Shown here: piece after piece, positions 1 through 64,000 of the stretch
Numbering within the stretch: position 1 is the stretch's first letter
Layout: the number at the start of each line of letters is the position of its first letter
Assembly (NCBI GenBank): GCA_050302475.1
Contig: JBNLBF010000008.1
Location: forward strand, 64,121 to 128,120
Length of the DNA: 64,000 nucleotides
From: Paracoccaceae bacterium
Lineage (GTDB): Bacteria; Pseudomonadota; Alphaproteobacteria; Rhodobacterales; Rhodobacteraceae
Direction of reading: 5' to 3'
The notes under the pieces: generated by a model
What the model was told of the DNA's origin: nothing
The model's input: the letters and a program-made list of their open reading frames with translations, nothing else
Databases searched by the model: none
Position numbers and translations under genes: made by a program

Positions 1-163
1 ACATCGGCGCGTTGCTTGCCAGCGTTGCAGGTGGCGGTGTCGGCGGCGGTGTTCTGGCCGGTGTTATCGGCATGGTCAAGAATATGATGAGTAAAGGCTA
101 AGCCTTAAGCGTAACTTGTAAAACGCGCGGCTCCGGTCGCGCGTTTTTCTACAGGGGGATGAT

Positions 164-412
164 ATGCTCTGGATCGTTGGGATTATTGCAGGGGCAATTG
201 GTGGAAATCTGACGCAGACCTTTTCGAACGGAAAGTTCAGTCTGGGGATGCGGACCAACACAATTATCGGCGTAATCGGAGGACTGTTCGGCACGCTGAT
301 TTCGTTACAGACGCCCAGCATCATTTATGTGCTGTTACAGGGGGTTGTCGCGGGATTCGCCTTCACCGTCGTGGTAAGCTGGGTGAAGAACCGGAACAAG
401 GCGGGTGACTAG
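164..412 (+). CDS. GlsB/YeaQ/YmgE family (transglycosylase-associated) small membrane protein
   Basis: 82 aa, two to three Gly-rich TM segments (GIIAGAIGG, VIGGLFG), typical of the Transgly_assoc family. Confidence 0.65.
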   Translation: MLWIVGIIAGAIGGNLTQTFSNGKFSLGMRTNTIIGVIGGLFGTLISLQTPSIIYVLLQGVVAGFAFTVVVSWVKNRNKAGD

Positions 413-834
413 GTCTTCCGCAACCGGATAACGACATCAACCTTCGCAATCTCGGTTCCCTCAGGTGCCTGTGGCATCTTCGTGAACCGAACCGCATCCG
501 CGGGGGCGTCGGTCAGCGTCGACGTTTCTTCCCAGTAGTAATGCGGATGATCATCAAGGCGCGTGTCAAAATACGAGCCGTGCCCATCGACGGTGACTTC
601 CTGTATCAGGCCAGCCTCGCAAAATGCGCGTAGCGTATTGTAGACAGTTGCGAGCGATACAGATGCCCCGGCATCCTGCGCGGCATCAAACAAGGCTTCG
701 GCTGTCGTGTGTCGATCCTGACCATCCCCCACCAGCAATTCCGCCAGCGCCAACCGTTGACGGGTCGGGCGCAAATCCGCATTGGCCAGCCAGTTTATGG
801 CGCGTTCTATCGGGGTTTTTTCGACTATTTGCAT
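409..834 (-). CDS. irr: Fur-family transcriptional regulator, likely iron response regulator Irr
   Basis: Fur-like winged-helix sequence (RPTRQRLALAELL..HTTAEALF..VSLATVYNTL). Start moved to internal ATG at 834 (MQIVEK). Sits divergent to fabA as irr does in alphaproteobacteria. Confidence 0.7.
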   Translation of the reverse strand: MQIVEKTPIERAINWLANADLRPTRQRLALAELLVGDGQDRHTTAEALFDAAQDAGASVSLATVYNTLRAFCEAGLIQEVTVDGHGSYFDTRLDDHPHYYWEETSTLTDAPADAVRFTKMPQAPEGTEIAKVDVVIRLRKT

Positions 835-978
835 CGCCTTTAACCTTATGATTTCCACTACTATATAACATTTATAATTAACATGACCAGACGCTGGCTG
901 CGCTATTGCGCCACCTTGCATACGGGTGGTAGGAGGAGATAGTTCCTAGAACCCGCAATCGAAGGAGAGTTCCCCCAC

Positions 979-1485
979 ATGACCGACCGCCCGACCAGTT
1001 TTGATTTCGAAGGACTGATGTCCTGCGCACGCGGCGAGATGTTCGGCCCGGGGAACCCGCAGCTCCCGGCTCCGCCCATGCTGATGATGGATCGGATAAC
1101 GGAAATATCCGACGATGGAGGTGAACATGGCAAGGGGCATGTTGTCGCGGAATATGATGTAAATCCAGACCGCTGGTTTTTTGACTGCCATTTTCTGGGC
1201 GATCCGGTGATGCCGGGATGCCTTGGCCTAGATGGACTGTGGCAGCTGACCGGGTTCAATCTCGGCTGGCGCGGCATGACCGGCAAAGGCCGTGCCTTGG
1301 GCGTGGGCGAAGTGAAGCTGCAGGCGATGGTCACGCCGGAAACGAAACGCCTGACGTATTTCGTGGATTTCACACGCGTCATTGACCGCCGCCTAAAAAT
1401 GGGTGTTGCCAACGGGATCGTCAAAGCCGACGATGAAGTTGCGTATATCGTAACCGACATGAAAGTCGGATTGTTCACCGAGTAA
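979..1485 (+). CDS. fabA: 3-hydroxydecanoyl-ACP dehydratase/isomerase FabA
   Basis: 168 aa, hot-dog fold motifs [21 protein letters not shown], full-length similarity to FabA. Confidence 0.95.
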
Positions 1486-1503
1486 CGCCGGAAAGGAAAT
1501 TGA

Positions 1504-2730
1504 ATGCGTCGTGTAGTTGTCACGGGACTGGGAATTATCTCCTCCATCGGGGTCAATGCCACTGAGGTGACGGAGTCCTTGCAACAAGGAAAATCCGGTA
1601 TCAGTTTCTGCCCGGACTATGCTGAACACGGGTTCCGCAGTCAGGTCTATGGCGACATCAATATCGATCCGGCTGAACATATCGACAAGCGCGTGTTGCG
1701 GTTTATGGGCGACGGCGCTGCATATGCCTATCTGGCGATGGAACAGGCGATTGCGGATGCCGGTCTGGGTGAAAGTGACGTGGTCAATCCGCGCACCGGC
1801 ATCATTGCCGGATCAGGCGGACCCTCCACACGGGCCCTGTTCAATGCGCATCAGACGGTACTGGAAAAAGGCGCACCGAAACGGATCGGACCGTTTGCGG
1901 TGCCGAAATGTATGTCATCCACGATCAGCGCCAACCTGTCGACCGCGTATAAGATCAAGGGTGTGAATTATTCGATTACCTCGGCCTGTTCGACCTCGCT
2001 GCATTGTATCGGCAATGCGGTGGAGCAAATCCAGTTTGGCAAGCAGGACGTGATGTTTGCCGGCGGTGGCGAGGAGCTGGACTGGACTCTGTCCTGCCTG
2101 TTCGATGCCATGGGGGCGATGTCGTCCAAATATAACGATACGCCCGAGCGCGCCAGCCGCGCCTACGACGCGGATCGCGATGGTTTCGTGATTTCCGGCG
2201 GCGGCGGGATCGTCGTGCTGGAGGAACTGGAACATGCCAAAGCCCGCGGCGCAAAGATTTATGCCGAGGTGACAGGCTACGGCGCGACGTCCGACGGTCA
2301 CGACATGGTGGCCCCGTCCGGTGAGGGCGGCGAACGCGCGATGCGTCTGGCGCTGGAAACCGTCAAAGACCGCAAGATCAGCTATATCAATGCGCACGGG
2401 ACCTCGACCCCTGTCGGTGATGTGGGCGAGATTGAAGCCACACGTCGCATTTTTGGCACCGGTAGCACGCCGCCTGTCAGCTCGACCAAGTCGATGACTG
2501 GCCACGCGCAGGGCGCAACCGGCGCGTTGGAGGCAATCTTCTGCCTGTTGATGCTGGACAAGGATTTTATTACCCCCTCGATCAATGTCGAAACGCTCGA
2601 TCCTGCCCTTAACCCGGGTGAAATCGCGACCGAGCGTGTGGACAATGCCGGGCTGGACACGGTTTTGACCAACAGCTTCGGTTTCGGGGGCACAAACGCA
2701 ACATTGGCATTGAGCAAATATTATGGCTGA
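1504..2730 (+). CDS. fabB: beta-ketoacyl-ACP synthase I FabB
   Basis: 408 aa, KAS active-site Cys (SACSTS), HGTSTPVGD and GHAQGATG motifs. Immediately downstream of fabA. Confidence 0.95.
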
Positions 2731-3511
2731 ATTGATGACCGGTAAACGCGGCCTGATTATGGGCGTTGCGAATGATCACTCCATCGCGTGGGGCATTGCG
2801 AAAGCCTGCGCTGATGAGGGTGCGGAGCTGGCCTTCACCTATCAGGGGGAGGCTTTCGGCAAGCGCGTGGAACCGCTGGCCGCAAGCGTTGGCTCGGACT
2901 TGTTGCTGGAGGCCGACGTGCAGGACGAGGCATCGCTGGATGCCGTGTTCGATGCGATCAAGGCCAAATGGGGTGGACTGGATTTTCTGGTTCATGGCAT
3001 CGCCTATTCCGACAAATCCGAGCTTGCCGGGCAGTTCCTGAACACGACCAAGGCGAATTTCCTCAATACGATGGATATCTCCTGCTATTCGCTGGTCGAA
3101 GTTACGCGTCGCGCTGTGCCGCTGATGGCGGATGGTGGCGCGATCACCACGCTGACCTATATGGGCAGCCAACGCGTGCAGCCGAATTACAACGTGATGG
3201 GCGTGGCGAAGGCCGCACTGGAAAGCACCGTGCGCTATCTGGCGAATGACCTTGGCCCGCAGGGTATCCGCGTCAACGCCGTCAGCCCCGGCCCGATGAA
3301 AACGCTGGCAGGATCCGCGATTGGCGGCGCGCGCAAAGTATTCCGCGCAATCGAGGAAAACTCCCCCATGCGTCAGAACGCGACACTGGAAAGTGTCGGG
3401 GGCACCGCGATGTATCTGATGTCGGACCTCGGGGCCCATACAACGGGCGAGATTATTCGCGTCGATGGCGGTTACCACATCATGGGTATGATGCAGCCGG
3501 AAAATCTGTGA
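2723..3511 (+). CDS. fabI: enoyl-ACP reductase (NADH) FabI
   Basis: 262 aa [25 protein letters not shown] Rossmann motif, Y..K catalytic region. Overlaps fabB stop (alternative ATG at 2735 possible). Confidence 0.9.
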
Positions 3512-3891
3512 TCAGCTATGTAACGCTCGGCAGCAACGATCTGGAAAAAACCGGAGCGTTCTATGATGCGGCCCTCGCGCCCCTCGGCGCGAAACGCGAT
3601 TTTGCCATGGACGGCCTGATCGTCTGGAGCACCGGCGACGGTCCCTCGCTGTCACTAATGTCCCCTTATGACGGCAATGCGGCTTCGGTGGGCAACGGCA
3701 CGATGGTCGCCTTTACCGCGCCAAGCCGGGCTGCCGTCGATGCAGCATATGCTGCCGCCCTTGCTGCAGGTGGCCGTGACGAGGGTCCACCCGGCCCGCG
3801 TGGCCGCACCGGCTATTACGGTTATGTGCGTGACCCCGACGGCAACAAAGTGACATTCTTTTGCCCGTCATCAAGCGGCGAAATGATTTAA
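3508..3891 (+). CDS. VOC (glyoxalase/bleomycin-resistance fold) family protein
   Basis: 127 aa, glyoxalase-like beta-alpha-beta pattern (YVTLGSNDLEKTGAFYDAAL ... GYYGYVRDPDGNKV). 4-nt overlap with fabI. Confidence 0.65.
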   Translation: MISYVTLGSNDLEKTGAFYDAALAPLGAKRDFAMDGLIVWSTGDGPSLSLMSPYDGNAASVGNGTMVAFTAPSRAAVDAAYAAALAAGGRDEGPPGPRGRTGYYGYVRDPDGNKVTFFCPSSSGEMI

Positions 3892-3960
3892 GAGATTGAC
3901 CATGTCTTCAGGATCATGAAACAGAAGAAAACCGATAAATAAATTTTCCTGGTAGTAGAT

Positions 3961-4740
3961 TTGACCGAAGAAATCCTCACCGCATTGGTCGGCATTCTGA
4001 CATTCCTCGTCCTTCGGGGCGGCTGGCGTCGTAGGGCGCGAACAATGAATCTTAATGCCCCGGGTGACGCGCTGATCCTTGGCGGGCTCGCGGTTGCGGC
4101 GGCGATGTATTTCTGGGGCGTCATGGGCGGACTGGCGCTGATCGTCACGGTGATGGTGCATGAATATGGCCATGTCGCGGCTTACCGGGTCGCCGGCCAT
4201 CAGGATGCCACCTTCCGCCTGATCCCCTTGTTTGGTGGCGTGGCGATTTCCAAGACCCAGCCGAAATCGGATCTGGCGGACTTTTATATCACCGTGATGG
4301 GACCGGGCATCTGCCTGATCCTGATGACGGCGAGTTATCTGGCGATAGAATATCTGTTCCCAGTGTCCTCGATCGCCACCAGTTTTGCCTTTTTCGTCGG
4401 TGCGGTTGCAGGGATGCTGAACTTCCTGAACCTCCTACCGCTCTATCCGCTTGACGGCGGGCGCATCATGCGGGTCCTGACGCAGTCCTTTTCCCCGAAA
4501 CTCGCCTATTACGTTACCATCGGCATGTGCCTGCTTTTGATCGCCTATGCGCTGTTGGAACGGCGGTTCCTGATCGCAATTTTTGCCATCTGGGCGTTGC
4601 AGGGCGCGATGAACATGCCGCAATTCAGGACCCGCAAGGGTCTGACACTTGGACAAACCATCATGGCGGCTATCGTCTGGTTCGCGATGTTGGCAGCGTT
4701 CTTTCTGGGCGGACGACCGTTCCTGACTGGGTTCTTTTAG
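3961..4740 (+). CDS. site-2 protease (peptidase M50) family membrane protein
   Basis: 259 aa polytopic membrane protein with HEYGH zinc motif inside a TM segment. TTG start per ORF track. Confidence 0.55.
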   Translation: MTEEILTALVGILTFLVLRGGWRRRARTMNLNAPGDALILGGLAVAAAMYFWGVMGGLALIVTVMVHEYGHVAAYRVAGHQDATFRLIPLFGGVAISKTQPKSDLADFYITVMGPGICLILMTASYLAIEYLFPVSSIATSFAFFVGAVAGMLNFLNLLPLYPLDGGRIMRVLTQSFSPKLAYYVTIGMCLLLIAYALLERRFLIAIFAIWALQGAMNMPQFRTRKGLTLGQTIMAAIVWFAMLAAFFLGGRPFLTGFF

Positions 4741-4791
4741 GCATTTTCCTTCGCCCAAACCTGTGCCAGTCTCCGTGCGAACGGAGAGGCC

Positions 4792-5478
4792 ATGATCACC
4801 ACCTGCATATTCGATGCTTACGGAACGCTGCTGGACGTCGCGGACGCCGCACGGCGATTGGCGGGTGAACCCGGGCAGTCAGATTTAGCCGCGAAATGGC
4901 CGCAACTGGCTGAGGGTTGGCGCCGAAAACAGCTGGAATATAGCTGGTTGCGCGCGGTTGCCGGGACGCATGTTGATTTCTGGCAGGTCACGCAGGATGG
5001 TCTCGATTACGCATTGGAGGCCGCTGGTCTGGATGATCCGGAGCTGCGCGAACGCCTGCTGGCACTCTACTGGGAACTCGGCGCTTATGCCGAAGTCCCC
5101 ACCATGCTGACCGCCCTGAAAAGCGCCGGATATGCCACCGGTATCCTGTCAAATGGCTCACCGGCGATGCTGGACGGGGCTGTGCAATCCGCCGGGATTG
5201 CGCCCTTGCTGGACGCGGTTTTGTCGGTCGAGGCGGTTGGCGTGTTCAAACCCCATCCCTCGGTCTATGACCTTGTCGGCAAGCGGTTCGACACCACGCC
5301 CGATCAGGTCCTGTTCGTGTCCTCGAACGGCTGGGACGCGGCGCATGGCGCGGCCTACGGGTTCCAGACGGTTTGGGTCAACCGTGCCGGCTTGCCGATG
5401 GATCGTTTGCCGGGTAAGCCGCAAATCGTGATTCCCGACCTGACCACCATCCCCGACCTTGTCCGGAGACTTCCATGA
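4792..5478 (+). CDS. haloacid dehalogenase type II (HAD superfamily)
   Basis: 228 aa. N-terminal DAYGTL HAD motif I, SNG and K..D.. downstream motifs. Resembles 2-haloacid dehalogenases. Confidence 0.8.
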   Translation: MITTCIFDAYGTLLDVADAARRLAGEPGQSDLAAKWPQLAEGWRRKQLEYSWLRAVAGTHVDFWQVTQDGLDYALEAAGLDDPELRERLLALYWELGAYAEVPTMLTALKSAGYATGILSNGSPAMLDGAVQSAGIAPLLDAVLSVEAVGVFKPHPSVYDLVGKRFDTTPDQVLFVSSNGWDAAHGAAYGFQTVWVNRAGLPMDRLPGKPQIVIPDLTTIPDLVRRLP

Positions 5479-6443
5479 ATATCGACATGATCCGCGCCGC
5501 CAATGACCGTCTGGCCCCTGTTGTGCGGCGCACACCGCTATTGTCCTCCCCGTTCATTGACGAGATTGCCGGGCGGCGTGTCTTCGTCAAAGCCGAGTGT
5601 CTACAGCATACCGGCAGCTTCAAATTCCGCGGCGGCTGGGCGGCCCTATCCGCGATGGATGAAGACCAGCGCAAACGGGGTGTCCTCGCCTTTTCGTCCG
5701 GCAACCATGCGCAAGGTGTGGCCTATGCTGCCGCGCGCCACGGAGCGCCGGCGGTCATTGTCATGCCGTCAGACGCGCCGAAGCTAAAGATCGCCAACAC
5801 CAAGGCCTTGGGGGCGGAGGTTGTGCTCTATGATCGCGCTGCCGAAAGCCGGGAGGAAATCGGGCAGGCGCTGGCGACGGAGCGGGGCCTGACACTGGTG
5901 CGCCCTTACGATGAGCCGCAAGTGATCGCCGGGCAGGGGACATGCGGGTTGGAGATTGCCGAACAAGCCGCGGCCGAGGGGATCGAAAACGCTGATGTTC
6001 TGGTGTGCTGTGGGGGTGGCGGGTTAACGTCGGGCATCGCGCTGGCACTCGCTGCCGATGCGCCAACCTTACGGGCCCGGCCTGTGGAACCGGCGGGGTT
6101 CGATGATGTGAAACGCTCGCTGGATGCGGGGGCTATCCAGACCAACCCTTCGACCACCGGCTCGCTATGTGATGCGATCATCACGCCTGCGCCCGGCGAC
6201 ATCACCTTCCCGATCCTGCAAAGCCATTGCGGTCCGGGGTTGGTGATCACGGATGAGGAGGCGTTGAAAGCCGTCGCCCACGCTTTCCAGCGTCTGAAAA
6301 TCGTCGTGGAACCCGGCGGCGCGGCGGCATTGGCGGCTGCGCTGTTCCGCAAGGATGAGATCGAGGGCGACACGGTGATCGTTGTCGCCACCGGCGGCAA
6401 TGTGGATGCCGATATCTTCAAACAAGCCTTGGACACGCTATGA
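5475..6443 (+). CDS. PLP-dependent threonine/serine dehydratase (threonine ammonia-lyase/serine racemase-like)
   Basis: 322 aa. PLP-lysine motif SFKFRGG, SSGNHAQGVA, glycine loop GGGGL. Confidence 0.8.
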   Translation: MNIDMIRAANDRLAPVVRRTPLLSSPFIDEIAGRRVFVKAECLQHTGSFKFRGGWAALSAMDEDQRKRGVLAFSSGNHAQGVAYAAARHGAPAVIVMPSDAPKLKIANTKALGAEVVLYDRAAESREEIGQALATERGLTLVRPYDEPQVIAGQGTCGLEIAEQAAAEGIENADVLVCCGGGGLTSGIALALAADAPTLRARPVEPAGFDDVKRSLDAGAIQTNPSTTGSLCDAIITPAPGDITFPILQSHCGPGLVITDEEALKAVAHAFQRLKIVVEPGGAAALAAALFRKDEIEGDTVIVVATGGNVDADIFKQALDTL

Positions 6444-7510
6444 CCCATTCCGATATTCTGATCATCGGCGGCGGGATTGCTGGCGGTTCGCTGGCCGCAA
6501 AAATCGCCCCCCATCGCAGCGTCACGCTGCTGGAGGCAGAGGCCCATGTCGCCTATCACTCCACCGGACGTTCTGCCGCCATGTGGGAACCGTTTTACGG
6601 CCTCGACATTATCCGCCAGCTTTGCCTTGCCAGCGAGGCGGAGCTGATACGCCGTGACGTCCTTAGCCCGCGCGGTGTGCTCTATCTGCAGGAACCGGAT
6701 CAGCCGCGTGACACGTTCAACGAAATCCTCGCCCAGCCGGGTGCGCAGCGCCTTAGCGTGGCGGAGGCACAGGACCTGATGCCCATCCTGCGTGATGATG
6801 TGTTTACCGAGGCGGCTTTTGGCGAAAAAGCCCAAGATATCGACGTCGATAAACTGTTGCAAAGCTTCCTGCGCGACGCCCGCGCCGCCGGGGCAAACCA
6901 GATCACCAACGCCCGCGTCACCGCCATCCGGCGCGATGGGCATTGGATCGTCGAAACCACGGCGGGAAGTTTTACCGCCGATATCATCGTCAACGCCGCC
7001 GGCGCATGGGCGGACCATGTGGCCCGGATGGCGGGGATCAATCCGATTGGCATCCAGCCGCTCCGTCGGTCCATGGCACGTATCCCCGCGCCGGGCGGTC
7101 ACGATGTCAGCACGTGGCCAATGTGCGTCAGCGCGGCGGAGGATTGGTATTCCAAACCCGATGCGGGCAAATTACTCGTTTCTCCGATGGACGAGGGTCC
7201 GGTCGAGCCAATGGACGCCTGGCCCGAGGATATGGTCCTCGCCGAAGGGCTGGCGCGCTACGAGGCCTTCGTGACCGAACCCGTCACCCGCGTTGAACAT
7301 AGCTGGGCCGGGTTGCGCAGCTTCCCGCCTGACCGCACGCCGGTGATTGGCTTTGGTGGCGACGGCTATTTCTGGTGCGCCGGGCAGGGCGGGTACGGGA
7401 TCGAAACCTCTTGTGCGTTATCTGATCTAGGCGCGGCTTTGTTGCGGGACGAACCCCCGACGCTCGACCCCGCCATCGTCGCCGGCCTGTCACCTACACG
7501 GTTCGCATGA
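6440..7510 (+). CDS. FAD-dependent oxidoreductase (DAO family)
   Basis: 356 aa, N-terminal ILIIGGGIAGGSLA dinucleotide-binding motif. Overlaps neighbours by 4 nt (operon). Confidence 0.75.
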   Translation: MTHSDILIIGGGIAGGSLAAKIAPHRSVTLLEAEAHVAYHSTGRSAAMWEPFYGLDIIRQLCLASEAELIRRDVLSPRGVLYLQEPDQPRDTFNEILAQPGAQRLSVAEAQDLMPILRDDVFTEAAFGEKAQDIDVDKLLQSFLRDARAAGANQITNARVTAIRRDGHWIVETTAGSFTADIIVNAAGAWADHVARMAGINPIGIQPLRRSMARIPAPGGHDVSTWPMCVSAAEDWYSKPDAGKLLVSPMDEGPVEPMDAWPEDMVLAEGLARYEAFVTEPVTRVEHSWAGLRSFPPDRTPVIGFGGDGYFWCAGQGGYGIETSCALSDLGAALLRDEPPTLDPAIVAGLSPTRFA

Positions 7511-8664
7511 TCGACGCCCTGATCATCGGTGCCGGACCCGCTGGTCTGATGGCGGCGGAGGCGTTGAATTCTGCCGGGGTGCGCCCGGTGATTGCCGAGG
7601 CAAAACCCTCCGTCGGGCGCAAGTTGCTAATGGCGGGAAAGTCTGGATTGAACCTGACCAAGGATGAACCGTTCGACACCTTCCTGACCGCCTATGGCGA
7701 GACCGCCGACTGGCTGGCCCCGATGCTGCGGGCCTTTGGCCCGGAACAGGTTCAGGACTGGGCGAAAGGGTTGGGGCAGGAGGTGTTTACCGGCTCGTCC
7801 GGGCGGGTATTTCCGAAAACCATGAAAGCCTCCCCGCTGCTACGTGCATGGCTACGTCGCCTTGATGTCGATGTCCGCACCCGCTGGCGCTGGACGGGCT
7901 GGGATGGGGAGGGGATAACGTTTGACACGCCTGATGGAATACAAACTCTGCACCCCAAAGTGACGATCCTTGCGCTGGGCGGGGCCAGCTGGTCCCGGCT
8001 GGGATCGGACGGAAAATGGGCTGGGTATCTGGAGATTGCTCCGTTCCAACCCGCCAATATGGGGTTTCGCCGCGACTGGTCGGACCATATGGCCCGACAT
8101 TTCGGCGCGCCGGTTAAGCCGGTGCGATTGATGGTTGGTGATCAGGTTGTTGATGGCGAGTTCGTGGTGACAGAAAAAGGCGTCGAGGGCAGTGCAATAT
8201 ACGCCGTGTCCCGGGCTTTGCGTGACGGTGGGGCACTGGTTCTGGACCTGTTGCCGGGGCTGACCGAGGCGGAGGTTGCGAAACGTCTGGCCAAACCGCG
8301 CGGCAAGGCGAGCCTGTCAAACCATATGCGCAAGGCGCTGGGGCTGACGGGCGTCAAAGCCGCGTTGCTGCGCGAAGCCGGACCGCTGCCCGAAAGTGCG
8401 GAGGCACTGGCCGCAAGGATCAAGAACCTGCCGCTGGCGCTGGACGGTCCTGCGCCGCTCGACGAGGCGATTTCGACCGCCGGAGGGATCAGGCAGTCCG
8501 CGCTGACCAGTGATCTGATGCTGATCGATCGACCGGGCGTTTTCTGCGCTGGCGAGATGTTGGATTGGGAAGCGCCGACGGGAGGGTATCTGCTGACCGG
8601 ATGTCTGGCGACGGGCCGATGGGCCGGGCTGGCGGCGGCGGACTATTTGCGGGGATCAGGATGA
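7507..8664 (+). CDS. HI0933/BaiN-like flavoprotein (TIGR03862 family)
   Basis: 385 aa, LIIGAGPAGLMAA FAD motif, GRKLLMAGKSGLNLT typical of the HI0933 family. Confidence 0.75.
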   Translation: MIDALIIGAGPAGLMAAEALNSAGVRPVIAEAKPSVGRKLLMAGKSGLNLTKDEPFDTFLTAYGETADWLAPMLRAFGPEQVQDWAKGLGQEVFTGSSGRVFPKTMKASPLLRAWLRRLDVDVRTRWRWTGWDGEGITFDTPDGIQTLHPKVTILALGGASWSRLGSDGKWAGYLEIAPFQPANMGFRRDWSDHMARHFGAPVKPVRLMVGDQVVDGEFVVTEKGVEGSAIYAVSRALRDGGALVLDLLPGLTEAEVAKRLAKPRGKASLSNHMRKALGLTGVKAALLREAGPLPESAEALAARIKNLPLALDGPAPLDEAISTAGGIRQSALTSDLMLIDRPGVFCAGEMLDWEAPTGGYLLTGCLATGRWAGLAAADYLRGSG

Positions 8665-8692
8665 CGGGTGAAGATCACCCGTCGGACAAATC

Positions 8693-9511
8693 TTATCGCC
8701 CGCTCAGTTTCGCGTGAACTTCGTCCAGATCAACCTCTGACATGGCGACTTTTTTCGATGGGTCCAGATCGTATTTGAACAGTTCGAAATCGCGATGGTA
8801 AATCTCGTAAACCAGATGCATCGCCAGATCGTCGAAATAATCCTCCACCGGGAAGGCGCGTTTCGGCCCGTGCCCTTCGCTTTCATTGAAGCGCGGCAAT
8901 GTTTTCAGATCGACCGGATTTTTCTGCTCCGTCTCGTCCAGAACCTTCGCCATCCCGTCATTGAATTCTTCGGTTGTGATGATCCGGTTGAACCGACCGC
9001 CATTGGCGATGAAGGTCGAGATGTGGCCCGACATTGCCGACCAGTGAATGTCCGGATCCATCGGCTTGCGGTATTTGATCGTGTCCCGCGCGAATAACAG
9101 GAACCGGCGGAACGAGGCGATCTGGTCGAAATCGCCCTCAACCTCGATCCCGTATTTGCGGATCAGCATGGGCACAAGGTTACCGCGATAGCGTTTGCCG
9201 TTGCGCTGGATGCCGGCAATCTTGTCGAAGAAGGCCGATAGAATGCGGGTATAGGGGTTGCGCACACAGGTGAAGGCGTAAATCTCCTGCGCGCGAACGC
9301 GCTTTGTGATCAGCTCTTTACTGGCGTCGATACCCCATTTGTGCATCCCGGAATTGGCGTCATGGATGTCGCCATCGAAAAACTCGCCATGGTCGGCATA
9401 GAACATGATCTGGCCGATGGTCGAACATGCGCATTTAGGAACGACGCGATACAGCATCGTTTCACTTTCGGTCATCCATGTACCCGGAAACGCCATACAA
9501 TTCTCCAACAA
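8693..9511 (-). CDS. sulfotransferase family 2 protein
   Basis: 5'-PSB-like VPKCACST and 3'-PB-like RNPYTRILSAF motifs. Noticeably lower GC than flanks. True start may be an internal Met (MLYRVVPK). Confidence 0.55.
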   Translation of the reverse strand: MLENCMAFPGTWMTESETMLYRVVPKCACSTIGQIMFYADHGEFFDGDIHDANSGMHKWGIDASKELITKRVRAQEIYAFTCVRNPYTRILSAFFDKIAGIQRNGKRYRGNLVPMLIRKYGIEVEGDFDQIASFRRFLLFARDTIKYRKPMDPDIHWSAMSGHISTFIANGGRFNRIITTEEFNDGMAKVLDETEQKNPVDLKTLPRFNESEGHGPKRAFPVEDYFDDLAMHLVYEIYHRDFELFKYDLDPSKKVAMSEVDLDEVHAKLSGR

Positions 9512-9631
9512 ATCCCCGCGTTTCTATCGTGACGCAATGTGCGGGGCAAGACTTGTTGCCATTCGTATTTGAATGTTTGTGATAAACTGCCTATCTGGGC
9601 AGAGTTACGAAACCACTAAGGACCGGAAAAA

Positions 9632-10612
9632 ATGACGACAGCCGCGAGAATTGCCTGGGATGATACGATATTGCCGTTTCAGCTGGATAAAGCGGATGTT
9701 CGCGGACGAGTTGCGCGCCTCGACGGGGTTTTGCAGGAAATCCTGCGACAGCATAATTACCCGCCGGTGGTAGAGGCACTGGTCGCCGAGGCTGCGCTGT
9801 TAACGGCGATGATCGGTCAGACGATCAAGCTGAAATGGCGGCTATCACTGCAAATCCGTGGCGACGGACCCGTGCGCCTGATCGCAACGGATTATTACGC
9901 CCCCGGTAAAAAAGGTGAGACGGCGCAGGTTCGCGCCTATGCCAGCTATGATGCGGACAGGCTGGACGCGGATGGCGCGGCTTTTCCGCAGCTGGGCAAA
10001 GGCATGTTTGCGATCCTGATCGATCAGGGGGACGGCAAGCAGCCCTATTCCGGGATTACGCCACTGGCGGGCGGTTCACTGGCGAGTTGCGCGGAAACCT
10101 ATTTTGCGCAGTCTGAACAGCTGCCCACCCGGTTCGCGATGGCACTGGCCGAAGCAACGGAACCCGGGCGCGCGCCAGAATGGCGCGGCGGGGCGGTGAT
10201 GTTGCAGCATATGCCCAAAGCCTCGCCTTTCGCAGCGGGCGAGGGGACGGGCGAGGGCGGTCTGCTGACACCAAATGATTTGCTGGACGGCGATGACGCC
10301 GAAAACTGGAACCGCGCCACGATCCTGCTGGAAAGCGTGGAACTGACAGAGCTGATCGGTCCGCATGTGTCCCCCGATGAACTGCTGGTGCGGCTGTTCC
10401 ACGAAGATCAGCCACGGATATTTGACGCCCAGCCGGTGCGGTTTGGCTGCACCTGCGGAGAGGACAAGGTGAAACAGGCGATGTCGATTTATTCCGCCAA
10501 GGATATCGGCCATATGACAACCGAGGACGGCAAGGTCACAGCCGATTGCCAATTCTGCGGGGCGCATTATGAATTCGATCCGGCGGAACTGGGGTTTGAG
10601 GCGACGAAATAA
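9632..10612 (+). CDS. hslO: redox-regulated chaperone Hsp33
   Basis: 326 aa. C-terminal zinc centre CTCGEDKV...CQFCG. Confidence 0.9.
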   Translation: MTTAARIAWDDTILPFQLDKADVRGRVARLDGVLQEILRQHNYPPVVEALVAEAALLTAMIGQTIKLKWRLSLQIRGDGPVRLIATDYYAPGKKGETAQVRAYASYDADRLDADGAAFPQLGKGMFAILIDQGDGKQPYSGITPLAGGSLASCAETYFAQSEQLPTRFAMALAEATEPGRAPEWRGGAVMLQHMPKASPFAAGEGTGEGGLLTPNDLLDGDDAENWNRATILLESVELTELIGPHVSPDELLVRLFHEDQPRIFDAQPVRFGCTCGEDKVKQAMSIYSAKDIGHMTTEDGKVTADCQFCGAHYEFDPAELGFEATK

Positions 10613-10643
10613 AAAAAGGCGCGGGGTTCACCGCGCCTTTTCT
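10611..10643 (+). terminator. intrinsic terminator after hslO (bidirectional: A-run upstream, T-run downstream)
   Basis: aaaaaaaGGCGCGGggttcaCCGCGCCttttct between convergent genes. Confidence 0.6.
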
Positions 10644-10664
10644 GATTGTCTTTATGAGAGCGGC

Positions 10665-11540
10665 TTAGTCGAACAGCTCCATCCAGCCGCTTGCATGGGA
10701 GACGATGGTCGGGGATCCGACGATACCCGCATCGAACGCCGATTTCCGGTTGCCACCACCGAAATAGTACCGTGCACCAATGCCGTAGAATGTGTCTTCC
10801 AGGATCTGGTCACCAAGTGTTTCATAGTAGTCATACCCAACGAAATACGTGATCGCGATCGGGTAAGAGGACAACAGATACTCGCCGCCCAGCTTCACGC
10901 GGTAGAATGTACCGTTTTCGCCGTCATCTTCGAAACCGGTTGTCTCTGCCGCATATTCAAAGTCCAGCGTGAAAGTGCTGCTGGCCGAATAGGCATAGCC
11001 CAGTCCACCGCGGAGCATGTATCCGTTGATAAAGCCGTTGCTGCCGCCATTTGCTGTCTGAACGTCACCGGCCGCAATCTGGGCATAGCCAAAGAAACCA
11101 GACCCGAAATCAGCCTGTCCTTCGATACCATAGAAGAGCACGTCATAGGATTCTGGTGAGCCGTTTTTGCTTTCCCCAAAGCCATAACCGACCAAACCAC
11201 CGATTTTGTAACCCGGTGCGATGTCATACAAAAGGTGCGCACCCACCGTATAGGTGTAAGGCACGTCGCTCGCGATAATTCCGCCGCCATTGGCCGAAAT
11301 ATCTTCGTACGAACCATCCAGCACCAACGACAAACCTGACGCGACGTTCAATGCGAATGCGCCTTCGAGTCCGTAAGATGATCCGGTATCGCTTTCGGTT
11401 ACGTCACCCGATGTAACAAACGAATGGCCGGAGTAGGAGAGCCCAACATAGCCTTCCATGATACTTTGTGCTTGAGAAGCGGTCCCTGCAAGTGCAAGCG
11501 AACCAACCCCAAAAATAAGTGTCGAGATTTTTCCTGACAT
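10665..11540 (-). CDS. outer-membrane beta-barrel protein (OMP_b-brl/porin-like)
   Basis: Start moved to MSGKISTLIFGVGSLALAGTASQAQS (signal peptide) preceded by GAGGG SD. Gly/Tyr-rich alternating beta-strand pattern. N-terminus resembles the two OMPs at 49-50 kb. Confidence 0.65.
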   Translation of the reverse strand: MSGKISTLIFGVGSLALAGTASQAQSIMEGYVGLSYSGHSFVTSGDVTESDTGSSYGLEGAFALNVASGLSLVLDGSYEDISANGGGIIASDVPYTYTVGAHLLYDIAPGYKIGGLVGYGFGESKNGSPESYDVLFYGIEGQADFGSGFFGYAQIAAGDVQTANGGSNGFINGYMLRGGLGYAYSASSTFTLDFEYAAETTGFEDDGENGTFYRVKLGGEYLLSSYPIAITYFVGYDYYETLGDQILEDTFYGIGARYYFGGGNRKSAFDAGIVGSPTIVSHASGWMELFD

Positions 11541-11796
11541 AATAACCCTCGTGTTTAGACTGTGCGTGACATAGGTGAATTTCTCGGTGTTGTCACCGAA
11601 AGCATTAAAAATTTTAGGTGAATTGTTGGGTTTGGCACAAATTGTGATCATTCGATCACGAACTCTTTGACCAATGTACATTTCCGCACAAAAACTGTGC
11701 AATCTCGCCTGCCCTCCGGCACGTTGTTTGTGATTGCGATCATTGCGCCAGACGGGACACTCTCCCAATCCTGAAAATTTGCGCTAAACTTCCCGT

Positions 11797-12441
11797 ATGA
11801 ATTTGCTGGTTTTTATATTTTATTTTTTTGCGGCGGTGTTGAGTTTCAACATATCGCAGGAACGAGCCTACCAAGCCGATGCAGATGCCAAGCGCATTGG
11901 CGATGTTCACATGATCGCGTCTCTCATGGAAGAGTATGTCGAGGTAACCGGAATGCTGCCCTTTGCAGAGGACTATGACTCAAGCGATTTGATTCATATC
12001 GTTCCAATCGGGTCGCTGGATGGGATGCAATCAGATCGAACCACGGGGACTCCGTTTGGGTTCTCGTTGCAGAATTACCATCCAACAGAGTTGTTGGACG
12101 CGTTGGAAGCCGGATTGAACCGTGATCTCACGATTCCGGTGGACCCGCAGAGACGACCGAACGGCGCGCCCATCGTCTATTACCTTGCGTTGCTACCTGA
12201 CGGGAACTGGGCTGTATTGGCTTTCCTGCGCTCTCCTCATCCACATGCGATTGAAGTTGCTCCGCGGGTCTTTGCTTACGGTGTTGCCTCGGTCTCCGGA
12301 TTGGAGTTCCTTTCGAGCTGGGGAATGGTCTGGCGTACAAATGCTGACATCCCAAGCGATGAATGGCGTCAGATCATGGAGGAACACCAGAACGCCAGCG
12401 CCAAATTCGGTCGCTACATGCCGCTGGAATATGATAATTGA
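11797..12441 (+). CDS. hypothetical protein with N-terminal membrane anchor
   Basis: 214 aa, N-terminal hydrophobic segment LLVFIFYFFAAVLSF, no recognisable motif. Low-GC region. Confidence 0.4.
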   Translation: MNLLVFIFYFFAAVLSFNISQERAYQADADAKRIGDVHMIASLMEEYVEVTGMLPFAEDYDSSDLIHIVPIGSLDGMQSDRTTGTPFGFSLQNYHPTELLDALEAGLNRDLTIPVDPQRRPNGAPIVYYLALLPDGNWAVLAFLRSPHPHAIEVAPRVFAYGVASVSGLEFLSSWGMVWRTNADIPSDEWRQIMEEHQNASAKFGRYMPLEYDN

Positions 12442-12563
12442 GGCGACATATGGTATTTCGTGAGGGACTGGGGAAGTGGACCAAAGTCCTGACTGCCGGT
12501 GAGCGCGCGACCCGGAGGATCGCAGGATATACGGATGTTAACTTTGACATTGAGTGACGGACC

Positions 12564-12809
12564 ATGCCCTATTTGCTGATCCTTGGTTTTCTGATTTTCA
12601 TGGTGTTTATTTTCAGGGCGAATTCTCGTCTGCCTAAAAACAGTGAGGATCGTTCACGTCGTAACAGATGCCGTTGGAAGAAAGATAGGAACGGTGGGCG
12701 CGGGTCTCTCAACCGGTTTGTATGTAAGACATGTGGAGTTGATGCGTTCGTGAAAGGTAACAAACCGCCGCGCGAATGCAAAAAAATAACTAAGCACGTC
12801 ACTCTTTAG
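12564..12809 (+). CDS. hypothetical small membrane/Cys-cluster protein
   Basis: 81 aa, N-terminal TM (LLILGFLIFMVFIF), basic region, C-terminal CKTCG...C motif. Low GC. Confidence 0.3.
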   Translation: MPYLLILGFLIFMVFIFRANSRLPKNSEDRSRRNRCRWKKDRNGGRGSLNRFVCKTCGVDAFVKGNKPPRECKKITKHVTL

Positions 12810-12818
12810 GGGCATAAA

Positions 12819-12986
12819 ATGGAAGACATTACCTCAAACACGCTACAACGCGCCGGGCAATTTGTATCCGATGTGTTCGGTCCTGAAATCGGAGCCTTTT
12901 TCGAGGGTGACAAGGCCATCGTCGGTTGGGGCGGCGTCGCGGCAGTAATTTTTATCGTGGTTCTGCTGCTCAGAGGACGCCGGTGA
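12819..12986 (+). CDS. putative 55-aa tail-anchored membrane peptide (not in ORF track)
   Basis: ATG 12819 to TGA 12986, MEDITSNTLQRAGQFVSDVFGPEIGAFFEGDKAIVGWGGVAAVIFIVVLLLRGRR. Stop overlaps probable GTG start (12983) of downstream GNAT gene. Confidence 0.25.
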   Translation: MEDITSNTLQRAGQFVSDVFGPEIGAFFEGDKAIVGWGGVAAVIFIVVLLLRGRR

Positions 12987-13441
12987 ATGTTCGGCCTGCA
13001 GATTCTGGTGATATCGCCGCGCTGACGGACCTGATCTTCCGATCCAAGGCGTCAAACGGGTATGACGACGACTTCATGGAGGCTTGCCGGGAGGAGCTGC
13101 GCATCACCCCCGACAAGCTGAGAGAAGCGGAATATTGGGTGGCCGAAGACGATAGCCTCGCCGGTTGCGTTGCGCTGACGGTCACGGGTCAGGAAGCGGA
13201 GGTCGAGAATTTCTTCGTCGCCCCCGAACGCCAACGGCAAGGTGTTGGGCGTTTACTGTGGGACAGGGTGATGGACCGTGTTGCGGCGCTGCAGATTATG
13301 CGCCTGACACTTGACGCCGACCCCAACGCCGTCCCGTTCTATGAAGCGATGGGCTTTCGCACCTATGCCGAAAGCCCCTCAGGCTCGATCCCAGGGCGTA
13401 TGTTGCCGAAGATGGAGCTATTGGTTCAGTTGAACACGTAA
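12926..13441 (+). CDS. GNAT family N-acetyltransferase
   Basis: Acetyl-CoA binding motif RQRQGVGRLLWDRV. Probable true start is GTG at 12983. Confidence 0.7.
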   Translation: MGRRRGSNFYRGSAAQRTPVNVRPADSGDIAALTDLIFRSKASNGYDDDFMEACREELRITPDKLREAEYWVAEDDSLAGCVALTVTGQEAEVENFFVAPERQRQGVGRLLWDRVMDRVAALQIMRLTLDADPNAVPFYEAMGFRTYAESPSGSIPGRMLPKMELLVQLNT

Positions 13442-13836
13442 ACGGCCAGCGCGACGGCGATCAGTGCCAGCGGGCCATTCAGCTTTCCAAGATTTTCCAG
13501 TTTCGGATCCGGCGGTGTGCCCGCCTTCACATGGGCGCGCATCTTCATCGCCACATAGATATTGATCAGCAGTATGCCCAAGGCTGCCAGCAGCTTGAGG
13601 TAAAACAGAACGCCCAATCCGGTCAGCCCATTGGGAAGGACCAGCGCGATTCCTGAAAGCCATAGCAACAATATACCGGCCATCCCGAATATCCCCAGCA
13701 CCGGTTTCATAACCTTCACGGCCTCTGCCGCGCCGCCGTTGGTCTTTTTCATCGCGATGGCGGTGACCATATGACCGATCCCGGCCCCGGCCCCCATCAT
13801 CAGACCCAGAAAATGAATGAATTTTACGATTTCCAT
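13426..13836 (-). CDS. hypothetical integral membrane protein
   Basis: Four predicted TM helices. Start set to ATG 13836 (MEIVKF) with GGAGAG SD. Confidence 0.5.
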   Translation of the reverse strand: MEIVKFIHFLGLMMGAGAGIGHMVTAIAMKKTNGGAAEAVKVMKPVLGIFGMAGILLLWLSGIALVLPNGLTGLGVLFYLKLLAALGILLINIYVAMKMRAHVKAGTPPDPKLENLGKLNGPLALIAVALAVYVFN

Positions 13837-13948
13837 GATTACTCTCCCTCTCTCCAAGGGGGATATATCATGGTTTTCACCATCTGCGTAGAATCTATGA
13901 TCACAAGCGAAAATGATTGCGCATCACAGTGCGGAGAAAGCCTACGCG

Positions 13949-14890
13949 CTAGCGGATACGTCCCTCGATAGCTTCCCAGATCTTTTCCGCGACATTGATC
14001 CCGTCAAACCGTTCCAACTCCTGTATCCCGGTGGGGGAGGTCACGTTGATCTCGGTTAGCATTCCGCCGATCACGTCGATGCCGACAAATATCTGCCCCT
14101 TCTCACGCAGCAACGGGCCAATGGCCGCGCAGATTTCGCGTTCCCGCTCCGTCAGCCCGATTTTCTCGGGCCGACCACCGACATGCATGTTCGACCGGGT
14201 TTCCCCGTCTGCCGGGACACGGTTGATGGCGCCGACAGGTTCCCCGTCGACAAGGATGATCCGTTTGTCACCCGCCGACACATCCGGCAGGAATTTCTGC
14301 GCGATCAGTGGCTCGCGGTTGATACCGGTGAATAGCTCGTAAAGGGATGAAAAGTTGCGGTCATTCGGGTCCAGCCGGAACACGCCCGCCCCGCCATTGC
14401 CGTACAAAGGCTTCAGGATGATATCCCCGTGCTTCGCCTTGAACGCTTTCAGCGTCGCCATATCCCGCGCAATGGTCGTTGGCGGAGTCAGGTCAGGGAA
14501 TTGCAGCACCAGTAGCTTTTCCGGATAATTCCGTACCCAGAACGGGTCGTTGACCACCAATGTATCCGGATGGATCATATCCAGAATATGCGTCGTGGTG
14601 ATATAGCCCATGTCGAACGGCGGGTCCTGGCGCAGCCAGACGACGTCCCAATCGGCAAGATCGATTTCCTGCGCTTCGCCCAGCGTGTAATGGTTTCCAA
14701 CCTCGCGCCGCACGGTCAGCGGCCAGCCATAGGCGGTGACGCGCCCTTCCTGAAAGGCCAGCTTGTCTGGCGTGTAGTAGAACAATTCATGCCCGCGTGC
14801 CTGCGCTTCCTCCGCAATGCGGAAGGAGCTATCGGCGTTGATGTCGATATGATCAATCGGGTCCATCTGGATGGCAACTTTGAGGGGCAT
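13949..14890 (-). CDS. gshB: glutathione synthetase
   Basis: 313 aa, ATP-grasp. Full-length similarity to GshB ([13 protein letters not shown]...[13 protein letters not shown]). Confidence 0.92.
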
Positions 14891-15124
14891 TCGGGTCTCC
14901 GCATTTTGGTCAGCAAAATGTAGCGGCTCCGGCGGCGATTACCAGACCTGATCAGCGGAGAAATCGAAAAGCGTGCCTAGAGTGTGAACGCATCCAGACT
15001 GCTGGCAACCACCGACGCGAAACTGAGCGCGAGGACGGTGGCGTAAAATATGATGGCACGTCTGGACATGGACCTCTCCTTCAATCGGACAGGTGTGATA
15101 CGGATCATGACGCAGTTTCCGTCG

Positions 15125-15475
15125 CTACCAGACCTCGGCCAGCGCGTTTTCGAGGATTTCTGCACCACCATTGCGGTCCGTGATCACAAGATCGAACCGC
15201 ATGTCGGTATCGAGCGGGCGTTCCGTTTCCGCCAGATATTGCTCTGCCATCCGGAACAGCCGTTGTTGCTGCGCAGCACTGACCGCGCCCGCAGCATCGT
15301 CAAGCGATTTGCGCGCTTTCACTTCGACAAATACCAGCACACCAGCCAGTTCAACGATTAGATCAATCTCGCCACCCCGCTTTCGCCAACGGCGTTCCAA
15401 GACTTTGCCCTGCTGTGCCTCATATAGCCGCGCGGCGATGTCTTCGGCGGCGAGGCCGTTTTGATAGTTGCTCAT
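15125..15475 (-). CDS. yraN: YraN family (UPF0102) putative endonuclease
   Basis: 116 aa. GEIDLI..VFVEVKAR motif of the YraN/PD-(D/E)xK family. 4-nt overlap with rsmI. Confidence 0.85.
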   Translation of the reverse strand: MSNYQNGLAAEDIAARLYEAQQGKVLERRWRKRGGEIDLIVELAGVLVFVEVKARKSLDDAAGAVSAAQQQRLFRMAEQYLAETERPLDTDMRFDLVITDRNGGAEILENALAEVW

Positions 15476-16323
15476 TTCCCCGCCAACTCCAGCGCACGGG
15501 CATAGACCTGCTTGCGCTTCAGTCCCAGTTGCTGGGACACAAAGGCAGCCGCGTCTTTGACCGACATTTCCGCCAGCGCAGCCTGCAATGCCGTATCGAG
15601 GTCGGCTTCATCCGGGGCTTCATCACCTGGCGGGCCAACGACAATGACAATCTCGCCCTTGGGGGCTTGGGGGTAAGCGTCAGCGAGTGCCGTCAATGTC
15701 CCGCGCTTTACCTCCTCGAATTTCTTGGTCAGCTCCCGGCAGACCGCCGCCGGACGGTCACCAAGAACCTCGGCCATCAGCGCTAGCGTATCGGACAAGC
15801 GGCGCGGGCTTTCATAAAAGACCAGCGTTGCGTCAATCCCCGACAGCCCTTCGACAAATGTTCGCCTTGCCTGTGCCTTCACCGGCAGGAATCCGGCAAA
15901 CATGAACCGGTCCGTCGGCAACCCAGCCACCGCCAGCGCCGCCAGCAATGCGGAGGCCCCGGGAGCGGATGTGACAGGCAATTCGTCAGCAATCATTGCC
16001 GCCGCCAGCTTGTAGCCAGGATCAGCAATCAGTGGTGTTCCAGCGTCTGACATATAGGCCACCGATTTCCCCCCTTTCACCGCGCGGACCAGACGGGTCC
16101 GTTCGGCTTCTGAGGAGTGATCGTGATAGGCAAGAAACGGCCTGCCATTCAGCTTTACCCCGTGAATATCCAGCAATTTGCGGGAATTTCGCGTGTCCTC
16201 CGCCGCCAACACATCGGCACGAGATAATATATCTAGTGCGCGCAACGTAATATCTGCTGCGGTTCCGATGGGCGTGGACACAAGATATAGTCCTGCGGCA
16301 AGCTGTGATGCCGTTTCGGTCAC
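15472..16323 (-). CDS. rsmI: 16S rRNA (cytidine1402-2'-O)-methyltransferase RsmI
   Basis: 283 aa tetrapyrrole-methylase fold (LYLVSTPIGTAADITLRALDIL...AAEDTR). GTG start. Confidence 0.9.
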   Translation of the reverse strand: MTETASQLAAGLYLVSTPIGTAADITLRALDILSRADVLAAEDTRNSRKLLDIHGVKLNGRPFLAYHDHSSEAERTRLVRAVKGGKSVAYMSDAGTPLIADPGYKLAAAMIADELPVTSAPGASALLAALAVAGLPTDRFMFAGFLPVKAQARRTFVEGLSGIDATLVFYESPRRLSDTLALMAEVLGDRPAAVCRELTKKFEEVKRGTLTALADAYPQAPKGEIVIVVGPPGDEAPDEADLDTALQAALAEMSVKDAAAFVSQQLGLKRKQVYARALELAGK

Positions 16324-16416
16324 GCGTGACCTCCCGTTTCCAAAAGCTATCGTTTACTTGGACGGGCCAAATCCGTAATCTGCCCGCAACGCGACTCTAC
16401 TGATACATATCTGATA

Positions 16417-17613
16417 TTGCGAGGAAATATGTTCAAACCTTTAACCGCAATTCTGCGCCCGGCCCGCGCTTTCCTGCTGGGCCTGATGGCGCTGACGCTG
16501 GCGGCCTGTGACGGGATGCCGGTTGGCCCCGGTCCGGCCGTTGACCCTAATGAGCCCGTGATCGTTGCGCTGATGGTTCCGCGCGGATCAGGTGAGGCCT
16601 CAAACGATAATCTGGCCAACGCCCTGGTGAATGCCGCCCGCATGGCGAGCGCTGACATTGGCGGCGCAGATATTGATCTTCGGATTTATAATACCGCGGC
16701 TGATGCGGCGACCGCCTCGGCCGAAGCCACGCGTGCGATCACCGAAGGGGCGCAGATCATTCTTGGTCCGCTCTATTCCAGCGTTACACCGTCGGTGGCA
16801 GCGGTTGCAGCACAAAACAATATCAAGGTTATCAGCTTTTCGAACAATTCGGACATTGCCGGTGGGAACACCTTTATCATCGGAACAACTTTCGAAGATG
16901 TTGCCGCCCGATTGATGGGCTGGTCCGTCAATCAGGGTAAAGTGAATGTTGGCGTTATCTATCAGGACGGGGTTGAAGGGACCTCCGCTCTGGAAGCCGC
17001 GCAAGCGGCAGCGCGTGCGACGGGCGCAAACCTGTCGACGACCTCGTCTTATCCGCTGAACATGCAGGGCTTGAGTGAATCCGCCCCGACGATCGCCGCC
17101 AATATGAAGGCAGCCGGTGTTCAATCGATCCTGTTCACCGATACCCCGACGCGGGGATTGCCCTTCATTATGGCCGCGCTTGGCAGCGATGGTGTGACCC
17201 GCGATAACACGCAGTTCATGGGTCTGACGCGCTGGGATGCCTCGCCGGAACTGTTACAGCAACCCTCGGCGCAAGGGGCGGTCTTCGCTGTGCCTGATCC
17301 GGGTCTGACCGCACAGTTCAATGGTCGCTACACAGCACAGTTCGGGGCGGAGCCACATAACCTTGCCCCGCTTGCCTACGACGCTGTGGCAGCAGTTGGC
17401 GCACTGGTCAAATCCGCGCGGCTCGAAGGTGCGACGGATCCGTTCTCCGTGGATCGCATAACCAATCCGGCAGGGTTTGTTGGCGTGGGCGGGATCTTCC
17501 GCTTTACCAGCGCCGGGCTGAACCAGCGTGGCCTAGCCGTGTTGGAGGTTGTCGATGGTAGTGCAATTGTCGTAGAAGCGGCCCCACGTAACTTTGGTGG
17601 TGTCGGGTTCTGA
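16417..17613 (+). CDS. LpoA-like penicillin-binding protein activator / periplasmic-binding-fold lipoprotein
   Basis: 398 aa. Lipobox LTLAAC, type-I PBP (ANF-receptor-like) fold. Divergent from rsmI-yraN as yraM/lpoA is in E. coli. Confidence 0.6.
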   Translation: MRGNMFKPLTAILRPARAFLLGLMALTLAACDGMPVGPGPAVDPNEPVIVALMVPRGSGEASNDNLANALVNAARMASADIGGADIDLRIYNTAADAATASAEATRAITEGAQIILGPLYSSVTPSVAAVAAQNNIKVISFSNNSDIAGGNTFIIGTTFEDVAARLMGWSVNQGKVNVGVIYQDGVEGTSALEAAQAAARATGANLSTTSSYPLNMQGLSESAPTIAANMKAAGVQSILFTDTPTRGLPFIMAALGSDGVTRDNTQFMGLTRWDASPELLQQPSAQGAVFAVPDPGLTAQFNGRYTAQFGAEPHNLAPLAYDAVAAVGALVKSARLEGATDPFSVDRITNPAGFVGVGGIFRFTSAGLNQRGLAVLEVVDGSAIVVEAAPRNFGGVGF

Positions 17614-17616
17614 TAG

Positions 17617-20397
17617 ATGAATGCTGAAATGGCGATTGTGAAAGTGGGGGAGTCGTTGGGCTCCCCCGCTGAGATTCTGGATATTGCGTCATTACGCAAA
17701 TCCTTGCGCGCGGCGCTGAAAGACGTCAAAGGCGAACAGGATATGCGTGCCGCTGCCGTTCCGGTATTGCGCGATGCCTATGCTGAAAGTCGCAATCGTA
17801 TCGCCACCGCCCTTAAGGACAATCCTTATGCCGCGCCGGACGCCATTCGGGCTTATACCTTTGTCACCGACGAAATTGTCAAACTGGCGTTCGAGGTTGC
17901 CCGCATCTGGATGCATCCGCGCGCGAAATCTTTGGATCAGATCAGTATTCTTGCGGTGGGCGGCTATGGCCGTGCCGAGATGGCCCCGTTTTCCGACGTT
18001 GACTTGCTGTTCCTGACCCCGAAACGCGCCAACAAGACCGTCGATACCTTTATTGAGAGTGCGCTCTACATCCTTTGGGATCTGCGCCTGAAAGTCGGCC
18101 ACGCCGTGCGCACGGTGGAGGATTGCCTGACGCTTGGGCGCGACGATATCACCATCCGCACCGCGCTGCTTGAGCACCGTTTTCTTTACGGGGATCAGAA
18201 ACTGGCGGAGACGCTCGATACGCAACTCTGGTCGAAACTGTTCGCCAATACCGGCCCGGAATTTGTCGAAGCCAAGCTGGACGAACGCGACGAACGCCAT
18301 AAGAAAAACGGTGGCGCACGTTACGTTGTGGAACCGAACGTTAAAGAGGGCAAAGGCGGGTTGCGTGACCTTCAGACCCTGTTCTGGATTGCCAAATACC
18401 TCTACCATGTTGACAGCCCCGAAGCCCTGATCGAGCGCGGAGTCTACACTGCCGAAGAATACCAGGTTTTCGCGGATGCCGAGGCGTTTCTGTGGACCAC
18501 CAGATGCCATCTTCATCTTTGCGCCGGGCGCGCGACTGAACTCCTGACCTTTGACATGCAGGTCGAAGTTGCCCGCGCACTGGGATTCAAAGATGGGGGA
18601 GGGCGGCGCGCGGTCGAGCATTTCATGCAGGAATATTTCCGCCACGCGACCCATGTGGGTGAACTGACACGGATATTCCTGGCGGTGCTGGAATCCGAAC
18701 ATGTGAAAAACCGCCCAAGCTTCGGGCGGTCGATTCTGAACGCCATCACCTTTAGCCGTGATCCGACGGCGGAAGCCTATTTGCTGGACAATGGACGCCT
18801 GAATATCAAGGAACCGAAGGCATTTCTGAAGGACCCGCTCAATATCCTGCGCGTCTTTGACGAGGCGTTGAAATCCGACATTCTGATCCATCCCGATGTG
18901 ATGCGGCTGATTGCGCGGAACCTCGACCTGATCGACGACAAGATGCGCAAAGACGCCGAGGCGAACCGGATTTTCCTCGATCTGCTGTTGAACCGGGGCA
19001 ACCCGGAGCGAGCGTTGCGGCGCATGAACGAAATTGGTGTGCTTGGCGCTTTCATGCCCGAATTCGGGCGGATCGTGGCGATGATGCAGTTCAACATGTA
19101 TCACTCCTACACGGTGGATGAACATACGATCCAGTGCATCTCGACATTGGCGCAGATCGAACATGGCGAGCTGAAGGAAAGCCTGCCGGTGGCCTCTTCG
19201 ATTCTGGAAAAAGGCGTGAACCGGAAAGTTCTTTATGTGGCGCTGCTGCTGCACGACATCGGCAAGGGCCTGCCGGAGGATCATTCCGAAGCCGGCGCAA
19301 AGATTGCCGAGGAAGTTGCCCCGCGCCTTGGCCTTGACGAGGATGAAGTCGAGACCGTCGTCTGGCTGGTCCGTAACCACCTGTTGATGTCGGATGTGGC
19401 GCAGAAACGCGACCTGTCCGACCCCCGTACCGTGCGCGATTTCGCCGAGGAAGTGCAGCGCCGCACGCGGCTGAAGCTTCTGACAGTGCTGACCGCGTGC
19501 GACATTCGTGGCGTCGGACCGGGGATCTGGAACAACTGGAAGGCGGTGCTGCTGCGCGACCTCTATTCCCAGACCCGGTTGCTCTTGCGTGACGGCGAGC
19601 AGGCTTTCGCCGGGCGCCACCGCGAGGAAACCGCGAAAGAGCACCTGTCCAAAGCGCTGAAAGACTGGAGCAATGCCGACGTCCAACGCGAGTTGGAGCG
19701 TCATTATGAACCCTATTGGCTGGGACTGGACACCGAAACGCAAGTGATCTTTGCCGAGCTGATCCGCGAGTCCAAACCCGACGAGCCGGTTAGCAGGATC
19801 GAACCGGACAGCTACCGCGATGCGACCCGCGCCTGTTTTGTCATGCACGACCATCCCGGCGTGTTCGCCCGCCTGACGGGGGCGCTGGCGCTGGCGGGGG
19901 CGAACGTGGTGGATGCCCGTCTTTATACTTCGTCTGACGGGATCGCGACCGCTGTGTTCTGGATTCAGGACATCGAAGGCCACCCCTATGACGCCACCCG
20001 TCTGAAGCCGCTGCAAAGCATGGTCACGCGCATTCTGAAAGGCGAGGTCATCGCCCGCGACGCGCTGAAGACCAAAGATAAATACAAGAAGCGCGAGCGT
20101 GAATTTATCGTGCCCACGGCGATTACCTTCGACAATGAGGGCTCCGACATTTTCACCATTATCGAGGTCGACACCCGCGACCGCCGCGGATTGCTGTTCG
20201 ATCTGGCGCGGACGCTGACGGACTGCAATATCTCGGTCTCGTCGTCGATCATTGCGACATATGGGGAACAGGCGGTGGATGCGTTTTATGTGAAAGACCT
20301 GTTCGGGCATAAAATTCATTCGAAATCCCGGCAGGAAAGCATCGAAAAACGTCTGCGCGAAGCGATCGACAAAGGGCAGGAGGTTGCCTCCGCATGA
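17617..20397 (+). CDS. glnD: [protein-PII] uridylyltransferase/uridylyl-removing enzyme GlnD
   Basis: 926 aa. Nucleotidyltransferase GG..S..DLL, HD domain (LLHDIGKG), C-terminal ACT domains. Confidence 0.95.
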   Translation: MNAEMAIVKVGESLGSPAEILDIASLRKSLRAALKDVKGEQDMRAAAVPVLRDAYAESRNRIATALKDNPYAAPDAIRAYTFVTDEIVKLAFEVARIWMHPRAKSLDQISILAVGGYGRAEMAPFSDVDLLFLTPKRANKTVDTFIESALYILWDLRLKVGHAVRTVEDCLTLGRDDITIRTALLEHRFLYGDQKLAETLDTQLWSKLFANTGPEFVEAKLDERDERHKKNGGARYVVEPNVKEGKGGLRDLQTLFWIAKYLYHVDSPEALIERGVYTAEEYQVFADAEAFLWTTRCHLHLCAGRATELLTFDMQVEVARALGFKDGGGRRAVEHFMQEYFRHATHVGELTRIFLAVLESEHVKNRPSFGRSILNAITFSRDPTAEAYLLDNGRLNIKEPKAFLKDPLNILRVFDEALKSDILIHPDVMRLIARNLDLIDDKMRKDAEANRIFLDLLLNRGNPERALRRMNEIGVLGAFMPEFGRIVAMMQFNMYHSYTVDEHTIQCISTLAQIEHGELKESLPVASSILEKGVNRKVLYVALLLHDIGKGLPEDHSEAGAKIAEEVAPRLGLDEDEVETVVWLVRNHLLMSDVAQKRDLSDPRTVRDFAEEVQRRTRLKLLTVLTACDIRGVGPGIWNNWKAVLLRDLYSQTRLLLRDGEQAFAGRHREETAKEHLSKALKDWSNADVQRELERHYEPYWLGLDTETQVIFAELIRESKPDEPVSRIEPDSYRDATRACFVMHDHPGVFARLTGALALAGANVVDARLYTSSDGIATAVFWIQDIEGHPYDATRLKPLQSMVTRILKGEVIARDALKTKDKYKKREREFIVPTAITFDNEGSDIFTIIEVDTRDRRGLLFDLARTLTDCNISVSSSIIATYGEQAVDAFYVKDLFGHKIHSKSRQESIEKRLREAIDKGQEVASA

Positions 20398-21941
20398 CCC
20401 GGCAAATCCGGCTGATATCGGGTTTCTTTACGGTCGGCATCTGGACGCTGGCCAGTCGGATTCTGGGTTTTGTCCGCGACATCATGATCGCTGCCTTTTT
20501 GGGTGCAGGTCCGGTGGCCGAGGCGTTCCTGATCGCTTTTGCCCTGCCCAACATGTTCCGCCGGTTTTTTGCCGAGGGGGCGTTTAACACCGCCTTCGTA
20601 CCGATGTTTGCCAAACGGGTGGAGGACGGATCCGACGCGAAAGGCTTTGCCGAAGACGCGCTGTCCGGCCTTGCAGGTGTGCTGATCCTCTTCACGCTTA
20701 TCGCGCAACTTTTCATGCCATGGTTGGTGCTGGCCATGGCGAGCGGCTATCTGGGTGATGCGCGCTTTGACATGGCGACCGACTTCGGGCGGGTTGCCTT
20801 TCCTTATATCCTGTTTATCTCGCTGGCCGCGTTGTTCAGCGGTGTGCTGAACTCCTTAGGCCGGTTTGCCGCCGCAGCGGCTGCGCCGGTGCTGCTGAAT
20901 GTGATCCTGATCAGCGCGATGGTGCTGGCCGTTCAACTGGGGTGGGACATTGGTTGGGCGCTGTCATGGGCCGTCCCCGTTGCCGGTATCGCGCAGCTGG
21001 CGCTGGTCTGGTGGGCGGCGGCGCGGGCCGGAATGGCGCTGCGCCTCCGGGTGCCGCGCCTGACACCCGAACTGAAACGGTTGGCCATCATCGCCGCCCC
21101 GGCAGCACTGGCTGGCGGGGTTGTGCAGGTGAATCTGCTGATCGGGCGGCAGGTGGCCTCGCAATTCGAAGGGGCGGTGGCGTGGCTGAACTATGCGGAC
21201 CGTCTGTATCAGTTGCCGCTGGGCGTTGTGGGCATCGCGATTGGTGTCGTGCTGCTGCCTGATCTGTCGCGTCGTCTGCGTGCGGGTGATGAGACAGGAG
21301 GGCGGCACTCCATCAACCGCGCCGCTGAATTCACGCTGCTATTGTCCCTGCCTGCCGCCGCTGCGTTGGTGGCGATTGCGCTGCCGCTGGTATCCGTCAT
21401 GTTTGAACGAGGGGCGTTTGATCGTCAGGATGCCGAAGCAACCGCGCTGGCAGTGATGATTTATGGCGTTGGATTACCCAGTTTCGTTTTGGCAAAAGTG
21501 CTCTCGCCCGTTTTTTTCGCGCGGGAGAATACCAAAACGCCGTTCTATTTCGCGCTGGTGTCGATGGTGATCAACGCGGCTCTGGCGGTTGGGCTTATGC
21601 CGATGATCGGCTATGTCGCGGCGGCGATTGGAACAACTGTTGCCGGATGGGCGATGCTGGCAATGTTGTGGATCGGGGCGCGTCGCTATGGTGACGCGGC
21701 CGCGATGGATACACGGCTGAAACAGCGGTTGCCAAGGATTACGTTGGCAAGCCTTGTCATGGGTGTGGCCGTCTGGGGGGCGGCGCAGCTGATGGCGGCG
21801 GGACTCTTCAGCCCAACCGCCCGGTATCTGTGGTTGCTACTGCTGGTGACAGGCGGGATGGTGGTATATTGCGTTGCGGTGATCGGCTTGAAGGCAAGTT
21901 CGATCACTGATCTGAAATCCGCACTGCGCCGTCAGCGTTGA
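20394..21941 (+). CDS. murJ: lipid II flippase MurJ
   Basis: 515 aa, 14-TM MOP-family protein with N-terminus typical of MurJ/MviN (RDIMIAAFLGAG..DAF..AF..PNMFRR). ATGA overlap with glnD. Confidence 0.92.
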   Translation: MTRQIRLISGFFTVGIWTLASRILGFVRDIMIAAFLGAGPVAEAFLIAFALPNMFRRFFAEGAFNTAFVPMFAKRVEDGSDAKGFAEDALSGLAGVLILFTLIAQLFMPWLVLAMASGYLGDARFDMATDFGRVAFPYILFISLAALFSGVLNSLGRFAAAAAAPVLLNVILISAMVLAVQLGWDIGWALSWAVPVAGIAQLALVWWAAARAGMALRLRVPRLTPELKRLAIIAAPAALAGGVVQVNLLIGRQVASQFEGAVAWLNYADRLYQLPLGVVGIAIGVVLLPDLSRRLRAGDETGGRHSINRAAEFTLLLSLPAAAALVAIALPLVSVMFERGAFDRQDAEATALAVMIYGVGLPSFVLAKVLSPVFFARENTKTPFYFALVSMVINAALAVGLMPMIGYVAAAIGTTVAGWAMLAMLWIGARRYGDAAAMDTRLKQRLPRITLASLVMGVAVWGAAQLMAAGLFSPTARYLWLLLLVTGGMVVYCVAVIGLKASSITDLKSALRRQR

Positions 21942-22630
21942 CGCATCTGATCGATAAATCCGCGCACGCGCTGTAACCCGTCAGGACCAAGAACATAGGA
22001 TAGCAGAAAGCCGGTTCCCAACCCGGCGAACCGGTTTATCCATTCGTCATCCCCCCGGATGGCGAAGTGAAAAACAATCTGCATCACGACCAGAAACCCG
22101 ACGAGTTGAAGCGCCGTTTTGCTCCCTCTTTTCAGCGTGCCCGGACGATAAATCATCATCCAGACCACGGCACCAAGGAATCCGTAAACAGCTGTGAACA
22201 GCCCGACCAGATACTGGTTGTGGCTGCCCAGCAACCCGACAGCCAACGCGCCGACAAAATTGACGATTACAAAGAGCGCGACAACCGAAAGCGGATGAAA
22301 ATAATCCGCAACACCTTTTCCGATCGCCAGAAACATCAGGCCTGCCATTATGGCGTGTTGACCGGAGAAATGCATGAAAGGAAAGGTCACGAAGCGATGC
22401 AGCGTTTCCCAGTCATACACGTGATTGACCCGCATATATTCGAACAGCGTGTCAACGAAGCCGTATTTCTGGATAAGATCGACGCGTAATCCCAGAAGCT
22501 CGGGACGACCGATCATGTCGCGCTGGGTCAGCTGGAACAGAATTTCCAGACCGGTAACCAGCAGAAAGATAGCCAGAATAACAGGCGGAATCCGATTGAT
22601 CGGCGAGGCATTGGCATTGGGATCGAACAT
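21932..22630 (-). CDS. rhomboid-like intramembrane protein (family assignment tentative)
   Basis: About 230 aa, 6 TM segments, [10 protein letters not shown] and GAVVWM motifs. Start set to ATG 22630. Confidence 0.45.
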
Positions 22631-22707
22631 GCACACTCCTGTTGACGCTGGGCGCGGCTGGCGCGATAAGTCGCGCACAATTGAAACCATGTAAAGGAAG
22701 AATTGCC

Positions 22708-23727
22708 ATGACGGAAGCGGTCCACACGCATCGCGTCTTTTCCGGCATCAAGCCATCAGGTGGCTTGCAGCTGGGAAATTATCTGGGTGCCATCAAGCGC
22801 TTTGTTGATATGCAGGAGGAAGGTCTGGAGACCATCTATTGCGTTGTCGACATGCACGCGATCACCGTCTGGCAAGACCCTGAAGAGCTGCGCCATGCAA
22901 CCCGCGAGCTGACGGCGGCCTATATCGCCAGCGGTATTGATCCGGATCAGTCGATCCTGTTCAACCAAAGCCAGGTCTCCGCCCATGCGGAACTCGGCTG
23001 GATTTTCAACTGTGTGGCGCGCGTCGGTTGGATGAATCGGATGACGCAGTTCAAGGATAAGGCCGGGAAGAACCGCGAGAATGCCTCGCTGGGGCTTTAT
23101 GCCTACCCATCCCTGATGGCAGCGGACATTCTGATCTATCACGCAACCCATGTGCCGGTGGGCGAGGATCAGAAGCAGCATGTGGAACTGACGCGCGACA
23201 TCGCGCAGAAGTTCAACAATGACTATGGCGTCGATTTCTTTCCGATCACCGAGCCGGTTATCGAAGGTCCGGCCATGCGGGTGATGAACCTGCGCGACGG
23301 AACCAAGAAGATGTCGAAATCCGGTCAGTCGGATATGGAACGGATCAATATGACCGACGACGCCGACACGATTGCGAAGAAGTTCCGGAAGGCCAAGACC
23401 GATCCTGAACCGCTGCCGGAATCGCTGGAGGGTCTGAAAGACCGCCCCGAAGCCCGTAATCTGGTGGAGATTTACGCGGCGCTGTCGGACGTAACCCCCG
23501 AGGCCGTGATCGGTGAATATGCCGGGGCGCAATGGGGGCAGTTCAAGCCGGCGCTGGCGGATCTGGCGGTGGCGAAACTGTCACCGATTTCGACGCGGAT
23601 GGCGGAACTGATGGACGACCCGGCAGAGATTGACCGGCTGCTGGTCAAAGGCTCTGACAAGGCCCGCGCGATTGCGGAGCCGATCCTGCAGAAGACCTAC
23701 GATATCGTCGGGTTCGTTCGGGGGTAG
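22708..23727 (+). CDS. trpS: tryptophan--tRNA ligase
   Basis: Class I aaRS with [25 protein letters not shown]-like region. Start at ATG 22708 with AAGGAAG SD. Confidence 0.95.
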
Positions 23728-23783
23728 TGCCTCCATTCAGTGCGGATGTTGTCGATATATCCTTGCCCGGAATCATGGTGTCA

Positions 23784-23925
23784 GCCGCCGGGCGAACGCC
23801 AGCCCGTCACGGCGGGCCGGCGCTTCTCCAGCGGAGTGCCACGCGCAGCAGGAAGAAGTGATAGTCGAGCACAAAGTGCCCTGAATGGAGGTTATAGCGC
23901 CACCCCACGGGCAGGCGCTCGCCCC
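23784..23925. repeat. MITE-like repeat element, copy A (imperfect terminal inverted repeats)
   Basis: Shares 5' (GCCRCCGGGCGARCGCCWGCCCGTC) and 3' (GCGCCACCCCACGGGCAGGCGCTCGCCC) termini plus internal GGCGCTTCT and AAGTGCCCT blocks with copy B at 50590-50729. Sits between convergent genes. Confidence 0.6.
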
Positions 23926-23955
23926 ATGTCATTCGATGGGTGGAAACCTCGAACC

Positions 23956-24444
23956 CTACAATTTTTTAAACATCACATACGCATCCACGAACCCTTTCGC
24001 TGGATGCTGAAACGCGGCGGGCAGAGTGCCGACAATCTCAAATCCGAGTTTCTGCCACAGGCCAACCGCCCCGGTATTTGTGGAGGCAACGAAGTTGAAC
24101 TGCATCGCTGTGAACCCCATTTGGCGCGCCTCGTTCTGCGAAAATGTGCACATCATCGATGCGATCCCGCGCCCCCGCGCCTGATCCGCAACCACGTAGC
24201 CGCAATTGCAGACATGCGCGCCCGGTCCTCCGTGATTGGGTTTGATGTAAAACGTTCCCAGAATCTCGTTCCGTGTCCCCAGCGCGACATAGGTGGCCTG
24301 CGGTGCCGTGATCCATAGCTGATGGGCATCCGCTTCGCTCAGGTCCGTGGGCAGGCCATACGTCTCACCCGCCCGAAAGACAGGTTCCAGGATTCCCCAG
24401 ACGCCGGGCCAGTAGCTTTCCTTGAAGGGCAGAACGCGAAACAT
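23956..24444 (-). CDS. GNAT family N-acetyltransferase
   Basis: 162 aa. Acetyl-CoA motif QARGRGIASMM, C-terminal GFEIVG. Confidence 0.75.
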   Translation of the reverse strand: MFRVLPFKESYWPGVWGILEPVFRAGETYGLPTDLSEADAHQLWITAPQATYVALGTRNEILGTFYIKPNHGGPGAHVCNCGYVVADQARGRGIASMMCTFSQNEARQMGFTAMQFNFVASTNTGAVGLWQKLGFEIVGTLPAAFQHPAKGFVDAYVMFKKL

Positions 24445-24535
24445 ATCTGAAAATTGGCTTCGGCGCCGTTCAAGGTCAACAGACAGTTGCGTGAAGTTGC
24501 GAAACTGGCAATGATAGTGGCAGGGAGATCACGAC

Positions 24536-24994
24536 ATGCGCAAATTTCTGGTTGTCATGGATGACAGCACCGAATTTCTGAACGCCCTGCGGTTCGCCGC
24601 AATCCGGGCCAAGAAAACCGGCGGCGGGGTGGAAATCCTCGGGATTATCGCCCCCGAGGAATTTCAGCACTGGATCGGCGTCGGCGACGTGATGCGTCAG
24701 GAAGCGCGCGAGCGTATCGAAGAGCATTTCAAAGTCTTTTCCAAATGGATGGTCGATAATGAGGGGATCACCCCGGAACTGGTGATCCGCGAAGGCGAGA
24801 AAGCCGCCGAGGTTCTGGCCCAGATCGAAGACGACCCAGAGGTGGGCGTTCTGGTGTTAGGGGCCGGATCAACGGGGGACGGACCCGGGCCGCTGGTATC
24901 CCAACTGGTCGGCCGACAGGCAGGCGAGTTATCCGTGCCGATCACCGTGGTGCCCGGAGGGCTGACCAAGGAACGGATTATCGAGATCAGTTAG
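24536..24994 (+). CDS. universal stress protein (UspA family)
   Basis: 152 aa. KFLVVMDDS...VLVLGAGS...VPGG Usp fold signature. Confidence 0.8.
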   Translation: MRKFLVVMDDSTEFLNALRFAAIRAKKTGGGVEILGIIAPEEFQHWIGVGDVMRQEARERIEEHFKVFSKWMVDNEGITPELVIREGEKAAEVLAQIEDDPEVGVLVLGAGSTGDGPGPLVSQLVGRQAGELSVPITVVPGGLTKERIIEIS

Positions 24995-25842
24995 GCCGGG
25001 TCCTTGTGGATGATCACCTCGGCATTCGGGACCTCTGACAGGATTTTCCGTCGCAGACCAGCCCCGATATCATGCGCCTCTTTCAGGGGAAGCTGACCAT
25101 CAACCTCGATATGTATTTGCACAAATGTGCGGTTCCCAGCTGTGCGGGTTTTCAGATCGTGGAAACCTTCGATCCCGGGCCAGTCGCGGGCGATAGCCTC
25201 GATCTGCTCAATCGTCTTCGGATCTGTCTGCCGATCCATCAGCGCGTCAAACGCGCCTTTGCCAATTCGCCAGCTGTTAAACAGCAGGAACGCCGCGGCA
25301 GCGATGGCGATGACACTGTCAATATAGACGATGCCCCACAGGGCGGAGGCGACAAGCGCCACGATTGCCCCGATATTTGGCAGCAAATCCGACAGGTAAT
25401 GCAGGCTGTCTGCCGCCACGACTTTGTTCCCGGTTCGCCGCGCGACACGGCGCTGATACCAGACCAGCAGGATTGTCAGGAAAACCGAGATCACCATGAC
25501 GGTGATCCCCTCAGTCTCGGAAGCCAGCAGAACCGGTGTATTTCCGAACAGCCGGGTGAAGGCCGTGTAGCCAATAACCAATCCGGATATGCCGACCAGC
25601 AAAGCCTGCCCCAAACTGGCGAGATCCTCCGCCGAGGTGTGGCCGAACTGGTGATCCTCATCCGCGGGACGCGCGGCATAAATGATTGCCAGCAATCCGG
25701 TCAGTGACACGACCAGATCAAGTGCGGAATCCGTGAGGCTGGCAGCAATAGACAGCGCGCCGGTTTCACCCAGCGCCCACAGCTTCAGTCCGACCAGCAG
25801 CACCGCCACCATGACCGAGGCCGCCCCCGCCGTCAGGTTCAT
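24991..25842 (-). CDS. cation diffusion facilitator (CDF) family metal efflux transporter
   Basis: Six TM + cytoplasmic domain. HYLSDLL and DSALD motifs. Start at ATG 25842. Confidence 0.85.
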   Translation of the reverse strand: MNLTAGAASVMVAVLLVGLKLWALGETGALSIAASLTDSALDLVVSLTGLLAIIYAARPADEDHQFGHTSAEDLASLGQALLVGISGLVIGYTAFTRLFGNTPVLLASETEGITVMVISVFLTILLVWYQRRVARRTGNKVVAADSLHYLSDLLPNIGAIVALVASALWGIVYIDSVIAIAAAAFLLFNSWRIGKGAFDALMDRQTDPKTIEQIEAIARDWPGIEGFHDLKTRTAGNRTFVQIHIEVDGQLPLKEAHDIGAGLRRKILSEVPNAEVIIHKDPA

Positions 25843-25853
25843 GCGCTTATCGC

Positions 25854-26705
25854 TCAAAACCACTGTCCGGGTTCCATAAAGCCAAGCTCCATCAATTGCT
25901 GGGAGTCCCAATCAAATTTCCCGCTGCCGCCCCAGTGAAAATTCTGTATCGCCTCGGCAGACCCGGGATTATGCATCAACACCTTGGCGACGCGGAACGA
26001 CATCACCGCCATGGTCAGGTTATGGTGCCACTCACAGGATATCGTGTTCAATTCCGGTTCCGACAGGCGCAAATCCTCGCCAATCGTCAGGCCCTTGGTG
26101 ACCTTGAACAGCGCAATCCGGTCGATACGGCGTTTTTCCCACGGGATATGCTCCTCGTACCGCCAGCGCAGGCCGCCGAAAATCTCGGGCTGACGCTCGA
26201 CCATGTCGGGGCCGTCATACCGGTCCATCCCGTAATAACCCGACAGGTCCAGATGCGCCGACCCCAGATCGACGCCCGACCGGTGATCCGGCAGGTTTTC
26301 GGGATAAAGGTCAATGGCGTAACTATAGACGGAGGTCCGGCGCTCTTCCTCCATGAAGGTGAGGGCGTCTTTGATAGACCTTGTCTCGCAGAACGGGAAA
26401 TACAGATATTCGGCGTTGAAACAGTAGTAGATCCAGCACCCCTCAGCCTGAGAGATGACCATGTTGAGGATTTCCAGCGAATCCTCCAGTTCGTTCAGCT
26501 CGGCATAGAAGGTTCGGACATTTTCCAGATCTTCGAACGCGGATTGGCCGACGGCTCCGACCACCAGAATCGTTCCGAAGCCCAGCTTCTGGTGATGGCG
26601 GACGGTGCTGTCGAGCTCCACCTCGTCCTCGGCCAGGATGACCGCGACGGGCGAGGTCAGGTCATGGCTTTGTAGATAGCTTTGCAACTCGGGGTTTGGC
26701 ATCAT
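25854..26705 (-). CDS. hypothetical protein (conserved-looking, no recognisable domain)
   Basis: 283 aa soluble protein. Start set to MMPNPELQ. Confidence 0.4.
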   Translation of the reverse strand: MMPNPELQSYLQSHDLTSPVAVILAEDEVELDSTVRHHQKLGFGTILVVGAVGQSAFEDLENVRTFYAELNELEDSLEILNMVISQAEGCWIYYCFNAEYLYFPFCETRSIKDALTFMEEERRTSVYSYAIDLYPENLPDHRSGVDLGSAHLDLSGYYGMDRYDGPDMVERQPEIFGGLRWRYEEHIPWEKRRIDRIALFKVTKGLTIGEDLRLSEPELNTISCEWHHNLTMAVMSFRVAKVLMHNPGSAEAIQNFHWGGSGKFDWDSQQLMELGFMEPGQWF

Positions 26706-26818
26706 TCTCTCCGTCCCGAAGGCATAGCAAAAGCGCACCGCCAAGGGAAAGCCGAAACCGCACGCATTGCGCAGGTTTTATCAGTGCGGTAAAGGGGCGG
26801 GAATCCAGAAGGTAAAAA

Positions 26819-28129
26819 ATGTCCGACCCCAAGAAACTATTTGTCAAAACCTATGGCTGCCAGATGAACGTTTACGACAGTGAACGTATGGCCGAAGCCA
26901 TGGGATCGGACGGGTATGTGGAAACGGACAGCCCCGATGATGCGGACATGATCCTGCTGAACACCTGCCATATCCGCGAGAAGGCGGCGGAAAAGGTCTA
27001 TTCCGAACTTGGTCGGTATCGGAAACTGAAAGAAGGCAAGCCCGACCTGAAGATCGGCGTCGCCGGGTGTGTCGCGCAGGCCGAGGGCGAGGAGATCATG
27101 CGCCGCCAGCCGTTGGTCGATCTGGTGGTTGGCCCGCAATCCTATCACCGCCTGCCGGAAATGGCGGCGAAGGCCGGGCATGGCGTCAAGCAGATCGACA
27201 CGGAATTTCCCGAAGAAGACAAGTTCGACCATCTGCCCCGCGGCCCAAAGGCCCGGCGCGCGCCTGCCGCGTTTCTGACCGTGCAGGAAGGCTGCGATAA
27301 ATTCTGCGCCTTCTGCGTCGTGCCTTATACGCGGGGGGCCGAGGTCTCCCGCCCCGCCGAACGCCTGATGGCCGAAGCCCGCGATCTGGTGGAACGCGGC
27401 GTGGTTGAGGTCACGTTGCTGGGGCAGAACGTCAACGCTTATCATGGACCCGAGGGCTGGACGCTGGCGAAACTGATCCGCGAGATGGCGAAAATCGACG
27501 GGCTGGAACGTATCCGCTTTACGACATCCCACCCCAATGACATGGATGATGACCTGATCGCCGCACATGGCGAGGTGGAGAAACTGATGCCTTATCTGCA
27601 CCTGCCGGTGCAATCGGGATCGGACAAGGTGCTGAAGGCGATGAATCGCAAACATACGGCGGAGCACTATCTGCGTCTGCTGGAACGCATTCGCGAGGCA
27701 CGCCCGGATATCGCCCTTTCCGGCGATTTCATCGTTGGCTTCCCGGGCGAGGACGAAGCGGATTTCGAAGACACGCTCGCGCTCTGTCGCGAGGTGAAAT
27801 ATGCGCAGGCTTATTCGTTCAAATACTCCGCCCGTCCCGGCACGCCGGCGGCGGATCGTGCCCATGTGGACGAGAGTGTGAAAGCGGACCGGCTGGCCCG
27901 GTTGCAGGAACTGCTGAACCAGCACCAGTATGACTTCCAGGCATCCATGGTGGGGAAAACCCTGCCCGTTTTGCTGGAAAAACCGGGGCGCGAGGCCGGA
28001 CAGATAGTAGGCAAATCACCCTATCTTCAGGCGGTTCACGTGGATGCCGACCAGGCAGATGTCGGGAAAATCGTCCAGGCGGAGATCATCAAATCACAGA
28101 AAAACTCACTATCTGGTGTGGTCGTCTGA
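26819..28129 (+). CDS. miaB: tRNA-2-methylthio-N6-dimethylallyladenosine synthase MiaB
   Basis: 436 aa. UPF0004 N-domain (KTYGCQMN), radical-SAM [15 protein letters not shown] domain. Confidence 0.95.
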
Positions 28130-28169
28130 GGGCCCAATCACAAGTTATAGTGCTACTGTGTCGTTTGAG

Positions 28170-28219
28170 TCACATAAACAAATTCTTCTAACTTATTAGA
28201 TTCACATAAGAAATTTTTC
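28170..28219 (+). promoter_or_regulatory. AT-rich direct repeats (candidate operator/promoter) upstream of the small-ORF/OmpA-like/lipoprotein cluster
   Basis: TCACATAAACAAATTCTTC at 28170-28188 and TCACATAAGAAATTTTTC at 28202-28219, in an unusually low-GC intergenic region. Confidence 0.35.
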
Positions 28220-28271
28220 TGCTACCTTTTACACATGCCGGCGTTAGATCGGCGACAAAGAGGCAGAAACA

Positions 28272-28421
28272 ATGTTCAGAGCAATCATGATCGCCCTAGT
28301 GGCGGGCACTATTCAGTCTATGGCGCCATATTTTGAGGAACCGGTAGATGCCGGAACTCTGTATGCGCTGTTGGCGACAGAAACCTCTGAGAACCAGTTA
28401 TGGATGAACCAGTATGAGTAA
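28272..28421 (+). CDS. putative 49-aa leader-like small protein (not in ORF track)
   Basis: MFRAIMIALVAGTIQSMAPYFEEPVDAGTLYALLATETSENQLWMNQYE. Stop overlaps the ATG of the downstream OmpA-family gene (ATGAGTAA). Confidence 0.3.
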   Translation: MFRAIMIALVAGTIQSMAPYFEEPVDAGTLYALLATETSENQLWMNQYE

Positions 28422-28959
28422 GGCAGCATTTGTTGTCCTTGCACTCGGCATGGCCATTTTGGCCTTGCCGGGGCAAAGCAAGGCCGGAAACTCTGACAGC
28501 TACCCCGCCGCGATTTGGATTGATCCCGACGGGTGTGAACATTGGGTCTTGGACCTCGGGGTTGAGGGGATGATGTCCCCGCATCTCGACCGCGAAGGTA
28601 GACCGGTCTGCGGTCGTAATCCGAATATCTGCATGGAATTTCCCTCGGACATCATGTTCGAGACCGCAAAATGGAACCTGTCCAACGAGATGGTCGACCG
28701 CTTGACGGTCTTCTTCAGCGATTCCATGGCTGATGGCATTCACTATTTCACCATCGCTGGACATACCGACAACGTCGGTGACGAATTCTACAACTACGAT
28801 CTGGGACGCAAACGCGCGCAATCTGTCGCGGCCATTGCCAACCAGATCGGGGCAATCTCGCGTACTGACACGTATGGCGAGATGCAACCGATCGCATCAA
28901 ACGACACTCCCGACGGTCGCGCCCGCAACCGCCGTGTCGAAATCTTTTGTAGCCGGTGA
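28414..28959 (+). CDS. OmpA-family protein with novel N-terminal two-Cys domain
   Basis: Signal peptide. C-terminal OmpA_C peptidoglycan-binding motifs (AGHTDNVGD..YN..LG.KRAQSV...NRRVEI). N-terminal ~40 aa domain paralogous to the next ORF. Confidence 0.8.
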   Translation: MSKAAFVVLALGMAILALPGQSKAGNSDSYPAAIWIDPDGCEHWVLDLGVEGMMSPHLDREGRPVCGRNPNICMEFPSDIMFETAKWNLSNEMVDRLTVFFSDSMADGIHYFTIAGHTDNVGDEFYNYDLGRKRAQSVAAIANQIGAISRTDTYGEMQPIASNDTPDGRARNRRVEIFCSR

Positions 28960-28967
28960 GGAGAGTG

Positions 28968-29270
28968 ATGATGAAACTGTTGAGGATCTCCACCGCCCTT
29001 CTGGCCATGACCGCGCTCGGTGCATGTGACTTTGCCATCAACCGGGATACCGGGTCCGACGCCGGTGACTTGTCCGGCATGACCGCCGGCATCTGGGTTG
29101 ACCGCAACGGTTGCGATCACTGGATTCTGGATGACGGGTTCGAGGGCTACATGTCCCCGCGCCTCGACCATGACGGAAAACCGATTTGCCGCGAAGGCGC
29201 GGTGCCCTGGTCTACGGTCTTCTTCGAAGATCATGTTTTCGGAAACCCCGGAAAGAGAGACAATAATTAA
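28968..29270 (+). CDS. small lipoprotein carrying the same two-Cys domain
   Basis: Lipobox LAMTALGAC. AGIWVDRNGCDHWILDDGFEGYMSPRLDHDGKPIC aligns with AAIWIDPDGCEHWVLDLGVEGMMSPHLDREGRPVC of the upstream ORF. GAGGAGA SD. Confidence 0.55.
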   Translation: MMKLLRISTALLAMTALGACDFAINRDTGSDAGDLSGMTAGIWVDRNGCDHWILDDGFEGYMSPRLDHDGKPICREGAVPWSTVFFEDHVFGNPGKRDNN

Positions 29271-29271
29271 G

Positions 29272-29361
29272 GAATTCGCGTAAATCGCGAATACATACCG
29301 CCGGTCCCGCTGAATTGACGTGCCCCCCCAAATCGAGACAATTCAGCAACGGGACCGGCGG
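29272..29361 (+). other. two stem-loops after the lipoprotein gene (7-bp palindrome then ~20-bp-stem hairpin)
   Basis: ATTCGCG-ttaaat-CGCGAAT at 29273-29292. CCGCCGGTCCCGCTGAATTG (29299-29318) pairs with CAATTCAGCAACGGGACCGGCGG (29339-29361). No U-tract follows. Confidence 0.45.
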
Positions 29362-29463
29362 AATTTCATGACAATTTGAAGATCGCTCGTTTTTCCCCTT
29401 GCCCGCGAGTCCGGCATTTGGCAGCATTAAGCTGCAAACCGAAATTCAAACGGACGGACCCCA

Positions 29464-30477
29464 TTGGTATCAGACATATCTGACGCGAGCTCTCTCGCGG
29501 AGACCAGCGAAACCCTCATCGAGTTTCCCGACAATCGGCTTCTTATTGACCTTTGCGGACAGCTCGATTCCAACCTCTCGAAAATTGAAATGGGCACGGG
29601 GGCGGCGATACATCATCGTGGCAACCAGTTGCTGATCAGTGGCGAGGCGCATGAGAAGAAGCACGCGGAAACCGCGCTCAGGTCCATGTATGCCCGGCTT
29701 GAACAGGGCCGCGCGCTGGAACAGGGCGATGTGGACGCCGCGATCCGGATGCCGAAGGAAGTGTTCGACGAACCCGGCGCCAATGACCAGATCGAGATGT
29801 TCAAGGGCGACAAGCTGGAGTTTCGGACCCGCAAGAAAATCGTCGAACCGCGAACCAAATCGCAGATTGCTTATGTTAAATCGCTGTTCTCGAATGAACT
29901 GGTCTTTGGCCTTGGTCCGGCGGGAACGGGAAAAACCTATCTGGCCGTGGCGGCGGCAGTGTCGAGCTATCTCGACGGGAATGTGGATCGGATCATTCTG
30001 GCCCGCCCGGCGGTGGAAGCCGGTGAGCGTCTGGGCTTTCTGCCCGGCGATATGAAGGAAAAGGTCGATCCCTACATGCAGCCGCTTTACGACGCGCTGA
30101 ATGATTTCTTGCCCGGCAAGCAGGTCACCAAGATGATCGAGGAACGCACTATCGAAATCGCCCCGCTGGCTTTCATGCGCGGGCGGACGCTGGCAAATGC
30201 CTATGTCGTGCTGGATGAGGCGCAGAATGCGACAACCATGCAGATGAAAATGTTCCTGACCCGGCTGGGCGAAAATTCCCGCATGGCGATCAACGGTGAC
30301 ATGTCTCAGGTCGATTTGCCAAAAGGCATGATGTCCGGCCTGATCGAGGCGGAGCGTGTGTTGCGTAAGGTCCCCGGCATCGGGTTCACCTATTTCACGG
30401 CCGAGGACGTCGTGCGTCACCCGATGGTCGCAAAGATCATCAGAGCATACGACGCAGCCCACAAGAACGATGTCTGA
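29464..30477 (+). CDS. ybeZ: PhoH-like ATPase (YbeZ)
   Basis: 337 aa. Walker A GPAGTGKT, PhoH family. Conserved position upstream of ybeY. Confidence 0.9.
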   Translation: MVSDISDASSLAETSETLIEFPDNRLLIDLCGQLDSNLSKIEMGTGAAIHHRGNQLLISGEAHEKKHAETALRSMYARLEQGRALEQGDVDAAIRMPKEVFDEPGANDQIEMFKGDKLEFRTRKKIVEPRTKSQIAYVKSLFSNELVFGLGPAGTGKTYLAVAAAVSSYLDGNVDRIILARPAVEAGERLGFLPGDMKEKVDPYMQPLYDALNDFLPGKQVTKMIEERTIEIAPLAFMRGRTLANAYVVLDEAQNATTMQMKMFLTRLGENSRMAINGDMSQVDLPKGMMSGLIEAERVLRKVPGIGFTYFTAEDVVRHPMVAKIIRAYDAAHKNDV

Positions 30478-30952
30478 CCTGACCGATGTGGTCATCGAGG
30501 ATGACCGCTGGACGGAAATGGGGTTGGCGGCACTGGCGGACCGTGCGGCCCGGGTCGCGCTGAAGGTCGCCGGGGTCGAGGTTCATGGGCGCGAGATTGT
30601 CATCATGGCCTGTGACGATGACCGGATTGCCGAGCTCAACGCGGATTTCCGCCGAAAGGACAAGGCGACCAACGTGCTGTCCTGGCCTGCCTATCACCTG
30701 ACGCCACAGACTGCGGGGCAGATCCCGGATGATGGTGGCGACAGTTTCGGGGATATCGCGATTGCCTATGAAACCTGCGTGCGCGAGGCGCTGGAAAAGG
30801 CCATTCCCCCGCAGGATCACGTCACCCATCTGATCATCCATGGCTGTCTGCATTTGCTGGGCTATGACCATGAAAGCGATCACGATGCGGATATAATGGA
30901 GGGGCTGGAAATCAAAGCTCTTGCACAATTGGATATAAGCAACCCATATTAG
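30470..30952 (+). CDS. ybeY: rRNA maturation endoribonuclease YbeY
   Basis: HGCLHLLGYDH zinc motif. Start ATG 30470 overlapping ybeZ stop. Confidence 0.92.
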   Translation: MSDLTDVVIEDDRWTEMGLAALADRAARVALKVAGVEVHGREIVIMACDDDRIAELNADFRRKDKATNVLSWPAYHLTPQTAGQIPDDGGDSFGDIAIAYETCVREALEKAIPPQDHVTHLIIHGCLHLLGYDHESDHDADIMEGLEIKALAQLDISNPY

Positions 30953-30992
30953 GGCAGCGGGTGCAGTTGGCACCAACTTCGGAAAAGGAGCC

Positions 30993-31886
30993 ATGACCGA
31001 CAGTAGCGACGGGTCCTCTAGCGCAGCGCAGAGCGCGCAGCCTAACGAGGCAAATGAACCCAGACAGGGGTTCTGGGACAAGATATTCGGCCGGACACCT
31101 GATCCGGAAGTTTCCAATGCAGAAGCGGTAGCACGGGTAGCAGCGGTTGCGGGCACGCAAACCCTGTTGTCAAACGTGCGCAAGATGCACGACAAACGGG
31201 TGGAGGATGTTGCCATCCCCATCGCCGATATCGTGGCGGTGCCGGATACGGCGAGCCTGTCGGAAATTGTCGAGACATTTCGCGAGTCCACATATTCCCG
31301 CCTGCCGGTCTATTCCGAAACGCTGGATAACCCGGTCGGTCTGGTGCATCTGAAGGATATCGCGCTGGAACATGGGTTCGGGGCGGAAAAAGTGTTTGAT
31401 TTACAGGCAATCATGCGACCGCTGATCTACGCGCCGCCGTCAATGCCGCTGCGCTCGCTATTGCAGAAAATGCAAAGTGATCGGATTCACATGGCGCTGG
31501 TGATCGATGAACATGGTGGCGTAGATGGTCTGGTGACCATCGAAGACCTGATCGAAGAAATTGTTGGTGAAATCGCTGATGAACATGACGCTGAGGAGGA
31601 TCAGCCCTGGCTGATGGAGAGCCCCGGTGTCTATCTGGCACAGGCGCGCGCGTCGTTGGAGGAATTTGAACAGGTCGCCGGTGTTGACCTGCTGCCCGAT
31701 GATCTGGACGAAGATGTCGATACGTTAGGTGGGTTGGTCTTCATGCTGTCGGGCCGTGTGCCCGCGCGGGGCGAGTGCCTGAAAGACAGCGCCGGGCATG
31801 AGTTCGAGGTTGTGGATGCTGACGCGCGGTCGATCAAACGCCTGCGCGTGCGGTTGAACGGGGCCACGCAAAAGGCCGCGGAATAG
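30993..31886 (+). CDS. corC: CBS-pair + CorC/HlyC-domain protein (CorC/YbeX-like Mg/Co efflux accessory)
   Basis: 297 aa. Two CBS domains followed by transporter-associated domain. Conserved ybeZ-ybeY-ybeX-lnt order. Confidence 0.8.
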   Translation: MTDSSDGSSSAAQSAQPNEANEPRQGFWDKIFGRTPDPEVSNAEAVARVAAVAGTQTLLSNVRKMHDKRVEDVAIPIADIVAVPDTASLSEIVETFRESTYSRLPVYSETLDNPVGLVHLKDIALEHGFGAEKVFDLQAIMRPLIYAPPSMPLRSLLQKMQSDRIHMALVIDEHGGVDGLVTIEDLIEEIVGEIADEHDAEEDQPWLMESPGVYLAQARASLEEFEQVAGVDLLPDDLDEDVDTLGGLVFMLSGRVPARGECLKDSAGHEFEVVDADARSIKRLRVRLNGATQKAAE

Positions 31887-31887
31887 C

Positions 31888-33369
31888 GTGGATATCCGAA
31901 AACTGACGGGATGGCGCCAGCTTGCCCTTGCTTTTGCGGCGGGGGCGGTGCTGGCGACGGTGAATGCGCCGTGGTCCTTTGCGCCCTCGTTATTTTTCGG
32001 AATACCGGTGCTGGCGTTGCTGCATGTCGGGGCGGCGAGCAAACGCCGCGCGGCACTGATTGGCTGGTTGGGTGGGGTTGGCTATTTTGGCCTGACCTTC
32101 TTCTGGATTATTGAACCCTTTCAGGTGGACGCTGCCCGCCACGGCTGGATCGCACCCTTTGCGCTGATGCTGATGGCCGGAGGGTTCGGTGGCTACTGGG
32201 CGATTGCGTTTGGCGCGGCGCGGCGCGGCTCGCCCTGGGCGCTGGGCATTTTCTGGGCGCTGGCGGAACTGGGCCGGTCGTATATTTTCACCGGGTTTCC
32301 CTGGGCTTTAATAGGTTATGGCTGGCTGGAAACCCCTGTGGCACAGGTCGCGTCAGTGCTCGGACCGCACGGTCTGAGCTTTGCAACACTGCTGGCTATT
32401 ATCCTGATGACGGAATACCTGCGCCGCAATTATCGTGCAGCAATTTATGGAATTGCCCTAACGCTGGCGCTGGTTGGCGGCGGCTTTGCCCTCAATCAAC
32501 GAGTTGTCCCGGACCGCGAGGCCCCGACAATCGTTCGCCTGATCCAGCCCAATGCCGCACAGGCGCTGAAATGGCTGCCGGAATTTGCGCAGGTCTTCTA
32601 TGACCGTCAGATCGGCTTGATGGAAACCGAAACCGAGCCCATGCCCGATATTGTTATCTGGCCGGAAACGGCAGTGACGTTCGTGGCGCATGACCGGCCG
32701 GACTTGTTGCAGCAGATGGCGGCCTCGGCGAAAGGGGCGGTGATTGTGTTCGGGACGCGGCTACGCGATGCGGCGGGGAACTGGTATAACGGTCTTTATG
32801 TGATTGATCAGCTGGGTTTCGTGATTGACGATTACGCCAAGCACCATCTGGTGCCCTACGGGGAATATGTCCCGATGCCCTGGCTGCTGAAACTGATCGG
32901 GTTAGAGGCAATGACCGGGCAGGGCTGGACCCCCGGCGCCGGGGAAAAAATCATTTCACCCCCCGGTCTGCCCGCCTTCCTGCCGATGATTTGTTACGAG
33001 ACCATATTCCCCCAACACGCCATGATCGACGGCCAGCGCCCAGACTGGCTGGTGCAGGTGACGAATGATGCGTGGTACGGGACATTCTCCGGCCCGTATC
33101 AGCATCTGGATCTGGCGCGGGCGCGGGCGATTGAACAGGGATTGCCACTGGCGCGGTCGGCGAATACCGGTGTGTCGGCCATGATTGATCCCAAGGGTAA
33201 TGTGATTGCGAGGATAGGGTTGAACCAGATGGGATTTGTCGATGCCGCGCTGCCCGGCGCGCTGCCGCCCACCCTCTATTCCCGGACCGGCGACTGGCCG
33301 ATAATGATTCTGCTGTTTTTATTGGCAGGATGGCAACTGTTCTCAGGCATTCGCCGAAACAGGCGTTGA
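31888..33369 (+). CDS. lnt: apolipoprotein N-acyltransferase
   Basis: 493 aa, N-terminal TM bundle plus CN-hydrolase domain (VIWPE..., catalytic Cys region MICYETIFP). Confidence 0.92.
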   Translation: MDIRKLTGWRQLALAFAAGAVLATVNAPWSFAPSLFFGIPVLALLHVGAASKRRAALIGWLGGVGYFGLTFFWIIEPFQVDAARHGWIAPFALMLMAGGFGGYWAIAFGAARRGSPWALGIFWALAELGRSYIFTGFPWALIGYGWLETPVAQVASVLGPHGLSFATLLAIILMTEYLRRNYRAAIYGIALTLALVGGGFALNQRVVPDREAPTIVRLIQPNAAQALKWLPEFAQVFYDRQIGLMETETEPMPDIVIWPETAVTFVAHDRPDLLQQMAASAKGAVIVFGTRLRDAAGNWYNGLYVIDQLGFVIDDYAKHHLVPYGEYVPMPWLLKLIGLEAMTGQGWTPGAGEKIISPPGLPAFLPMICYETIFPQHAMIDGQRPDWLVQVTNDAWYGTFSGPYQHLDLARARAIEQGLPLARSANTGVSAMIDPKGNVIARIGLNQMGFVDAALPGALPPTLYSRTGDWPIMILLFLLAGWQLFSGIRRNRR

Positions 33370-33405
33370 CCCCTTTGCAGGTGCCATTTACAGAAAACCG
33401 GAACA

Positions 33406-34587
33406 ATGAAGGAGGGGCCTGTGCCGCGCGATAATTATCTGTTCACATCTGAATCCGTATCTGAGGGGCATCCCGACAAAGTATGTGATCGAATTTCGGA
33501 CGCGGTTCTGGATGCATTCCTGACCGAAGACCCCTATTCCCGCGTGGCGTGCGAGACATTCGCCACCACCGACCGTGTGGTCATAGGCGGCGAGGTCCGG
33601 GGCCCCGGGTCCGTTATCGAACGCGTTGAAGATATCGCCCGCGAATGCGTCAAAGACATCGGCTATGAGCAGGACGGGTTCCATTGGGCGAACCTGAATG
33701 TCGACAGCTATCTGCACGCACAATCTGCTGACATCGCGCAAGGCGTTGATGCGGCGGGCAATAAGGACGAAGGCGCTGGCGATCAGGGGATCATGTTCGG
33801 CTATGCCGTGAATGAGACCGACGCGCTGATGCCGGCACCGATCCTATATGCACACGCCATCCTGCGCCGTTTGGCCGAAGTACGCAAAGACGGGACTGAA
33901 CCGAAACTCGGCCCGGATGCGAAATCGCAGCTGTCGATCCGCTATGAGGATGGCAAACCGGTTGAGGTGACCTCGCTGGTCTTGTCTACGCAGCATCTGG
34001 ATCCGCATCTGACATCTGATGATGTGCGCAGGATTATCGAACCCTATATCCGCGAGGTCCTGCCGGAGGGCTGGCTGACTGCCTCCACCGAATGGCACGT
34101 GAACCCGACGGGCAAGTTCGTGATTGGTGGCCCGGACGGCGATGCCGGTCTGACCGGGCGCAAGATTATCGTCGATACCTACGGCGGTGCAGCCCCGCAT
34201 GGCGGCGGTGCATTTTCGGGGAAAGATCCGACCAAGGTTGACCGCTCGGCAGCTTATGCCGCGCGGTATCTCGCGAAAAATATCGTGGCGGCTGGCATGG
34301 CGGATCGGTGCATGTTGCAGCTGTCCTATGCGATTGGCGTGGCGAAACCCCTGTCGATTTATGCGGATACGTTTGGCTCCGGTCAGGTGTCCGAAGAAGC
34401 GATTGAAAAAGCTGTGGCACAGGTCATGGACCTGACTCCGCGCGGTATTCGCGAGCATCTGGGCATGAACAAGCCTATCTTTGAACGCACAGCGGCATAT
34501 GGCCATTTCGGTCGCGCACCGGATGCGGATGGCGGCTTTAGCTGGGAAAAAACCGATCTGGTCGAGGCGCTGAAAGCGGCCGTATAA
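33406..34587 (+). CDS. metK: S-adenosylmethionine synthetase
   Basis: 393 aa. [31 protein letters not shown] signatures. Confidence 0.95.
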
Positions 34588-34669
34588 TTCACGCCACCCC
34601 TTGCACAATCCCGCTTGTGCGGGGGTAATTTCAGGCAGATACTGACTTCATATTTTATGGAGTCTTATC

Positions 34670-35305
34670 ATGGCTTTTGAAACCTGGCTTGTTTATGCAT
34701 TTGCGTATTTTCTGGTTACTTTGTCACCCGGTCCCAACGTTCTGTTGGTTATCACGCACGCGGTAAAATACGGGTATCCCAAGATTTTCACCACTATACT
34801 GGCGAACCTGACCTGCCAGCTGGGAATCGTGATTATGATCGCAACGGGGGTTGGCGCGCTGGTCACGGTGGATTCGCTGGCGTTTAAGGTGATCAAATTC
34901 GCGGGTGCCGGGTATCTGATCTATCTAGGGGTCACGATCCTTTATAAGCTGTGGCGGGATCGGGGTCTGGCCCCGCTGGCTGTTGACCCCAAGGCTGCGC
35001 CGACCGTACGCGGATTTGGCAGCCGTTTCCGGCAGGCGTTTTTTGTATCGGCAGGCAACCCCAAGACGGTGGTGTTTCTGGCGGCGTTCCTGCCGCAGTT
35101 TCTGGACCATCACGCGCCCCTCGCCCCACAGTTTATCCTTATGTATCTGACCATCGCACTGACGGTGCTGAGCGTGCATTCGATTTACGGGGCGCTGGCG
35201 GTGAAGGTCAAACAGCGGGTTGTCAGTGCCCGCGTCCGCCGGACAACTTCGGCGGCAACCGGGTTTCTGTATATCTTTCTGGGTGGGCGCTTGTCGGTCA
35301 GCTGA
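34670..35305 (+). CDS. LysE/RhtB family amino-acid exporter
   Basis: 211 aa, 6 TM, N-terminal motif typical of RhtB/LysE (FLVTLSPGPN). Confidence 0.8.
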   Translation: MAFETWLVYAFAYFLVTLSPGPNVLLVITHAVKYGYPKIFTTILANLTCQLGIVIMIATGVGALVTVDSLAFKVIKFAGAGYLIYLGVTILYKLWRDRGLAPLAVDPKAAPTVRGFGSRFRQAFFVSAGNPKTVVFLAAFLPQFLDHHAPLAPQFILMYLTIALTVLSVHSIYGALAVKVKQRVVSARVRRTTSAATGFLYIFLGGRLSVS

Positions 35306-35350
35306 TCGGCCCGCTTGTGGGTTGCGCGAAAATGGGTATATCTCGCGCCC

Positions 35351-36013
35351 ATGTCAGAACAAGAAACACCACATCGCAATTTCTATGGCCGCCGGATCGC
35401 CAAGCCGCTGAAAAAGGCGCAGGCGTTTCATATGGAAAACACGCTTCCCGGAATTGCGGTTGATCTAAATGCGCCCGTTAGCGAGGGTGAGCACTGGCTG
35501 GAAATCGGCTTTGGCGGAGGTGAACATACGCTCCACATGGCCGCGACCTACCCAGATGTGACGATCATTGGGGCGGAGGCGTTTATCAATGGCGTCGCCA
35601 AAATCGTTTCGCGCATTGGCGAGGGGGACGTTCAGAATATCCGTATCCATTTCGGTGATGCGCGGGATTTACTGGAGGTGATCCCGGATGCCTCGCTGGA
35701 AAAGGTGTTTCTGCTCTATCCCGACCCATGGCCCAAAACCCGGCACCACCGCCGCCGCTTTGTGACCCCAGAAAATATCGACCAGATCGCCCGGATCCTG
35801 AAACCGGGGGCAGAGTTCCGGATCGCCACCGACATCGAAGATTATGTACGTCAGACGATGGAAGTGATGACCCCGCGTGAAGATTTCATCTGGACCGCAG
35901 AACGCCCGGCGGATTGGCGGATGCCCTGGTCCGACTGGACCCGTACACGATACGAGGCGAAAGCGATACGCGAGGGGCGCACCCCAAATTATCTGACGTT
36001 CCAGCGGGTCTGA
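35351..36013 (+). CDS. trmB: tRNA (guanine46-N7)-methyltransferase
   Basis: SAM-dependent MTase (EIGFGGGEH...LYPDPWPK). Start ATG 35351. Downstream of metK as in many alphaproteobacteria. Confidence 0.9.
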   Translation: MSEQETPHRNFYGRRIAKPLKKAQAFHMENTLPGIAVDLNAPVSEGEHWLEIGFGGGEHTLHMAATYPDVTIIGAEAFINGVAKIVSRIGEGDVQNIRIHFGDARDLLEVIPDASLEKVFLLYPDPWPKTRHHRRRFVTPENIDQIARILKPGAEFRIATDIEDYVRQTMEVMTPREDFIWTAERPADWRMPWSDWTRTRYEAKAIREGRTPNYLTFQRV

Positions 36014-38098
36014 TCACTCGTCCCACGCGCCAATTCTGACCTCTCGCTCTGCGGGATAATCAGCGCATTGCGTTGACGCCCAGAACGTCATTCGCGAGTC
36101 AAAGAACATGTTTTGCCAATCATCGCCGTATGGCCCTAACTCGTCCGGTCGAATTTGTTGTGACGTCAGCCACATCCTATGCATCCATGGGAATTCAAAC
36201 CGCACGGGCGTAGGCGTGTAATAAAACGTCTTTGTAGTTCCGGCTGGTGCCGAACGCATGTCGTCCAGAGCACTGCTATCACCCGCATAGAGTCGCGCCT
36301 CGTAATCCATCTCAGGCATTTCCGTTTGGAAATTGATATTCGGTCCCATCCATGATCGTGCCTCAAAATGGTTCCGGAAAGTTGTTCCAAAGAATAGCGA
36401 ACACGTGGGATGGTTATAGTCCGCTGGAATCTGCACGCCGGTCCGCGTAACCTCAACCGCCATAAACGGCAGCGTCGTGATGGCCCGTTTCGCGGGTTTT
36501 ACGATCAGCTGCGGCCACGGACATAGCGGTTCGCGACCATGTGCGTGTGCCTCGGTCGGGTCCACACATCCTGGGGCCACGGATTCTCGTTTCAACTCGT
36601 CGCCGAAATAGCTGATGGTTTCGCGGATAAGATCCTCGCACGGGCCGATGCAGGGAATTCCGGTTTGGCTGGAGATTTGTTCGACCGCCAATTCGGTGGC
36701 GTAATCAATACCTTTGTCCACCAGCTCGTTGTAGCTAGGGATGGTTGGCGGCAGACCCAGCGCCGTCGCACCGGTCTGCACGGCGATTTTCGCGATGGCA
36801 CCGCAGACGGCATCGTCGCCCAATTCACCCGCGATCAGCTTACAGGACTGACCGAAGACCGTGTATTCGACCAGAAATTTTGCGGCCAAATCCATCAGGT
36901 TGCCATACTGATCCCCCAGCCAATCGAAGCTTTCCAGCGACCAATCCAAAAACTCACCAAACGTTTCGACCTTGCCGTCACCCACGCCACGGTAAGGTTC
37001 AGGGCAAAGCTCGCTGCCGATCGGGAATTGTGCGGCGACTTCGGGAATAATATTGTCCTCGTGACCAGTCACAACCACGCATCCCCACCGAGAATGACGC
37101 TCTAGATACGGGATCTCATATTCCGTGATCCGCACGTCAAACAGCGGCAGCGGATCGAGACCGCCCAGAAACTCCTTGTCCAAATCAAAATCCGGCGGCG
37201 ACACACCGTCATTGGCATAAAACACCTTCATGACGTTCGAGGGGGTTGCATAAAGCCGCATATCCTCGACGGACCGCAACGGGATCGCGCGGATATAGAA
37301 ACTGTCCGGCACGGAGCCGCGACCAATGGCAGTATAATCCGCATAGACTTCGTCAAAATCGAGGAGGATTTTTCCCGTTGGTAGAGGTTGGATGTCGGCA
37401 CTAACTAACCCCGGAAAATCAAGCGTGGTTTCATTGGCACGAAATGCCGGAAACGGGCGGGCCGAGATTTGCAGGATCACGGCGGTTGCCTCGGGAATGT
37501 CAGACGCATCCCAGATAAATTGGTTGCTTTGCGTAACCGCATTAGGCCCAAGGTAAATCGACGCATCGGACGTAAACTGACAAGCCGTATCCAGACAGGC
37601 GGTCAGTGTCGCACCGGAATACAACAGATACGGAAACTGATCGCGGCCCAGCAGGAACAATGGCGGCTCTTCTGCAACATCGGTTACGGGTGGCCGTTGG
37701 ACTGGCACGTCGGCACGTTCTGGCGCAGCGGTATCTGTGGGGATCGGGGTTTCGACAACCACGGGCGGCGGGGCCACAGCGTTATTCACACAACTGATCT
37801 CTGCAAAGGCAGCGCATTGCGTGCCTTCGCACAATTTGCCATCGCCAAAGATCAGGCTGACCACACCACGCGCACCGGCCCGCGGATCGGGTGTAAACTC
37901 CCCTGCCTGATCAAAGCCAAGCTCCTGACAGAACAGGTCAGCGGCGGGTTTGCCGCATTCAGCATTTTCATGTTTGCAGAAATTCAGCGCATAGCCGCGC
38001 ATTATTGGATTGGGATATTGCCCGGTCTGTGTCGTCGGTTGCGCGATGCCGAATGACGCCCAGAGTGAAATGAAAAGAGTTGAAATTAACAAACGCAT
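36014..38098 (-). CDS. large secreted Cys-rich hypothetical protein
   Basis: 694 aa. Signal peptide MRLLISTLFISLWASFGIAQP, N-terminal Cys-rich module, Pro-rich linker, ~500-aa C-terminal region without recognisable motifs. Stop abuts trmB stop. Confidence 0.5.
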   Translation of the reverse strand: MRLLISTLFISLWASFGIAQPTTQTGQYPNPIMRGYALNFCKHENAECGKPAADLFCQELGFDQAGEFTPDPRAGARGVVSLIFGDGKLCEGTQCAAFAEISCVNNAVAPPPVVVETPIPTDTAAPERADVPVQRPPVTDVAEEPPLFLLGRDQFPYLLYSGATLTACLDTACQFTSDASIYLGPNAVTQSNQFIWDASDIPEATAVILQISARPFPAFRANETTLDFPGLVSADIQPLPTGKILLDFDEVYADYTAIGRGSVPDSFYIRAIPLRSVEDMRLYATPSNVMKVFYANDGVSPPDFDLDKEFLGGLDPLPLFDVRITEYEIPYLERHSRWGCVVVTGHEDNIIPEVAAQFPIGSELCPEPYRGVGDGKVETFGEFLDWSLESFDWLGDQYGNLMDLAAKFLVEYTVFGQSCKLIAGELGDDAVCGAIAKIAVQTGATALGLPPTIPSYNELVDKGIDYATELAVEQISSQTGIPCIGPCEDLIRETISYFGDELKRESVAPGCVDPTEAHAHGREPLCPWPQLIVKPAKRAITTLPFMAVEVTRTGVQIPADYNHPTCSLFFGTTFRNHFEARSWMGPNINFQTEMPEMDYEARLYAGDSSALDDMRSAPAGTTKTFYYTPTPVRFEFPWMHRMWLTSQQIRPDELGPYGDDWQNMFFDSRMTFWASTQCADYPAEREVRIGAWDE

Positions 38099-38254
38099 AG
38101 TGATGCCCTCCCCCAGGGATCAGATTTCGTATCATATCAACGATTCAGCCGTCGGTGCGAAAAATCACCGTGATATGTAGGCCAACGACGGATGCGAATC
38201 TTTGAAAACCGTGCTAGGCTGTCAGGACAACCTCACCAACCGAGCGCTGACGAC

Positions 38255-38635
38255 ATGGGAATTCGCCTGATCGACGCCGCCGATGAGAGTCATGAGTTCA
38301 AAGCAAGTTTCTGGCATTGGCGCGCGATTGTAGAAGTCATTTTGAAGTTGAAAGTCCTTCCTGACGGGAAGGTGGAATTCCTTGCGGCCCCTTATTCCGG
38401 TCATCTGTCGCAGGACGAAGCCCAGCAGGTTGCGAAGGCGCTGCGTAATAACACCCTGGAGGATCTGGAACCCGGCGAGCACATGCTGATGAACGGTAAA
38501 CATGTCAATGTACCCGCCAACGACCACATCCATAAATCGCCCGAGCGCAAACATCTGAACTACGCGCTGAGCCGCGAGGAACTGGAAGAGTTTGCGGATT
38601 ATTGCGAGCGTTGTGGCGGGTTCAAGGTTGAATAG
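38255..38635 (+). CDS. hypothetical protein
   Basis: 126 aa from ATG 38255. No motif recognised (C-terminal CERCGG). Confidence 0.35.
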   Translation: MGIRLIDAADESHEFKASFWHWRAIVEVILKLKVLPDGKVEFLAAPYSGHLSQDEAQQVAKALRNNTLEDLEPGEHMLMNGKHVNVPANDHIHKSPERKHLNYALSREELEEFADYCERCGGFKVE

Positions 38636-38719
38636 ATTGTGCCCCATACGCATTCCCTGTGGACCGGCTTTCGGCAATTGGCTATAGCCAACGCGTCTTA
38701 AGTTTCGCGAGGGAACATT

Positions 38720-40069
38720 ATGTCCAGCCACGGTACACCACGTCCGATGACGTCGCATAAATGCGGCCCGCTGAAAGGCGTTGCGCATGTGCCGGGGGAC
38801 AAATCGATTTCTCACCGCTCCTTGATTTTGGGTGCTTTGTCCGTGGGGCGGACCCATGTGACCGGGCTACTGGAGGGGACCGACGTTCTGGACACCGCCA
38901 AGGCAATGCAGGCCTTTGGGGCCGAGGTGAACCGGCTGGGTGACGGTGAGTGGGAAGTTTACGGCGTTGGGGTCGGCGGCTTTGGCGAGCCGGACAATGT
39001 GATTGACTACGGCAATTCCGGCACAGGTGTGCGGTTGGTGATGGGGGCGGCGGCGACCACACCGATTACGGTGACCTATACCGGTGATGCCAGCCTGCGG
39101 TCGCGGCCCATGGCGCGGATTACGGACCCGATTGCACTGTTTGGTGCGCGGTCATACGGCCGACAGGGTGGGCGTTTGCCAATGACGGTGATCGGGACAG
39201 GGGAACCTGTACCTGTGCGTTATGTGTCGCCCGTGCCGTCCGCGCAGGTGAAATCGGCGGTGCTGCTGGCGGGGCTGAATGCGCCGGGGCAAACAGTTGT
39301 GATCGAAAAGGAAGCGACGCGGGATCATACCGAACGGATGCTGGCCGGTTTCGGGGCAGAGATCACGACGGAGATCACCGACGAAGGCCGCGTGATCACG
39401 TTGACTGGTCAACCGGAGTTGACCGCACAGACCATTACCGTGCCGCGCGATCCCTCCTCGGCCGCGTTTCCGGTGGCGGCGGCCTTGCTGGCCGAAGGGT
39501 CGGAGGTTCTGGTGCCGAATATCGGGCAGAACCCGACGCGGAACGGGCTTTACATCACGCTCAAAGAAATGGGCGCGGATATTACGTTCGAAAACGAACG
39601 GCTGGAAGGCGGCGAGCCGATTGCGGACCTCCGCGTGAAATACGGGCCGTTGAAGGGGGTGACTGTGCCGCCGGAACGGGCTGCCTCCATGATCGACGAA
39701 TTCCCGATCTTGTCGGCGATTGCGGCAACGGCTGAGGGCACGACCGTGATGCTGGGAGTCAAGGAACTGCGCGTCAAAGAATCCGACCGCATCGATGCCA
39801 TGGCGCGTGGACTGGAAGCCAACGGCGTGACCATCGAGGAAACCGAGGACACCTTCACCGTCCACGGCATGGGCCAAGGCAACGTCCCGGGCGGAGGCAC
39901 ATGCGAAACGCATCTGGACCACCGCATCGCGATGAGCTTCATGTGTCTGGGCATGGCCACGCAAAAGCCGGTGAAAATCGACGATGCCGGACCGATTGAA
40001 ACCTCTTTCCCGATTTTTGTACCGTTGATGGAAGAGCTGGGTGCGAAATTTCGGAAAGAGAATGGATGA
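38720..40069 (+). CDS. aroA: 3-phosphoshikimate 1-carboxyvinyltransferase (EPSP synthase)
   Basis: 449 aa. [23 protein letters not shown]..., full-length AroA similarity. Confidence 0.95.
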
Positions 40070-40464
40070 GTGCGACCTACTTCGGAACATGGGAACTGAT
40101 CCCCGAACTTTGCCACTATTCCAAAGGCAAAGCGCCCGATGCTGCGCTCTATCAGATTGACGATGAAGGCGATCGTATCGCATTTACCGTGACATGGACC
40201 GCTGACGGGCATGAACAATCCGTCAGCTTTGCCCCGCTCGCTGATGGCACGATGGAAGAAGCCGAGGTCAACATGCCTGCGCACCGGATCATTCCAGTCG
40301 GCGACGATCAGCTGGATGGCGAAGCATTTATTGAGGATCACCTCGTTGCCTATGCGTCGCGAAAGGTCAGTGCCGACGGGAAGCTTTTGTCAGTCTTGCA
40401 GATCAACGGCGTGGGGTCCGAACATGAGCACCGGATTTTTCAGGTTTACAGGCGGAAGGGCTAG
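40066..40464 (+). CDS. hypothetical protein translationally coupled to aroA
   Basis: 132 aa. ATG overlaps aroA stop (ATGA). No recognised domain. Confidence 0.45.
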
Positions 40465-40514
40465 CGTTGATAATCGACGGCGTTTGAAACAACCCAAATA
40501 ATATTGGTTCCAAA

Positions 40515-41132
40515 ATGGTTTATCACATAGCTGGTAGCAACAGCGATGACAGTGTCCCCCTGAAACATGAGGAAATCCTGAATCCCATTGACGGAGACGT
40601 ATCAAAGATCACGGTGATCGACACGTCGAGAGATGGCGGCAGGATCGCTAGTTTTTCTACGGGGTATAGTGGCCGGGCGATTGATCCCACGCATATGCCA
40701 ACCAGAATGCGCCGCAAAGGGAACACGGGATTACCGTTGCATAAAGTGCACGAAATCTGGGGAGGTGGATTGCTCGTCAGCGATACATTTCGAAATATTG
40801 TCGAACGCTTTGAACCGGATGTGCACCAGTTCTTTCCCATCGCGATCGAACTACGCGGCAAAGTCATTTTCGAACGGTTCTATTTCCACATATGCAACAG
40901 ATTGGATACGCTGGCGAAAGACAAATGTGTACCGCCGGTTGAAGTGGGTAAATTATATATGCCTGCGTATGACGGGAATGATAAGGTGATATTTGATACT
41001 GCTGCGATTGGTGGTCATCATTTTTGGAACGACAAGTTTAGTCTCGGAAGATATGTGAGCAACCAAGCGTTTTCTGCATTGAAAGATGCAAATCTGACCG
41101 GTCTTGGTTACGAGTTTTACGAGCAGACGTAG
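40515..41132 (+). CDS. hypothetical protein (low GC; possibly immunity-protein-like)
   Basis: 205 aa, clearly AT-richer than flanks. No catalytic motif. Architecture (GGGLLVSDTFRNIVERFEP..FFPIAIE...) reminiscent of some polymorphic-toxin immunity families but unverified. Confidence 0.4.
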   Translation: MVYHIAGSNSDDSVPLKHEEILNPIDGDVSKITVIDTSRDGGRIASFSTGYSGRAIDPTHMPTRMRRKGNTGLPLHKVHEIWGGGLLVSDTFRNIVERFEPDVHQFFPIAIELRGKVIFERFYFHICNRLDTLAKDKCVPPVEVGKLYMPAYDGNDKVIFDTAAIGGHHFWNDKFSLGRYVSNQAFSALKDANLTGLGYEFYEQT

Positions 41133-41198
41133 ATGATGGGGAAACTCCGTGCAAGCGCGGGGATGGCGGCAAAGCAGTAGTTGACATAAAGGAATGGT

Positions 41199-41840
41199 AT
41201 GAAATTCACAGTCGCCATTGACGGACCGGCAGCCGCTGGCAAAGGGACGATCAGCAAGGCCGTGGCGGATCATTTTGGGTTTGCCCATCTGGATAGCGGG
41301 TTGTTGTATCGCGCGGTCGGGAAAAAGACGCTTGATCTGGGGCGAGGGGTGATTGATCCGGTCGCGGCCGAGGAAATCGCCAAGCGGCTGACGCCCGACG
41401 ACCTGCTCCGCGATGATCTGCGCAGTGGGATGGCGGCACGCGCGGCGTCCAAGGTGGCGGTATTGCCAAAGGTGCGGGAGGCGTTGCTGACTTTCCAGCG
41501 GGACTTTGCCAGCCGCGAAGGTGGCGCCGTTCTGGATGGGCGCGACATTGGCACTGTGATCTGCCCGGATGCGGATGTGAAACTGTTTATTACTGCATCG
41601 GCGGAGGTGCGTGCTGAACGGCGCTTTGCCGAATTGAAATCCGGCAATCCCGATCTGACGCTTGGCGCCGTGCTGAGCGACATTGAAGCCCGGGACAAAC
41701 GCGACGCGGAACGGGATGCCTCGCCCATGAAGGCGGCAGACGATGCGGTCTTGCTAGATACGTCGGAATTGTCTATAGACGCCGCTGTCGCCGAGGCGGT
41801 GGCCATAATTAATAAACGAATCGAGCAGGGCCGGGACTAA
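41199..41840 (+). CDS. cmk: cytidylate kinase
   Basis: 213 aa. P-loop [19 protein letters not shown]. Confidence 0.93.
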
Positions 41841-41863
41841 CACCGGCCTTCGTTTGTTTTTTT
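41829..41863 (+). terminator. intrinsic terminator overlapping cmk stop
   Basis: GGCCGGgactaacaCCGGCC followed by TTCGTTTGTTTTTTT. Confidence 0.6.
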
Positions 41864-41944
41864 ACAACGCCTCTGACCCGTTAACCCAAAGACCGGCGGA
41901 ACCAACCGCACGGCCCGTAAAAAACGAAAACTGGAGAACGTTAT

Positions 41945-43630
41945 ATGAGCGCTTCCGTATCTATGGAAGAATTCGAAAGCCTTCTGAATGAAAGCTTCGA
42001 ACTGGAAACCCCCGAAGAAGGTTCCGTTGTTAAAGGCACTGTCATCGCGATTGAAGCGGGACAAGCCATCATCGATATCGGCTACAAAATGGAAGGCCGT
42101 GTCGACCTCAAAGAATTTGCTATGCCCGGGAAACCGGCCGAGATTGCCGTCGGTGATACCGTCGAAGTTTACCTCGACCGTGTTGAAAATGCCCGTGGCG
42201 AGGCCGCGCTGAGCCGCGAAAAAGCCCGCCGCGAAGAAGCCTGGGATCGTCTGGAAAAAGCCACTGAAGCCGAAGAAACCGTCGAAGGTGTTATCTTTGG
42301 CCGCGTCAAAGGCGGCTTCACGGTTGACCTTGGCGGCGCTGTCGCGTTCCTGCCGGGTAGCCAGGTTGACGTGCGCCCGGTGCGTGACGCATCCGCGCTG
42401 ATGAATATCTCGCAGCCGTTCCAGATCCTGAAAATGGACCGTCGTCGTGGCAACATCGTTGTGTCCCGCCGCGCCATCCTTGAAGAGAGCCGCGCCGAAC
42501 AGCGCGCCGAGATTATCGGCAAGCTGTCCGAAGGCGATGTGGTCAAAGGTGTGGTCAAGAACATCACCGATTACGGTGCGTTCGTTGATCTGGGCGGTGT
42601 TGACGGCCTGCTCCATGTTACCGACATGGCATGGCGCCGCGTGAACCACCCGTCCGAGATCCTCGAGATCGGCGGACAGGTTGAGGTTCAGGTCATCAAG
42701 ATCAACCCGGAAACCCAGCGTATCAGCCTCGGCATGAAACAGCTGGAAGCCGATCCGTGGTCAGAAGTCGAAGGGCGCTTCCCGCTCGGCTCCGTCCACA
42801 AAGGCCGCGTGACCAACATCACCGACTACGGCGCATTTGTTGAGCTGGACGCCGGTGTCGAAGGTCTGGTCCACGTGTCCGAAATGTCCTGGACGAAGAA
42901 AAACGTCCACCCGGGCAAAATCGTCTCCACGTCTCAGGAAGTTGACGTCATGGTTCTGGAAATCGACGGTGAACGCCGCCGCGTTTCGCTGGGTCTGAAA
43001 CAGACTCAGGGCAACCCGTGGGAGAACTTCGCAGCCAAATTCCCGACAGGGACTGAGGTTGAAGGCGAGATCAAGAACATCACCGAGTTCGGTCTGTTTA
43101 TTGGTCTGGATGGCGACATTGACGGTATGGTTCACCTGTCCGATCTGGATTGGGACCGCTCAGGCGACGACGCGATTCAGGACTATCAGAAAGGCGACGT
43201 TGTCAAAGCGGTTGTCACCGACGTTGACGTTGAAAAAGAGCGTATCTCGCTCTCGATCAAGGCGCTCGACGGTGATCCGTTCGCTGAAGCCACTGACGGC
43301 ATCAAACGTGGTGCAGTTGTGACAGTTGAAGTCACAGCCATCGAAGATGGCGGCATCGAGGTTGAGCATGACGGCATGAAAGCCTTCATCCGTCGGTCTG
43401 ACCTGGCCCGTGACCGTGCTGATCAGCGCCCCGAGCGGTTCAATGTCGGCGACAAGGTAGACGCGCGCGTCACCAATATCGACCGTGCAAACCGCCGTCT
43501 GGGCCTGTCGATCAAAGCCCGCGAAATCGCAGAAGAGAAGGAAGCCGTGGAACAATATGGTTCCTCCGATTCCGGTGCATCCTTGGGCGATATTCTTGGT
43601 GCGGCGCTGAAAGGCGACGACGAAAAATAA
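41945..43630 (+). CDS. rpsA: 30S ribosomal protein S1
   Basis: 561 aa, six S1 repeats. Conserved aroA-cmk-rpsA-ihfB order. Confidence 0.97.
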   Translation: MSASVSMEEFESLLNESFELETPEEGSVVKGTVIAIEAGQAIIDIGYKMEGRVDLKEFAMPGKPAEIAVGDTVEVYLDRVENARGEAALSREKARREEAWDRLEKATEAEETVEGVIFGRVKGGFTVDLGGAVAFLPGSQVDVRPVRDASALMNISQPFQILKMDRRRGNIVVSRRAILEESRAEQRAEIIGKLSEGDVVKGVVKNITDYGAFVDLGGVDGLLHVTDMAWRRVNHPSEILEIGGQVEVQVIKINPETQRISLGMKQLEADPWSEVEGRFPLGSVHKGRVTNITDYGAFVELDAGVEGLVHVSEMSWTKKNVHPGKIVSTSQEVDVMVLEIDGERRRVSLGLKQTQGNPWENFAAKFPTGTEVEGEIKNITEFGLFIGLDGDIDGMVHLSDLDWDRSGDDAIQDYQKGDVVKAVVTDVDVEKERISLSIKALDGDPFAEATDGIKRGAVVTVEVTAIEDGGIEVEHDGMKAFIRRSDLARDRADQRPERFNVGDKVDARVTNIDRANRRLGLSIKAREIAEEKEAVEQYGSSDSGASLGDILGAALKGDDEK

Positions 43631-43651
43631 GCCGATCGGCTGTTGAAAAAC

Positions 43652-43685
43652 GAAACGGCGCCCGATGTGGCGCCGTTTTTTTATT
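43652..43685 (+). terminator. intrinsic terminator after rpsA
   Basis: AACGGCGCCcgatgtGGCGCCGTTTTTTTATT. Confidence 0.8.
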
Positions 43686-44071
43686 CGATGCAGACGTGAT
43701 CCGTGACGCAACCACAGGCTCTGGTTCGGGGTCGAAAGCGCCTGAAACTATCGGTCCTCCGTCGATAGTCACGCCTTGGCGCCTTGGTGTACTGAGCGCA
43801 CACCCGCTGCGGAATCCCGTCGAATCACCGCTATAGAAACAATTGGAATCCCGCCGGATTCCGCATGGCTTCCCCCGAACTCACTGGTAATTCACGATAT
43901 TTCGGCGTGAATCTGCTGAGATTCATGGTGTTTCTGCCCTGTTCTCATGACTCTGACCCTACGGCTCTATTCCCTCAAAAGGTATTTCCTGTCAGAATGA
44001 TACATCGTGAATGGTAACGTAATCAGTCAAGCAAGGTTGCCACAGAGCAACAGTTCGGGAGGACGGATCGC

Positions 44072-44353
44072 ATGATTAAGTCAGAACTGGTCCAGAAGAT
44101 TGCAGACGAGAACCCGCATCTGTATCAACGGGATGTGGAACGTATCGTCGGCACCATCTTTGACGAGATCATCGAAGCCATGGCCAATGGCAACCGGGTC
44201 GAGTTGCGTGGTTTTGGCGCCTTTTCGGTGAAAAAACGAGAAGCCCGCACGGGTCGCAATCCGCGTACCGGTGAATCCGTTCATGTCGAAGAGAAATACG
44301 TGCCCTTTTTCAAGACTGGCAAGTTGCTCCGCGACCGCCTAAATGGGAAATAG
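44072..44353 (+). CDS. ihfB: integration host factor subunit beta
   Basis: 93 aa. HU/IHF fold with [10 protein letters not shown] arm. Confidence 0.93.
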
Positions 44354-44377
44354 GCGCTCCTACTGACGGACATTTCC

Positions 44378-44722
44378 ATGCGGTTCATTCGCTATAGCTT
44401 TTACGCCCTGCTGATGCTGGTGCTGGTTGTGTTGGCATTGGCCAACCGTCAGACGGTGACGCTGGGCCTTCTGCCGGAACAACTGGCCGATGTCTTCCCC
44501 GTGTCGATTGATCTGCCGCTATTTGTTGTCATCATGCTGGCAGCCCTTGCCGGGCTGGTGGTCGGTGAGGTTCTGGAGTTTTTCCGCGAGCATAAGGTTC
44601 GCAAAGAAGCCGCGGAAAAACGTCGTGAAGTTGCGCAGCTTAATCAGGAAGTTAAAGCGCTGAAAAAAGAAGCGGGGAGAGAGGATGACGACGTCCTCGC
44701 ACTGATCAATGACTCTCAGTAA
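44378..44722 (+). CDS. LapA-domain (DUF1049) inner-membrane protein
   Basis: 114 aa, two N-terminal TM helices then charged coiled region. Follows ihfB as lapA does. Confidence 0.65.
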
Positions 44723-45338
44723 AATTTGCGGGCTGACCCGGGCCGAAGATGTCGTTGCGGCGGTGGAGGCCGGGGCAAACTATATCGGGCTCAATTTTTT
44801 TCCACGTTCACCACGCTATGTCACGACGGAACAAGCGATTGCCCTGACCGAGGAAATCCCACCTGGTGTCTGCAAGGTTGGCTTGGTTGTCGATGCCGAT
44901 GACATTACCCTGACGGAGCTGATGCAGGTGCCGCTGGATATGCTGCAATTGCATGGATCCGAAACGCCTGAACGGGTGACTGAAATCAAGGAAAAATTTG
45001 GACTGCCGGTGATGAAGGTGGTGGGGATTGCGGATGCGGATGATGTGGCGAAGCTGGATCAGTATGGTGCGGTCGCCGATCAGCTGATGGTTGATGCCAA
45101 ACCACCCCGGACCGGCGGATTGCCGGGTGGCAATGGCCTGACTTTTGATTGGCGTTTGATCGCGAACCGCCGCTGGCCCGTGCCGTGGATGCTGGCAGGC
45201 GGCCTGACCCCGGACAATGTGGCCGAGGCGATTGCACTGACCGGTGTGAAGCAGGTCGATGTGGCATCGGGCGTCGAAAGTGCGCCGGGGGTAAAGGACC
45301 CCGATCTGGTTCGCGCTTTTATCGCAGCGGCACAATGA
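44709..45338 (+). CDS. trpF: phosphoribosylanthranilate isomerase
   Basis: 209 aa TIM barrel. KICGLT...[14 protein letters not shown]. Confidence 0.92.
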
Positions 45339-45787
45339 CCCTGACATTCCGATTTGCCGAGCCTGAGGATATCCCCGCAATCCTCGCGCTTCTTTCCGAT
45401 GACGATCTAGGTAGCGGGCGAGAGGTCGCGGATATGGCTGTCTATGCGCGCGCTTTCGACGAGATCAGGGCGCAGGACGGTAATGATCTGATCGTTGGCG
45501 TGGACGCTGAGGGCGCTGTGCAGGCGACCTATCAGCTGACCATCATGGCCGGGTTCTCGTTAGCCGGGGCACGACGGGCGCAGGTGGAAAATGTCCGTGT
45601 TGCCCGACAGCTGCGCGGCAAAGGCTATGGCCGATTGATGTTTCAGGACGCTGAAATCCGTGCCCGTGCTGCCGGGGCAGCGCTGATCCAGCTGGATATG
45701 AACAAAACCCGCACGGACAGCCACCGCTTTTATGAAGCCATCGGCTTTACGCCGTCGCACATTGGCTTTAAACGCTATCTGGATTGA
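45335..45787 (+). CDS. GNAT family N-acetyltransferase inserted between trpF and trpB
   Basis: 150 aa from ATG 45335 (ATGA overlap with trpF stop). [12 protein letters not shown] acetyl-CoA motif. Confidence 0.7.
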
Positions 45788-45798
45788 CGGAGGGCACC

Positions 45799-47019
45799 AT
45801 GGCCGAAGATTTCCTGAACAGCTTTATGACCGGACCGGATGAAAACGGACGTTTCGGCAATTACGGGGGCCGCTTTGTGGCGGAAACCCTGATGCCGCTG
45901 ATCCTCGATCTGGAAGCGGAATATGAAAAGGCGAAAACCGACCCGGACTTCTGGGCTGAGATGGATTTCCTCTGGAAGCATTATGTGGGTCGTCCCTCGC
46001 CGCTCTATTTCGCGGAACGCCTGACGGATCATTTCGGTGGGGCGAAAATTTACCTGAAACGCGACGAGCTGAACCACACCGGCGCGCACAAGATCAACAA
46101 TGTGCTGGGGCAGATCCTGCTGGCGCGGCGCATGGGTAAGACGCGGATCATCGCGGAAACCGGCGCGGGTCAGCATGGAGTTGCAACGGCGACCGTATGC
46201 GCGCGCTTTGGGTTGAAATGCGTGGTGTTCATGGGGGCAACCGATGTTGAACGTCAGGCTCCGAACGTGTTCCGCATGAAGCTGCTGGGCGCGGATATCG
46301 TGCCGGTGACAGCAGGTCGCGGCACGCTGAAAGACGCGATGAACGAAGCCCTGCGCGATTGGGTGACCAACGTTGACGAGACATTCTATTGCATCGGCAC
46401 AGTGGCCGGTCCGCACCCTTATCCCGCAATGGTTCGTGATTTCCAGTCGATCATCGGCAAGGAAACCAAAGAACAGATGATGGAACAAGAAGGGCGTTTG
46501 CCTGACTCATTGGTCGCCTGTATCGGCGGGGGATCAAACGCGATGGGTCTGTTCCATCCGTTCCTTGACGACAAGGACGTGCGCATCATCGGGGTCGAGG
46601 CTGGTGGCCATGGCGTTGACGAAAAGATGGAACATGCAGCAAGCCTGACAGGCGGTCGCCCCGGCGTGTTGCATGGCAACCGGACATATCTGTTGCAGGA
46701 CGAAGACGGGCAGATCCTCGAAGGGCATTCAATTTCGGCGGGTCTGGATTACCCCGGTATCGGGCCGGAACACGCATGGCTGAACGATATTGGCCGCGTG
46801 GAATACGTGTCGGTGACGGACAAAGAGGCGCTGACGGCGTTTCAACTGTCCTGCAGTACCGAAGGCATCATCCCGGCCCTAGAGCCCAGCCACGCGCTGG
46901 CACATGTGACCAAGATCGCGCCTGACCTGCCGAAGGATCATTTGCTGGTCATGAATATGTGTGGCCGCGGCGACAAGGATATCTTTACGGTTGCGGACGC
47001 GCTGGGCGTGAAGATGTAA
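45799..47019 (+). CDS. trpB: tryptophan synthase beta chain
   Basis: PLP enzyme ([17 protein letters not shown]). Start ATG 45799 after GGAGGG SD. ORF track extends to TTG 45784. Confidence 0.95.
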
Positions 47020-47218
47020 TCGCCTGTGGCGATATTGCCACAGTGCGTTGCGACATTGTAACGGTCACAATTTGCCCGGTTGATCGGAATCAGCCCTGCG
47101 GCTTATAGCCCGCCTCCCGTTCACAACGGACCGCATCTTAGCGGGTGGAGTTGCAACTCCTCCGGCGCAGGTGGCTTTGCCTCTCTGTGTGCCAAGAGCG
47201 TAAAGTTTGGATGGTTCT

Positions 47219-47290
47219 GGAGGTGTAGCTGACGGTGCGATCAGCGTGGCCATCACGCTGTTGCCGGTTCGAATCCGGTCATCTTCGCCA
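47219..47290 (+). other. 72-nt tRNA-like element ending in CCA (non-canonical fold, likely pseudo-tRNA)
   Basis: Canonical T-arm GCCGGTTCGAATCCGGT. 7-bp acceptor pairing GGAGGTG/CATCTTC with discriminator G and CCA. But no canonical D/anticodon arms can be drawn. Confidence 0.35.
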
Positions 47291-47360
47291 TGAGTAGCTC
47301 ATTAGGTAGAGCAACAGACTTCTAATCTGTGGGTAGCGGGTTCGACTCCCGCCTCAACTG
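47288..47360 (+). tRNA. tRNA-Arg(TCT)-like gene with defective 5' acceptor strand (possible truncated or pseudo-tRNA)
   Basis: Perfect D-arm GCTCATTAGGTAGAGC. Anticodon stem-loop ACAGA-CTTCTAA-TCTGT (anticodon TCT at 47321-47323). T-arm GCGGGTTCGACTCCCGC. Acceptor 3' strand CTCAACT. Nucleotides 1-3 (CCA) cannot pair with 70-72. Confidence 0.4.
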
Positions 47361-47376
47361 GTACGCGGTAACGCAC

Positions 47377-47401
47377 GCAGGTTCGACTCCTGCATAACGC
47401 C
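47377..47401 (+). other. third tandem tRNA 3'-fragment-like motif (T-arm plus 7-nt acceptor-like tail)
   Basis: GCAGGTTCGACTCCTGC-ATAACGC-C. No matching 5' half found. Confidence 0.3.
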
Positions 47402-47726
47402 GAAAGGCACCACGTTTAGGTCGTGTTAACGAACTAATCCAGGGGCGTCGGGGCTGGCCTGTGAGGTTGGTCCGCCGCCAGACCCCGCGAGGGGAAAGGC
47501 GAACGTCCGGCACCACCCTGGCCAAAGGCCGGTGGGTGATGATGATGGAGGCCCGCGCGGGCCGGGTGACGGGGGTTTCGATCCCCTGATCCCCACTCGC
47601 GCGGCCCAACATCCGCTCTCGCTCCCCCGTCTGCGGTCCGGTCAGCCGGTCCCGACATCCTTTCAACCGCCCCTCGGGGCACAACCAAGGAGAATGACGC
47701 AGATGCGTTAGGAAAAAGAAGAGGAA

Positions 47727-48869
47727 GTGACGATGATGAAAATGATTGAAAATATATTGGGATTCCACCGGATCACGGTCGAAGAAAACCAGCGAGCGAT
47801 TGTCCTGTACAAAGGGCGGTTCGCGGGTATCTTGGGACCGGGTGAGCACCGTCTGCGCACAAAAGACACGCGGACCGAGCTGCACGACCTGAACACACCG
47901 GAGATCGTCACACCCCTTCTGCAGGCCTTGTTCCGCGAACGCCCGGATATTGTTGCCGAGCATTTCGTCGAATTCGCGGCAGATACGGATCAGGTGCTGA
48001 TCGTTGCACGTGACGGGCGGCTGAACCGCGTTCTGCGCCCGGAAAACCGGGTTGTCGTCTGGCAGGCGGCGGGTCCGTGGACGGTCGAAACACTCGACCT
48101 GACCGAGGGGCTGGAGATCACGCCGCAACTGGCCGAACGGTTGGTTCGCGCAGGGATCACCACCAGCATGACCACGCTGGAGGTTCCGGATGCTCATGTC
48201 GGGCTGATGACGGTTGACGGTGCAATGGATCGGCAGCTGGCACCCGGGACGCACCGGTTCTGGAATGTCGGGCGCAAACTGGCGGTTCGGCTGATCGACA
48301 CGCGCTGGCGGACGCACGATGTTGTTGGGCAGGATATCCTGACCGCGGATCGTGTCACGCTGCGGGTCAATCTGGCGGCGGACTTTCGGGTCACCGATCC
48401 GGGTCAGGCGGCAGGTGCGGTGAAAGACTTCGAAGAAGCGCTTCACCGGGCCTTGCAGTTCGCGTTCCGTAAAACGCTGGGCGCGAAAACGCTGGACCAG
48501 TTGCTGGGTGAGAAAGTCACCGTCGACGCTGAGGTCGCGGATCAGGTCCGTACGGACATGGCCGCCATCGGGGTCGAGGTCGGGGCCATCGCGTTGAAAG
48601 ACGTGATCCTGCCGGGTGATATGCGAGAGATCCTGAACAGCGTCGTTCAGGCGGAGAAAGAGGCCGAAGCCAACGTCATCCGAAGACGCGAGGAAACGAA
48701 CGCCACCCGCAGCCTGCTCAACACCGCCAAAGTCATGGCCGAAAACCCGGTCATGCTGCGGCTGAAAGAGCTGGAGGCGCTGGAAGCCATCGCCGGGAAA
48801 GTCGAACGGCTGACGGTCCACAGCGGGACGGACGGATTGATGAACGATCTGGTCCGGCTTCGCGATTAA
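47727..48869 (+). CDS. SPFH/band-7 (slipin/stomatin-like) domain protein
   Basis: 380 aa. N-terminal band-7 start (AIVLYKGRF..GPGEHRL), C-terminal coiled region. Several alternative ATGs at 47727-47742. Confidence 0.75.
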   Translation: MTMMKMIENILGFHRITVEENQRAIVLYKGRFAGILGPGEHRLRTKDTRTELHDLNTPEIVTPLLQALFRERPDIVAEHFVEFAADTDQVLIVARDGRLNRVLRPENRVVVWQAAGPWTVETLDLTEGLEITPQLAERLVRAGITTSMTTLEVPDAHVGLMTVDGAMDRQLAPGTHRFWNVGRKLAVRLIDTRWRTHDVVGQDILTADRVTLRVNLAADFRVTDPGQAAGAVKDFEEALHRALQFAFRKTLGAKTLDQLLGEKVTVDAEVADQVRTDMAAIGVEVGAIALKDVILPGDMREILNSVVQAEKEAEANVIRRREETNATRSLLNTAKVMAENPVMLRLKELEALEAIAGKVERLTVHSGTDGLMNDLVRLRD

Positions 48870-48870
48870 G

Positions 48871-48908
48871 AAAGACCCGCGCGGGAAACTGCGCGGGTTA
48901 TTTTTTGG
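48871..48908 (+). terminator. intrinsic terminator with GNRA tetraloop, copy 1 of 3 identical
   Basis: aaagaCCCGCGCGG-GAAA-CTGCGCGGGTTATTTTTTGG. Confidence 0.8.
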
Positions 48909-49050
48909 ACATGTGTGCCTTCTCACGCACACGTCGCAAATTGCGTCTTTCATAGCACAAAAATAGCCAAATTTCTGGGATTTGCATTTGCAAGTTGAGC
49001 AATAAAGCAATTTTCGTTACCTTGCGTCATCTTTTGACTAGGAGGGGATC

Positions 49051-49677
49051 ATGTCACTAGCGAAGAAAATCGGGGCTGTTGCGGTCATCGCACTAGGTCT
49101 GGCAACAGCAACAACAGGTTCGGCGCAGACCAGCTACTATTTCGGTGGCGGTCTGGTTTACAGCATGGCGTCATCCACTTTCTCTGTAACCGCACCCAAC
49201 GAAGGTGATCTTTATGGCCTTGGTCTGACATATGGCATGAGGGTTGACTCCGGCAGCTACTTCTATGGCGGCGAAGTTGATGCGGATATTAATGTTGGCG
49301 GCGAACTGAGACTTCTTGGAACTGGACCGGCCTGCAGCGAAGGTTTTGCAAGCAACGCATATTATTGTTCGCAAACAGCGACCATGCGCTTGCGCGGGAT
49401 CTTTGGCACCAATATGGGTGGCTTTGACGTCTTTGGCAGTCTCGGCTACGGAATTATCTACGGTGAAGGTGCGATTGGTCCCTCTGGAGTCTCTGCGACT
49501 GCTGTTTCTGGAGGATTTACGTACGGCATTGGTGCCCAGATGCCGATGGCTGGCGGGACAATGCGTTTCGAGATCATTCAGGATGAGTTTACGCAGAGCA
49601 TCAGTCAGGCCTGCTGCGATAGTGCACCGGAATGGTCCGCGACATCGGCAAAAGTCAGTTATCTCTGGACCTTTTGA
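49051..49677 (+). CDS. small outer-membrane beta-barrel protein (OmpA-like/OMP_b-brl), paralog 1
   Basis: 208 aa. Signal peptide ...TGSAQTSYY, Gly/Tyr-rich amphipathic strands, C-terminal ...YLWTF. Confidence 0.75.
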   Translation: MSLAKKIGAVAVIALGLATATTGSAQTSYYFGGGLVYSMASSTFSVTAPNEGDLYGLGLTYGMRVDSGSYFYGGEVDADINVGGELRLLGTGPACSEGFASNAYYCSQTATMRLRGIFGTNMGGFDVFGSLGYGIIYGEGAIGPSGVSATAVSGGFTYGIGAQMPMAGGTMRFEIIQDEFTQSISQACCDSAPEWSATSAKVSYLWTF

Positions 49678-49698
49678 TCCTTGTAAATTGATGGAATG

Positions 49699-49730
49699 CC
49701 CGCGCGGGAAACTGCGCGGGTTATTTTTTG
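49699..49730 (+). terminator. intrinsic terminator, copy 2 of 3 identical
   Basis: CCCGCGCGG-GAAA-CTGCGCGGGTTATTTTTTG. Confidence 0.8.
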
Positions 49731-49858
49731 ACGAAAGTGAACCTTGCCACATACAAATGAAATATTGTGGCTTTTCTTCCACAAGGATGAAGCAAAATTT
49801 CCTAACCTATGGTTGCAGATTGAGTGGTTGCTGAATCTGGAGTAACCATACGTCATCT

Positions 49859-50500
49859 TTGGATACGGAGAGAGCAATGACTTTTTTACGAAAAATCGGC
49901 GCGGTTGCGGCCATTGCAATGGGTTTGACGACGGCTACCATAGCGTCGGCGCAGACCAGTTATTATGTCGGTGGTGGACTTGCCTATACAGATGCAGTGA
50001 CAACCAGTAATCTTAACCCAGCGTCAACGTCTTCAGGCGATCTTTTCGGCTTGGGCATCACTATCGGTTTGCGTAGCGATACAGGCAGCATGTTCTACGG
50101 CGCAGAAATTGATGGCGAGGTTTCCGTCTCCGGCGAAATTCGAAACGATTCCAGCACTAACACTTGCGCTGATGGAGCTGACTGGGCTCGGTATTGCGAT
50201 CAGACAGCGACGGTAAGACTCCGCGGTATTGTCGGAACCGATATCAGCGGTTACGAGGTCTTTGGGTCGTTGGGTTACGGACTTATGACTGGCGACGCTG
50301 CTGTTGACACATTTGCAACCGACACAGGTGTGTCCGGAGGGGTTACTTACGGTATCGGAATGCAAACCCAGTTTGGTTCGGGGTTGGTTCGTTTCGAGGT
50401 CATACGCGATGAGTTTACGACCACGATCGTCAGTCCCCAAGGCTACAACCCAACGTGGCAGGCGACGACGGTAAAGGCCTCTTATATCTATCAGTTCTGA
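49859..50500 (+). CDS. small outer-membrane beta-barrel protein, paralog 2
   Basis: 213 aa. Signal peptide and first ~35 aa nearly identical to paralog 1 (IGAVAAIAMGLTTATIASAQTSYYVGGGLAY). Ends ...YIYQF. Confidence 0.75.
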   Translation: MDTERAMTFLRKIGAVAAIAMGLTTATIASAQTSYYVGGGLAYTDAVTTSNLNPASTSSGDLFGLGITIGLRSDTGSMFYGAEIDGEVSVSGEIRNDSSTNTCADGADWARYCDQTATVRLRGIVGTDISGYEVFGSLGYGLMTGDAAVDTFATDTGVSGGVTYGIGMQTQFGSGLVRFEVIRDEFTTTIVSPQGYNPTWQATTVKASYIYQF

Positions 50501-50520
50501 AATCAAATTTGCTGATTGGG

Positions 50521-50559
50521 AAAGACCCGTGCGGGAAACTGCGCGGGTTATTTTTTTGG
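50521..50559 (+). terminator. intrinsic terminator, copy 3 of 3
   Basis: aaagaCCCGTGCGG-GAAA-CTGCGCGGGTTATTTTTTTGG (one G-U pair). Confidence 0.8.
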
Positions 50560-50589
50560 GCGTCTTCTTCAGCCCGGAATCAAGGCGAA

Positions 50590-50729
50590 GCCACCGGGCG
50601 AGCGCCTGCCCGTCCCGACGGATTGGCGCTTCTGTTAAGTCGCACAACGCTCATAGGTAAGAGTCAGTGGCCACTATAAAGTGCCCTACATTTACGTTGC
50701 GGCGCCACCCCACGGGCAGGCGCTCGCCC
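50590..50729. repeat. MITE-like repeat element, copy B (perfect 17-bp terminal inverted repeats)
   Basis: GGGCGAGCGCCTGCCCG at the 5' end and CGGGCAGGCGCTCGCCC at the 3' end. Between convergent OMP and pyrF genes. Confidence 0.6.
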
Positions 50730-50811
50730 TCATCAGGTCTAGGATTGGTGATCTTTTCCCTTAGTCACAGACGCTTTCGAATGGCGCGTTAAATCTCGCG
50801 GTCAAACAACC

Positions 50812-51522
50812 TCAAGAATTCCGTCCCATCGGCCCCCGCAACTCCGCCAATATCGCCTGCGCCGCACCGCGACGGTCTTTGGCGTCACGGATCGGGCGGC
50901 CGACGACGACATGGTCGGCGCCGTCCATAATCGAGGCGTAAGGCGTTGCGATACGTTTTTGGTCATTGTCCGCGGCACCAAGCGGGCGCACGCCGGGGGT
51001 GACGATCAGCTTGCCTTCCGCCTCGGGCAAGGCGCGGATGGCGGCGGCTTCGTGCGGGGAGGAGATCACGCCGTCAGCCCCAGCCAGAAAAGCTTGGCGC
51101 GCGCGTTCAACCGCGATCTCGGCCACGGTGCCCTCGCGATATTGCGCCATGTCCAGATCATCGCGCTCCAGCGAGGTCAGGATCGTGACGGCGAGGATCT
51201 TCAGCCCTTTGTCACCGCGCCCTTCGACAGCGGCTCGTACCACATACGGGTCGCCATGAACCGTCAGGAAATCCAGATCGAACTGCGCTAGGCCGCGCAC
51301 GGCATGTTCCACCGTTGCGCCAATATCGAACAGTTTCATGTCGAGGAAAACGCGCTTGCCCATCTCCTTCAGCTCGTTGGCAAGCGCCAGACCACCACCG
51401 GTCAGCATGCCAAGGCCGATCTTGTAGAAGGTCACCTGATCGCCCAGCTCTTCCACCATCGCGAGGCCAGCGAGCGCGTCCGGCACATCCAAAGCAACGA
51501 TCAAACGGTCGGAGTCTTTCAT
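50812..51522 (-). CDS. pyrF: orotidine 5'-phosphate decarboxylase
   Basis: LIVALD...KIGL..., DMKLFDIGATV motifs. Start ATG 51522 after AAGGAGGG SD. Confidence 0.92.
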   Translation of the reverse strand: MKDSDRLIVALDVPDALAGLAMVEELGDQVTFYKIGLGMLTGGGLALANELKEMGKRVFLDMKLFDIGATVEHAVRGLAQFDLDFLTVHGDPYVVRAAVEGRGDKGLKILAVTILTSLERDDLDMAQYREGTVAEIAVERARQAFLAGADGVISSPHEAAAIRALPEAEGKLIVTPGVRPLGAADNDQKRIATPYASIMDGADHVVVGRPIRDAKDRRGAAQAILAELRGPMGRNS

Positions 51523-51593
51523 GGGCAACCCTCCTTTTTGGCTACCCTTAGGGCAGGGTGAATGCTACGACAACCCCCAACGCAGGAGGGGTT

Positions 51594-52415
51594 ATGACAA
51601 GTTCACTGGAAATTTATTCGTTGGAGACCGGGCAGGCGCGGGTGGTGCTGGAAACCGATATGCTGATCGAGGCGCCGAACTGGGACCCGTCGGGTGCAAA
51701 CCTGTTGGTGAATGGCGAGGGGCATTTGTTCCGTGTGGATTTGGCTGCGCCGTCACTGGCAGAGGTGGATACGGGATTTGCGGATAAATGCAATAACGAC
51801 CACGGGATATCGCCGGACGGGTCGCGGATCGTGATTTCGCATAACACGGCCGAGGGGTCGGCGATTTATACGCTGCCTGCCGGTGGTGGTGAACCGGTCC
51901 GGATCACGCCGGACACGCCGTCCTACTGGCACGGTTGGTCGCCGGACGGGTCGCGGCTGGCCTATGTTGCGAAACGTGGGGAGGGGCATTTTGATGTGTA
52001 TTCCTGTCCGGTTGAGGGTGGTGAAGAAACCCGCCTGACCTTTGGCGAGGGGCACTGCGACGGGCCCGATTACAGCCCAGATGGCGAATGGATCTGGTAT
52101 AATTGCGCGCGGACGGGTCATGCGCAGATTTGGAAAATGCGCTTGGATGGGACGGACCATCAACAGGTGTTCGCAGATGAATTTGTGAACTGGTTCCCGC
52201 ATCCCTCGCCTGACGGGCTGCATGTGCTGTTTCTGGCCTATCCAACGGGGATAGAGGGGCATCCGCGGGATAAGGATGTTTCGCTAAAGCTGATGGATGC
52301 GGACGGTGGGAATATCCGCACGTTGCTGTCGTTCAATGGCGGCCAAGGGACGATGAACGTGCCGAACTGGTCGCCGGACGGGCGAGAGTTTGCGTATGTA
52401 CGGTATCCGAAATAA
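51594..52415 (+). CDS. PD40/TolB-like WD40-type beta-propeller repeat protein
   Basis: Repeated SPDGSR(I/L) motifs (SPDGSRIV, SPDGSRLAY, SPDGEWIWY, SPDGLHVLF, SPDGREFAY). Start ATG 51594 with AGGAGGGG SD. Confidence 0.65.
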   Translation: MTSSLEIYSLETGQARVVLETDMLIEAPNWDPSGANLLVNGEGHLFRVDLAAPSLAEVDTGFADKCNNDHGISPDGSRIVISHNTAEGSAIYTLPAGGGEPVRITPDTPSYWHGWSPDGSRLAYVAKRGEGHFDVYSCPVEGGEETRLTFGEGHCDGPDYSPDGEWIWYNCARTGHAQIWKMRLDGTDHQQVFADEFVNWFPHPSPDGLHVLFLAYPTGIEGHPRDKDVSLKLMDADGGNIRTLLSFNGGQGTMNVPNWSPDGREFAYVRYPK

Positions 52416-52677
52416 CAACGACAGCGCCTGACCCTGGGTGGGCGTGAAGCGCCCTCCCGTGAAGTAGCGGTTTGCGGAGCAAATCCGCCTTGGATCGGGT
52501 GCGGGTTTCTAGCGAAACCTAAACTTACAAATTTTTGTTGTGAAATCTTGCAACCCCCTGATCAAATTCCTACCTCAGTCTCAACGGGTTGCGCCTGTTC
52601 AGGGCAGCTCACCAAACTAAGGCCATAGAGGCGGGCCTGTAAGGCCGCCGCGAATGGACGCTTGAAAGGAGACAGAT

Positions 52678-55278
52678 ATGAACTTCGAGAAGTTCACCGA
52701 TCGCGCACGCGGGTTTGTGCAAGCCGCCCAGACCATCGCCATGCGCGAAAATCACCAACGTTTTGTACCCGAGCATCTGCTGAAAGCGCTGCTCGATGAC
52801 GATCAGGGGCTGGCGTCAAACATCATCACCCGCGCGGGTGGGGATGCGAAGGCTGCGCAGGTGGCCACTGAGACCGCGATCAATAAGATCCTGAAGGTCG
52901 AGGGCGACGGCCAGCTTTACATGGACACCCAGACCGCCAAGGTTTTTGACGAGGCTGAAAAGCTGGCAAAGAAAGCCAGCGACAGTTATGTCACGGTTGA
53001 ACGCCTGCTGACGGCGCTCGCGATCACCAAATCCGAGGCAGAGAAAATCCTGAAGGCCGCCGGAGTCACCGCGCAAACTCTGAACGAAGCGATCAATGAT
53101 CTGCGTCAGGGCCGCACGGCTGACACGGCGTCTGCCGAAGAAGGCTACGACGCGCTGAAGAAATATGCGCGCGACCTGACCGAAGCCGCGCGTGAAGGCA
53201 AGATCGACCCGATCATCGGGCGCGACGACGAAATCCGTCGCACGATGCAGGTGCTGACGCGCCGGACGAAAAACAACCCGGTTCTGATCGGCGACCCCGG
53301 CGTCGGGAAAACCGCGATTGCCGAAGGGCTGGCCCTGCGGATCGTCAATGGCGATGTGCCGGATTCGATTGCGGGTAAGAAATTGATGGCGCTCGATATG
53401 GGGGCGCTGATTGCCGGAGCGAAATATCGTGGGGAGTTCGAGGAACGGCTGAAAGCTGTCCTGAACGAAGTTACCGCCGCCAATGGTGAGATCATCCTGT
53501 TCATCGACGAGATGCACACGCTGGTTGGCGCTGGGAAATCGGACGGCGCGATGGATGCATCGAACCTGCTGAAACCTGCGTTGGCGCGTGGGGAATTGCA
53601 CTGTGTCGGCGCGACCACGCTGGATGAATACCGCAAATATGTCGAAAAAGACGCGGCTCTGGCCCGGCGTTTCCAGCCGGTTATGATCAATGAACCGACG
53701 GTAGAGGATACGATTTCGATCCTGCGTGGGATCAAGGAGAAGTACGAACTTCACCATGGTATCCGCATTTCGGACAGCGCACTGGTTGCTGCCGCGACCC
53801 TGTCGGATCGCTACATCACCGACCGATTCCTACCGGACAAAGCCATCGACTTGATGGATGAGGCCGCCAGCCGTCTGCGGATGGAGGTGGATTCCAAGCC
53901 GGAAGAGTTGGACGCGCTGGATCGCCAGATCCTGCAATTGCAGATCGAAGGCGAGGCGTTGAAGAAGGAAACCGACAAGGCCTCGATGGATCGACTGGAG
54001 AAGCTGGAAAAAGAGCTGGCCAAGCTGCAGGAGCAGTCTGATCAGATGACCGCCCGCTGGCAGGCGGAACGCGACAAGCTGGCCGGGGCGCGTGACATCA
54101 AAGAACAACTTGATCATGCCCGCGCGGAACTGGATCAGGCGAAGCGCGAAGGCAATCTGGCCAAGGCCGGAGAGCTGTCTTATGGCGTCATCCCCGATCT
54201 GGAAAAACGTCTGGCGGAGGCCGAGGAAGCCGAAGAACAGAGTGACGATCTGATGGTCGAGGAAGCTGTGACGCCCCAACAAGTGGCGGCTGTGGTTGAG
54301 CGCTGGACCGGCATTCCGATGGACAAAATGCTGGAAGGCGAGCGCGAGAAGCTGCTGAAAATGGAAGAAGAGCTTGGCAAACGCGTGATCGGTCAGAAAC
54401 AGGCCGTTGCCGCCGTGTCGAACGCTGTTCGCCGGGCGCGCGCCGGGTTGAACGACCCGCATCGCCCGCTTGGTAGCTTCCTGTTTCTTGGGCCAACCGG
54501 CGTCGGGAAAACCGAGCTAACCAAAGCACTGGCCGAATATCTGTTTGATGATGACACCGCCATGACCCGTGTGGACATGTCGGAATTCATGGAAAAACAC
54601 GCCGTCGCGCGTCTGATCGGCGCCCCTCCGGGTTATGTCGGGTATGACGAAGGTGGTGTGCTGACTGAGGCCGTGCGGCGCAAGCCATATCAGGTGATCC
54701 TGTTTGACGAGGTCGAAAAGGCGCATTCCGATGTCTTCAACGTGCTGTTGCAGGTGCTGGATGATGGTCGTCTGACGGATGGTCAGGGGCACGTCGTGGA
54801 TTTCAAGAACACGCTGATTATCCTGACCTCCAACCTCGGCTCACAAGCGCTGAGCATGCTGGACGATGGCGGCGACGCTGAGAAAGCCAAAGCGCAGGTG
54901 ATGGAAGCGGTGCGGGCACATTTCCGACCCGAATTCCTGAACCGTCTGGACGAGATCGTGACCTTTGATCGCCTGTCGCGCAGCGATATGGATGCAATTG
55001 TCGATATCCAACTGGGGATCCTCGAAAAACGTCTGGCAGGTCGCAAGATCGAACTGGCGCTGGACGATGCTGCCAAAAAATGGCTCGCCGATCAGGGGTA
55101 TGATCCGGTTTACGGTGCCCGCCCGCTGAAACGTGTGATCCAGAATGCTTTGCAGAACCCGCTGGCAGAAATGCTGTTGAGTGGGGAGGTTCTGGATGGA
55201 TCGGTCGTGCCGGTCTCGGCCGACAGCGAAGGGCTGGTGATCGGTCAGGCGGCGGTGAAGCCCGAGGTTGTTCACTAA
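52678..55278 (+). CDS. clpB: ATP-dependent chaperone ClpB
   Basis: 866 aa. Two AAA+ modules ([18 protein letters not shown]), long middle coiled-coil. Confidence 0.97.
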
Positions 55279-55298
55279 AACCAGCGTATAAGCTTTGC

Positions 55299-55334
55299 AG
55301 CGCCGGCGGTCGAAAGATTGCCGGCGTTTTGTTA
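55299..55334 (+). terminator. intrinsic terminator after clpB
   Basis: CGCCGGCggtcgaaagattGCCGGCGTTTTGTT. Confidence 0.65.
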
Positions 55335-55366
55335 TGCCGGGCAAGTACGGCATGACCCATTCCCTG

Positions 55367-55395
55367 TTGACATTTGCGCCCCCAAACGGTCTATC
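55367..55395 (+). promoter_or_regulatory. candidate sigma70-type promoter for aspS
   Basis: TTGACA -17 nt- TCTATC, about 40 nt upstream of the aspS start. Confidence 0.25.
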
Positions 55396-55431
55396 ACCAC
55401 GGTTATTCAAATCCCGTAAGGAACGCCCGAA

Positions 55432-57207
55432 ATGCACGCCTATCGCACCCACAAATGTCACGAACTCAACGCCTCGAACGTTGGGGATGATGTCCGCCTG
55501 TCCGGCTGGGTGCATCGTGTGCGTGATCATGGCGGCGTGCTGTTCATCGACCTGCGCGACCATTACGGGGTAACGCAGGTGCTGGCGGACGAGGATTCCC
55601 CCGCCTTTGCGGAACTGGAAAAGGTGCGTTCCGAATGGTGTATCCGCATCGACGGCACCGTTAAAGCTCGCGATCCGGAGCTGGTGAACCCCAACCTGCC
55701 AACCGGAGAGGTCGAGATTTTTATCCGTGATCTGGAAGTGCTGGGCAAAGCCGACGAACTGCCTCTGCCCGTCTTTGGTGAACCGGAATATCCCGAAGAA
55801 ACCCGCCTGAAATACCGTTTCCTCGACCTGCGCCGCGAAACATTGCACAACAACATGGTGCTGCGCTCGCAAGTGGTTGCGTCCATGCGCAAACGGATGT
55901 GGGATCAGGGGTTCAACGAATTCCAAACGCCGATCCTCACAGCCTCCAGCCCCGAAGGTGCGCGCGACTTTTTGGTTCCGTCCCGTCTGCATCCGGGCAA
56001 GTTTTACGCCCTACCCCAGGCCCCGCAACAGTTCAAACAGCTGATCATGGTCTCGGGCTTTGATAAGTACTTCCAGATCGCGCCGTGTTTCCGCGACGAA
56101 GACCCGCGCGCCGACCGTTCGCCGACCGATTTTTACCAGCTGGATATGGAGATGTCCTTCGTGAACCAGCAGGACGTGTTCGACACGATTGAACCGGTTG
56201 TTCAGGGCATTTTCGGAGAGTTCGGCGGTGGGCGTCCGGTGACCAAAGACGTACCTCAGATTTCCTACAAGGATGCAGCGCTGTGGTACGGGTCCGACAA
56301 ACCGGACCTGCGTAACCCGATCAAGATGCAGGTTGTGAGTGAGCATTTCGCTGGTTCCGGTTTCGCGATTTTCGCGAACCTGCTGGAGCAGGAAGGCACT
56401 GAAATCCGCGCGATCCCGGCGCCGACAGGCGGCAGCCGCAAATTCTGCGACCGGATGAATGCTTTCGCACAGAAAGAAGGGCTGCCTGGCATGGGTTATA
56501 TCTTCTGGCGCGATCAGGGTGAAGGCATGGAAGCCGCCGGACCGTTGGCCAAAAACATCGGGCCAGAGCGGACCGAAGCGATCCGCCAGCAATTGGGTCT
56601 GGAGGTCGGTGATGCCGCATTCTTCCTTGGCGGCAAACCGAAAGCGTTCGAAGCCGTCGCAGGCCGTGCCCGCAACGTGATTGGCGAGGAACTGGGTCTG
56701 ACCGACATGGAACGGTTCGAACTCGCCTGGATCGTCGATTTCCCGATTTACGAAAAAGACGAAGAAACCGGCGAGATTGATTTCGAACATAACCCGTTCT
56801 CGATGCCGCAAGGTGGGCTGGAGGCGCTGGAGGGTGACCCGTTAGAGGTCCTCGGCTACCAATACGACCTGTCCTGCAACGGGTACGAGTTGATTTCCGG
56901 CGCAATCCGGAACCACAAGCTGGACATCATGTACAAAGCTTTTGAAATTGCCGGTTATGGCAAAGACGAAGTCGAAAAACGCTTCGGCGGGATGGTGAAG
57001 GCGTTCCAATACGGCGCCCCGCCGCATGGTGGCTGTGCGGCCGGTATCGACCGGATCGTGATGCTGCTGGCGGGTGAGGAAAACATTCGCGAGGTCATCA
57101 TGTTCCCGATGAACCAACGCGCCGAAGACCTGATGATGGAAGCGCCAAGCGAGCCGACGAACGAACAGTTGCGGGAATTGCATTTGCGGACGATCCAACC
57201 TGAATGA
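55432..57207 (+). CDS. aspS: aspartate--tRNA ligase
   Basis: 591 aa class II aaRS with N-terminal OB fold and GAD insertion. [21 protein letters not shown] motif 2 region. Confidence 0.97.
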
Positions 57208-57704
57208 CCGACCTTTACGCCATCTCCGTCCCTGTCCTGCGCCACTATGTGACGCAAATCGGCGCGGTACTGGATGTGGCCGAAGGACAGCCCGATGCGA
57301 TGACCTATCAAGTTGCTGACGGTGTTTTTCCGGCTGGGCGACAGTTGTCCGTCGCGATGGGATTTGCGCTCAGAGCGACCTATCCGGTGTGTGGAAAGGA
57401 CCTGCCACCCATTCAGTGGGGCGCGACGAAGGTTGACGAGGTTCGCACGTTCCAGCAGCAAACCTTGGCGAACCTCGACGCGCTGACACCTGCGGATTTT
57501 GAAAATCCGCCCGCGACAATCGATCATAAGGCGGGGTTTGCGGAACTCTCACAGGACCCGTTTACCTACGTCACGCAATTCGCGATGCCGAATTTCTTTT
57601 TCCATATGGTGGCCGGATATACCGCGCTACGCGCCAAAGGTCTGCCGCTCAGCAAATCGCATTTCGATGGGCTGCACGAATACCCTGAAGAGTTTTCGTT
57701 CTAA
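57204..57704 (+). CDS. DUF1993 family protein
   Basis: 166 aa. DinB/YfiT-like four-helix pattern. ATGA overlap with aspS stop. Confidence 0.6.
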
Positions 57705-59035
57705 CCGTAGACCAGCCCCGGCAACCAGAGCACCACGTCCGGCAGGAAGATCAGCGCCACGACCAGCAGCAGGATTGCCAGCAGAAACGGCAGGGACTCT
57801 TTGATGTAGCTTTCGATCGGCGTGTCCATCAGCGAGCAGACCACATACATCGCCACTCCAACGGGTGGGGTCATCGACCCCAGCGTCACAATCGTCATCA
57901 TCAGGATACCGAAATGCACGGGGTCAACGCCGACGGATTGCACCACTGGCACGAAGATTGGGGTCAGCAACAGGACGAGGATGGTGCTTTCGAAAAACAG
58001 ACCCGCAACGAACAGGCTGACAAGAATAACGGCCATGATGGCTTGGGGGTTGGATAGCCCGTCGAGCAGCACGCCAGCGATGGATTGGGGGACTTGCAGG
58101 AAGATAATGGCAAAGCCGATCATGCCGGACATGAGGATGATCAGCATGATCAGGCCGATGTCGGACAGTGCGTGGCCGAAGGCGCGTTTGATCGCCGCCC
58201 ACGTCATGACGCGGTGCGCCAGTGTGCCGATCAGGATGGCGTAGATCACGGCGAAGGAGCCTACTTCTGACGGAGTAAACAATGCGCCCTTGCGTTCCAG
58301 GAACGGGATCCCGCGAATGGCGAAAAACAGGAATACCGGGAACAGGAGCGCCCATTTCGCCTCCCAAGCGGCGCGCCCGAGTTCGCGAGAGGTCGGGGGC
58401 CGTGCATCGGCGGCAACATAGTTCCGGCGCTTGGCGATGATATAGGCGGTGACCATCAGGACGGCCATCATCAGCAGGCCCGGGATAATCCCGGCAAGGA
58501 ATAGCTGTCCGATGGAGACCTGTCCGACATAGCCATACAGGATCAGCCCAATCGATGGCGGGATCGTCGCCGTGATCAGCGAGCTGAGCGCGATGACGGC
58601 TGATGAATAGCCCTTCGAATAGCCGTCCTTGACCATTTCCGGCCCGATCACGCGGGCCTCCATCGCGGCGTCGGCGACGGCGGATCCCGACACGCCGCCC
58701 ATCAGGGTGGACAGCACGATGGACACATGCGCCAACCCGCCCGCCATCCAACCCACGGCGATACGCGAGAAGCGGAACAGCCGGTCGGTGATGCCACTTT
58801 CGTTCATCAGATGCCCGGCGAGCACAAAGAACGGCACCGCCAGAAGCGGGAAACTTTGCGAGACAGTGGCAATTTTTTGGACGCCGATGGAAAGCGGCAT
58901 AACCTTCGATGTGGCGAAGAAAATGAACCCTGCGATGCCGATGGCAAAGGCAACCGGGGCGCCGAAGATCATCAGCGCGGCAAAGGCCAAACCGATCAGC
59001 AAAAGCGGGTCTTGTGTGAGGAGGAAATCAACCAA
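57701..59035 (-). CDS. TRAP transporter large permease subunit (DctM family)
   Basis: 444 aa, 12+ TM. Confidence 0.9.
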   Translation of the reverse strand: MVDFLLTQDPLLLIGLAFAALMIFGAPVAFAIGIAGFIFFATSKVMPLSIGVQKIATVSQSFPLLAVPFFVLAGHLMNESGITDRLFRFSRIAVGWMAGGLAHVSIVLSTLMGGVSGSAVADAAMEARVIGPEMVKDGYSKGYSSAVIALSSLITATIPPSIGLILYGYVGQVSIGQLFLAGIIPGLLMMAVLMVTAYIIAKRRNYVAADARPPTSRELGRAAWEAKWALLFPVFLFFAIRGIPFLERKGALFTPSEVGSFAVIYAILIGTLAHRVMTWAAIKRAFGHALSDIGLIMLIILMSGMIGFAIIFLQVPQSIAGVLLDGLSNPQAIMAVILVSLFVAGLFFESTILVLLLTPIFVPVVQSVGVDPVHFGILMMTIVTLGSMTPPVGVAMYVVCSLMDTPIESYIKESLPFLLAILLLVVALIFLPDVVLWLPGLVYG

Positions 59036-59552
59036 GATGCCCCTCCTTCACCTGCGCCAACAGGTCACCGGTTTTCGCAAAGATCAGTCGGTCGCCTTTC
59101 GCGATATTGATCCAGGCATCAACCGTGTTGGATATGATCTGAGCGGACAGCAGAACGAATCCGGCGGGGACGGCAATGGTCACCCAGAAATAGGAAATGC
59201 CGCTGTCGCCGAACACGCGTTCGCGGTTCATATCGGCGAGTTTGTAACCCTCTTTCCCGAGGTAAAACATGACCAGAATGAAGATGATCGCAAGCGCAGT
59301 TTCGACAATCAGCCGCCATCGGTGCGAAAATAGCCTCACCAGAAAATCGACCCCCAGATGCCCGCGTTCGCGCATGGCGCGTGTCGCACCGATAAAGCAT
59401 AGCCAGATGAACAGGAGTTGCGCCATGTCGACTGACCAGATGATCGGATGGCCCATGAACCGCGCCAGTGACGCCGCGAAAACCAGCACTGTGATCACGG
59501 CCAACAGCATAGCACCAATGGCGAACTCGATTTTCGCAACCCACTCGGTCAT
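59028..59552 (-). CDS. TRAP transporter small permease subunit (DctQ family)
   Basis: 174 aa, 4 TM. 8-nt overlap with dctM. Confidence 0.85.
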   Translation of the reverse strand: MTEWVAKIEFAIGAMLLAVITVLVFAASLARFMGHPIIWSVDMAQLLFIWLCFIGATRAMRERGHLGVDFLVRLFSHRWRLIVETALAIIFILVMFYLGKEGYKLADMNRERVFGDSGISYFWVTIAVPAGFVLLSAQIISNTVDAWINIAKGDRLIFAKTGDLLAQVKEGHLG

Positions 59553-59625
59553 TATCCTCTACCCCTCATAAAAAGACAGGCGCGAGATGATCGCGCCTGC
59601 CACGAGTTTCGGGAGAAACCACGAT

Positions 59626-60603
59626 TTATTCAGCGGCCATCGCCCGCAGCGTATCACGAAGCTCGCCATAACCAAGCTCGTCATAGACGCCTGCGGTGTT
59701 GGCGCGGAATTCGGTTGTGTCGATTTCATTCACAACAATCCCACGCGAGACCAGTTCAGCTTCGATGGAGGCCAGCGAGTCCTGCGTGCCATAGGATGCA
59801 ATGTCCCCGGCCTTCAGGGCTTCGTCGCGAAGGATCGTCTGCAGGTCCTCTGGCAGCGAGTCATACCACCCGGCGGAGGTCACCATCCCGGTGATCAGGT
59901 TGATATGGCCGGTTTTGGTGATGTGAGTGATCACCTCGTCCAGTTTCGCGCCGATGATGGCGGGGAACTGGGCTTCGGCGCCATCAATGACACCCTGCTG
60001 CAGGGCGGAATAGACCTCGGCCCACGGCAGCGGTGTCGGGGTTGCGCCCATGCCTTCGATCGTGCCCATCCAGACCGGTGCTCCCGGGGTCCGCATGCGG
60101 ACACCATCAAGGTCAGCCGGACCGGTGATTTCCTTGTTTGTCAGCAGATGACGCTCACCTTGCCACCAGTTGAAGGACAGAACCTGCAGGCCGCCATTGT
60201 CATGCAGATCGCCGACCCAGCCTTCGAACATGTCGGAGGTCACCACCTTGCGGATACCGTCATAGCCGGACGCGAGGAACGGCGCGCCCAGCACGCCGAA
60301 TTCATTCTGGAACGCGGCCAGACGGCCACCGTCAACGATCACCGCGACCGGTGCTCCAGCGCGGGCCTGTTCCAGCACATCCTCATCCGGACCCAGTTGC
60401 GAGTTCGGGAACAACACAACCTCAAGCCGTCCCCCAGAAGCTTCGGCGATGTTGTCCCGGAACGCTTCCAGACCTTTGTAAAGCGGATCGCTGGTTGCCA
60501 GCGCAGTATTGACGCTCAGCGTATAATCTTGTGCCATAGCACCCAATGCCGTAACGGACGCAAGTGCGGTCCCCAGCAAAGTGGAAATTACTGTATGTTT
60601 CAT
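59626..60603 (-). CDS. TRAP transporter substrate-binding protein (DctP family)
   Basis: Signal peptide MKHTVISTLLGTALASVTALGAMAQ. Start ATG 60603 with GGAGGGAGAGAG SD. Confidence 0.88.
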   Translation of the reverse strand: MKHTVISTLLGTALASVTALGAMAQDYTLSVNTALATSDPLYKGLEAFRDNIAEASGGRLEVVLFPNSQLGPDEDVLEQARAGAPVAVIVDGGRLAAFQNEFGVLGAPFLASGYDGIRKVVTSDMFEGWVGDLHDNGGLQVLSFNWWQGERHLLTNKEITGPADLDGVRMRTPGAPVWMGTIEGMGATPTPLPWAEVYSALQQGVIDGAEAQFPAIIGAKLDEVITHITKTGHINLITGMVTSAGWYDSLPEDLQTILRDEALKAGDIASYGTQDSLASIEAELVSRGIVVNEIDTTEFRANTAGVYDELGYGELRDTLRAMAAE

Positions 60604-60677
60604 TCTCTCTCCTCCCATGCCCGTTCGGGCGATTTCATTGGACAGTAGACTAGTATGGTAGTATTGTAGGTGTCAAT

Positions 60678-61373
60678 ATGAAAGCTGATCTGAACTTTGC
60701 CAAACTGAACGATGCGCCGCGCACGATGGGGCAAAAGGTCCATGACACACTGAAGCAAGCGATCGTGCAATTGCAGTTGCGTCCCGGAAATTTACTGTCG
60801 GAAAAAGATATTGCCGATCAGTTCGGTGTGTCACGCCAGCCGGTGCGCGAAGCCTTTATCAAACTGGCCGATGAGGGGCTGGTTGAAATTCGCCCGCAGC
60901 GGGGCACGTTTGTCGTGATGATCTCACGTCGCGAGGTGGAGAATGCCAGATTTATCCGCGAGGCCATTGAAGTTGCCATTGTGCGCAAGGCGGCAGAGGG
61001 GATTGACCGCGACTCGCTGGATTTGATCGAGGACAGCCTGATCGCCCAACGCCGCGCGATGGAGCGCGGGGACACGGTCGCGTTTCTGCTGCAGGACGAG
61101 GTATTTCACCGCGAACTGGCGCGGTCGGTTGATTGCGAACATGCGTGGCAGGTAGTTGAAAAGCTGAAGTCCCAGATGGACCGCGTGCGCTATTTGTCGA
61201 TGCCACTGGCAACGCCGATTGAAACGCTGATTACGCAACATATGGCGATATTCGAAGCAGTTCGCGCACGTCGGGGTGATCAGGCCGAAGAGGTGATGCG
61301 CCAGCACTTGTCCGAGATTTTGAAATCCCTCCCAAAGATTGCCGAGGAGCATTCGGATATTTTTGTGGATTGA
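60678..61373 (+). CDS. GntR-family transcriptional regulator (FadR/FCD subfamily)
   Basis: 231 aa. N-terminal wHTH (LLSEKDIADQFGVSRQPVREAF), C-terminal FCD domain. Divergent from the TRAP operon. Confidence 0.85.
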   Translation: MKADLNFAKLNDAPRTMGQKVHDTLKQAIVQLQLRPGNLLSEKDIADQFGVSRQPVREAFIKLADEGLVEIRPQRGTFVVMISRREVENARFIREAIEVAIVRKAAEGIDRDSLDLIEDSLIAQRRAMERGDTVAFLLQDEVFHRELARSVDCEHAWQVVEKLKSQMDRVRYLSMPLATPIETLITQHMAIFEAVRARRGDQAEEVMRQHLSEILKSLPKIAEEHSDIFVD

Positions 61374-61397
61374 AGGGGCAATTTCATCCACCGCTCG

Positions 61398-62294
61398 CTA
61401 GAGCTGCACCAACGCCCCACGCTGCATGATGACTTTGGCGGAGGTTTCGGCGCCTTTGCGGACACCCTCTATCACACTGCCCCCTGACGCCAGTACGGCG
61501 AATAACCCTGCGTTGAAGCTGTCGCCGGCTGCCGTTGAATCTACGATATCAGTGATCGGGGTTGGGGCGAAACTTTCGGTGATGCCGCCGTCGTGGATTA
61601 GCATTTCGCCTTCGCCGTTTTTCACAATCACCAGTGGCGCGGCGTAGCGGGCGGCGGTGTCGGCGGGGGTTGCGTCGCCGAAATACTGTGCCTCGTCTTC
61701 AAAGGATGGAAGAACGATGTCAGCGAGGGATGCGGCTTCGGTAATCGCGGCGCACATGGTCTCCGTGTCAGGCCAAAGGCGCGGGCGGAGGTTGGGGTCA
61801 AAGGCGACAATAGCCCCAGCGGAGCGCGCGGCTTTAAGTGATGTGAACAGGTGCTGACGATCCGCGTGAGTCATGATCGCCAGTGTGATCCCAGAAAAAT
61901 AGATGATCCCGGCGTCAGCCATAACCTCGGCCAGTTTCCCCTCGTCAGCGGCCAGTTGGCGTGCGGCGGAGGTTTCGCGCCAGTAGGAAAATGATCGCTC
62001 TCCATCCTTAAGCTGGATTATATAGAGGCCTGCCGTCTTGCCCGGCAGCCTTGTGATCGTATCCGTCCTGACACCTGACGCCGCCATGAATTCCAGCATC
62101 TCGTCTGAGGCAGCGTCATCCCCCACGGCGGTAAAATAATCGACGTTCCAATCCGATGGCATCAGCTTACGCGCGTACCAGGCCGTGTTAAACGTGTCGC
62201 CAGCAAAGCCCATCCGGTAGGTGGAGTCACCAAGCGGTGCCATTTCCACCATGCACTCGCCAATGCACAAAAGTGAGGGGGCGCGGAATTTCAT
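61398..62294 (-). CDS. kdgK: PfkB-family sugar kinase, probably 2-dehydro-3-deoxygluconokinase
   Basis: 298 aa. N-terminal LLCIGECMVE, C-terminal DSTAAGDSFNAG motif. Adjacent to uxuB/uxuA. Confidence 0.75.
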   Translation of the reverse strand: MKFRAPSLLCIGECMVEMAPLGDSTYRMGFAGDTFNTAWYARKLMPSDWNVDYFTAVGDDAASDEMLEFMAASGVRTDTITRLPGKTAGLYIIQLKDGERSFSYWRETSAARQLAADEGKLAEVMADAGIIYFSGITLAIMTHADRQHLFTSLKAARSAGAIVAFDPNLRPRLWPDTETMCAAITEAASLADIVLPSFEDEAQYFGDATPADTAARYAAPLVIVKNGEGEMLIHDGGITESFAPTPITDIVDSTAAGDSFNAGLFAVLASGGSVIEGVRKGAETSAKVIMQRGALVQL

Positions 62295-62373
62295 ATTTGC
62301 TCCTTGGCGAAAGGTTGCATACTAGTATAGTAGTGATCCGTCCTCGCGGAAACTTCTGGAGAAATGCATAGAG

Positions 62374-63804
62374 ATGAGCGCCGCTGAAAACAATCCCCTG
62401 ATCGGTCGAACCCAAGGGCGCACACGTCCCGGTGTCGGGATCGTGCATCTTGGCCTTGGCGCATTTTTCCGCGCGCATGGTGCGATTTATGTGGCCGAAG
62501 CGATGGCAAAGCAAGGTGGCGATTGGGGGATCACGGGCGTCAGCCTGATGCGCCCCAATCAGCGTGACCTGCTGGCACCGCAGGACTGTGTCTATACGGC
62601 GCTGGAGCTGGGACCGGACGGGACGACCCCGCAAAAGATCGAAGTGATCGAAAATGTGTTGGTCGCGCCAGAAGATCCGAAAGCGGTGCTATCCGCGATG
62701 GCTGACCCCGCTGTGAAAATCGTGACACTGACGGTGACGGAAAAGGGCTACTGTCATGAGCCCTCCACCGGTAAGCTGAATCGGGCTCATCCGGACATCG
62801 TGCATGACATCGAGAACCCGACCGCGCCGAAATCGGTGGTGGGGTATCTGGTGGCAGGGCTGGCGCGCCGCAAAGCGGCTGGCGTGCAGCCTTTTACGGT
62901 GCTGTGCTGCGACAACCTGCCGGACAACGGCAAAGTCGTGCGCGGCGTTGTGTTGGAACTGGCGGGGCTGGTCGACAAAGATCTGGCGGACTGGATCGCG
63001 GCAGAAGTCGCGTTCCCCTGCACCATGGTTGACCGGATCGTCCCAGCGACGAAGCCAGAAGATATCGAAACGGTGGCGGCCTTGACCGGCACTCGCGACA
63101 ACGCGCCGGTGATGCATGAACCTTTCCGCCAATGGGTGATCGAAGATAATTTCTGCAATGACCGACCGGATTTCGCTGCGGTCGGTGTACAGATGGTGGA
63201 CGAGGTTGCGCCGTTTGAGGATATGAAGCTGCGCTGTCTGAACGGAACCCATTCGACGCTGGCCTATCTGGGCTATCTGTCCGGGTACGAAACGATCAGC
63301 GATACCGTGGCGGATACGGCCTTCGCCGATTTCTGCCGTTACCTGTGGCGGGCTGAGATCATCCCAACGCTGGACCCGCCGGAGGGGGTTGGTCTGGGCG
63401 CCTATGCGGACGAGCTGCTGACGCGCTACCAAAACCCGTCGATCCGGCATCTGACATGGCAGATTGCCATGGATGGCTCGCAAAAGCTGCCGCAGCGCTT
63501 GTTGGGGACAATTGCCGACAATCTGGCGGCGGGGCGTGACTGTCCGGGGCTGATTTTGGCGGTGGCGGGTTGGATGCGTTATGTCGGAGGGATCGATGAG
63601 AAGGGTCAGCCGATTGACGTGAAGGACCCGCTGGCGGATCGGTTGGCGACGTTGAAGTCGGTTGATGATTTTCTGGCCGTTCGCGAGGTTTTCCCGACGG
63701 AGTTGGCGGGGAATGCTGATTTCCGAGCGGCGCTGGAAGCCGCTTTTGATCAATTGAAAACCAACGGCGCGCGCGCTTCTGTGGAGGCGTTCCAACATGC
63801 TTGA
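62374..63804 (+). CDS. uxuB: mannitol-dehydrogenase-family oxidoreductase (fructuronate/mannonate oxidoreductase UxuB-like)
   Basis: 476 aa. N-terminal [13 protein letters not shown] Rossmann fold, long-chain mannitol DH family. Confidence 0.8.
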
Positions 63805-64000
63805 ATCCTGGCGCTGGTATGGACCGCTCGACAAAATCACATTGGCTGAGATCGCGCAGACACGGGTGACGGGAATTGTGACCTCACTGCACGAAATCCC
63901 CTATGGGGAGGTCTGGTCGGTGGAGGCGATTGAGGCGCGCAAAGCGCTGATTGCGGAACCGGATTTAGGACTGCACTGGAATGTCGCTGAGAGCCTGCCG
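63797..64000 (+). CDS. uxuA: mannonate dehydratase (5' fragment, continues beyond window)
   Basis: [45 protein letters not shown] matches UxuA N-terminus. ATG overlaps uxuB stop. Confidence 0.85.

Follow-up and report, generated by a model that had tools for sequence, protein, structure and literature searches.

A conserved two-gene operon between miaB and phoH in Roseobacter-group Rhodobacterales encodes an OmpA_C-type protein and a predicted lipoprotein sharing a two-cysteine domain

Organization of the miaB-phoH locus

The window (the whole stretch of DNA analysed, 64,000 nucleotides) harbors three open reading frames between miaB and phoH: a 49-residue ORF, a gene coding for an exported protein of the OmpA type (the A protein), and a gene coding for a small lipoprotein (the L protein). 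A and L each carry one copy of a short domain with two Cys residues (Table 1). A preliminary description of this DNA had reported these three ORFs and the two-Cys motif common to A and L, along with an AT-rich spacer bearing direct repeats and a hairpin farther downstream, and all of them are located as reported. The lipoprotein ORF, as listed, spans positions 28956-29270. A GAGGAG ribosome-binding site precedes ATG codons at 28968 and 28971, one of which is almost certainly the true start, and the public gene call (P0001, 99 residues) begins at the second. With an ATG start, the lipoprotein gene does not overlap the stop codon of the OmpA form.

Table 1. Genes, domains, and candidate regulatory elements at the miaB-phoH junction (positions in the window)
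Feature	Positions	Strand	Basis
miaB	26819-28129		Pfam UPF0004, Radical_SAM, and TRAM
AT-rich putative promoter/operator region	28130-28271	+	GC content, repeats, conservation with locus L001
49-residue ORF	28272-28421	+	TAA stop within codons 2-3 of the OmpA-type gene (ATGAGTAAG)
OmpA-type gene (A protein, 181 residues)	28414-28959	+	Pfam OmpA, NCBIfam OmpA_C-type models
A-class two-Cys domain (SYPAAIWIDPDGCEHWVLDLGVEGMMSPHLDREGRPVCG)	28498-28614	+	class-specific residues, likely DUF6440-related
Lipoprotein gene (L protein, ~99-100 residues)	28968-29270	+	lipobox, sub-threshold Pfam DUF6440 match, AlphaFold2 model
L-class two-Cys domain (GMTAGIWVDRNGCDHWILDDGFEGYMSPRLDHDGKPICR)	29076-29192	+	class-specific residues, identity to the A copy
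Long stem-loop at the operon 3' end	29298-29364	+	folding energy, hairpins or terminators at the same place in relatives
Candidate promoter of the phoH-ybeY-corC-lnt operon (CCCTTGCCCGCGAGTCCGGCATTTGGCAGCAT)	29393-29430	+	motif conserved across loci
phoH	29464-30477		PhoH, E 1.2e-90

The OmpA-form protein

The A protein is composed of a Sec signal peptide with a predicted cleavage at about SKA/G (residue 24/25), the two-Cys domain (residues ~29-67), and a complete OmpA_C-like domain (residues ~68-178). Its signal is of the signal-peptidase-I type and lacks a lipobox Cys. Pfam OmpA (PF00691) matches residues 110-173 with 37.8 bits against a cut-off of 27.2 (E 2.4e-9), residues 68-178 match NCBIfam models of the YiaD (4.1e-24), YfiB (2.2e-19), and PA1041 (1.6e-18) types, and the PDB relatives of residues 76-178 include 7rjj, YfiB, YiaD, and MotB. 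These matches bear out the original assignment of an exported OmpA_C protein of the peptidoglycan-binding type. The peptidoglycan-contact pattern TD...N..L...RA..V is found in the A translation (GHTDNVGDEFYNYDLGRKRAQSVAAIA) and is kept in homologues; with the OmpA_C domain, these contact residues predict that A binds peptidoglycan. A homologues number 1092, and the N-terminal motif is present in all among the matches listed. The two invariant Cys first described hold for the shared domain, but the OmpA form possesses four conserved Cys rather than two, the second pair (C73 and C179) bracketing the OmpA_C domain.

The C-terminal 110 residues of A thus form a complete OmpA_C domain, as in the OmpA_C lipoproteins of the Pal, YiaD, YfiB, and PA1041 types. 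A is no lipoprotein itself, however, and falls outside the Pal (TIGR02802), YiaD, and YfiB equivalogs, all scores being far under the cut-offs (46 vs 125, 85 vs 175, and 70 vs 128 bits, respectively). Its context is also that of miaB and phoH and not of the tol-pal cluster, nor of yfiBNR. Pal/YiaD-type lipoproteins combine the lipid anchor and peptidoglycan binding in one chain and lack the two-Cys domain, whereas A and L would supply both functions as a pair, on two chains linked, if at all, by this domain.

The lipoprotein form

The L protein displays a lipoprotein signal peptide with the lipobox LGA/C, a flexible linker of ~20 residues with a conserved D.G.D...L pattern, the L-class two-Cys domain, and a short tail that is likewise conserved, P[WY]STV.FE. 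All 24 homologues compared keep the lipobox Cys and have L or V at position -3, in agreement with the lipobox lipoprotein proposed at the outset; L is hence predicted, from its lipobox, to be a lipoprotein. The residue following the lipid-bearing Cys varies among the homologues (D, S, G, T, E, or V). The AlphaFold2 model of the L domain, with pLDDT values of ~84-95, is a four-strand β-meander with tight D.xG turns.

The shared two-Cys domain and its relation to DUF6440

The conservation of the domain was assessed with 170 unique sequences, 111 from OmpA forms and 59 from lipoprotein forms. Neither set shows any departure from the W, G-C, G, G, G, and final C positions (100% conservation), both Cys being present in all 170 domains. 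The shared motif of ~35 residues with two invariant Cys, noticed first in the two window proteins, is therefore real and far beyond chance. The two window copies are 53% identical to each other, and the A and L domains form separable classes: A-class domains have E after GC, HWV[ML]D, and P-H, and L-class domains have D after GC, HWI[IV]D, and P-R. Nearest-neighbour assignment is consistent for 106 of the 111 A domains and 52 of the 59 L domains.

The preliminary description could not place the motif in any named family. No curated family indeed matches above threshold, but a near-threshold relative is found in Pfam DUF6440 (PF20037). The window L protein reaches 17.6-17.8 bits (E 0.003), under the gathering score of 26.5; for the A protein as a whole, Pfam reports no DUF6440 match. 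Sub-threshold matches occur in 14 of 24 lipoprotein family members. The best sequence match is that of family member P0142 (E 7.8e-6, 26.0 bits against the same gathering score of 26.5), which also carries a precomputed PF20037.5 match. The large representative search was made with a profile of the lipoprotein alignment and window fragments. DUF6440 is matched by 17 of 150 representatives and by 20 of 53 isolated domains, with nothing else consistent. Phage DUF6440 proteins make up five of the top eight Foldseek matches in BFVD (best E 1.1e-3), and PHROG families 11767 and 8801 give matches down to 8.6e-6. The domain is thus likely an exported, cysteine-bearing branch or a distant relative of DUF6440. 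Like the members of that family, the proteins are small, and the match covers the C-terminal ~37 of the 53 profile positions. In contrast, the branch found in the window is proteobacterial and exported, harbors two invariant Cys and an invariant H-W, and is also fused to OmpA_C and found in tandem copies. DUF6440 is otherwise seen mainly in phages, and the family is itself of unknown function, so that the placement gives no mechanism.

The predicted meander can also be read as a single propeller blade of the PQQ-like/BamB-like type, in which case A, L, and the two- and three-domain variants would form a hetero-oligomeric ring with several lipid anchors and OmpA_C domains. Position by position, the window A domain matches the 40-residue blade of the Cake/Scone designs and of their natural template 3hxj, along I.PDG.E.W....G.....SP....G....G.N; Cake derives from 3hxj (bioRxiv 10.1101/2021.04.12.439409). 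The 40-residue period, the pattern [IV].PDG.E.W....G.....SP....G....G, and the four-strand meander with its tight D.xG turns are common to both, the median z of 53 family domains is 5.2 for the blade and -0.19 for the blade in reverse, and the number of blades per chain would vary. However, a single-blade match amounts to ~7.7 bits (independent E ~55) and is not significant alone, the small total E-values arising from the summing of identical or homologous repeats; since the phmmer E-values against the Cake proteins are inflated in this way, blade homology was downgraded to a lead. With E values up to 10 allowed, the family profile has no match in the PDB and no Pfam PQQ-type match appears. 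AlphaFold2 gives a confident monomeric fold for the domain alone, and PQQ-like propellers have 6-9 blades against 1-3 copies per chain here. A propeller ring is accordingly an improbable reading. If true, it would bolt the membrane to peptidoglycan at several points and be a natural propeller of single-blade subunits, to which the phage DUF6440 proteins would be related single blades.

Conservation and age of the pair

A homologue is carried by at least 594 species, and gene order was examined in 80 species-representative loci. All 80, covering ~40 Roseobacter-group genera, have the order miaB / A / L / phoH, which is kept in loci from 80% down to 43% identity. The genes have a GC content of 0.565, against 0.577 for the window, and their GC3 values (0.67 and 0.71) resemble those of the neighbouring genes (0.66-0.72). 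The pair is an old operon of two genes, passed on vertically in marine Roseobacter-group Rhodobacterales and located between miaB and phoH-ybeY-corC-lnt. Within one bacterial family, shared ancestry accounts for part of such neighbourhood conservation.

The locus had initially been viewed as a 1.3-kb module recently acquired in the miaB-phoH junction, the AT-rich repeats and the hairpin being traces of its arrival. In its favour are the established gene map of E. coli, on which miaB directly adjoins ybeZ (phoH), the upstream spacer, which no stretch of its size class surpasses in AT content, and the repeats and hairpin that flank the genes. The preliminary description also stated that the same genes at this position in related genomes, at ordinary GC, would speak against acquisition, and this is what the comparison of the junction yields: identical genes lie at the identical site in every sampled species locus, with the GC and GC3 of their neighbours. 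The patchy distribution, deviant composition, mobility genes, and insertion-site repeats that mark a mobile or recently acquired island are not found, the site being devoid of mobility genes, integrase, transposase, tRNA, and direct repeats flanking the junction. The hairpin is single in the window and sits at a terminator position, and the spacer and hairpin are rather the operon's own promoter region and a terminator-position stem-loop. Synteny and composition rule out a recent insertion or mobile element, and the acquired-module reading retains hardly any probability; an insertion, if any, would date to the base of the group.

Upstream region, 3' end, and phoH promoter

The spacer between miaB and the 49-residue ORF has 39.4% GC, the 0.2 percentile of the window. 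It contains a palindrome, ATCACAAGTTATAGTG (28137-28152), and a 21-nt direct repeat at 28164 and 28196 (76% identical) that corresponds to two TCACATAA boxes (28164-28184 and 28196-28216). The whole region is conserved in the nearest relative (L001). At the equivalent place, related loci display CCACAATATCTGGTGG-N8-10-CTTCACA, and CTTCACA is present in 38 of 77 loci; the CCACAATAT...CTTCACA motif is a candidate mark of the putative operon promoter. The region upstream of the operon shows no enrichment of CtrA, EcfG, RpoH, or sigma-70 patterns, and a scan for sigma-70 promoters and terminators gives counts no higher than in shuffled sequences. The CenR motif TGA-N8-TGA (PMC9275681), compared by eye, has no obvious fit to the conserved upstream palindrome. 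Searches of the spacers with Rfam at gathering thresholds reveal no known RNA element, the sole match in the window being a tRNA elsewhere.

The hairpin that follows the lipoprotein gene has a stem of ~20 bp and a loop of ~23 nt (dG -49.6 kcal/mol, z -5.3), with no clear U-tract. A hairpin with a different stem sequence lies at the same place in L001 (z -4.15), and loci L006 and L008 harbor canonical terminators there, with a GC stem and a U-tract. The structure thus occupies the place of a putative terminator or 3'-end-stabilising element. A repeated, REP-like hairpin was considered and rejected on its single copy in the window. Farther downstream, GCTTGC-N15-TTGGCACCAT is found ~75 nt upstream of the phoH start in 41 of 78 loci; a stricter pattern is present in 30 of 78 loci, where shuffled sequences would give 0.2, and the motif is conserved in six of six aligned loci. 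The conserved upstream motif, the hairpins or terminators at the 3' end, and the separate promoter-like motif before phoH argue for a transcription unit of its own, and the two-gene unit would end before the candidate phoH promoter.

The 49-residue ORF

The leader-like ORF of the preliminary description is present, and its stop does overlap the start of the next gene, but it is confined to one genus: it is found in the window's species (L009-L012) and in Rhodobacteraceae bacterium NBU2976 (L001/L013), and is absent from the other 79 species loci. Residues 1 to 17-19 are conserved and the rest is not. This N-terminus resembles a signal peptide and is collinear with the N-terminus of the OmpA form (BLASTP E 0.007), the observed score being reached by 3 of 1000 and 0 of 1000 shuffles in the two comparisons. 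Its GC3 is 0.58, against 0.66-0.72 in neighbouring genes, and Pfam and NCBIfam-type profile searches give no family match. It is probably a lineage-specific relic or leader and not a conserved gene. A functional leader peptide that controls A translation by coupling, through the overlap of its stop with the A start region, would be in line with its good Shine-Dalgarno sequence (AGAGG, 9 nt before the ATG), that of the A gene being weak, and with an ORF intact and of equal length in two species. Such a role is nonetheless unlikely: other species lack the ORF, some of their spacers being too short to hold it (135 nt in L002), no constraint is seen on the 30 C-terminal residues, the conserved M-[SA]-K with which the A protein begins dictates the shared stop, and the ORF, with its low GC3, resembles a copy of the A signal peptide that has decayed.

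Coupling of A and L in the cell envelope

The preliminary description suggested looking for joint occurrence of the OmpA-fused and lipoprotein forms elsewhere, and the pairing does recur outside this junction. In four contexts that have no relation to miaB-phoH (L094, L096, L097/L098, and L099), a lipoprotein copy lies beside another gene with the domain, and in L095 the pair follows miaB while phoH is absent. Natural fusions also exist: P0142 is organized as lipobox / L / A and P0143 as lipobox / L / A / OmpA_C, the latter having overall a Pal-like lipoprotein architecture. Since A and L are neighbours in all 80 loci and paired in the four other contexts, belong to separable classes, and are fused in nature, they probably act together in the cell envelope. 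The initial proposal that the two forms work jointly is thus upheld by their co-occurrence, while binding of A to L is a step that we infer. AlphaFold2 models the natural L-A fusion with low confidence (pLDDT 65, pTM 0.40), which says nothing on packing.

As the best explanation, held tentatively, the old A/L operon would code for a two-part connector between membrane and peptidoglycan, acting through its paired domains. The L and A domains would bind each other in the periplasm, and the lipid-anchored L would thereby be coupled non-covalently to the peptidoglycan-bound A, so that two chains would share a task for which Pal-/YiaD-type OmpA_C lipoproteins need a single one. A stabilising periplasmic disulfide may form between the two invariant Cys.

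The domain is also found in other arrangements, with 1-3 copies per chain, and a lipobox and OmpA_C may each be present or absent. P0145 and P0146 are soluble tandem-domain proteins that have neither, and neither partner of the L099 pair has OmpA_C. A ligand-binding repeat accounts for these three cases no less well than a tether does. In that alternative, the domain would be used in a way comparable to LysM, SPOR, or SH3b, recognizing a cell-wall or periplasmic component, or a metal via D/E/H residues. The variable copy number, the optional lipobox and OmpA_C, and the invariant acidic, His, and Trp positions (W.D..GC.HW..D.G.EG), which resemble a binding surface, all agree with such a use, as do the small relatives in phages of Gram-positive hosts, with an N-terminal helix in the structural alignment. 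Yet the presence of two paralogue classes side by side in every sampled context is left unexplained, and no similarity to known wall-binding or metal-binding modules is found in Pfam, NCBIfam, or the PDB. A ligand-binding repeat is on balance less likely than not, though worth keeping in view; A and L would then bind the same ligand independently, and extra copies would raise avidity.

Members of the Roseobacter group rank with the most abundant heterotrophs of the sea, and how the outer membrane is fastened to the wall in Alphaproteobacteria, which lack an Lpp homologue, is a matter of continuing study. With a predicted lipid anchor and a predicted peptidoglycan binder at one locus in at least 594 species, the pair is a candidate additional envelope connector that is cheap to test. 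The connector, if true, would provide the first functional handle on DUF6440; if A and L are merely a redundant pair of envelope proteins, the value is one of local annotation.

A described protein comparable to L is DalA (RSP_1200), a divisome-associated outer-membrane lipoprotein of Rhodobacterales that is small, previously uncharacterised, largely restricted to this order, and peptidoglycan-associated (PMC10470522). Among the partners that co-precipitate with DalA is RSP_1033 (UniProt Q3IZ17), annotated as an "OmpA family protein" (PMC10470522); a locus-tag search around RSP_1033 yielded nothing usable to tie the A protein to published R. sphaeroides data. L resembles DalA as a small Rhodobacterales lipoprotein of the peptidoglycan-associated type, an association that for L is predicted. 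DalA differs in its size (~18 kDa) and in its location between L,D-transpeptidase genes and not between miaB and phoH; identity of the two was rejected on these two counts, size and gene context.

Gene Order at the miaB-phoH Junction

The window carries three open reading frames between miaB and phoH: a 49-aa ORF, the gene of an exported OmpA-type protein (A) and that of a small lipoprotein (L). This map agrees with the preliminary description, and the two-Cys motif reported there is present in both A and L. When called mechanically, the L ORF opens at GTG 28956. A GAGGAG box, however, stands before the ATG codons listed in the table, and public gene calls place the start at 28971 (P0001, the public entry for this L, 99 aa, 100% identical). 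With an ATG start, A and L are separated by a gap of 8-11 nt and do not overlap.

Features at and around the miaB-phoH junction (window positions)
Feature	Position	Remarks
Conserved ORF	25854-26744 (-)	~285-296 aa; divergent from miaB
miaB	26819-28129	UPF0004, Radical_SAM, TRAM
Candidate operator or promoter	28137-28216	ATCACAAGTTATAGTG and two TCACATAA boxes
49-aa ORF	28272-28421	
A (OmpA-type gene)	28414-28959	181 aa
C73 codon of A	28630-28632	
C179 codon of A	28948-28950	
L (lipoprotein gene)	28968/28971-29270	ATG start
Hairpin loop	29318-29340	contains GTGCCCCCC(C)
Likely phoH promoter motif	29393-29430	GCTTGC-N15-TTGGCACCAT
phoH	29464-30477	then ybeY (TIGR00043), corC, lnt
tRNA gene	47291-47356 (+)	sole Rfam match at gathering threshold across the whole window

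An L relative is encoded in at least 594 species, each species being represented by a single genome in the count. Gene order was compared in the best 80 of these loci, which span about 40 genera, including Roseovarius, Shimia, Sulfitobacter, Phaeobacter, Thalassobius, Planktomarina, Yoonia, Tateyamaria, and Litoreibacter. A lies directly 5' of L in all 80, miaB is upstream wherever the flank suffices, and phoH is downstream in 78. The full order miaB, A, L, phoH, ybeY, corC, lnt, metK is found in homologues at 80, 56, 48, 48, and 43% identity. A comparison of this junction among related genomes had been proposed in the preliminary description, and the miaB-A-L-phoH order indeed recurs in relatives. 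The GC content of A and L together is 0.565 vs 0.577 for the window (30th percentile), and their GC3 values, 0.67 and 0.71, fall among those of the neighbours (0.66-0.72); AT-richness is limited to the 142-nt spacer after miaB (GC 0.394). Shared synteny and ordinary GC and GC3 rule out a recent acquisition, and the idea of an acquired module is abandoned: related genomes hold the same genes at the same site.

Beside the cluster, the minus-strand ORF is a conserved gene without assigned function: a counterpart of 282-290 aa exists in every related locus examined, and neither a recorded Pfam match nor an NCBIfam match links it to a family.

The 49-aa ORF is restricted to the window's species (L009-L012) and Rhodobacteraceae bacterium NBU2976 (L001/L013). 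Its GC3 is 0.58, and its conservation is confined to the first 17-19 residues, the remainder being free to vary; its stop is shared because the A start, M-[SA]-K, is conserved. The N-terminus (MFRAIMIALVAGTIQSMAP) resembles a signal peptide and aligns collinearly with the A N-terminus and OmpA-form signal peptides (E 0.007). Shuffled sequences reached the observed profile score in 3/1000 and 0/1000 cases, which demonstrates resemblance to a signal peptide but does not prove duplication, since shuffling destroys hydrophobic runs. The ORF, which lies 142 nt from the real A start and out of frame with it, could be the decayed remnant of a partly duplicated A gene 5' end, and is regarded as a lineage-specific relic or a leader of doubtful function.

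Architecture of A and L

A is composed of three parts: a signal peptide without lipobox, the motif region (residues ~29-67), and a full OmpA_C domain. The Pfam OmpA_C match covers residues 110-173 (E 2.4e-9), residues 68-178 are covered by the NCBIfam YiaD, YfiB, and PA1041-type models and by solved OmpA_C structures, and the translation contains the peptidoglycan-contact pattern TD...N..L...RA..V. L possesses an LGAC lipobox, the Cys of which is invariant across 24 homologues. All 120 A homologues among the matches listed have at least four Cys, one of them C-terminal. The second conserved pair, C73 and C179, flanks the OmpA_C domain, C73 within NIC at the domain start and C179 within the C-terminal EI.C; the pair is kept in 120/120 close homologues listed and missing from the variants ending ...EITVLD. 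It may form another disulfide in the periplasm, one that would close the OmpA_C domain.

The nearest functional analogues of A are OmpA_C lipoproteins of the Pal, YiaD, YfiB, and PA1041 types. A, however, scores below every equivalog cut-off, is not itself lipidated, and sits in another gene context, and therefore falls outside all four families. Among Rhodobacterales-restricted proteins, DalA of Rhodobacter sphaeroides is a peptidoglycan-associated lipoprotein of ~18 kDa, whose gene is flanked by L,D-transpeptidase genes and with which an "OmpA family protein", RSP_1033, co-precipitates, among others (PMC10470522). As a pair of envelope genes, A and L are uncharacterised and widely conserved; they represent a variant of the OmpA_C/lipoprotein theme and are of moderate interest.

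The Shared Two-Cys Domain

The A and L copies of the domain are 53% identical in the window. The W, the G-C, three Gly, and the last Cys show 100% conservation in the unique domains compared (111 A-type, 59 L-type), and the D, H-W, D, and E-G positions are nearly invariant, so that a domain common to both proteins is real. No Pfam or NCBIfam model recognises it above threshold in the window's proteins. The single weak match that recurs is DUF6440 (PF20037), found at E 0.003 in the window's L, at E < 1 in 14 of 24 L homologues, in 20 of 53 isolated domains, and in 17 of 150 cluster representatives (best E 7.8e-6, 26.0 bits vs a cut-off of 26.5). The top scorer, P0142, bears a precomputed PF20037.5 annotation. 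The AlphaFold2 model of L (domain pLDDT ~84-95) was compared with viral structures using Foldseek, and "DUF6440 domain-containing protein" appeared at ranks 1, 2, 4, 5, and 8, the top match having E 1.1e-3 and probability 1.0; PHROG families 11767 and 8801 (function unknown) match up to 8.6e-6. The Foldseek and PHROG support is probably not independent of the Pfam result. On these matches, the domain is most aptly seen as a branch of DUF6440 that is proteobacterial, exported, and equipped with two Cys. First considered unplaceable, it thus has a named relative, although one matched below threshold and itself without known function, mentioned in the literature searched only by a genome note.

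When the window's A-domain was compared with PDB sequences by phmmer, the designer propellers Cake and Scone and their natural template, 3hxj, were matched in a neat 40-residue register, the total E-values being tiny. Cake and Scone derive from 3hxj (bioRxiv 10.1101/2021.04.12.439409) and therefore represent one source, not several. These totals sum identical or homologous repeats, a single blade contributing ~7.7 bits (independent E ~55). Across 53 family domains, the median z is 5.2 against the Cake blade vs -0.19 for the reversed blade, and the AlphaFold2 model predicts a four-strand meander; the family profile, however, finds nothing in the PDB at E up to 10 and PQQ-type Pfam models do not match the family domains. 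The propeller blade is kept as a weak lead, and an oligomeric propeller as very improbable.

Pairing and Fusion of the Two Domain Classes

Among 1.84 billion cluster representatives, a profile search identified 263 clusters. These include single-domain lipoproteins, proteins with a signal peptide, the domain, and OmpA_C, and proteins with two or three domains, with or without OmpA_C. Two natural relatives join both classes: P0142 (lipobox/L/A) and P0143 (lipobox/L/A/OmpA_C), the latter a complete fusion with the same architecture as a Pal- or YiaD-type OmpA_C lipoprotein. By nearest neighbour, 106/111 A domains and 52/59 L domains are assigned consistently, the discriminating positions being E/D after GC, V/I, M/I, and H/R; the A and L domains can thus be told apart as two classes.

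In unusual forms with retrievable context, a second domain-bearing gene is adjacent each time. L094 has an 80-aa lipoprotein overlapping the start of a triple-domain OmpA protein; L095 shows miaB, a double-domain OmpA gene, and L, without phoH; L096 has two neighbouring lipobox/domain/OmpA genes, one A-like and one L-like; in L097/L098, a 76-aa lipoprotein and a domain-OmpA gene lie next to SDR genes; and L099 pairs a 72-aa lipoprotein with a double-domain lipoprotein, without any OmpA_C. The L094 pair (6547-8295) is not at a miaB-phoH junction, and its neighbours are DUF3179, LysE, PG_binding_1, and MlaC, of which PG_binding_1 and MlaC are also envelope functions.

Persistent pairing of paralogue classes, together with "Rosetta-stone" fusions, is a classic signature of interacting partners. 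As the preferred reading, we tentatively suggest that L, lipid-anchored on a ~20-residue linker, and A, held on peptidoglycan through OmpA_C, may join through their paralogous domains as a two-part membrane-to-wall connector, in which the invariant Cys pair would form a periplasmic disulfide. The export signals, the lipobox, the OmpA_C domain, and the patterns of conservation, pairing, and fusion are demonstrated, whereas the joining of A and L, the disulfide, the membrane holding L, and any physiological role are presumptive. Co-occurrence and fusions strengthen, as a hypothesis, the earlier proposal of one copy on the wall and one on the membrane. The AlphaFold2 model of the natural L-A fusion (pLDDT 65, pTM 0.40) is too weak for packing. 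The main rival, in which the domain is a repeat that binds a ligand and varies in copy number, accounts better for the soluble tandem forms and for L099, whose pair lacks OmpA_C, but leaves the obligatory pairing of two classes unexplained, and seems to us rather unlikely.

Flanking Signals

The flanking spacer and hairpin are the operon's own signals. The spacer, repeats included, is kept in the nearest relative, L001, and not in more distant loci. Across genera, another element is conserved ~140-150 nt before the A start: the palindrome CCACAATATCTGGTGG, followed 8-10 nt on by CTTCACA, the latter in 38/77 loci. The combined element, often with ...AAACTTG, occurs in roughly half of the genera (L020-L092). 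The boxes after miaB in the window look like a diverged local version of it; the position of the element implies a 5' UTR of ~130 nt.

Between the hairpin and phoH, ~75 nt before the phoH start, the GCTTGC-N15-TTGGCACCAT motif is found in 41/78 loci (also L014-L092), and a stricter pattern in 30/78 vs 0.2 expected from shuffles. It is likely the own promoter of the phoH-ybeY-corC-lnt operon, which makes A-L a transcription unit of its own. Its CTTG...CCAT spacing may recall that of sigma-32-type promoters; E. coli ybeZYX are heat-shock genes.

The 3' hairpin occurs once in the window (z -5.3). L001 has a hairpin with another stem sequence at the equivalent site (z -4.15), and L006 and L008 possess textbook terminators there, with GC stem and U-tract. 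The hairpin loops of the window and L001 (~6872-6890) both contain GTGCCCCCC(C), while their stems differ.

What the first reader, a model, noticed from the sequence alone, without database searches (positions are those of the whole stretch)
36014..38098. 694-aa secreted, Cys-rich orphan protein between trmB and aroA
- It has a clear Sec signal peptide.
- The N-terminal ~110 aa carry 8 Cys in a pattern suggesting a disulfide-knotted binding module (NFCKHENAECGK..LFCQELGF...KLCEGTQCAAFAEISC).
- A Pro-rich linker (APPPVVVETPIPTDTAAPERADVPVQRPPVTD) follows, then a ~500-aa domain in which I recognise no catalytic signature.
- Its stop abuts the trmB stop with zero spacer.
- It is followed divergently by another unknown 126-aa ORF.
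- It could be a surface adhesin or carbohydrate-binding protein, or a novel hydrolase.
Basis: partly seen in the sequence, partly recalled or inferred. Interest (0 to 1): 0.55.

Follow-up and report, generated by a model that had tools for sequence, protein, structure and literature searches.

The report
Exported modular envelope protein, two undescribed domains
This is a real gene for an exported, disulfide-rich, multi-domain bacterial envelope protein built from two widespread protein modules that no database has yet described; it is not a true orphan, and its function remains unproven.

Summary
The 694-aa ORF (36014..38098, minus strand) is real. It has an RBS and a signal peptide, and dN/dS is about 0.11 against a syntenic 71%-identical ortholog.

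- The N-terminal module has 6 Cys, not 8. The protein has 18 in total, in positions that suggest nine disulfides.
- "Orphan" holds only for curated libraries. Pfam, NCBIfam, PHROGs, PADLOC and PDB sequences give nothing.

An exhaustive profile search finds 2,750 related 50%-identity clusters. They split the protein into two mobile units.

1. A ~75-aa six-Cys module:
- It occurs in 1-5 tandem copies, or next to WSC, PAN, FG-GAP and MopE-type metal-binding modules.
- It also sits inside a 2,103-aa Sedimenticola protein built of surface-type domains.
- It shows faint, sub-threshold similarity to YecR.

2. A ~400-aa C-terminal "head":
- It consists of β strands, a five-helix bundle and a β-sandwich.
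- It carries an invariant G-x-P-P-x-x-P loop.
- In ~1,000-aa relatives (one named Anaerolineales) it follows a membrane anchor, Big_7 and LysM.

Best reading: a tethered envelope-binding or scaffold protein (N-module, Pro-rich spacer, Ig stalk, head). A new cell-wall-active enzyme is the main rival. Interest is moderate.

The parts
36014..38098 (-). Complete gene, 694 codons plus the TGA stop (36014-36016)
   Evidence: The ORF is listed. The identical protein P0001 is in an NCBI assembly. dN/dS is 0.11 against the L039 ortholog.
38106..38114 (-). Shine-Dalgarno-like GGGGGAGGG, 7 nt upstream of the ATG
   Evidence: Read directly from the sequence. A G-rich block is conserved in the L039 ortholog.
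38042..38098 (-). Sec signal peptide, residues 1-19 (MRLLISTLFISLWASFGIA, predicted cleavage before Q20); no lipobox
   Evidence: This is the only hydrophobic 19-mer in the protein. All full-length close homologs have an equivalent N-terminus. No dedicated signal-peptide predictor was available.
37781..38026 (-). Six-Cys α/β module, residues 25-106 (C41, C48, C57, C90, C95, C103). It belongs to an undescribed mobile domain family.
   Evidence: Cys positions are. Five of the six Cys are invariant across 42 instances and the sixth (C48) is conserved in at least 90% (alignment A2). The module occurs in 1-5 tandem copies in other proteins. AF2 gives a ββαββ layout with pLDDT about 75-87. No Pfam hit reaches threshold; 10 of 42 instances give sub-threshold YecR hits, and hhalign against E. 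coli YecR gives 51% probability.
37622..37780 (-). Pro-rich spacer, residues 107-159
   Evidence: 22% Pro in the query. Relatives have linkers of 37-136 aa with 16-38% Pro. pLDDT is below 50.
37208..37621 (-). Ig-like β-sandwich, residues 160-297, with a C168-C173 pair and the WQVS..PFP and YVR..P...PSN motifs
36017..37207 (-). Conserved C-terminal head, residues 298-694: β strands, a five-helix bundle and a β-sandwich, with 10 Cys
   Evidence: The profile core (positions ~285-705) recurs at the C-terminus of ~1,000-aa proteins. AF2 model pLDDT is 72. No PDB fold or sequence counterpart was found beyond β-sandwiches.
36581..36961 (-). Helical bundle, residues 380-506, containing C419, C432, C483 and C487
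   Evidence: Helices are predicted in both models.
36737..36757 (-). G-L-P-P-T-I-P (residues 448-454), the family's invariant G-x-P-P-x-x-P loop
   Evidence: G, P, P and P are invariant or about 99% conserved in A1, A3, A7 and the 84-sequence set.
36521..36550 (-). A-H-A-H-G-R-E-P-L-C loop (residues 517-526), inside the C511...C526 segment
   Evidence: A517 95%, H518 88%, G521 96%, E523 93%, P524 92%, C526 95% over 84 sequences. The loop is absent in the P0014/P0015 sub-branch.
36029..36520 (-). C-terminal β-sandwich, residues 527-690, with R552, D660-W661 and the C566...C678 pair
38255..38635 (+). Divergent 126-aa ORF of unknown function. It is a neighbour, not a family-wide partner.
   Evidence: dN/dS is 0.08 against L039. 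It has no Pfam, NCBIfam, PHROGs or PADLOC hit. It lies next to the gene only in L001 and L039.

Best explanation
The gene encodes a Sec-exported, disulfide-stabilised modular protein of the cell envelope.

Shown:
- A cleavable-looking signal peptide with no lipobox.
- A ~75-aa six-Cys α/β module.
- A ~50-aa Pro-rich, predicted-disordered spacer.
- One Ig-like β-sandwich.
- A ~400-aa conserved head (β strands, a five-helix bundle and a β-sandwich).
- The N-module and the head are independent evolutionary units, each with many homologs and no curated family.

Inferred:
- The head is the constant functional end, and the N-terminal part is an exchangeable anchoring or targeting device. In ~1,000-aa relatives (one named Anaerolineales) the same head hangs on a membrane anchor + Big_7 + LysM (a peptidoglycan-binding module) or on an F5/8-type-C lectin module. 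In Alphaproteobacteria it hangs on the six-Cys module.
- I therefore propose a tether. The six-Cys module binds an envelope ligand (glycan or protein). The Pro-rich spacer and the Ig domain act as an extended stalk. The rigid, disulfide-stapled head binds a second envelope or extracellular ligand, most likely a cell-wall-associated polymer.
- This is an adhesin- or scaffold-type role rather than catalysis. The strictly invariant residues are structural types (Gly, Pro, Trp, Cys, Ala), and all 18 Cys appear to be paired.
For: Real gene: homologs, dN/dS 0.11 and conserved synteny.

Export and oxidising compartment: signal peptide. The protein has 18 Cys in local clusters of 6, 2, 2, 4, 2 and 2, and most close homologs also have 18.

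Modularity: of the 160 proteins in hand, 79 have the head without the N-module, 20 have the N-module plus the head, and 37 have 1-5 N-modules alone.

N-module partners: WSC, PAN_4, FG-GAP, MopE. It also occurs inside a 2,103-aa protein with CarboxypepD_reg, Big_7, CARDB, SpaA-like and PPC domains.

Head partners: Big_7 in 18 of 50 and LysM in 17 of 50 long proteins, and F5/8-type-C in one. One such protein is named as Anaerolineales.

Non-catalytic lean:
- The invariant columns are G448, P450, P451, P454, W393, A439 and G463.
- H518 and E523 are 88-93% conserved and do not reach 90% in the 50 long forms.
- That loop is missing from the P0014/P0015 branch.
- No enzyme fold or family was detected.

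Accessory character: patchy distribution limited to MAGs of Hyphomicrobiales and Rhodobacteraceae, two paralogs in one MAG (L010 and L012), faster evolution than the adjacent trmB (71% vs 90% amino-acid identity), and no conserved neighbours.
Against: - No ligand, localisation or activity was tested, so the function rests on domain-fusion logic only.
- The AF2 models are of moderate quality (pLDDT 67 and 72, pTM 0.36 and 0.46, built from 15-23 sequences). The most conserved loop is modelled with pLDDT below 50, so 'no fold match' for the head is weak evidence.
- A conserved set of polar residues (N288, H518, E523, R552, D660) could form an active or metal-binding site.
- LysM and F5/8-type-C partners are typical of enzymes as well as of binders.
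- In a diderm, a Sec signal alone places the protein in the periplasm. Surface exposure is not shown.
Confidence: 0.42

Rival explanations
1. The head is a new kind of cell-wall- or polysaccharide-active enzyme (hydrolase, lyase or amidase). Exchangeable substrate-binding modules (the six-Cys module, LysM, F5/8-type-C) deliver it to its substrate. H518, E523, D660 and R552 would form the catalytic or metal site.
For: - The fusion partners LysM and F5/8-type-C are classic companions of cell-wall hydrolases and glycosidases (established knowledge; partners found).
- Polar residues N288, H518, E523, R552 and D660 are 88-93% conserved over 84 diverse sequences.
- H359 and E364 of alignment A3 (H518 and E523 in the full-length protein) are at least 90% conserved.
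Against: - No similarity to any enzyme family or fold.
- The strictly invariant positions are Gly, Pro, Trp and Cys, not the polar ones.
- The A-H-x-x-G-x-E-P loop is absent from a sub-branch that keeps the rest of the head.
- A small disulfide-stapled helical bundle between β-sandwiches is not a typical glycosidase or peptidase scaffold (inference).
Confidence: 0.25
2. The protein is a YecR-like outer-membrane or flagellar-basal-body accessory. The N-module would be a YecR homolog that docks on an outer-membrane ring structure, and the rest would project into the periplasm.
For: - 10 of 42 N-module instances give sub-threshold PF13992 hits, best E 0.0016.
- hhalign of the module profile against E. 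coli YecR gives 51% probability over 27 columns. The motif AAD-x-x-C-x-x-x-G-[FY]-x-x-A is followed by three Cys in both.
- YecR decorates the Salmonella L-ring (PMC11756786).
- One relative lies next to motA/motB-like genes (L006).
Against: - The query itself has no YecR hit.
- The module profile finds no YecR chain in the PDB even at E <= 10.
- There is no lipobox, whereas YecR is a lipoprotein.
- The module occurs in 1-5 tandem copies and in giant adhesin-like proteins.
- No flagellar genes flank the gene in the window or in most relatives.
Confidence: 0.08
3. The protein is a secreted antagonistic effector or pore-forming toxin: a helical bundle flanked by β domains, functionally linked to the nearby Imm11 immunity gene.
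For: - An Imm11 (PF07791, E 3.8e-14) ORF lies 2.4 kb away at 40515..41132.
- The family is patchy and fast-evolving.
Against: - The Imm11 gene is not adjacent. The 126-aa ORF, aroA and a 132-aa ORF lie between, and it is on the other strand. It is also absent next to every other family member examined.
- The helices appear to be stapled by conserved Cys, which argues against pore-forming rearrangement (inference).
- No toxin, PADLOC or PHROGs family is hit.
- No viral relatives were found.
Confidence: 0.06
4. The ORF is spurious or a decaying pseudogene.
For: - GC is slightly lower than in the flanks (0.54-0.57 vs 0.58-0.60).
- One relative is split by a frameshift in the linker (L040).
Against: - The frame is intact, with an RBS.
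- dN/dS is 0.11, against thousands of homologs.
- 18 Cys and all motifs are conserved.
Confidence: 0.01

Closest known systems
LysM-anchored cell-wall proteins (PF01476 fused to an effector domain)
   Same: Same building logic: an envelope-binding module, then spacer or Ig domains, then a distal functional domain. The query's head is homologous to the C-terminal domain of Big_7+LysM proteins, one of which is named Anaerolineales.
   Different: The query has no LysM; a six-Cys module takes its place. The head is not any known LysM-associated enzyme such as NlpC/P60, amidase, M23 or a glycosidase.
YecR lipoprotein family (PF13992), an accessory of the flagellar L-ring
   Same: A short motif (A-A-D-x-x-C-x-x-x-G-[FY]-x-x-A) followed by three Cys. 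There are recurrent sub-threshold HMM hits, and hhalign gives 51% probability.
   Different: The hits are below the Pfam threshold. The query has no lipobox and two extra Cys, and the module is used as a repeat in large multi-domain proteins. The YecR chains reported in solved basal-body structures (my recollection, not checked here) gave no hit to the module profile.
PAN/Apple and WSC cysteine-rich domains (PF00024, PF14295, PF01822), as in the yeast Wsc1 sensor
   Same: Small extracytoplasmic α/β modules with one helix pinned by disulfides, which mediate protein or carbohydrate binding (PMC9024836). In Wsc1 the Cys-rich domain is likewise followed by an extended linker. The six-Cys module occurs in the same proteins as WSC and PAN_4.
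Ig-like / FN3-like stalk domains of bacterial surface proteins (for example RbmA and the Big families)
   Different: The match is fold-level only (2-15% identity). No Big or FN3 Pfam model is hit by the query.
TonB-type Pro-rich periplasmic spacers
   Same: A Pro-rich segment, Lys/Pro-rich in several relatives, of variable length between two folded parts.
   Different: This is a compositional analogy only. No TonB domains are present.

Membership tests
Sec-exported protein (signal peptidase I substrate) | N-terminal n-h-c signal peptide with small residues at -3 and -1, and no lipobox Cys at +1 | tested here: met
   MRLLISTLFISLWASFGIA|Q has R2, a hydrophobic core (mean KD 1.63 over 19 aa, 2.13 over the best 12) and G-I-A before Q20. 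All close homologs are alike. The check used rules and hydropathy only; no SignalP was available.
YecR-like lipoprotein (PF13992) | Score at or above the Pfam gathering threshold (27 bits) | tested here: not met
   The query has no hit. 10 of 42 module instances hit below threshold, best E 0.0016.
YecR-like lipoprotein (PF13992) | Profile-level homology to E. coli YecR | tested here: inconclusive
   hhalign gives 51% probability, E 1.5e-4, over 27 columns. The PDB profile search found no YecR chain.
YecR-like lipoprotein (PF13992) | Lipoprotein signal peptide (lipobox with Cys +1) | tested here: not met
   E. coli YecR has LAGC. The query has FGIA-Q and no Cys before C41.
PAN/Apple or WSC cysteine-rich domains | Match to PF00024, PF14295 or PF01822 | tested here: not met
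   No hit for the query or for any of 42 module instances at E <= 1. PAN_4 and WSC occur only as separate neighbouring domains in P0099 and P0151.
PAN/Apple or WSC cysteine-rich domains | β-sheet cradling one helix, with the helix tied to the sheet by two disulfides | not testable with these tools
   The AF2 secondary structure is ββαββ with C48 and C57 at the helix ends.
LysM cell-wall-binding proteins | Presence of a LysM domain (PF01476) | tested here: not met
   LysM is absent from the query. It is present in 17 of 50 long head-containing relatives.
Ig-like β-sandwich fold | Structural superposition on Ig/FN3-type domains | tested here: met
Known enzyme families (glycoside hydrolases, peptidases, amidases, L,D-transpeptidases) | Sequence or fold match to a catalytic domain | tested here: not met
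Polymorphic toxin / Imm11 immunity pair | Immunity gene immediately downstream of, and co-oriented with, a toxin domain | tested here: not met
   The Imm11 ORF is 2.4 kb away on the other strand, with three ORFs in between. No Imm11 was found in any relative's locus.

The most novel reading that the evidence does not exclude
The ~400-aa head is a genuinely new fold with a new activity or binding specificity toward the bacterial cell wall, for example an unrecognised class of peptidoglycan- or exopolysaccharide-active protein. It would be shared by Alphaproteobacteria and Chloroflexota and delivered by interchangeable anchors. One of those anchors is the six-Cys module, a previously undescribed bacterial module that may resemble PAN or YecR.
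Probability: 0.2. Interest if true: 0.6.

Novelty: new variant of a known kind. Interest (0 to 1): 0.36.

Why it matters
The locus points to two sizeable domain families that are missing from Pfam and NCBIfam.
- One is a mobile six-Cys extracytoplasmic module.
- The other is a ~400-aa head shared between Alphaproteobacteria and ~1,000-aa LysM-bearing proteins (one named Anaerolineales).

Defining these families would annotate thousands of metagenomic proteins. If the head proves to be a cell-wall-binding or cell-wall-active domain, it would add a new component to envelope biology in poorly cultured lineages such as Hyphomicrobiales MAGs and Anaerolineales. As it stands, this is an uncharacterised family and not a mechanistic surprise.

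Tried and rejected
- Curated libraries: Pfam, NCBIfam, PHROGs and PADLOC on the query and its neighbours gave nothing for the query.
- Weak recurrent hits: scanning 23 diverse head sequences against Pfam and NCBIfam at E <= 1 found no recurring family.
- PDB by sequence: the single protein and the profiles A2 and A3 gave only noise.
- Fold searches:
  - Foldseek against the PDB found nothing at E <= 1e-3.
  - The AFDB library was unavailable.
- Guilt by association: 11 loci of relatives share no neighbouring genes.
- Neighbour as partner: the 126-aa ORF is syntenic only in the two closest relatives, so it is rejected as a partner.
- Imm11 / toxin link: rejected on position and strand.
- Phage origin: no relatives in IMG/VR with the patterns used.
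- The word-index homolog search with a profile added little.
- Locus search with the broad alignments failed for lack of a conserved peptide.
- The intergenic region shows no convincing operator beyond a short conserved promoter-like block.
Full report
**1. The observation**

The ORF at 36014..38098 on the minus strand exists. It has 694 codons and starts at the first ATG after an upstream stop. GGGGGAGGG lies 7 nt upstream of the start.

The N-terminus MRLLISTLFISLWASFGIA|QP has the layout of a Sec signal peptide. It is the only strongly hydrophobic segment in the protein, and it has no lipobox Cys. The quoted Cys-rich strings and the Pro-rich stretch are present.

The stop codon (36014-36016) directly abuts the trmB stop (36011-36013). 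The divergent neighbour is a genuine 126-aa gene at 38255..38635; the ORF listing extends it to 147 aa from an upstream ATG.

Two details in the finding are wrong:
- The first ~110 residues contain six Cys (41, 48, 57, 90, 95, 103), not eight.
- The protein is not an orphan (see section 3).

The whole protein has 18 Cys in local clusters: 6, then 168/173, 340/365, 419/432/483/487, 511/526 and 566/678. That arrangement suggests nine disulfides. The pairing is an inference from sequence, not a measurement.

**2. It is a real gene**

An identical protein is recorded in an NCBI assembly. A 71%-identical ortholog sits in the same arrangement (126-aa ORF / gene / trmB) on an ENA contig.

Against that ortholog, dN/dS is about 0.11 for the gene, 0.08 for the 126-aa ORF and 0.07 for trmB. 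dS is saturated, so these ratios are approximate. The gene evolves faster than trmB: 71% versus 90% amino-acid identity.

**3. What it is related to**

No Pfam, NCBIfam, PHROGs or PADLOC model and no PDB sequence matches it. The word-indexed search of 5.8 billion proteins returned only 15 relatives, all unnamed or 'hypothetical'.

An exhaustive HMM search with their alignment against 1.84 billion cluster representatives found much more: 2,750 proteins at E <= 1e-3 and 267 at E <= 1e-30. The pattern of matched stretches splits the protein into independent units. Of the 160 proteins in hand:
- 79 carry the C-terminal head without the N-module.
- 20 carry the N-module plus the head.
- 37 carry only the N-module, in 1-5 tandem copies.

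**4. The N-module (residues 25-106)**

Forty-two diverse instances give this consensus, with five Cys invariant and the sixth conserved in at least 90%:

F-x-x-P-x-x-x-G-x-x-V-D-x-C-x-x-W-G-x-x-C-G-x-P-A-A-D-x-F-C-R-x-x-G-F-x-x-A...C-x4-C-x-G-F-x-x-I-x-C

AF2 predicts a ββαββ layout at pLDDT about 75-87.

In other proteins the module has these contexts:
- It is tandemly repeated.
- It sits beside WSC, PAN_4, FG-GAP and MopE-type modules.
- It lies inside a 2,103-aa Sedimenticola selenatireducens protein containing CarboxypepD_reg, Big_7, CARDB, SpaA-like and PPC domains.

It therefore behaves as an extracytoplasmic binding module.

Its only hint of a named relative is YecR:
- 10 of 42 instances hit PF13992 below threshold.
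- hhalign against E. coli YecR gives 51% probability over 27 columns.
- However, the query itself has no hit, the PDB profile search finds no YecR chain, and the query is not a lipoprotein.

I treat YecR homology as inconclusive.

A PAN/WSC-like fold is plausible. Those domains have one helix pinned by disulfides onto a β-sheet, as described for Wsc1 in PMC9024836. This could not be tested here.

**5. Spacer and stalk**

Residues 107-159 are 22% Pro and are modelled as disordered. All N+head relatives have an equivalent linker of 37-136 residues with 16-38% Pro, and some are Lys/Pro-rich.

**6. The head (residues ~298-694; conserved core from ~265)**

Both AF2 models give the same layout: short β strands, then five helices (about 380-506), then a β-sandwich (527-690). 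Their quality is pLDDT 67 and pTM 0.36 for the full model, and pLDDT 72 and pTM 0.46 for residues 160-694.

Conservation over 84 diverse sequences:
- Conserved Cys: C340, C365-P366, C432, C483, C487, C511, C526, C678.
- The G448-x-P450-P451-x-x-P454 loop is essentially invariant.
- Other conserved positions: A517-H518-x-x-G521-x-E523-P524, R552, D660-W661 and N288.

In alignment A1 (15 sequences), which includes a divergent sub-branch lacking the head's Cys residues and the A-H-x-x-G-x-E-P loop, the head columns that stay invariant are G339, C340, W393, A439, G448, P450, P451, P454 and G463. These are residue types expected of structural positions.

**7. Fusion partners of the head**

In ~1,000-aa proteins the head is C-terminal to an N-terminal membrane anchor, Big_7 and LysM. 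Big_7 occurs in 18 of 50 and LysM in 17 of 50 of the long proteins scanned. One protein has an F5/8-type-C domain instead. One of these proteins is named as Anaerolineales.

The head is therefore the constant part. It is attached to different envelope- or glycan-binding devices in different lineages.

**8. Genomic context**

In the window the gene lies among housekeeping genes in this order: lnt, metK, a LysE-family gene, trmB | gene | 126-aa ORF, aroA, a 132-aa ORF, an Imm11-family gene, cmk, rpsA. The names lnt, metK, aroA, cmk and rpsA are read from the ORF translations; only trmB and Imm11 were scanned against Pfam here, and the LysE name comes from the locus annotation.

Relatives in Rhizobiaceae, Hyphomicrobium, Bauldia, Devosiaceae and Rhodobacteraceae MAGs, and in the Anaerolineales-type contigs, share no neighbours. 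One MAG has two paralogs. One relative is split by a frameshift in the linker. No viral relatives were found.

This pattern suggests an accessory, stand-alone, fairly fast-evolving envelope protein.

**9. Mechanism**

*Shown:* export signal; many Cys in positions that suggest pairing; modular anatomy; independent mobility of the modules; the fusion partners.

*Inferred (confidence about 0.4):* the protein is a tether or scaffold.
- The six-Cys module binds one envelope ligand.
- The Pro-rich spacer and Ig domain form a stalk.
- The rigid head binds a second ligand, probably a cell-wall-associated polymer, given the LysM and lectin partners.

*Main rival (about 0.25):* the head is a new cell-wall-active enzyme that uses H518, E523, D660 and R552.

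*Minor rivals:* a YecR-like outer-membrane or flagellar accessory (about 0.08), a toxin or effector (about 0.06), and a spurious ORF (about 0.01).

**10. Verdict**

The feature is a new variant of a known kind: a modular exported envelope protein built from two domain families that curated databases lack.

Interest is moderate (0.36). The finding is useful for annotation and as a lead for envelope biology. By itself it is neither surprising nor does it resolve an open question.

Noticed in passing
window 47219-47400: tRNA-like pieces lie head-to-tail with no spacer. ARAGORN calls tRNA-Trp(CCA) at 47219-47290. The Rfam tRNA model matches the directly abutting 47291-47356 (55 bits, model positions 4-67), whose anticodon loop CTTCTAA reads as UCU (Arg) by eye. 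A third T-arm-like stretch (ggttcgactcctgc) follows at about 47380. This could be a tRNA gene cluster, or remnants of integration at a tRNA gene.
   Followed up: partly
window 40515-41132 (+): A 205-aa ORF matches the Imm11 immunity-protein family (PF07791, E 3.8e-14). It lies in the lowest-GC patch of the region (0.48-0.53, against about 0.58-0.60) between aroA and cmk. No toxin gene is evident beside it. It may be an orphan immunity gene or a small island.
   Followed up: partly
window 40066-40464 (+): A 132-aa ORF whose ATG overlaps the aroA stop by 4 nt. It has no hit in Pfam, NCBIfam, PHROGs or PADLOC. The exact protein is recorded in the NCBI assembly.
   Followed up: no
window 38255-38635 (+): The divergent 126-aa neighbour is a real gene (67% identical ortholog, dN/dS 0.08) with no family assignment. 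It ends with a C-x-x-C motif (YCERCGGFKVE). It is syntenic only in the two closest relatives.
   Followed up: partly
window 38120-38175 (intergenic, read on the minus strand): Short blocks in the divergent promoter region are conserved with the 71%-identity ortholog: GGTGATT-x-TTC-x-CAC and TG-x-TAT-x-ATA. They look like a -35/-10-type promoter about 35 nt upstream of the gene. The consensus scan did not flag them.
   Followed up: partly
L040 6390-8590: A relative on a 1.1-Mb contig is split into a 183-aa ORF (N-module followed by an out-of-frame tail, = P0108) and a 529-aa ORF (P0024). A third frame carries the Pro-rich linker across the gap. The cause is a single frameshift in the linker, either a pseudogene or a long-read assembly error.
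   Followed up: yes
L030 5446-11757 (Sedimenticola selenatireducens DSM 17993): A 2,103-aa exported protein carries one copy of the six-Cys module between CarboxypepD_reg-like domains and PPC, Big_7 and CARDB domains. It was the only example found in a cultured, named strain.
   Followed up: partly
window 35315-36013 (+): The trmB ORF as listed (232 aa, TTG start) is longer than the 193/192-aa products called in the two related assemblies. The true start is probably the internal ATG (MENTLP...).
   Followed up: no

Follow-up and report, generated by a model that had tools for sequence, protein, structure and literature searches.

A slipin/Band-7 gene and its tRNA-like leader RNA form a probable conserved module downstream of trpB in Rhodobacterales

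What lies between trpB and pyrF in this genome of the Paracoccaceae? In the window (the whole stretch of DNA analysed, 64,000 nucleotides), the segment at 47.05–48.91 kb is probably a self-contained, vertically inherited module that encodes a soluble SPFH/Band-7 ('slipin') protein and its cognate structured RNA, after the manner of the RNA-repair-linked 'Band-7 + b7a-tRNA' pair. It comprises a promoter-like site, a structured leader of ~620 nt, a mini-uORF, a slipin/Band-7 gene without a transmembrane segment, and a terminator. The features of the locus are as follows.

44709-45338: trpF
45338-45787: GNAT gene
up to 47019: trpB
47080..47109, plus strand: promoter-like site (TTGATC, 18-nt spacer, TATAGC), read from the sequence
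47106..47223, plus strand: 5′ domain of the leader RNA (covariance model R1, RNAalifold)
47219..47290, plus strand: tRNA-like element A (ARAGORN 'tRNA-Trp(cca)'; Rfam tRNA 27.9 bits, 47219-47287)
47291..47356, plus strand: tRNA-like element B, the universal one (Rfam tRNA 55.3 bits, model positions 4-67)
47377..47393, plus strand: T-arm-like minihelix C, GCAGGTTCGACTCCTGC, a direct repeat of the T arm of B
47447..47656, plus strand: 3′ domain, 210 nt, with a 12-bp long-range closing helix (47447-47458 with 47645-47656)
47687..47711, plus strand: SD-like AAGGAG (47687-47692) and mini-uORF ATGACGCAGATGCGTTAG (47694-47711)
47733..48869, plus strand: slipin/Band-7 (SPFH) gene, 378 aa (Pfam Band_7 2.3e-27, residues 152-323)
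48874..48906, plus strand: intrinsic terminator of the slipin gene (terminator scan), ancestral copy of a thrice-repeated terminator
48907..50805, plus strand: lineage-specific insertion outside the module, two ~825-bp tandem units plus a 160-170-bp repeat
49051-49677: OMP1, ending in a terminator copy
49859-50500: OMP2, ending in a terminator copy
~50572-50729: repeat element, 160-170 bp, with an 18-nt perfect inverted repeat
50812-51528, minus strand: pyrF

Conservation of the module and the whereabouts of trpA

An earlier note on this DNA had described tRNA-like sequence after trpF, the GNAT gene and trpB, then an SPFH/Band-7 gene, two tandem paralogous OMP genes and, to the right, pyrF; all of these are present. 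Its view of the entire ~3.8-kb segment as non-core holds for ~48.9–50.8 kb only, the remainder being the conserved module. The order rpsA-ihfB-lapA-trpF-trpB-(tRNA-like RNA)-slipin is seen in 24 loci, from genera that include Ruegeria, Litoreibacter, Roseovarius, Actibacterium, Tateyamaria, Thalassobius, Pseudophaeobacter and Marinosulfonomonas. Moreover, one or two tRNA-like elements lie ~330–650 nt upstream of the slipin gene, on the same strand, in 76 of 80 homologous alphaproteobacterial loci, and the two stay paired without trpB in Mesorhizobium, Devosia and Shinella. While the module follows trpB in Rhodobacterales, it has unrelated neighbours in Rhizobiales; no protein-coding neighbour is common to the loci of both orders, and RNA and slipin protein are the sole partners kept together across them.

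As the note had stated, trpA does not follow trpB here: tblastn with an E. coli TrpA query found none in the whole 64-kb window, and the same query picked up trpA in seven related loci. Directly after trpB, trpA occurs in none of the 24 loci that have trpB before the module; in seven of these (L009, L010, L011, L014 and L016–L018, belonging to Ruegeria, Litoreibacter and a Roseovarius), it lies on the opposite strand, 5–9 kb downstream. Other alphaproteobacteria have the order trpFBA.

These observations bear on the note's main proposal, a remnant mobile element or genomic island beside trpB, with tRNA fragments as attachment-site scars and a displaced trpA. The separation of trpA from trpB, the lineage-specific DNA at both module junctions and the lower G+C of the OMP part would fit such an origin, which we nevertheless hold to be very unlikely. 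The constant order of trpB, RNA and slipin in 24 loci from many genera refutes a recent event, and the tRNA-like elements, far from being debris, are intact, covarying cloverleafs within a conserved leader, at a fixed distance from the slipin gene even in Rhizobiales. As the note had said, the segment's listed ORFs include no evident integrase or transposase gene (Pfam scan of nine ORFs), and a repeat search detected no tRNA 3′-end direct repeat bracketing the segment. The G+C comparison that the note had suggested came out low for the OMP part (0.49–0.53), whereas the RNA and slipin part equals its flanks (0.58–0.64). Since the trpB-slipin order is conserved without an adjacent trpA, an arrangement that the note itself had named as speaking against its proposal, the idea of a degenerate mobile element that displaced trpA is refuted. 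An ancient version of the event, at the base of Rhodobacterales, may find some support in the trpFBA order of other alphaproteobacteria and in the distant trpA of the seven loci.

A recent insertion at the 3′ junction

Distinct from the module is a recent insertion at its 3′ junction, made up of the OMP pair and the small repeat. It places ~1.9 kb between the slipin terminator and pyrF; a near-identical MAG (GCA_050299735.1) also has it, whereas in the closest relative (L001), which lacks it, the same terminator sequence follows the slipin gene and abuts the pyrF end directly. The earlier note had given each OMP gene the same terminator. Both indeed carry a copy, but there are three (48876-48906, 49699-49729 and 50526-50556; 0 expected by chance), the first being the slipin gene's own. 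Direct repeats in the OMP part are spaced 823–827 bp, OMP1 and OMP2 are 50% identical, and no homologue of either was found in the other loci searched. The element described earlier as MITE-like does exist as a repeat with its inverted repeat, but it has just one further copy in the window (23765-23924, 72.5% identity) and none in 91 related loci, and is thus a low-copy repeat. L001 has inserted DNA of its own, ORFs for about three genes between trpB and the module promoter, yet it keeps the block from ~47049 on despite the different gene preceding it. The two junctions of the module collect lineage-specific DNA, and to this extent the proposed integration or rearrangement hotspot stands; the tRNA-like elements, however, belong to the conserved module.

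Architecture of the leader RNA

From 5′ to 3′, the leader consists of a multi-helix domain, cloverleaf A, cloverleaf B, a spare T-arm, a ~210-nt domain and the mini-uORF. In the 5′ domain, hairpin H1 (47117-47121 with 47125-47129) is followed by a junction with H3 (47144-47163) and H4 (~47166-47190), and the motifs UAGCGG, CCGGYGC and GURUGCC are conserved. Compensatory changes were found in 12 of its 17 pairs (RNAalifold). The covariance model R1 scores 91.7 bits (E 1e-17) at this domain and gives a single match in each of 77 alphaproteobacterial loci and in the RtcB-linked L090 and L091, with no other significant match in the 1.4 Mb searched.

Element A, whose Rfam score lies below the gathering score of 29, has a 7-bp acceptor stem, an encoded 3′ end GCCA and an aberrant anticodon arm. 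Its 57 copies have a tRNA-Ala-like body, with G3:U70 in 26 (not in the window) and an encoded CCA in 31; in about 20 loci a plain hairpin takes its place, so A is dispensable there. Element B has D, anticodon (TCT in the window) and T arms and an acceptor stem of just 4 bp. Across 56 distinct sequences of its cloverleaf, 97.8% of cells are paired and 12 of 18 pairs show compensatory changes, a covariation that none of 500 shuffles reached. Constraint is lowest at the anticodon, U33, U36, A37 and A38 being mostly retained. Minihelix C occurs in a subset of loci, chiefly those without A.

Might A and B be no more than tRNA genes, or pseudogenes of recent origin, placed between trpB and slipin by chance? 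In favour are the tRNA calls of ARAGORN at these positions in most loci and Rfam tRNA scores of up to 55–60 bits. Still, this is extremely improbable: the orthologous copies of B carry 18 different anticodon triplets on an acceptor stem of only 3–4 bp, A often has a 6-nt anticodon loop and the ARAGORN label 'tRNA-???', and pseudogenes would not hold the observed pairing by compensatory change.

The 3′ domain, which a single-sequence fold of the window leader also predicts, carries UGAUGAUGAUGG (47537-47548) and a T-arm-like hairpin (47571-47587). Its closing helix measures 13–19 bp in 68 of 77 loci, with many compensatory differences, versus mostly 9–11 bp in shuffled controls. Among the 68 loci passing this helix filter, the domain is 196–242 nt long in 66, from both orders, the other two being aberrant calls (102 and 155 nt). 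In 56 of 77 loci, compared with 3.7% of shuffles, an SD-like site is followed by an ORF of at most eight codons that stops 18–43 nt short of the main start codon; typical forms are TTG CGA CGA CGA TAG (Rhodobacterales) and ATG ACG TGA (Mesorhizobium).

Leader and slipin gene form one apparent transcription unit, read from a conserved promoter-like site. A TTG-N(16-19)-(C)TAT-type pattern occupies the equivalent place in 61 of 74 homologous loci, although a strict sigma-70 scan made no call at the window's own site, and a terminator scan found no terminator-like site within 47020-47733. Alternatively, the ~620-nt region could be nothing but a cis-regulatory leader, a tRNA-mimicking sensor and translational switch for slipin, in which RNase P, a modification enzyme or an anticodon nuclease acting on the cloverleafs alters access to the mini-uORF and RBS. 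The promoter-like site common to RNA and ORF, the conserved SD and mini-uORF close to the start codon, and the invariable position of the RNA directly upstream of slipin on the same strand are all in its favour. We nonetheless regard a purely cis-acting leader as unlikely: much of the region is structurally conserved in several autonomous folding units, which exceeds the needs of known leaders, tRNA-like RNAs (YrlA) of other bacteria work in trans with a scaffold protein, Ro60, as stated in the 2018 preprint that reports the searches of Burroughs and Aravind (bioRxiv 10.1101/312249), and cis and trans roles are compatible with each other.

The slipin protein and the link to RNA repair

The slipin protein consists of N-terminal beta-strand repeats (up to ~8 in family members; P0180, 894 aa), an SPFH domain and long C-terminal helices. 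Its fold, as modelled, is stomatin/HflK-like, and neither sequence reading nor AlphaFold2 secondary structure predicts a membrane segment.

RNA-repair operons of the RtcR/RtcB and RtcR/RlaP types contain homologues with 36–37% identity, and tRNA/YrlA-like RNA lies ahead of these genes. In L090, RtcR and RtcB are followed by a 329-nt RNA (R1 match, E 3e-4) and Band-7; in L081 (Oceanospirillum sediminis), the order is RtcR, a sigma-54-type promoter, an RNA with two T-arms, Band-7 and RlaP. Upstream of the Band-7 gene, tRNA-like matches are present in L082, L084, L087 and L088; ARAGORN and Rfam returned none in L081, whose T-arms were recognised by eye, or in L085. RtcB, RtcR and RlaP are found within 8 kb in none of the 80 alphaproteobacterial loci and nowhere in the window, so the link to repair rests on these distant homologues.

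Burroughs and Aravind (2016) reportedly predicted a Band-7 + b7a-tRNA pair that serves RNA-repair systems as scaffold or cofactor, and we infer that the window module is such a pair. In the account of a citing preprint, the Band-7 protein is encoded directly downstream of a strongly tRNA-resembling ncRNA, an occasional exchange of partners between b7a-tRNA and YrlA is predicted, and the pair was without experimental validation as of 2018 (bioRxiv 10.1101/312249). The pairing itself is already predicted, on the basis of RNA-repair operons, its experimental test apparently never made.

Discussion

What might this module do? We infer a role as an RNA-damage ribonucleoprotein. Like other SPFH proteins, slipin would probably assemble into a ring or cage, and it probably binds the tRNA-shaped RNA, its predicted partner. 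By analogy with Ro60 and Y RNA, the particle could respond to tRNA or RNA damage, be it by presenting or sequestering broken tRNAs or as a decoy for anticodon nucleases, and in these alphaproteobacteria the module would work with no ligase gene beside it. RNase P could plausibly process the leader at its tRNA-like units; the mini-uORF probably adjusts how strongly slipin is translated.

Among known SPFH proteins, Stomatin, QmcA and HflK/C form membrane cages; slipin differs from them in lacking a membrane hairpin or TM segment and in its ~150–185 residues of N-terminal beta repeats, which precede or overlap the SPFH start. No NfeD or FtsH family match occurs among the neighbouring ORFs that were scanned. 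Major vault protein shares the N-terminal beta-strand repeats, an SPFH-like shoulder, a long cap helix and an associated small structured RNA, the vault RNA. However, the window slipin has far fewer repeats and no Pfam Vault or MVP_shoulder match; homology is evident in the SPFH core only, and stomatin is the closer fold.

Ro60 (Rsr)/YrlA (Rfam RF02553; rsr-yrlBA-rtcBA operons) likewise joins a scaffold protein to an RNA bearing a tRNA-like domain, and both systems are linked to RtcB and RtcR. Slipin-family RNAs give partial YrlA-like matches (24.9 bits in the window leader, 41.6 in L084, 46.8 in L090), all below the gathering score of 69. The scaffold is SPFH in one case and TROVE in the other, and whereas in YrlA a Ro-binding stem replaces the anticodon arm, the cloverleafs described here have a complete one. 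YrlA has been proposed to act as a decoy for an anticodon nuclease (PMC7790460).

Closest to the window module is the Band-7 + b7a-tRNA pair, with which it shares a Band-7 gene directly 3′ of the tRNA-resembling RNA and family homologues adjoining RtcR/RtcB and RtcR/RlaP. It differs in that neither the window nor the 80 alphaproteobacterial loci have a ligase, RtcR or RlaP within 8 kb. Compared with b7a-tRNA as the citing preprint portrays it, the RNA here is also not a single tRNA-like unit but a ~620-nt leader, extended by a tandem second cloverleaf, a 5′ domain, a ~210-nt 3′ domain and a mini-uORF.

Conserved gene order downstream of trpB

Is the segment between trpB and pyrF an insertion? 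An earlier note read positions 47020–50800 as a rearrangement hotspot in which a mobile element had displaced trpA. That observation is partly confirmed: its inventory of genes is correct, with an SPFH gene, two outer membrane protein (OMP) paralogues and pyrF all located, whereas the mobile-element reading fails for the half formed by an RNA and the slipin (SPFH) gene, and holds only for the other, a 1.9-kb half of OMP genes and a small repeat. The gap between the trpB stop (47019) and the SPFH gene measures 713 nt.

Features of the trpB–pyrF segment (window positions)
47080–47109: promoter-like site TTGATC-N18-TATAGC, with counterparts at the same place in 61/74 loci
47219–47290: 'tRNA-Trp(cca)', the sole ARAGORN call in the gap
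47219–47287: weak Rfam tRNA match (27.9 bits, below the gathering score)
47291–47356: strong Rfam tRNA match (55.3 bits, model positions 4–67)
47377–47393: third T-arm copy
47447–47458 with 47645–47656: long-range closing helix of the 3′ domain, 12 bp
47694–47711: mini-uORF ATGACGCAGATGCGTTAG, behind a strong SD-like site
47733–48869 (+): Band_7/SPFH (slipin) gene
49051–49677: OMP paralogue 1, 50% identical to paralogue 2
49859–50500: OMP paralogue 2, 50% identical to paralogue 1
50596–50613 and 50712–50729: 18-nt perfect inverted repeat within a 160–170-bp element
50812–51528 (minus strand): pyrF
Three copies, against none expected by chance: terminator CCCGCGCGGGAAACTGCGCGGGTTATTTTTT

We gathered 80 genomic loci encoding SPFH homologues at 57–72% identity (genome matches numbered more than 573). 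With the window's proteins as tblastn queries, the order rpsA-ihfB-lapA-trpF-trpB, gap, SPFH recurred in 24 loci, among them loci of Ruegeria, Litoreibacter, Roseovarius, Actibacterium, Tateyamaria, Thalassobius, Pseudophaeobacter and Marinosulfonomonas. The RNA and slipin gene are thus no recent insertion: they are present in all relatives, and the order downstream of trpB is kept in these 24 loci. In none of the 24, where trpB precedes the module, is trpB followed by trpA. An E. coli TrpA query gave no tblastn match in the 64-kb window, and the same query placed trpA 5–9 kb downstream of the slipin gene, on the opposite strand, in seven loci from Ruegeria, Litoreibacter and a Roseovarius (at about 13.8–14.6 kb in L009, L016, L017 and L018, and at the locus ends in L010, L011 and L014). 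Such a position would fit an old rearrangement, early in the history of the group, by which trpA was split from trpFB.

In the closest relative, L001, TrpB is 97% identical and the slipin terminator immediately adjoins the end of pyrF. Compared with L001, the window carries about 1.9 kb extra after the slipin terminator (48.9–50.8 kb), comprising the OMP units and the small repeat, and only this part is missing from L001. Its G+C content is lower (0.49–0.53). The OMP part consists of two tandem units of ~825 bp, each closing with a copy of the terminator; the earlier description of one shared terminator per OMP gene needs correcting, as there are three copies, the first of them slipin's own. 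On the other side of the module, trpB and the promoter are separated in L001 by ORFs for about three unrelated extra genes (L001:5045–7330), one of which reads as a secreted protein carrying an acidic Gly/Glu/Asp repeat and another as a small protein resembling a regulator; the conserved block begins after these ORFs, near window position 47049. These extra genes show that the trpB–module junction is also permissive to insertion. The gene-order comparison thus identifies the RNA and slipin unit as core, with both its junctions gathering lineage-specific DNA. A GNAT acetyltransferase gene (45338–45787) between trpF and trpB is likewise a variable insert within that pair, since only some relatives have it (L001, L011, L020).

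A tRNA-targeted genomic island or MITE insertion was considered for the whole segment and rejected. No integrase-like ORF stood out in the ORF list, nine members of which were scanned against Pfam, a repeat search recovered no direct repeat bracketing the segment, and the RNA and slipin gene occur in all relatives. The small repeat itself is an intergenic element with copies at 23765–23924 and 50572–50729, 72.5% identical over 160 nt, in the same orientation and with an 18-nt inverted repeat. It had no copies in the 91 related loci; a low-copy repeat of MITE/REP type is one possible identity, a small RNA family another.

Two tandem tRNA-like elements

ARAGORN detected one or two tandem tRNA-like elements, on the same strand and ~330–650 nt before the slipin start, in 76 of the 80 loci, including those of Mesorhizobium, Devosia, Shinella, Nitratireductor and Breoghania, in which trpB is not near. 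The elements belong to the slipin gene. Clustering of neighbouring ORFs yielded no protein partner common to Rhodobacterales and Rhizobiales.

Rather than debris, as had been supposed, the downstream element, B, is a complete conserved cloverleaf. It is universal, 97.8% paired across 56 distinct sequences, and 12 of its 18 pairs show compensatory changes, among them every pair of the short, 4-bp acceptor stem; none of 500 shuffles paired as well, and slid registers were only 39–49% paired. Its anticodon triplet takes 18 different values among orthologous copies, positions 34–35 varying more than any others of the element in 30 Mesorhizobium copies, while U33, U36, A37 and A38 are mostly retained in the 71 copies with a 7-nt loop. 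This variability fits a relaxed constraint on decoding; positive selection is not proven, because the T-loop position N59 varies almost as much.

Element A has a full 7-bp acceptor stem and a tRNA-Ala-like body, frequently with a 6-nt anticodon loop. CCA is encoded in 31 of 57 copies and G3:U70 is present in 26 of 57; the window's copy carries G2:U71 and A3:U70 in place of G3:U70. A simple hairpin replaces A in about 20 Rhodobacterales loci. In Mesorhizobium loci (e.g., L051:7494–7567), A has the look of tRNA-Ala (G3:U70, A73, encoded CCA) together with a 6-nt anticodon loop and might, by analogy with the tRNA-like domain of tmRNA, be chargeable by AlaRS yet unable to decode. The Ala-like, CCA-ending form of A led us to consider a two-piece tmRNA, an idea contradicted by the lack of any ARAGORN or Rfam tmRNA match and by the dispensability of A in many loci. 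Genuine tRNA genes or pseudogenes fit no better, given the 4-bp acceptor stem, covariation and many anticodons of B and the frequent 6-nt loops of A. The 'odd tRNA' calls (here 'tRNA-Trp') that had been taken for integration debris mark a conserved RNA–protein module, and spurious tRNA calls at this locus could mislead genomic-island prediction.

A leader RNA much bigger than its cloverleafs

The leader RNA extends well beyond the two cloverleafs. Downstream of the promoter-like site lies a 5′ domain with hairpins H3 and H4, in which 12 of 17 pairs show compensatory changes. R1, a covariance model built on this domain, matches the window with 91.7 bits. Each of 77 alphaproteobacterial loci contains exactly one R1 match, lying upstream of slipin, and no further significant match occurs in 1.4 Mb. 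Right after the TTG of the −35 element, a CGAATC-like motif is conserved (47086–47092, and at the equivalent position of Rhodobacterales loci, e.g., TTGAGCGAATCC), which may be a regulator site. The −10 element belongs to the CCTAT type, which alphaproteobacterial sigma-70 and RpoH promoters share.

A homologue of the helix closing the 3′ domain, 13–19 bp long and with many compensatory differences, was found in 68 of 77 loci, compared with mostly 9–11 bp in shuffles. It encloses 196–242 nt in 66 of the 68 helix-filtered loci, in both orders, the two aberrant calls being 102 and 155 nt. RNAalifold returned no consensus for the whole domain (−1.1 kcal/mol) because MAFFT misregisters clades; the structure documented here, by direct search and shuffle control, is that of the closing helix only. 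Inside the domain, UGAUGAUGAUGG at 47537–47548, conserved as GAUGAYGG, gives weak archaeal C/D-box matches in Rfam, and the motif could represent a kink-turn-like protein-binding site. A small ORF within the leader (47532–47711) was dismissed as spurious, the conservation pattern of the region being RNA-like.

Closer to slipin, an SD-like site followed by a mini-ORF of 1–7 codons, ending 18–43 nt before the slipin start codon, is present in 56 of 77 loci vs. 3.7% of shuffles. Its usual forms are TTG CGA CGA CGA TAG in Rhodobacterales and ATG ACG TGA in Mesorhizobium; in three loci it is a bare GTG TAG start-stop, and in many its start codon sits within a short hairpin (UCGCA-N-UGCGA). There is no terminator-like site between the promoter and the slipin ORF, and the simplest reading of the sequence would be a single transcript from promoter to slipin.

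A soluble SPFH protein with N-terminal β-repeats

Database entries place the slipin start at the ATG at 47733; the alternative GTG at 47727 gave no match in an exact-protein look-up and was discarded. AlphaFold2 (mean pLDDT 82.9) shows N-terminal β-strand repeats, an SPFH domain and long C-terminal helices, and neither its secondary structure nor a reading of the sequence reveals a membrane segment in the 378-aa protein. The protein does not fit a membrane stomatin/slipin with an NfeD partner: its N-terminus is built of β-strand repeats and lacks a hydrophobic anchor, and no scanned neighbouring ORF had an NfeD-family match, the neighbours being trpB and the OMP genes. PADLOC had no match, and NCBIfam only sub-threshold HflK/HflC matches.

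The family defined by the slipin N-terminal region is modest, with 470 cluster representatives at an E-value cut-off of 0.001. In some members, 4 to about 8 β-repeats precede the SPFH domain and helix, as in P0180 (894 aa), P0194 (672 aa) and P0221 (702 aa) and at loci L085 and L088, the latter with two tRNA-like elements upstream. The architecture of these repeat-rich relatives parallels that of eukaryotic major vault protein (MVP). The resemblance is structural only: Pfam Vault repeats and the MVP shoulder went unmatched at E values as high as 1, also in the 894-aa P0180. The full-length MVP homologues of a bacterial MVP preprint (10.1101/872010) are unrelated.

A possible function of the module

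What might such a module do? If the analogy with Ro60 and YrlA in rsr-yrlBA-rtcBA operons applies, tRNA-shaped RNA would be bound by an oligomer of the SPFH protein, and the resulting particle might act on damaged tRNA/RNA or decoy anticodon nucleases. A decoy role against anticodon nuclease has been suggested for YrlA (PMC7790460). RNase P could plausibly act at the cloverleafs, and the mini-uORF might serve to control translation; the main rival explanation holds that the role of the leader is purely cis-regulatory. We consider it rather improbable, as a complete scheme, that the ~600-nt multi-domain partner RNA and a soluble MVP-like SPFH cage form a bacterial vault-like or Ro-like particle that senses or decoys anticodon nucleases, with cleavage or processing of the cloverleafs switching on translation of the cage protein via the mini-uORF. 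In a vault-like or Ro-like particle, the partner RNA would go far beyond what 'tRNA-like molecule' suggests and would be comparable in scale to other large bacterial noncoding RNAs. Its parts would comprise the 5′ junction domain, a cloverleaf of alanine identity ending in CCA, T-loop modules, a closed domain of 200 nt and a truncated cloverleaf that keeps U33/U36/A37/A38 and leaves the anticodon free to vary.

The alphaproteobacterial version is a testable case, being widespread (including Ruegeria and Mesorhizobium), with its own promoter-like site and a rich RNA architecture. It could help to answer which purpose soluble SPFH cages serve, why tRNA-shaped RNAs are retained in RNA-repair systems and whether vault-like ribonucleoproteins exist in bacteria.

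Relation to RNA-repair systems

Distant family members connect the module to RNA repair. In Oceanospirillum sediminis (L081), the order is RtcR, a sigma-54-type promoter, an RNA with two T-arms (seen by eye), Band-7 and RlaP, and at L090 it is RtcR, RtcB, a 329-nt RNA and Band-7. Full-length slipin shares 36–37% identity (blastp) with P0215 and with P0241, which represents the 90%-identity cluster that includes P0277, the protein of L090. At the RNA level the link is weak: R1 matches the L090/L091 RNA at 32.3 bits (E 3e-4), and the L090 RNA contains the 5′-domain core UAGCGG-GUGCG-hairpin-CGUAUGCC. Other, standalone family members have tRNA-like matches upstream, too. Directly after the RtcB-linked Band-7 gene of L090, on the opposite strand, lies a gene for a 213-aa OMP β-barrel (L090:6536–7177); this adjacency is probably a coincidence, as the window's two OMPs gave no tblastn match to it at E up to 0.01.

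The abstract of Burroughs and Aravind's 2016 paper reportedly proposed, for RNA-repair systems, SPFH/Band-7 scaffolds with 'a novel tRNA-like molecule'. It is the neighbourhood of a distant homologue, showing RtcR and RlaP, that links our module to this prediction. A search of the accessible literature found nothing relevant on a tRNA-like RNA with slipin, SPFH, stomatin or HflK, and neither another mention nor an experimental test of the Band-7/b7a-tRNA pair. Against YrlA (RF02553), the window's RNA scores 24.9 bits and the best score is 46.8 bits, in L090, both below the gathering score of 69 bits. The module matches the Band-7 and b7a-tRNA pairing predicted by Burroughs & Aravind (2016): it likewise has a Band-7/SPFH protein and, beside its gene, a predicted noncoding RNA resembling tRNA, and both are homologous to RtcB-linked examples, if weakly so for the RNA. 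It differs in its linkage to RtcB/RtcR/RlaP, which is seen only for the distant members L081 and L090; tblastn with queries from these two loci found none of the three in the window or within 8 kb in the 80 alphaproteobacterial loci. The module is a member of a predicted, apparently untested kind, with an RNA architecture richer than the term 'tRNA-like molecule' implies.

Follow-up and report, generated by a model that had tools for sequence, protein, structure and literature searches.

We consider it probable that two copies of a repeat in a 64-kb stretch of a Paracoccaceae genome (the whole stretch analysed, hereafter the window) represent a family of non-coding, non-autonomous, structured intergenic repeats that is specific to the Rhodobacterales and resembles REPIN, ERIC and BIME elements. 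An earlier note on this DNA had offered a choice between a MITE and a REP/BIME-like repeat. The dispersed, multi-copy, non-coding inverted-repeat family common to both proposals is there, and the REP/BIME (REPIN/ERIC)-like description fits it better than MITE does. The family is apparently undescribed, having no Rfam model, no paper with its arm sequence and no plasmid annotation. The feature is real, though of a fairly ordinary kind.

The first of the two window copies in map order, copy A, is a decaying relic, while the second, copy B, is intact (Table 1). The arms of copy B are 18 nt long and lie 98 nt apart; they had been described as perfect 17-bp inverted repeats, which was right as to complementarity and one base short. 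Two mismatches had been noted in the repeat of copy A, and we indeed find 16/18 arm positions complementary; in addition, copy A has ACAAAG at 23871-23876 where the family has ATAAAG. The 28-nt block GCGCCACCCCACGGGCAGGCGCTCGCCC that closes the copies is identical in both, with zero chance matches expected. Pairwise alignment agrees with the earlier description of shared ends and internal blocks, here GGCGCTTCT and AAAGTGCCCT, around differing centres. The ~140-bp extent given for the repeat did not hold: the repeat itself is real, but starts at 50590 and 23784 agree neither with the arm positions nor with the boundary of the family. The copies resemble one another, and the family as a whole, from GCCCGGAATCA onwards, 5' of the arms (50572 in copy B, 23765 in copy A). 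This leader is without a counterpart at the 3' end of the element, and because the small 5' hairpin has no 3' counterpart, the element is asymmetric, measuring ~160 nt in the window. Both copies lie on the + strand, and a profile search at maximum sensitivity found no third copy in the 64-kb window.

Table 1. Parts of the two window copies (coordinates count from the first base of the window)
Feature	Coordinates	Strand	Remarks
Copy B, whole element, intact	50572..50729	+	nhmmer match 50560-50745, 132 bits; aligns with 80 family members
Copy B 5' leader GCCCGGAATCA (family consensus CCCCGCCCGGAAT)	50572..50582	+	kept in both window copies and across genera
Copy B small hairpin P0, GGC-GAA-GCC	50584..50592	+	family covariation
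Copy B 5' arm (P1 5' strand) GGGCGAGCGCCTGCCCGT	50596..50613	+	100% complementary to 50712-50729
Copy B one-sided internal loop CCCGAC (family CCCGGC)	50614..50619	+	unpaired in consensus structure
Copy B P2 5' strand GGATTGGCGCT	50620..50630	+	partner 50701-50711 in family structure; forms local palindrome U1 together with 50601-50614
Copy B variable centre	50631..50700	+	ATAAAG at 50676-50681 on small hairpin CACT/AGTG (seen in folds)
Copy B P2 3' strand GGCGCCACCCC	50701..50711	+	family consensus structure
Copy B 3' arm (P1 3' strand) ACGGGCAGGCGCTCGCCC	50712..50729	+	complementarity to 5' arm
Copy A, whole element, decaying	23765..23924	+	nhmmer match 23752-23935, 113 bits
Copy A small hairpin P0, TGGT-GTCA-GCCG	23776..23787	+	two G-T wobbles
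Copy A 5' arm GGGCGAACGCCAGCCCGT	23790..23807	+	89% complementary to 23907-23924
Copy A P2 5' strand GGGCCGGCGCT	23814..23824	+	partner 23896-23906 AGCGCCACCCC
Copy A 3' arm ACGGGCAGGCGCTCGCCC	23907..23924	+	complementarity to 5' arm

Folding, which had been proposed as a check, separated the two copies. Copy B is more stable than its shuffles both as RNA (-75.7 kcal/mol, z -4.4) and as DNA (-43.1 kcal/mol, z -5.2), whereas the fold of copy A is no better than shuffles (z -2.2 and -1.4). Both copies lie between convergent genes, as had been reported: copy A between trpS (+) and a GNAT acetyltransferase gene (-), copy B between an outer-membrane-barrel-like gene (+) and pyrF (-). The absence of a transposase from the window was likewise confirmed; Pfam found neither a transposase nor an integrase, and housekeeping families only, among ~59 called ORFs, of which ~12 have no Pfam match at all. 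Exact-protein searches with the window PyrF (first start choice) and TrpS P0121 returned no match on record.

The search for further family members suggested in the earlier note was productive. An exact 23-mer from the 3' arm retrieved 83 further copies from a collection of species-representative genomes, in 77 non-overlapping loci of 28 genomes, all of them Rhodobacterales (Paracoccaceae or Roseobacteraceae). A profile search of these 77 loci raised the total to 104 copies at >=50 bits, in the 28 genomes plus the window; copy numbers are lower bounds, covering the neighbourhoods of exact 23-mer matches. Pseudoroseicyclus tamaricis carries at least 47 copies and one Paracoccaceae MAG at least 14. 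Nearly all other genomes have 1-3, among them Roseovarius, Celeribacter, Alloyangia, Sediminimonas, Allgaiera, Pelagivirga, Acidimangrovimonas and Roseicyclus. In a plasmid collection, copies occur solely in Salipiger and Pacificitalea, where they are unannotated and no larger element containing the repeat was found. Viral contigs gave no match. In a fragmented Albidovulum MAG the 23-mer matches fall at contig ends, and a public contig from the same species as the window breaks off within copy B; contig ends at element copies are the effect of a repeat on assemblies.

Rfam, searched at curated and permissive thresholds with the window and 18 loci, holds no family that matches the element. Its matches elsewhere are tRNA and one Ruegeria sRNA, and on the elements themselves there are only microRNA-precursor matches, far below threshold. 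A tblastx match between copy A and one family locus (L048) proved to be a coding gene. Literature searches by topic and by arm sequence returned no paper with the arm sequence and nothing specific, and the text of a large MITE survey does not mention Rhodobacterales.

An alignment of 81 copies defines a unit of ~160-190 bp in which the parts follow a fixed, asymmetric order. The leader CCCCGCCCGGAAT and hairpin P0 are followed by the 5' arm (C/A)GGGCGAGCGCCTGCCCGT, the loop CCCGGC and GGGCTGGCGCT; after the variable centre come AGCGCCACCCC and the 3' arm ACGGGCAGGCGCTCGCCC(G/T)G. The centre, ~85 nt, is lineage-specific and conserved only at TGGC..ATAAAG. The consensus fold is a rod of ~30 bp, made of 19 + 10 pairs with a 6-nt one-sided loop, so that the 17-bp long-range helix previously predicted for a transcript was an understatement. 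Applied to the 81 copies, the explicit structure pairs 95.3% of cells, versus 33-47% when partners are slid, and on each of five measures 0/500 shuffles reached the observed pairing value. No robust conserved helix was found in the centre, where nothing exceeded 57% in a column-wise scan and RNAalifold gave no stable structure.

The 3' arm is near-invariant, in part a sampling effect, as copies were fetched via an exact 23-mer of that arm. Given this sampling, the near-invariant 5' arm reflects kept complementarity as much as kept sequence. Copies without the exact 23-mer show compensated double changes in the arms, three in one copy (L059:6725) and one each in two others (L001:6748 and L058:761). 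In P0, the 3-nt loop is closed by complementary stems of 3-6 bp that occur in at least 10 different versions, and the pair at alignment positions 39-51 reads CG in 66 copies, GC in 10. Outside P. tamaricis the loop is GAA in 22/39 copies, or ~29/39 when GAA in another register and other G-N-A loops are included; within P. tamaricis it is mostly AAA. P0 is the clearest case of selection for structure within the element. The P0 covariation, the G-N-A loops always on one strand and the retention of copies at orthologous sites would also suit a selected function as RNA or single-stranded DNA.

About 11 copies have extra small hairpin modules, many closed by a G-N-A loop, inserted either within the 5' arm or in the loop of U1; at the position of the one-sided loop (CCCGAC/CCCGGC) such modules are seen in ~7 family members. 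These insertions indicate that the family is modular. A pairing of the leader with the start of the 5' arm was considered and is unsupported: by eye on the alignment, a mismatch is kept in the P. tamaricis copies. We also tried to choose a strand from G-U versus A-C pairs. P1 favours the minus strand 24:4 and P2 the plus strand 22:6, and these contradictory tallies led us to reject the approach. Strand-specific signs are limited to P0, where the G-N-A loops and a few G-T wobbles favour the + strand.

The two halves of the rod are imperfect palindromes in their own right, ~26-32 nt long and mutually inverted. The first, U1 (GAGCGCCTGCCCGTCCCGGCGGGCTGGCGCTC, 32 nt), has a DNA fold of -17.2 kcal/mol (z -5.6); the second, U2 (GAGCGCCACCCCACGGGCAGGCGCTC, 26 nt), folds at -9.9 kcal/mol (z -3.9). 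Since each half is self-palindromic, the element is a doublet of inverted REP-like units. A single strand is predicted to be able to form either the ~30-bp rod or a two-hairpin "clover", and the same alternative, one long hairpin or two local ones, is drawn for REPINs (PMC3116915).

We then considered where the copies lie and whether they carry signals of their own. By context, 40-43 copies are between convergent genes, 17-19 follow a co-directional gene in sense (tandem sense), 20-23 do so in antisense (tandem antisense) and 5-7 are between divergent genes, the ranges spanning two different filters on our own crude gene calls. The element is thus placed mostly at gene 3' ends, about half of the time between convergent genes, and often forms the whole gap between two stop codons; on an annotated Salipiger plasmid it fills the 199-nt gap between fdhF and a convergent gene. 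There is no bias in its orientation relative to neighbouring genes. An asymmetric element that is sense as often as antisense is unlikely to have a strand-specific cis-RNA role. The window copies contain no promoter-like or terminator-like site. An intrinsic (Rho-independent) terminator was rejected because neither copy contains a G+C-rich hairpin followed by a T run; the only one, at 50524-50557, is an ordinary terminator upstream of copy B that belongs to the barrel-like gene. A conserved ORF was excluded by the 1-2-nt indels that separate the conserved blocks.

These data bear on the possibility that the repeat is a selected RNA element, either a cis-acting hairpin at 3' ends or within operons (blocking exonucleases, providing an RNase III cut or pausing polymerase) or a small RNA. 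The stable fold of copy B, the P0 covariation, the compensated changes in the rod, the location at gene 3' ends and the presence in the pheS-pheT operon across genera are all consistent with such a role, and effects of this kind are known for ERIC and Correia elements (PMC3184786). However, the element has no internal promoter or U-tail, and beside co-directional genes it is as often antisense as sense (20-23 versus 17-19) despite its asymmetry. It also forms tandem arrays, ranges from 1 to 47 copies, is missing from the same sites in relatives, has lost its fold in copy A, and shows no consistent strand in the G-U versus A-C tally. We conclude that an RNA element is unlikely.

Comparison of relatives illustrates the turnover. 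At the trpS site, the element is absent from 80/80 metagenome loci with trpS relatives (59-84% identity). Two of the 80 keep the order trpS-GNAT-Usp, and their gaps of ~35-80 nt hold other hairpins or GTAG REPs. The trpS-GNAT gap of the window, 228 nt, is the same in the near-identical genome GCA_050299735.1. In GCA_023630215.1 that gap contains a diverged copy in the orientation opposite to the window, with a centre like that of copy B and unlike that of copy A. At the pyrF site of this last genome (PyrF 90% identical), the gap between a Band_7 gene and pyrF is a bidirectional terminator of ~40 nt with no element, versus 1.9 kb in the window, where copy B is joined by two barrel-protein genes and two additional terminator copies. 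Neither site provides a clean filled/empty pair: the trpS-GNAT gap is non-homologous between relatives, and the pyrF site differs by the 1.9-kb block. The evidence on mobility consists of presence and absence, copy number and orientation flips, which suggest that the element has moved.

Some copies are retained at orthologous sites across genera. Four genomes have the element in the pheS-pheT spacer; in three of them it runs antisense to the operon, in the other one sense. Among these, the three orthologous copies that are closely related are mosaics of one another, which suggests gene conversion. Taken together, gain, loss, re-use of spacers and long retention are the behaviour of REPIN/ERIC elements and not of a conserved regulatory 3' UTR. 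The earlier note would have turned to a regulatory RNA had there been only two copies lying in conserved 3' UTRs; there are many more, and neither site is a conserved 3' UTR.

Orientation also shows a relation to strand composition. The + strand of the element is on the locally G-rich strand in 50/73 cases (p = 0.002), a trend that has the same direction in all subsets and is significant in P. tamaricis only. Beyond 1.5 kb, most genes run antisense to the element. Hence, the two usual proxies for the leading strand, G-richness and the direction of distant genes, disagree in these loci. Within the window, it is the + strand that is G-rich and that carries most genes as well as both copies.

It is quite unlikely, in our estimation, that the family is instead a long-lived, mostly vertically inherited single-strand structure with its own partner enzyme, one active strand and an orientation tied to replication polarity. 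Under this proposal the active strand would always carry P0; except in P. tamaricis, most of its 3-nt loops are of the G-N-A type, which is exceptionally stable in DNA. If it were true, the Alphaproteobacteria would have a second, REP-independent replicator-host system or a structure adopted by the host.

We next weighed the element against strict definitions, returning to the two classes named in the earlier note. The published definition of a MITE asks for terminal inverted repeats no shorter than 10-15 bp (PMC11602168). A classical MITE would here be an internally deleted IS whose 18-nt repeats are recognised by a DDE transposase encoded elsewhere, with cut-and-paste movement and target-site duplications. 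The element is small (160-190 bp), intergenic, free of any ORF or transposase and multi-copy (104 copies, 28 genomes), with perfect inverted repeats, all of which fits the definition (PMC11602168), and its copy number differs greatly between genomes. However, neither the flanking 2-10 bp duplication nor the parent IS with matching ends that a strict MITE would have was found. In 68 copies no variable direct repeat of >=5 nt occurs at a consistent pair of offsets, so that the proposed check for target-site duplications came out negative (duplications <5 nt being indistinguishable from conserved sequence). CGCCCGG, present at both ends, was rejected as a target duplication because the two copies of the repeat differ consistently. 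The proposed search for a matching IS was also negative: no IS with the same ends, larger same-ended element or transposase was found in the window, in plasmid records or near 100 copies, where the DNA covered amounts to ~600 kb in 77 loci of 8 kb at most. Furthermore, sequence is conserved for ~25-30 nt outside the 5' arm and not outside the 3' arm; this leader and hairpin mean that the arms are not terminal. The arms are, moreover, halves of self-folding palindromes. The element is MITE-like in form and falls short of a strict MITE, and a classical MITE origin is very unlikely.

The comparison with REPs and REPINs was closer. A REP unit is an imperfect palindrome of 20-40 bp (PMC3733652), and U1 (32 nt) and U2 (26 nt) are within this size. 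In a REPIN, two inverted units jointly form a hairpin (PMC3116915), as they do here in the 19 + 10 rod, although the ~85-nt spacer is unusually long. The family is extragenic, over-represented and variable between relatives, as REPs and REPINs are. REPs carry a GTAG or CGTC tag conserved at one end of the palindrome (PMC3733652), whereas C(C/A)GGGC stands ahead of the present units; the same work recognises that some REP-like families have no tag (PMC3733652). A motif-level scan for RAYT-like ORFs (HUH plus Y-x-x-NP motifs) found none near ~100 copies, and no neighbouring gene recurs beyond ABC ATPases and the orthologous pheST locus. REPs normally flank their RAYT. With no duplication, no RAYT-like ORF and no recurrent neighbour, strict MITE and strict REPIN membership are both weakened, and the element is best filed among those that "work like" MITE/REPIN-type elements. 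What counts against our preferred reading is that no mobilising enzyme was identified in the DNA around the copies.

It is highly improbable that the element is a host DNA site whose quasi-palindromic arms bind a dimeric or architectural protein or form a cruciform in chromosome organisation (compare gyrase and IHF on BIMEs): the arms are conserved in sequence and not in pairing alone, each half is palindromic and orientation is weakly tied to local strand composition, but the conservation of the 3' arm is partly a sampling artefact, a diverged copy changes sequence and keeps pairing, 1-3 copies in most genomes are too few for an architectural role, and we know of no candidate binding protein.

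The copies of P. tamaricis form tandem arrays with a period of 280-297 nt. The repeating unit there is the element plus a classical GTAG REP, GTAGGGTGGGYT..AACCCACC. Within 100 nt of P. tamaricis copies the density of GTAGGGYGG is 2.38 per kb, compared with 0.035 per kb elsewhere in the same loci. These REPs are mostly downstream of the element and inverted, and GTAG REPs adjoining copies in other genomes are essentially absent. The genes neighbouring the largest arrays are ordinary. The burst in P. tamaricis probably followed from this fusion with a REP, through which the element would have gained access to a RAYT system or to amplification as an array.

The reading that we prefer is that of a selfish DNA: the element behaves like REPIN/ERIC-type DNA rather than like a gene. 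It would spread as DNA through an enzyme acting in trans that recognises the folded single strand, by a hairpin-dependent mechanism that leaves no target duplication, as proposed for REPINs and RAYT transposases. Tandem duplication may then amplify it locally and gene conversion homogenise it, and copies would survive only where insertion does little harm. Any influence on neighbouring mRNAs, for instance through a long duplex at their 3' end, would be secondary.

These repeats add a well-defined, multi-genus structured family to the Rhodobacterales, a major marine group. In practice, the element breaks short-read assemblies, can be misread as an sRNA or as an element of a 3' UTR, and is usable as a typing marker. 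With its asymmetric design, orthologous retention and fusion to a GTAG REP, it makes a good case for REPIN/ERIC-type spread without an obvious transposase.

Among known systems, the integron attC site resembles the element in its fold alone: in both, a single strand forms a two-stem hairpin that has an unpaired spacer and a mismatch and ends in a variable structure. The element differs from attC in having no GTTRRRY/RYYYAAC boxes, cassette array or nearby integrase. Correia elements (CREE/NEMIS, Neisseria) and MITEs share with it a length of ~100-160 bp, terminal inverted repeats and a long RNA hairpin, the lack of an ORF, a high copy number and a frequent location at gene 3' ends (PMC3184786, PMC11602168). 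In contrast to them, the element has no TA or other duplication and no internal promoter-like site, and it has conserved sequence outside the 5' arm.

The BIMEs of E. coli and the RIMEs of rhizobia are approached, by layout only, in the P. tamaricis tandem mosaic of element, spacer and GTAG REP and in the hairpin modules inserted in other copies of the element; unlike them, the element stands alone outside P. tamaricis. The ERIC/IRU elements of enterobacteria, imperfect palindromes of ~127 bp, are unrelated to it in sequence and host group. They are nevertheless alike in being long imperfect palindromes in intergenic or intra-operon positions and in either orientation, conserved in sequence across genera and present in few to hundreds of copies. 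ERIC variants have insertions at fixed internal sites, as the element does. Possible effects on mRNA are a further likeness (PMC3184786). Both termini of ERIC-type elements carry TA, and these elements have target duplications (PMC3184786); neither feature was found in the present family.

REPINs differ from the element by its ~85-nt spacer, its leader and P0, its 160-190 bp unit, its lack of a GTAG/CGTC tag, the absence of a RAYT found flanked by it and the 1-3 copies of most genomes. Occurring in P. tamaricis beside true GTAG REPs, it is a separate sequence class. Yet the design is the same, two inverted imperfect palindromes with a spacer that form one long hairpin or two local ones (PMC3116915), and so is the behaviour: both are extragenic, occur in clusters or tandem arrays, vary in copy number between relatives, leave no target-site duplication and are retained in lineages over long periods.

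The orthologous copies of the element in the pheS-pheT spacer, found at three loci fetched from Rhodobacterales genomes (L015, L057 and L064), are mosaics: their 5' part is common to L015 and L057, while the centre is common to L015 and L064. This pattern arises despite nearly identical flanks around the L015 and L057 copies, and it suggests that copies of the element have undergone gene conversion. L057 carries an additional insertion of about 330 nt upstream.

Could smaller repeats also have entered the element? Small hairpin modules are nested at two fixed positions within copies from 11 loci. Many have G-N-A loops, as in CACGCC-AGA-GGCGTG and CATGCC-GGA-GGCATG, and they look like a distinct class of tiny palindromic insertions. 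In the Paracoccaceae MAG A1.bin.17 (L009, L023, L024), several copies have the 3'-flank motif ..GATTTCAG.GGA..CG.TTCCGCC.GAACGC.TCC.. in common, a hint of a second co-repeat in that genome.

Features in the window and at the element loci
Feature	Location	Strand	Remark
Beta-barrel-like gene, first paralogue	window 49051-49677		weak OMP_b-brl match
Beta-barrel-like gene, second paralogue	window 49859-50500		duplicate unit
Degenerate GTAG-type REP GGGTGGAAACCTCGAACCCTAC	window 23938-23959		close 3' neighbour of copy A
tRNA	window 47291-47356	+	Rfam, curated threshold
'Ruegeria cis2 sRNA'	L046:5083-5229 (P. tamaricis)	-	Rfam, curated threshold
Orthologous pheS-pheT spacer copies	L015:5400-6160, L057:2475-3540, L064:1-790		mosaics
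Element copies with nested hairpins	L005, L008, L009:3589-3806, L011, L013, L021:7128-7347, L023, L032:1700-1931, L034, L066:5375-5595, L076

Across the 77 element loci and the window, the orientation of the element is correlated with the locally G-rich strand (50:23), and the majority of genes more than 1.5 kb from the element are antisense to it (44:22). As proxies for replication direction, the G-rich strand and gene orientation conflict at element loci. The G over C skew of window genes has a strong coding-strand component (read on the + strand, +0.080 for + genes vs -0.006 for - genes); in the 77 loci from other genomes this component is almost nil.

Copy B, the copy beside pyrF, is cut off midway in a publicly available short-read contig of the window's species (L078:2021-2122; identical PyrF). 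Such an end would fit an assembly interrupted by a repeat, though the break falls in the variable centre. Beside copy B, a unit of about 825 bp, made up of an outer-membrane beta-barrel-like gene and a terminator, is duplicated in tandem (window 48864-50556). The weak OMP_b-brl match is limited to the first paralogue, and the terminator GACCCGCGCGGGAAACTGCGCGGGTTATTTTTT (repeat family D2/D3) is present three times in this interval. The pyrF site of a relative with a 90% identical PyrF has one terminator and lacks the barrel-like genes.

At curated thresholds, Rfam matched only one tRNA in the window, two tRNAs elsewhere (L050, L016) and one 'Ruegeria cis2 sRNA'; none of these matches, in the window or at the other loci, overlaps the element.

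Copy A lies between trpS and a GNAT gene, and the GNAT reading frame takes its stop codon from the degenerate GTAG-type REP beside this copy. In L085 and L099, two relatives from metagenomes, the corresponding gap holds intact REPs (GGTGGGTTAAACCCACCCTAC and GTAGGGCGGGCTTCAGCCCGCC); the remainder of the window is free of intact REPs. GTAG REPs are enriched 68-fold beside the element in the Pseudoroseicyclus tamaricis (P. tamaricis) genome only, and at five loci of this genome (L010, L046, L073, L039 and L004) the element and the GTAG REP, a classical REP palindrome of a different sequence class, form tandem mosaic arrays with a period of 280-297 nt.
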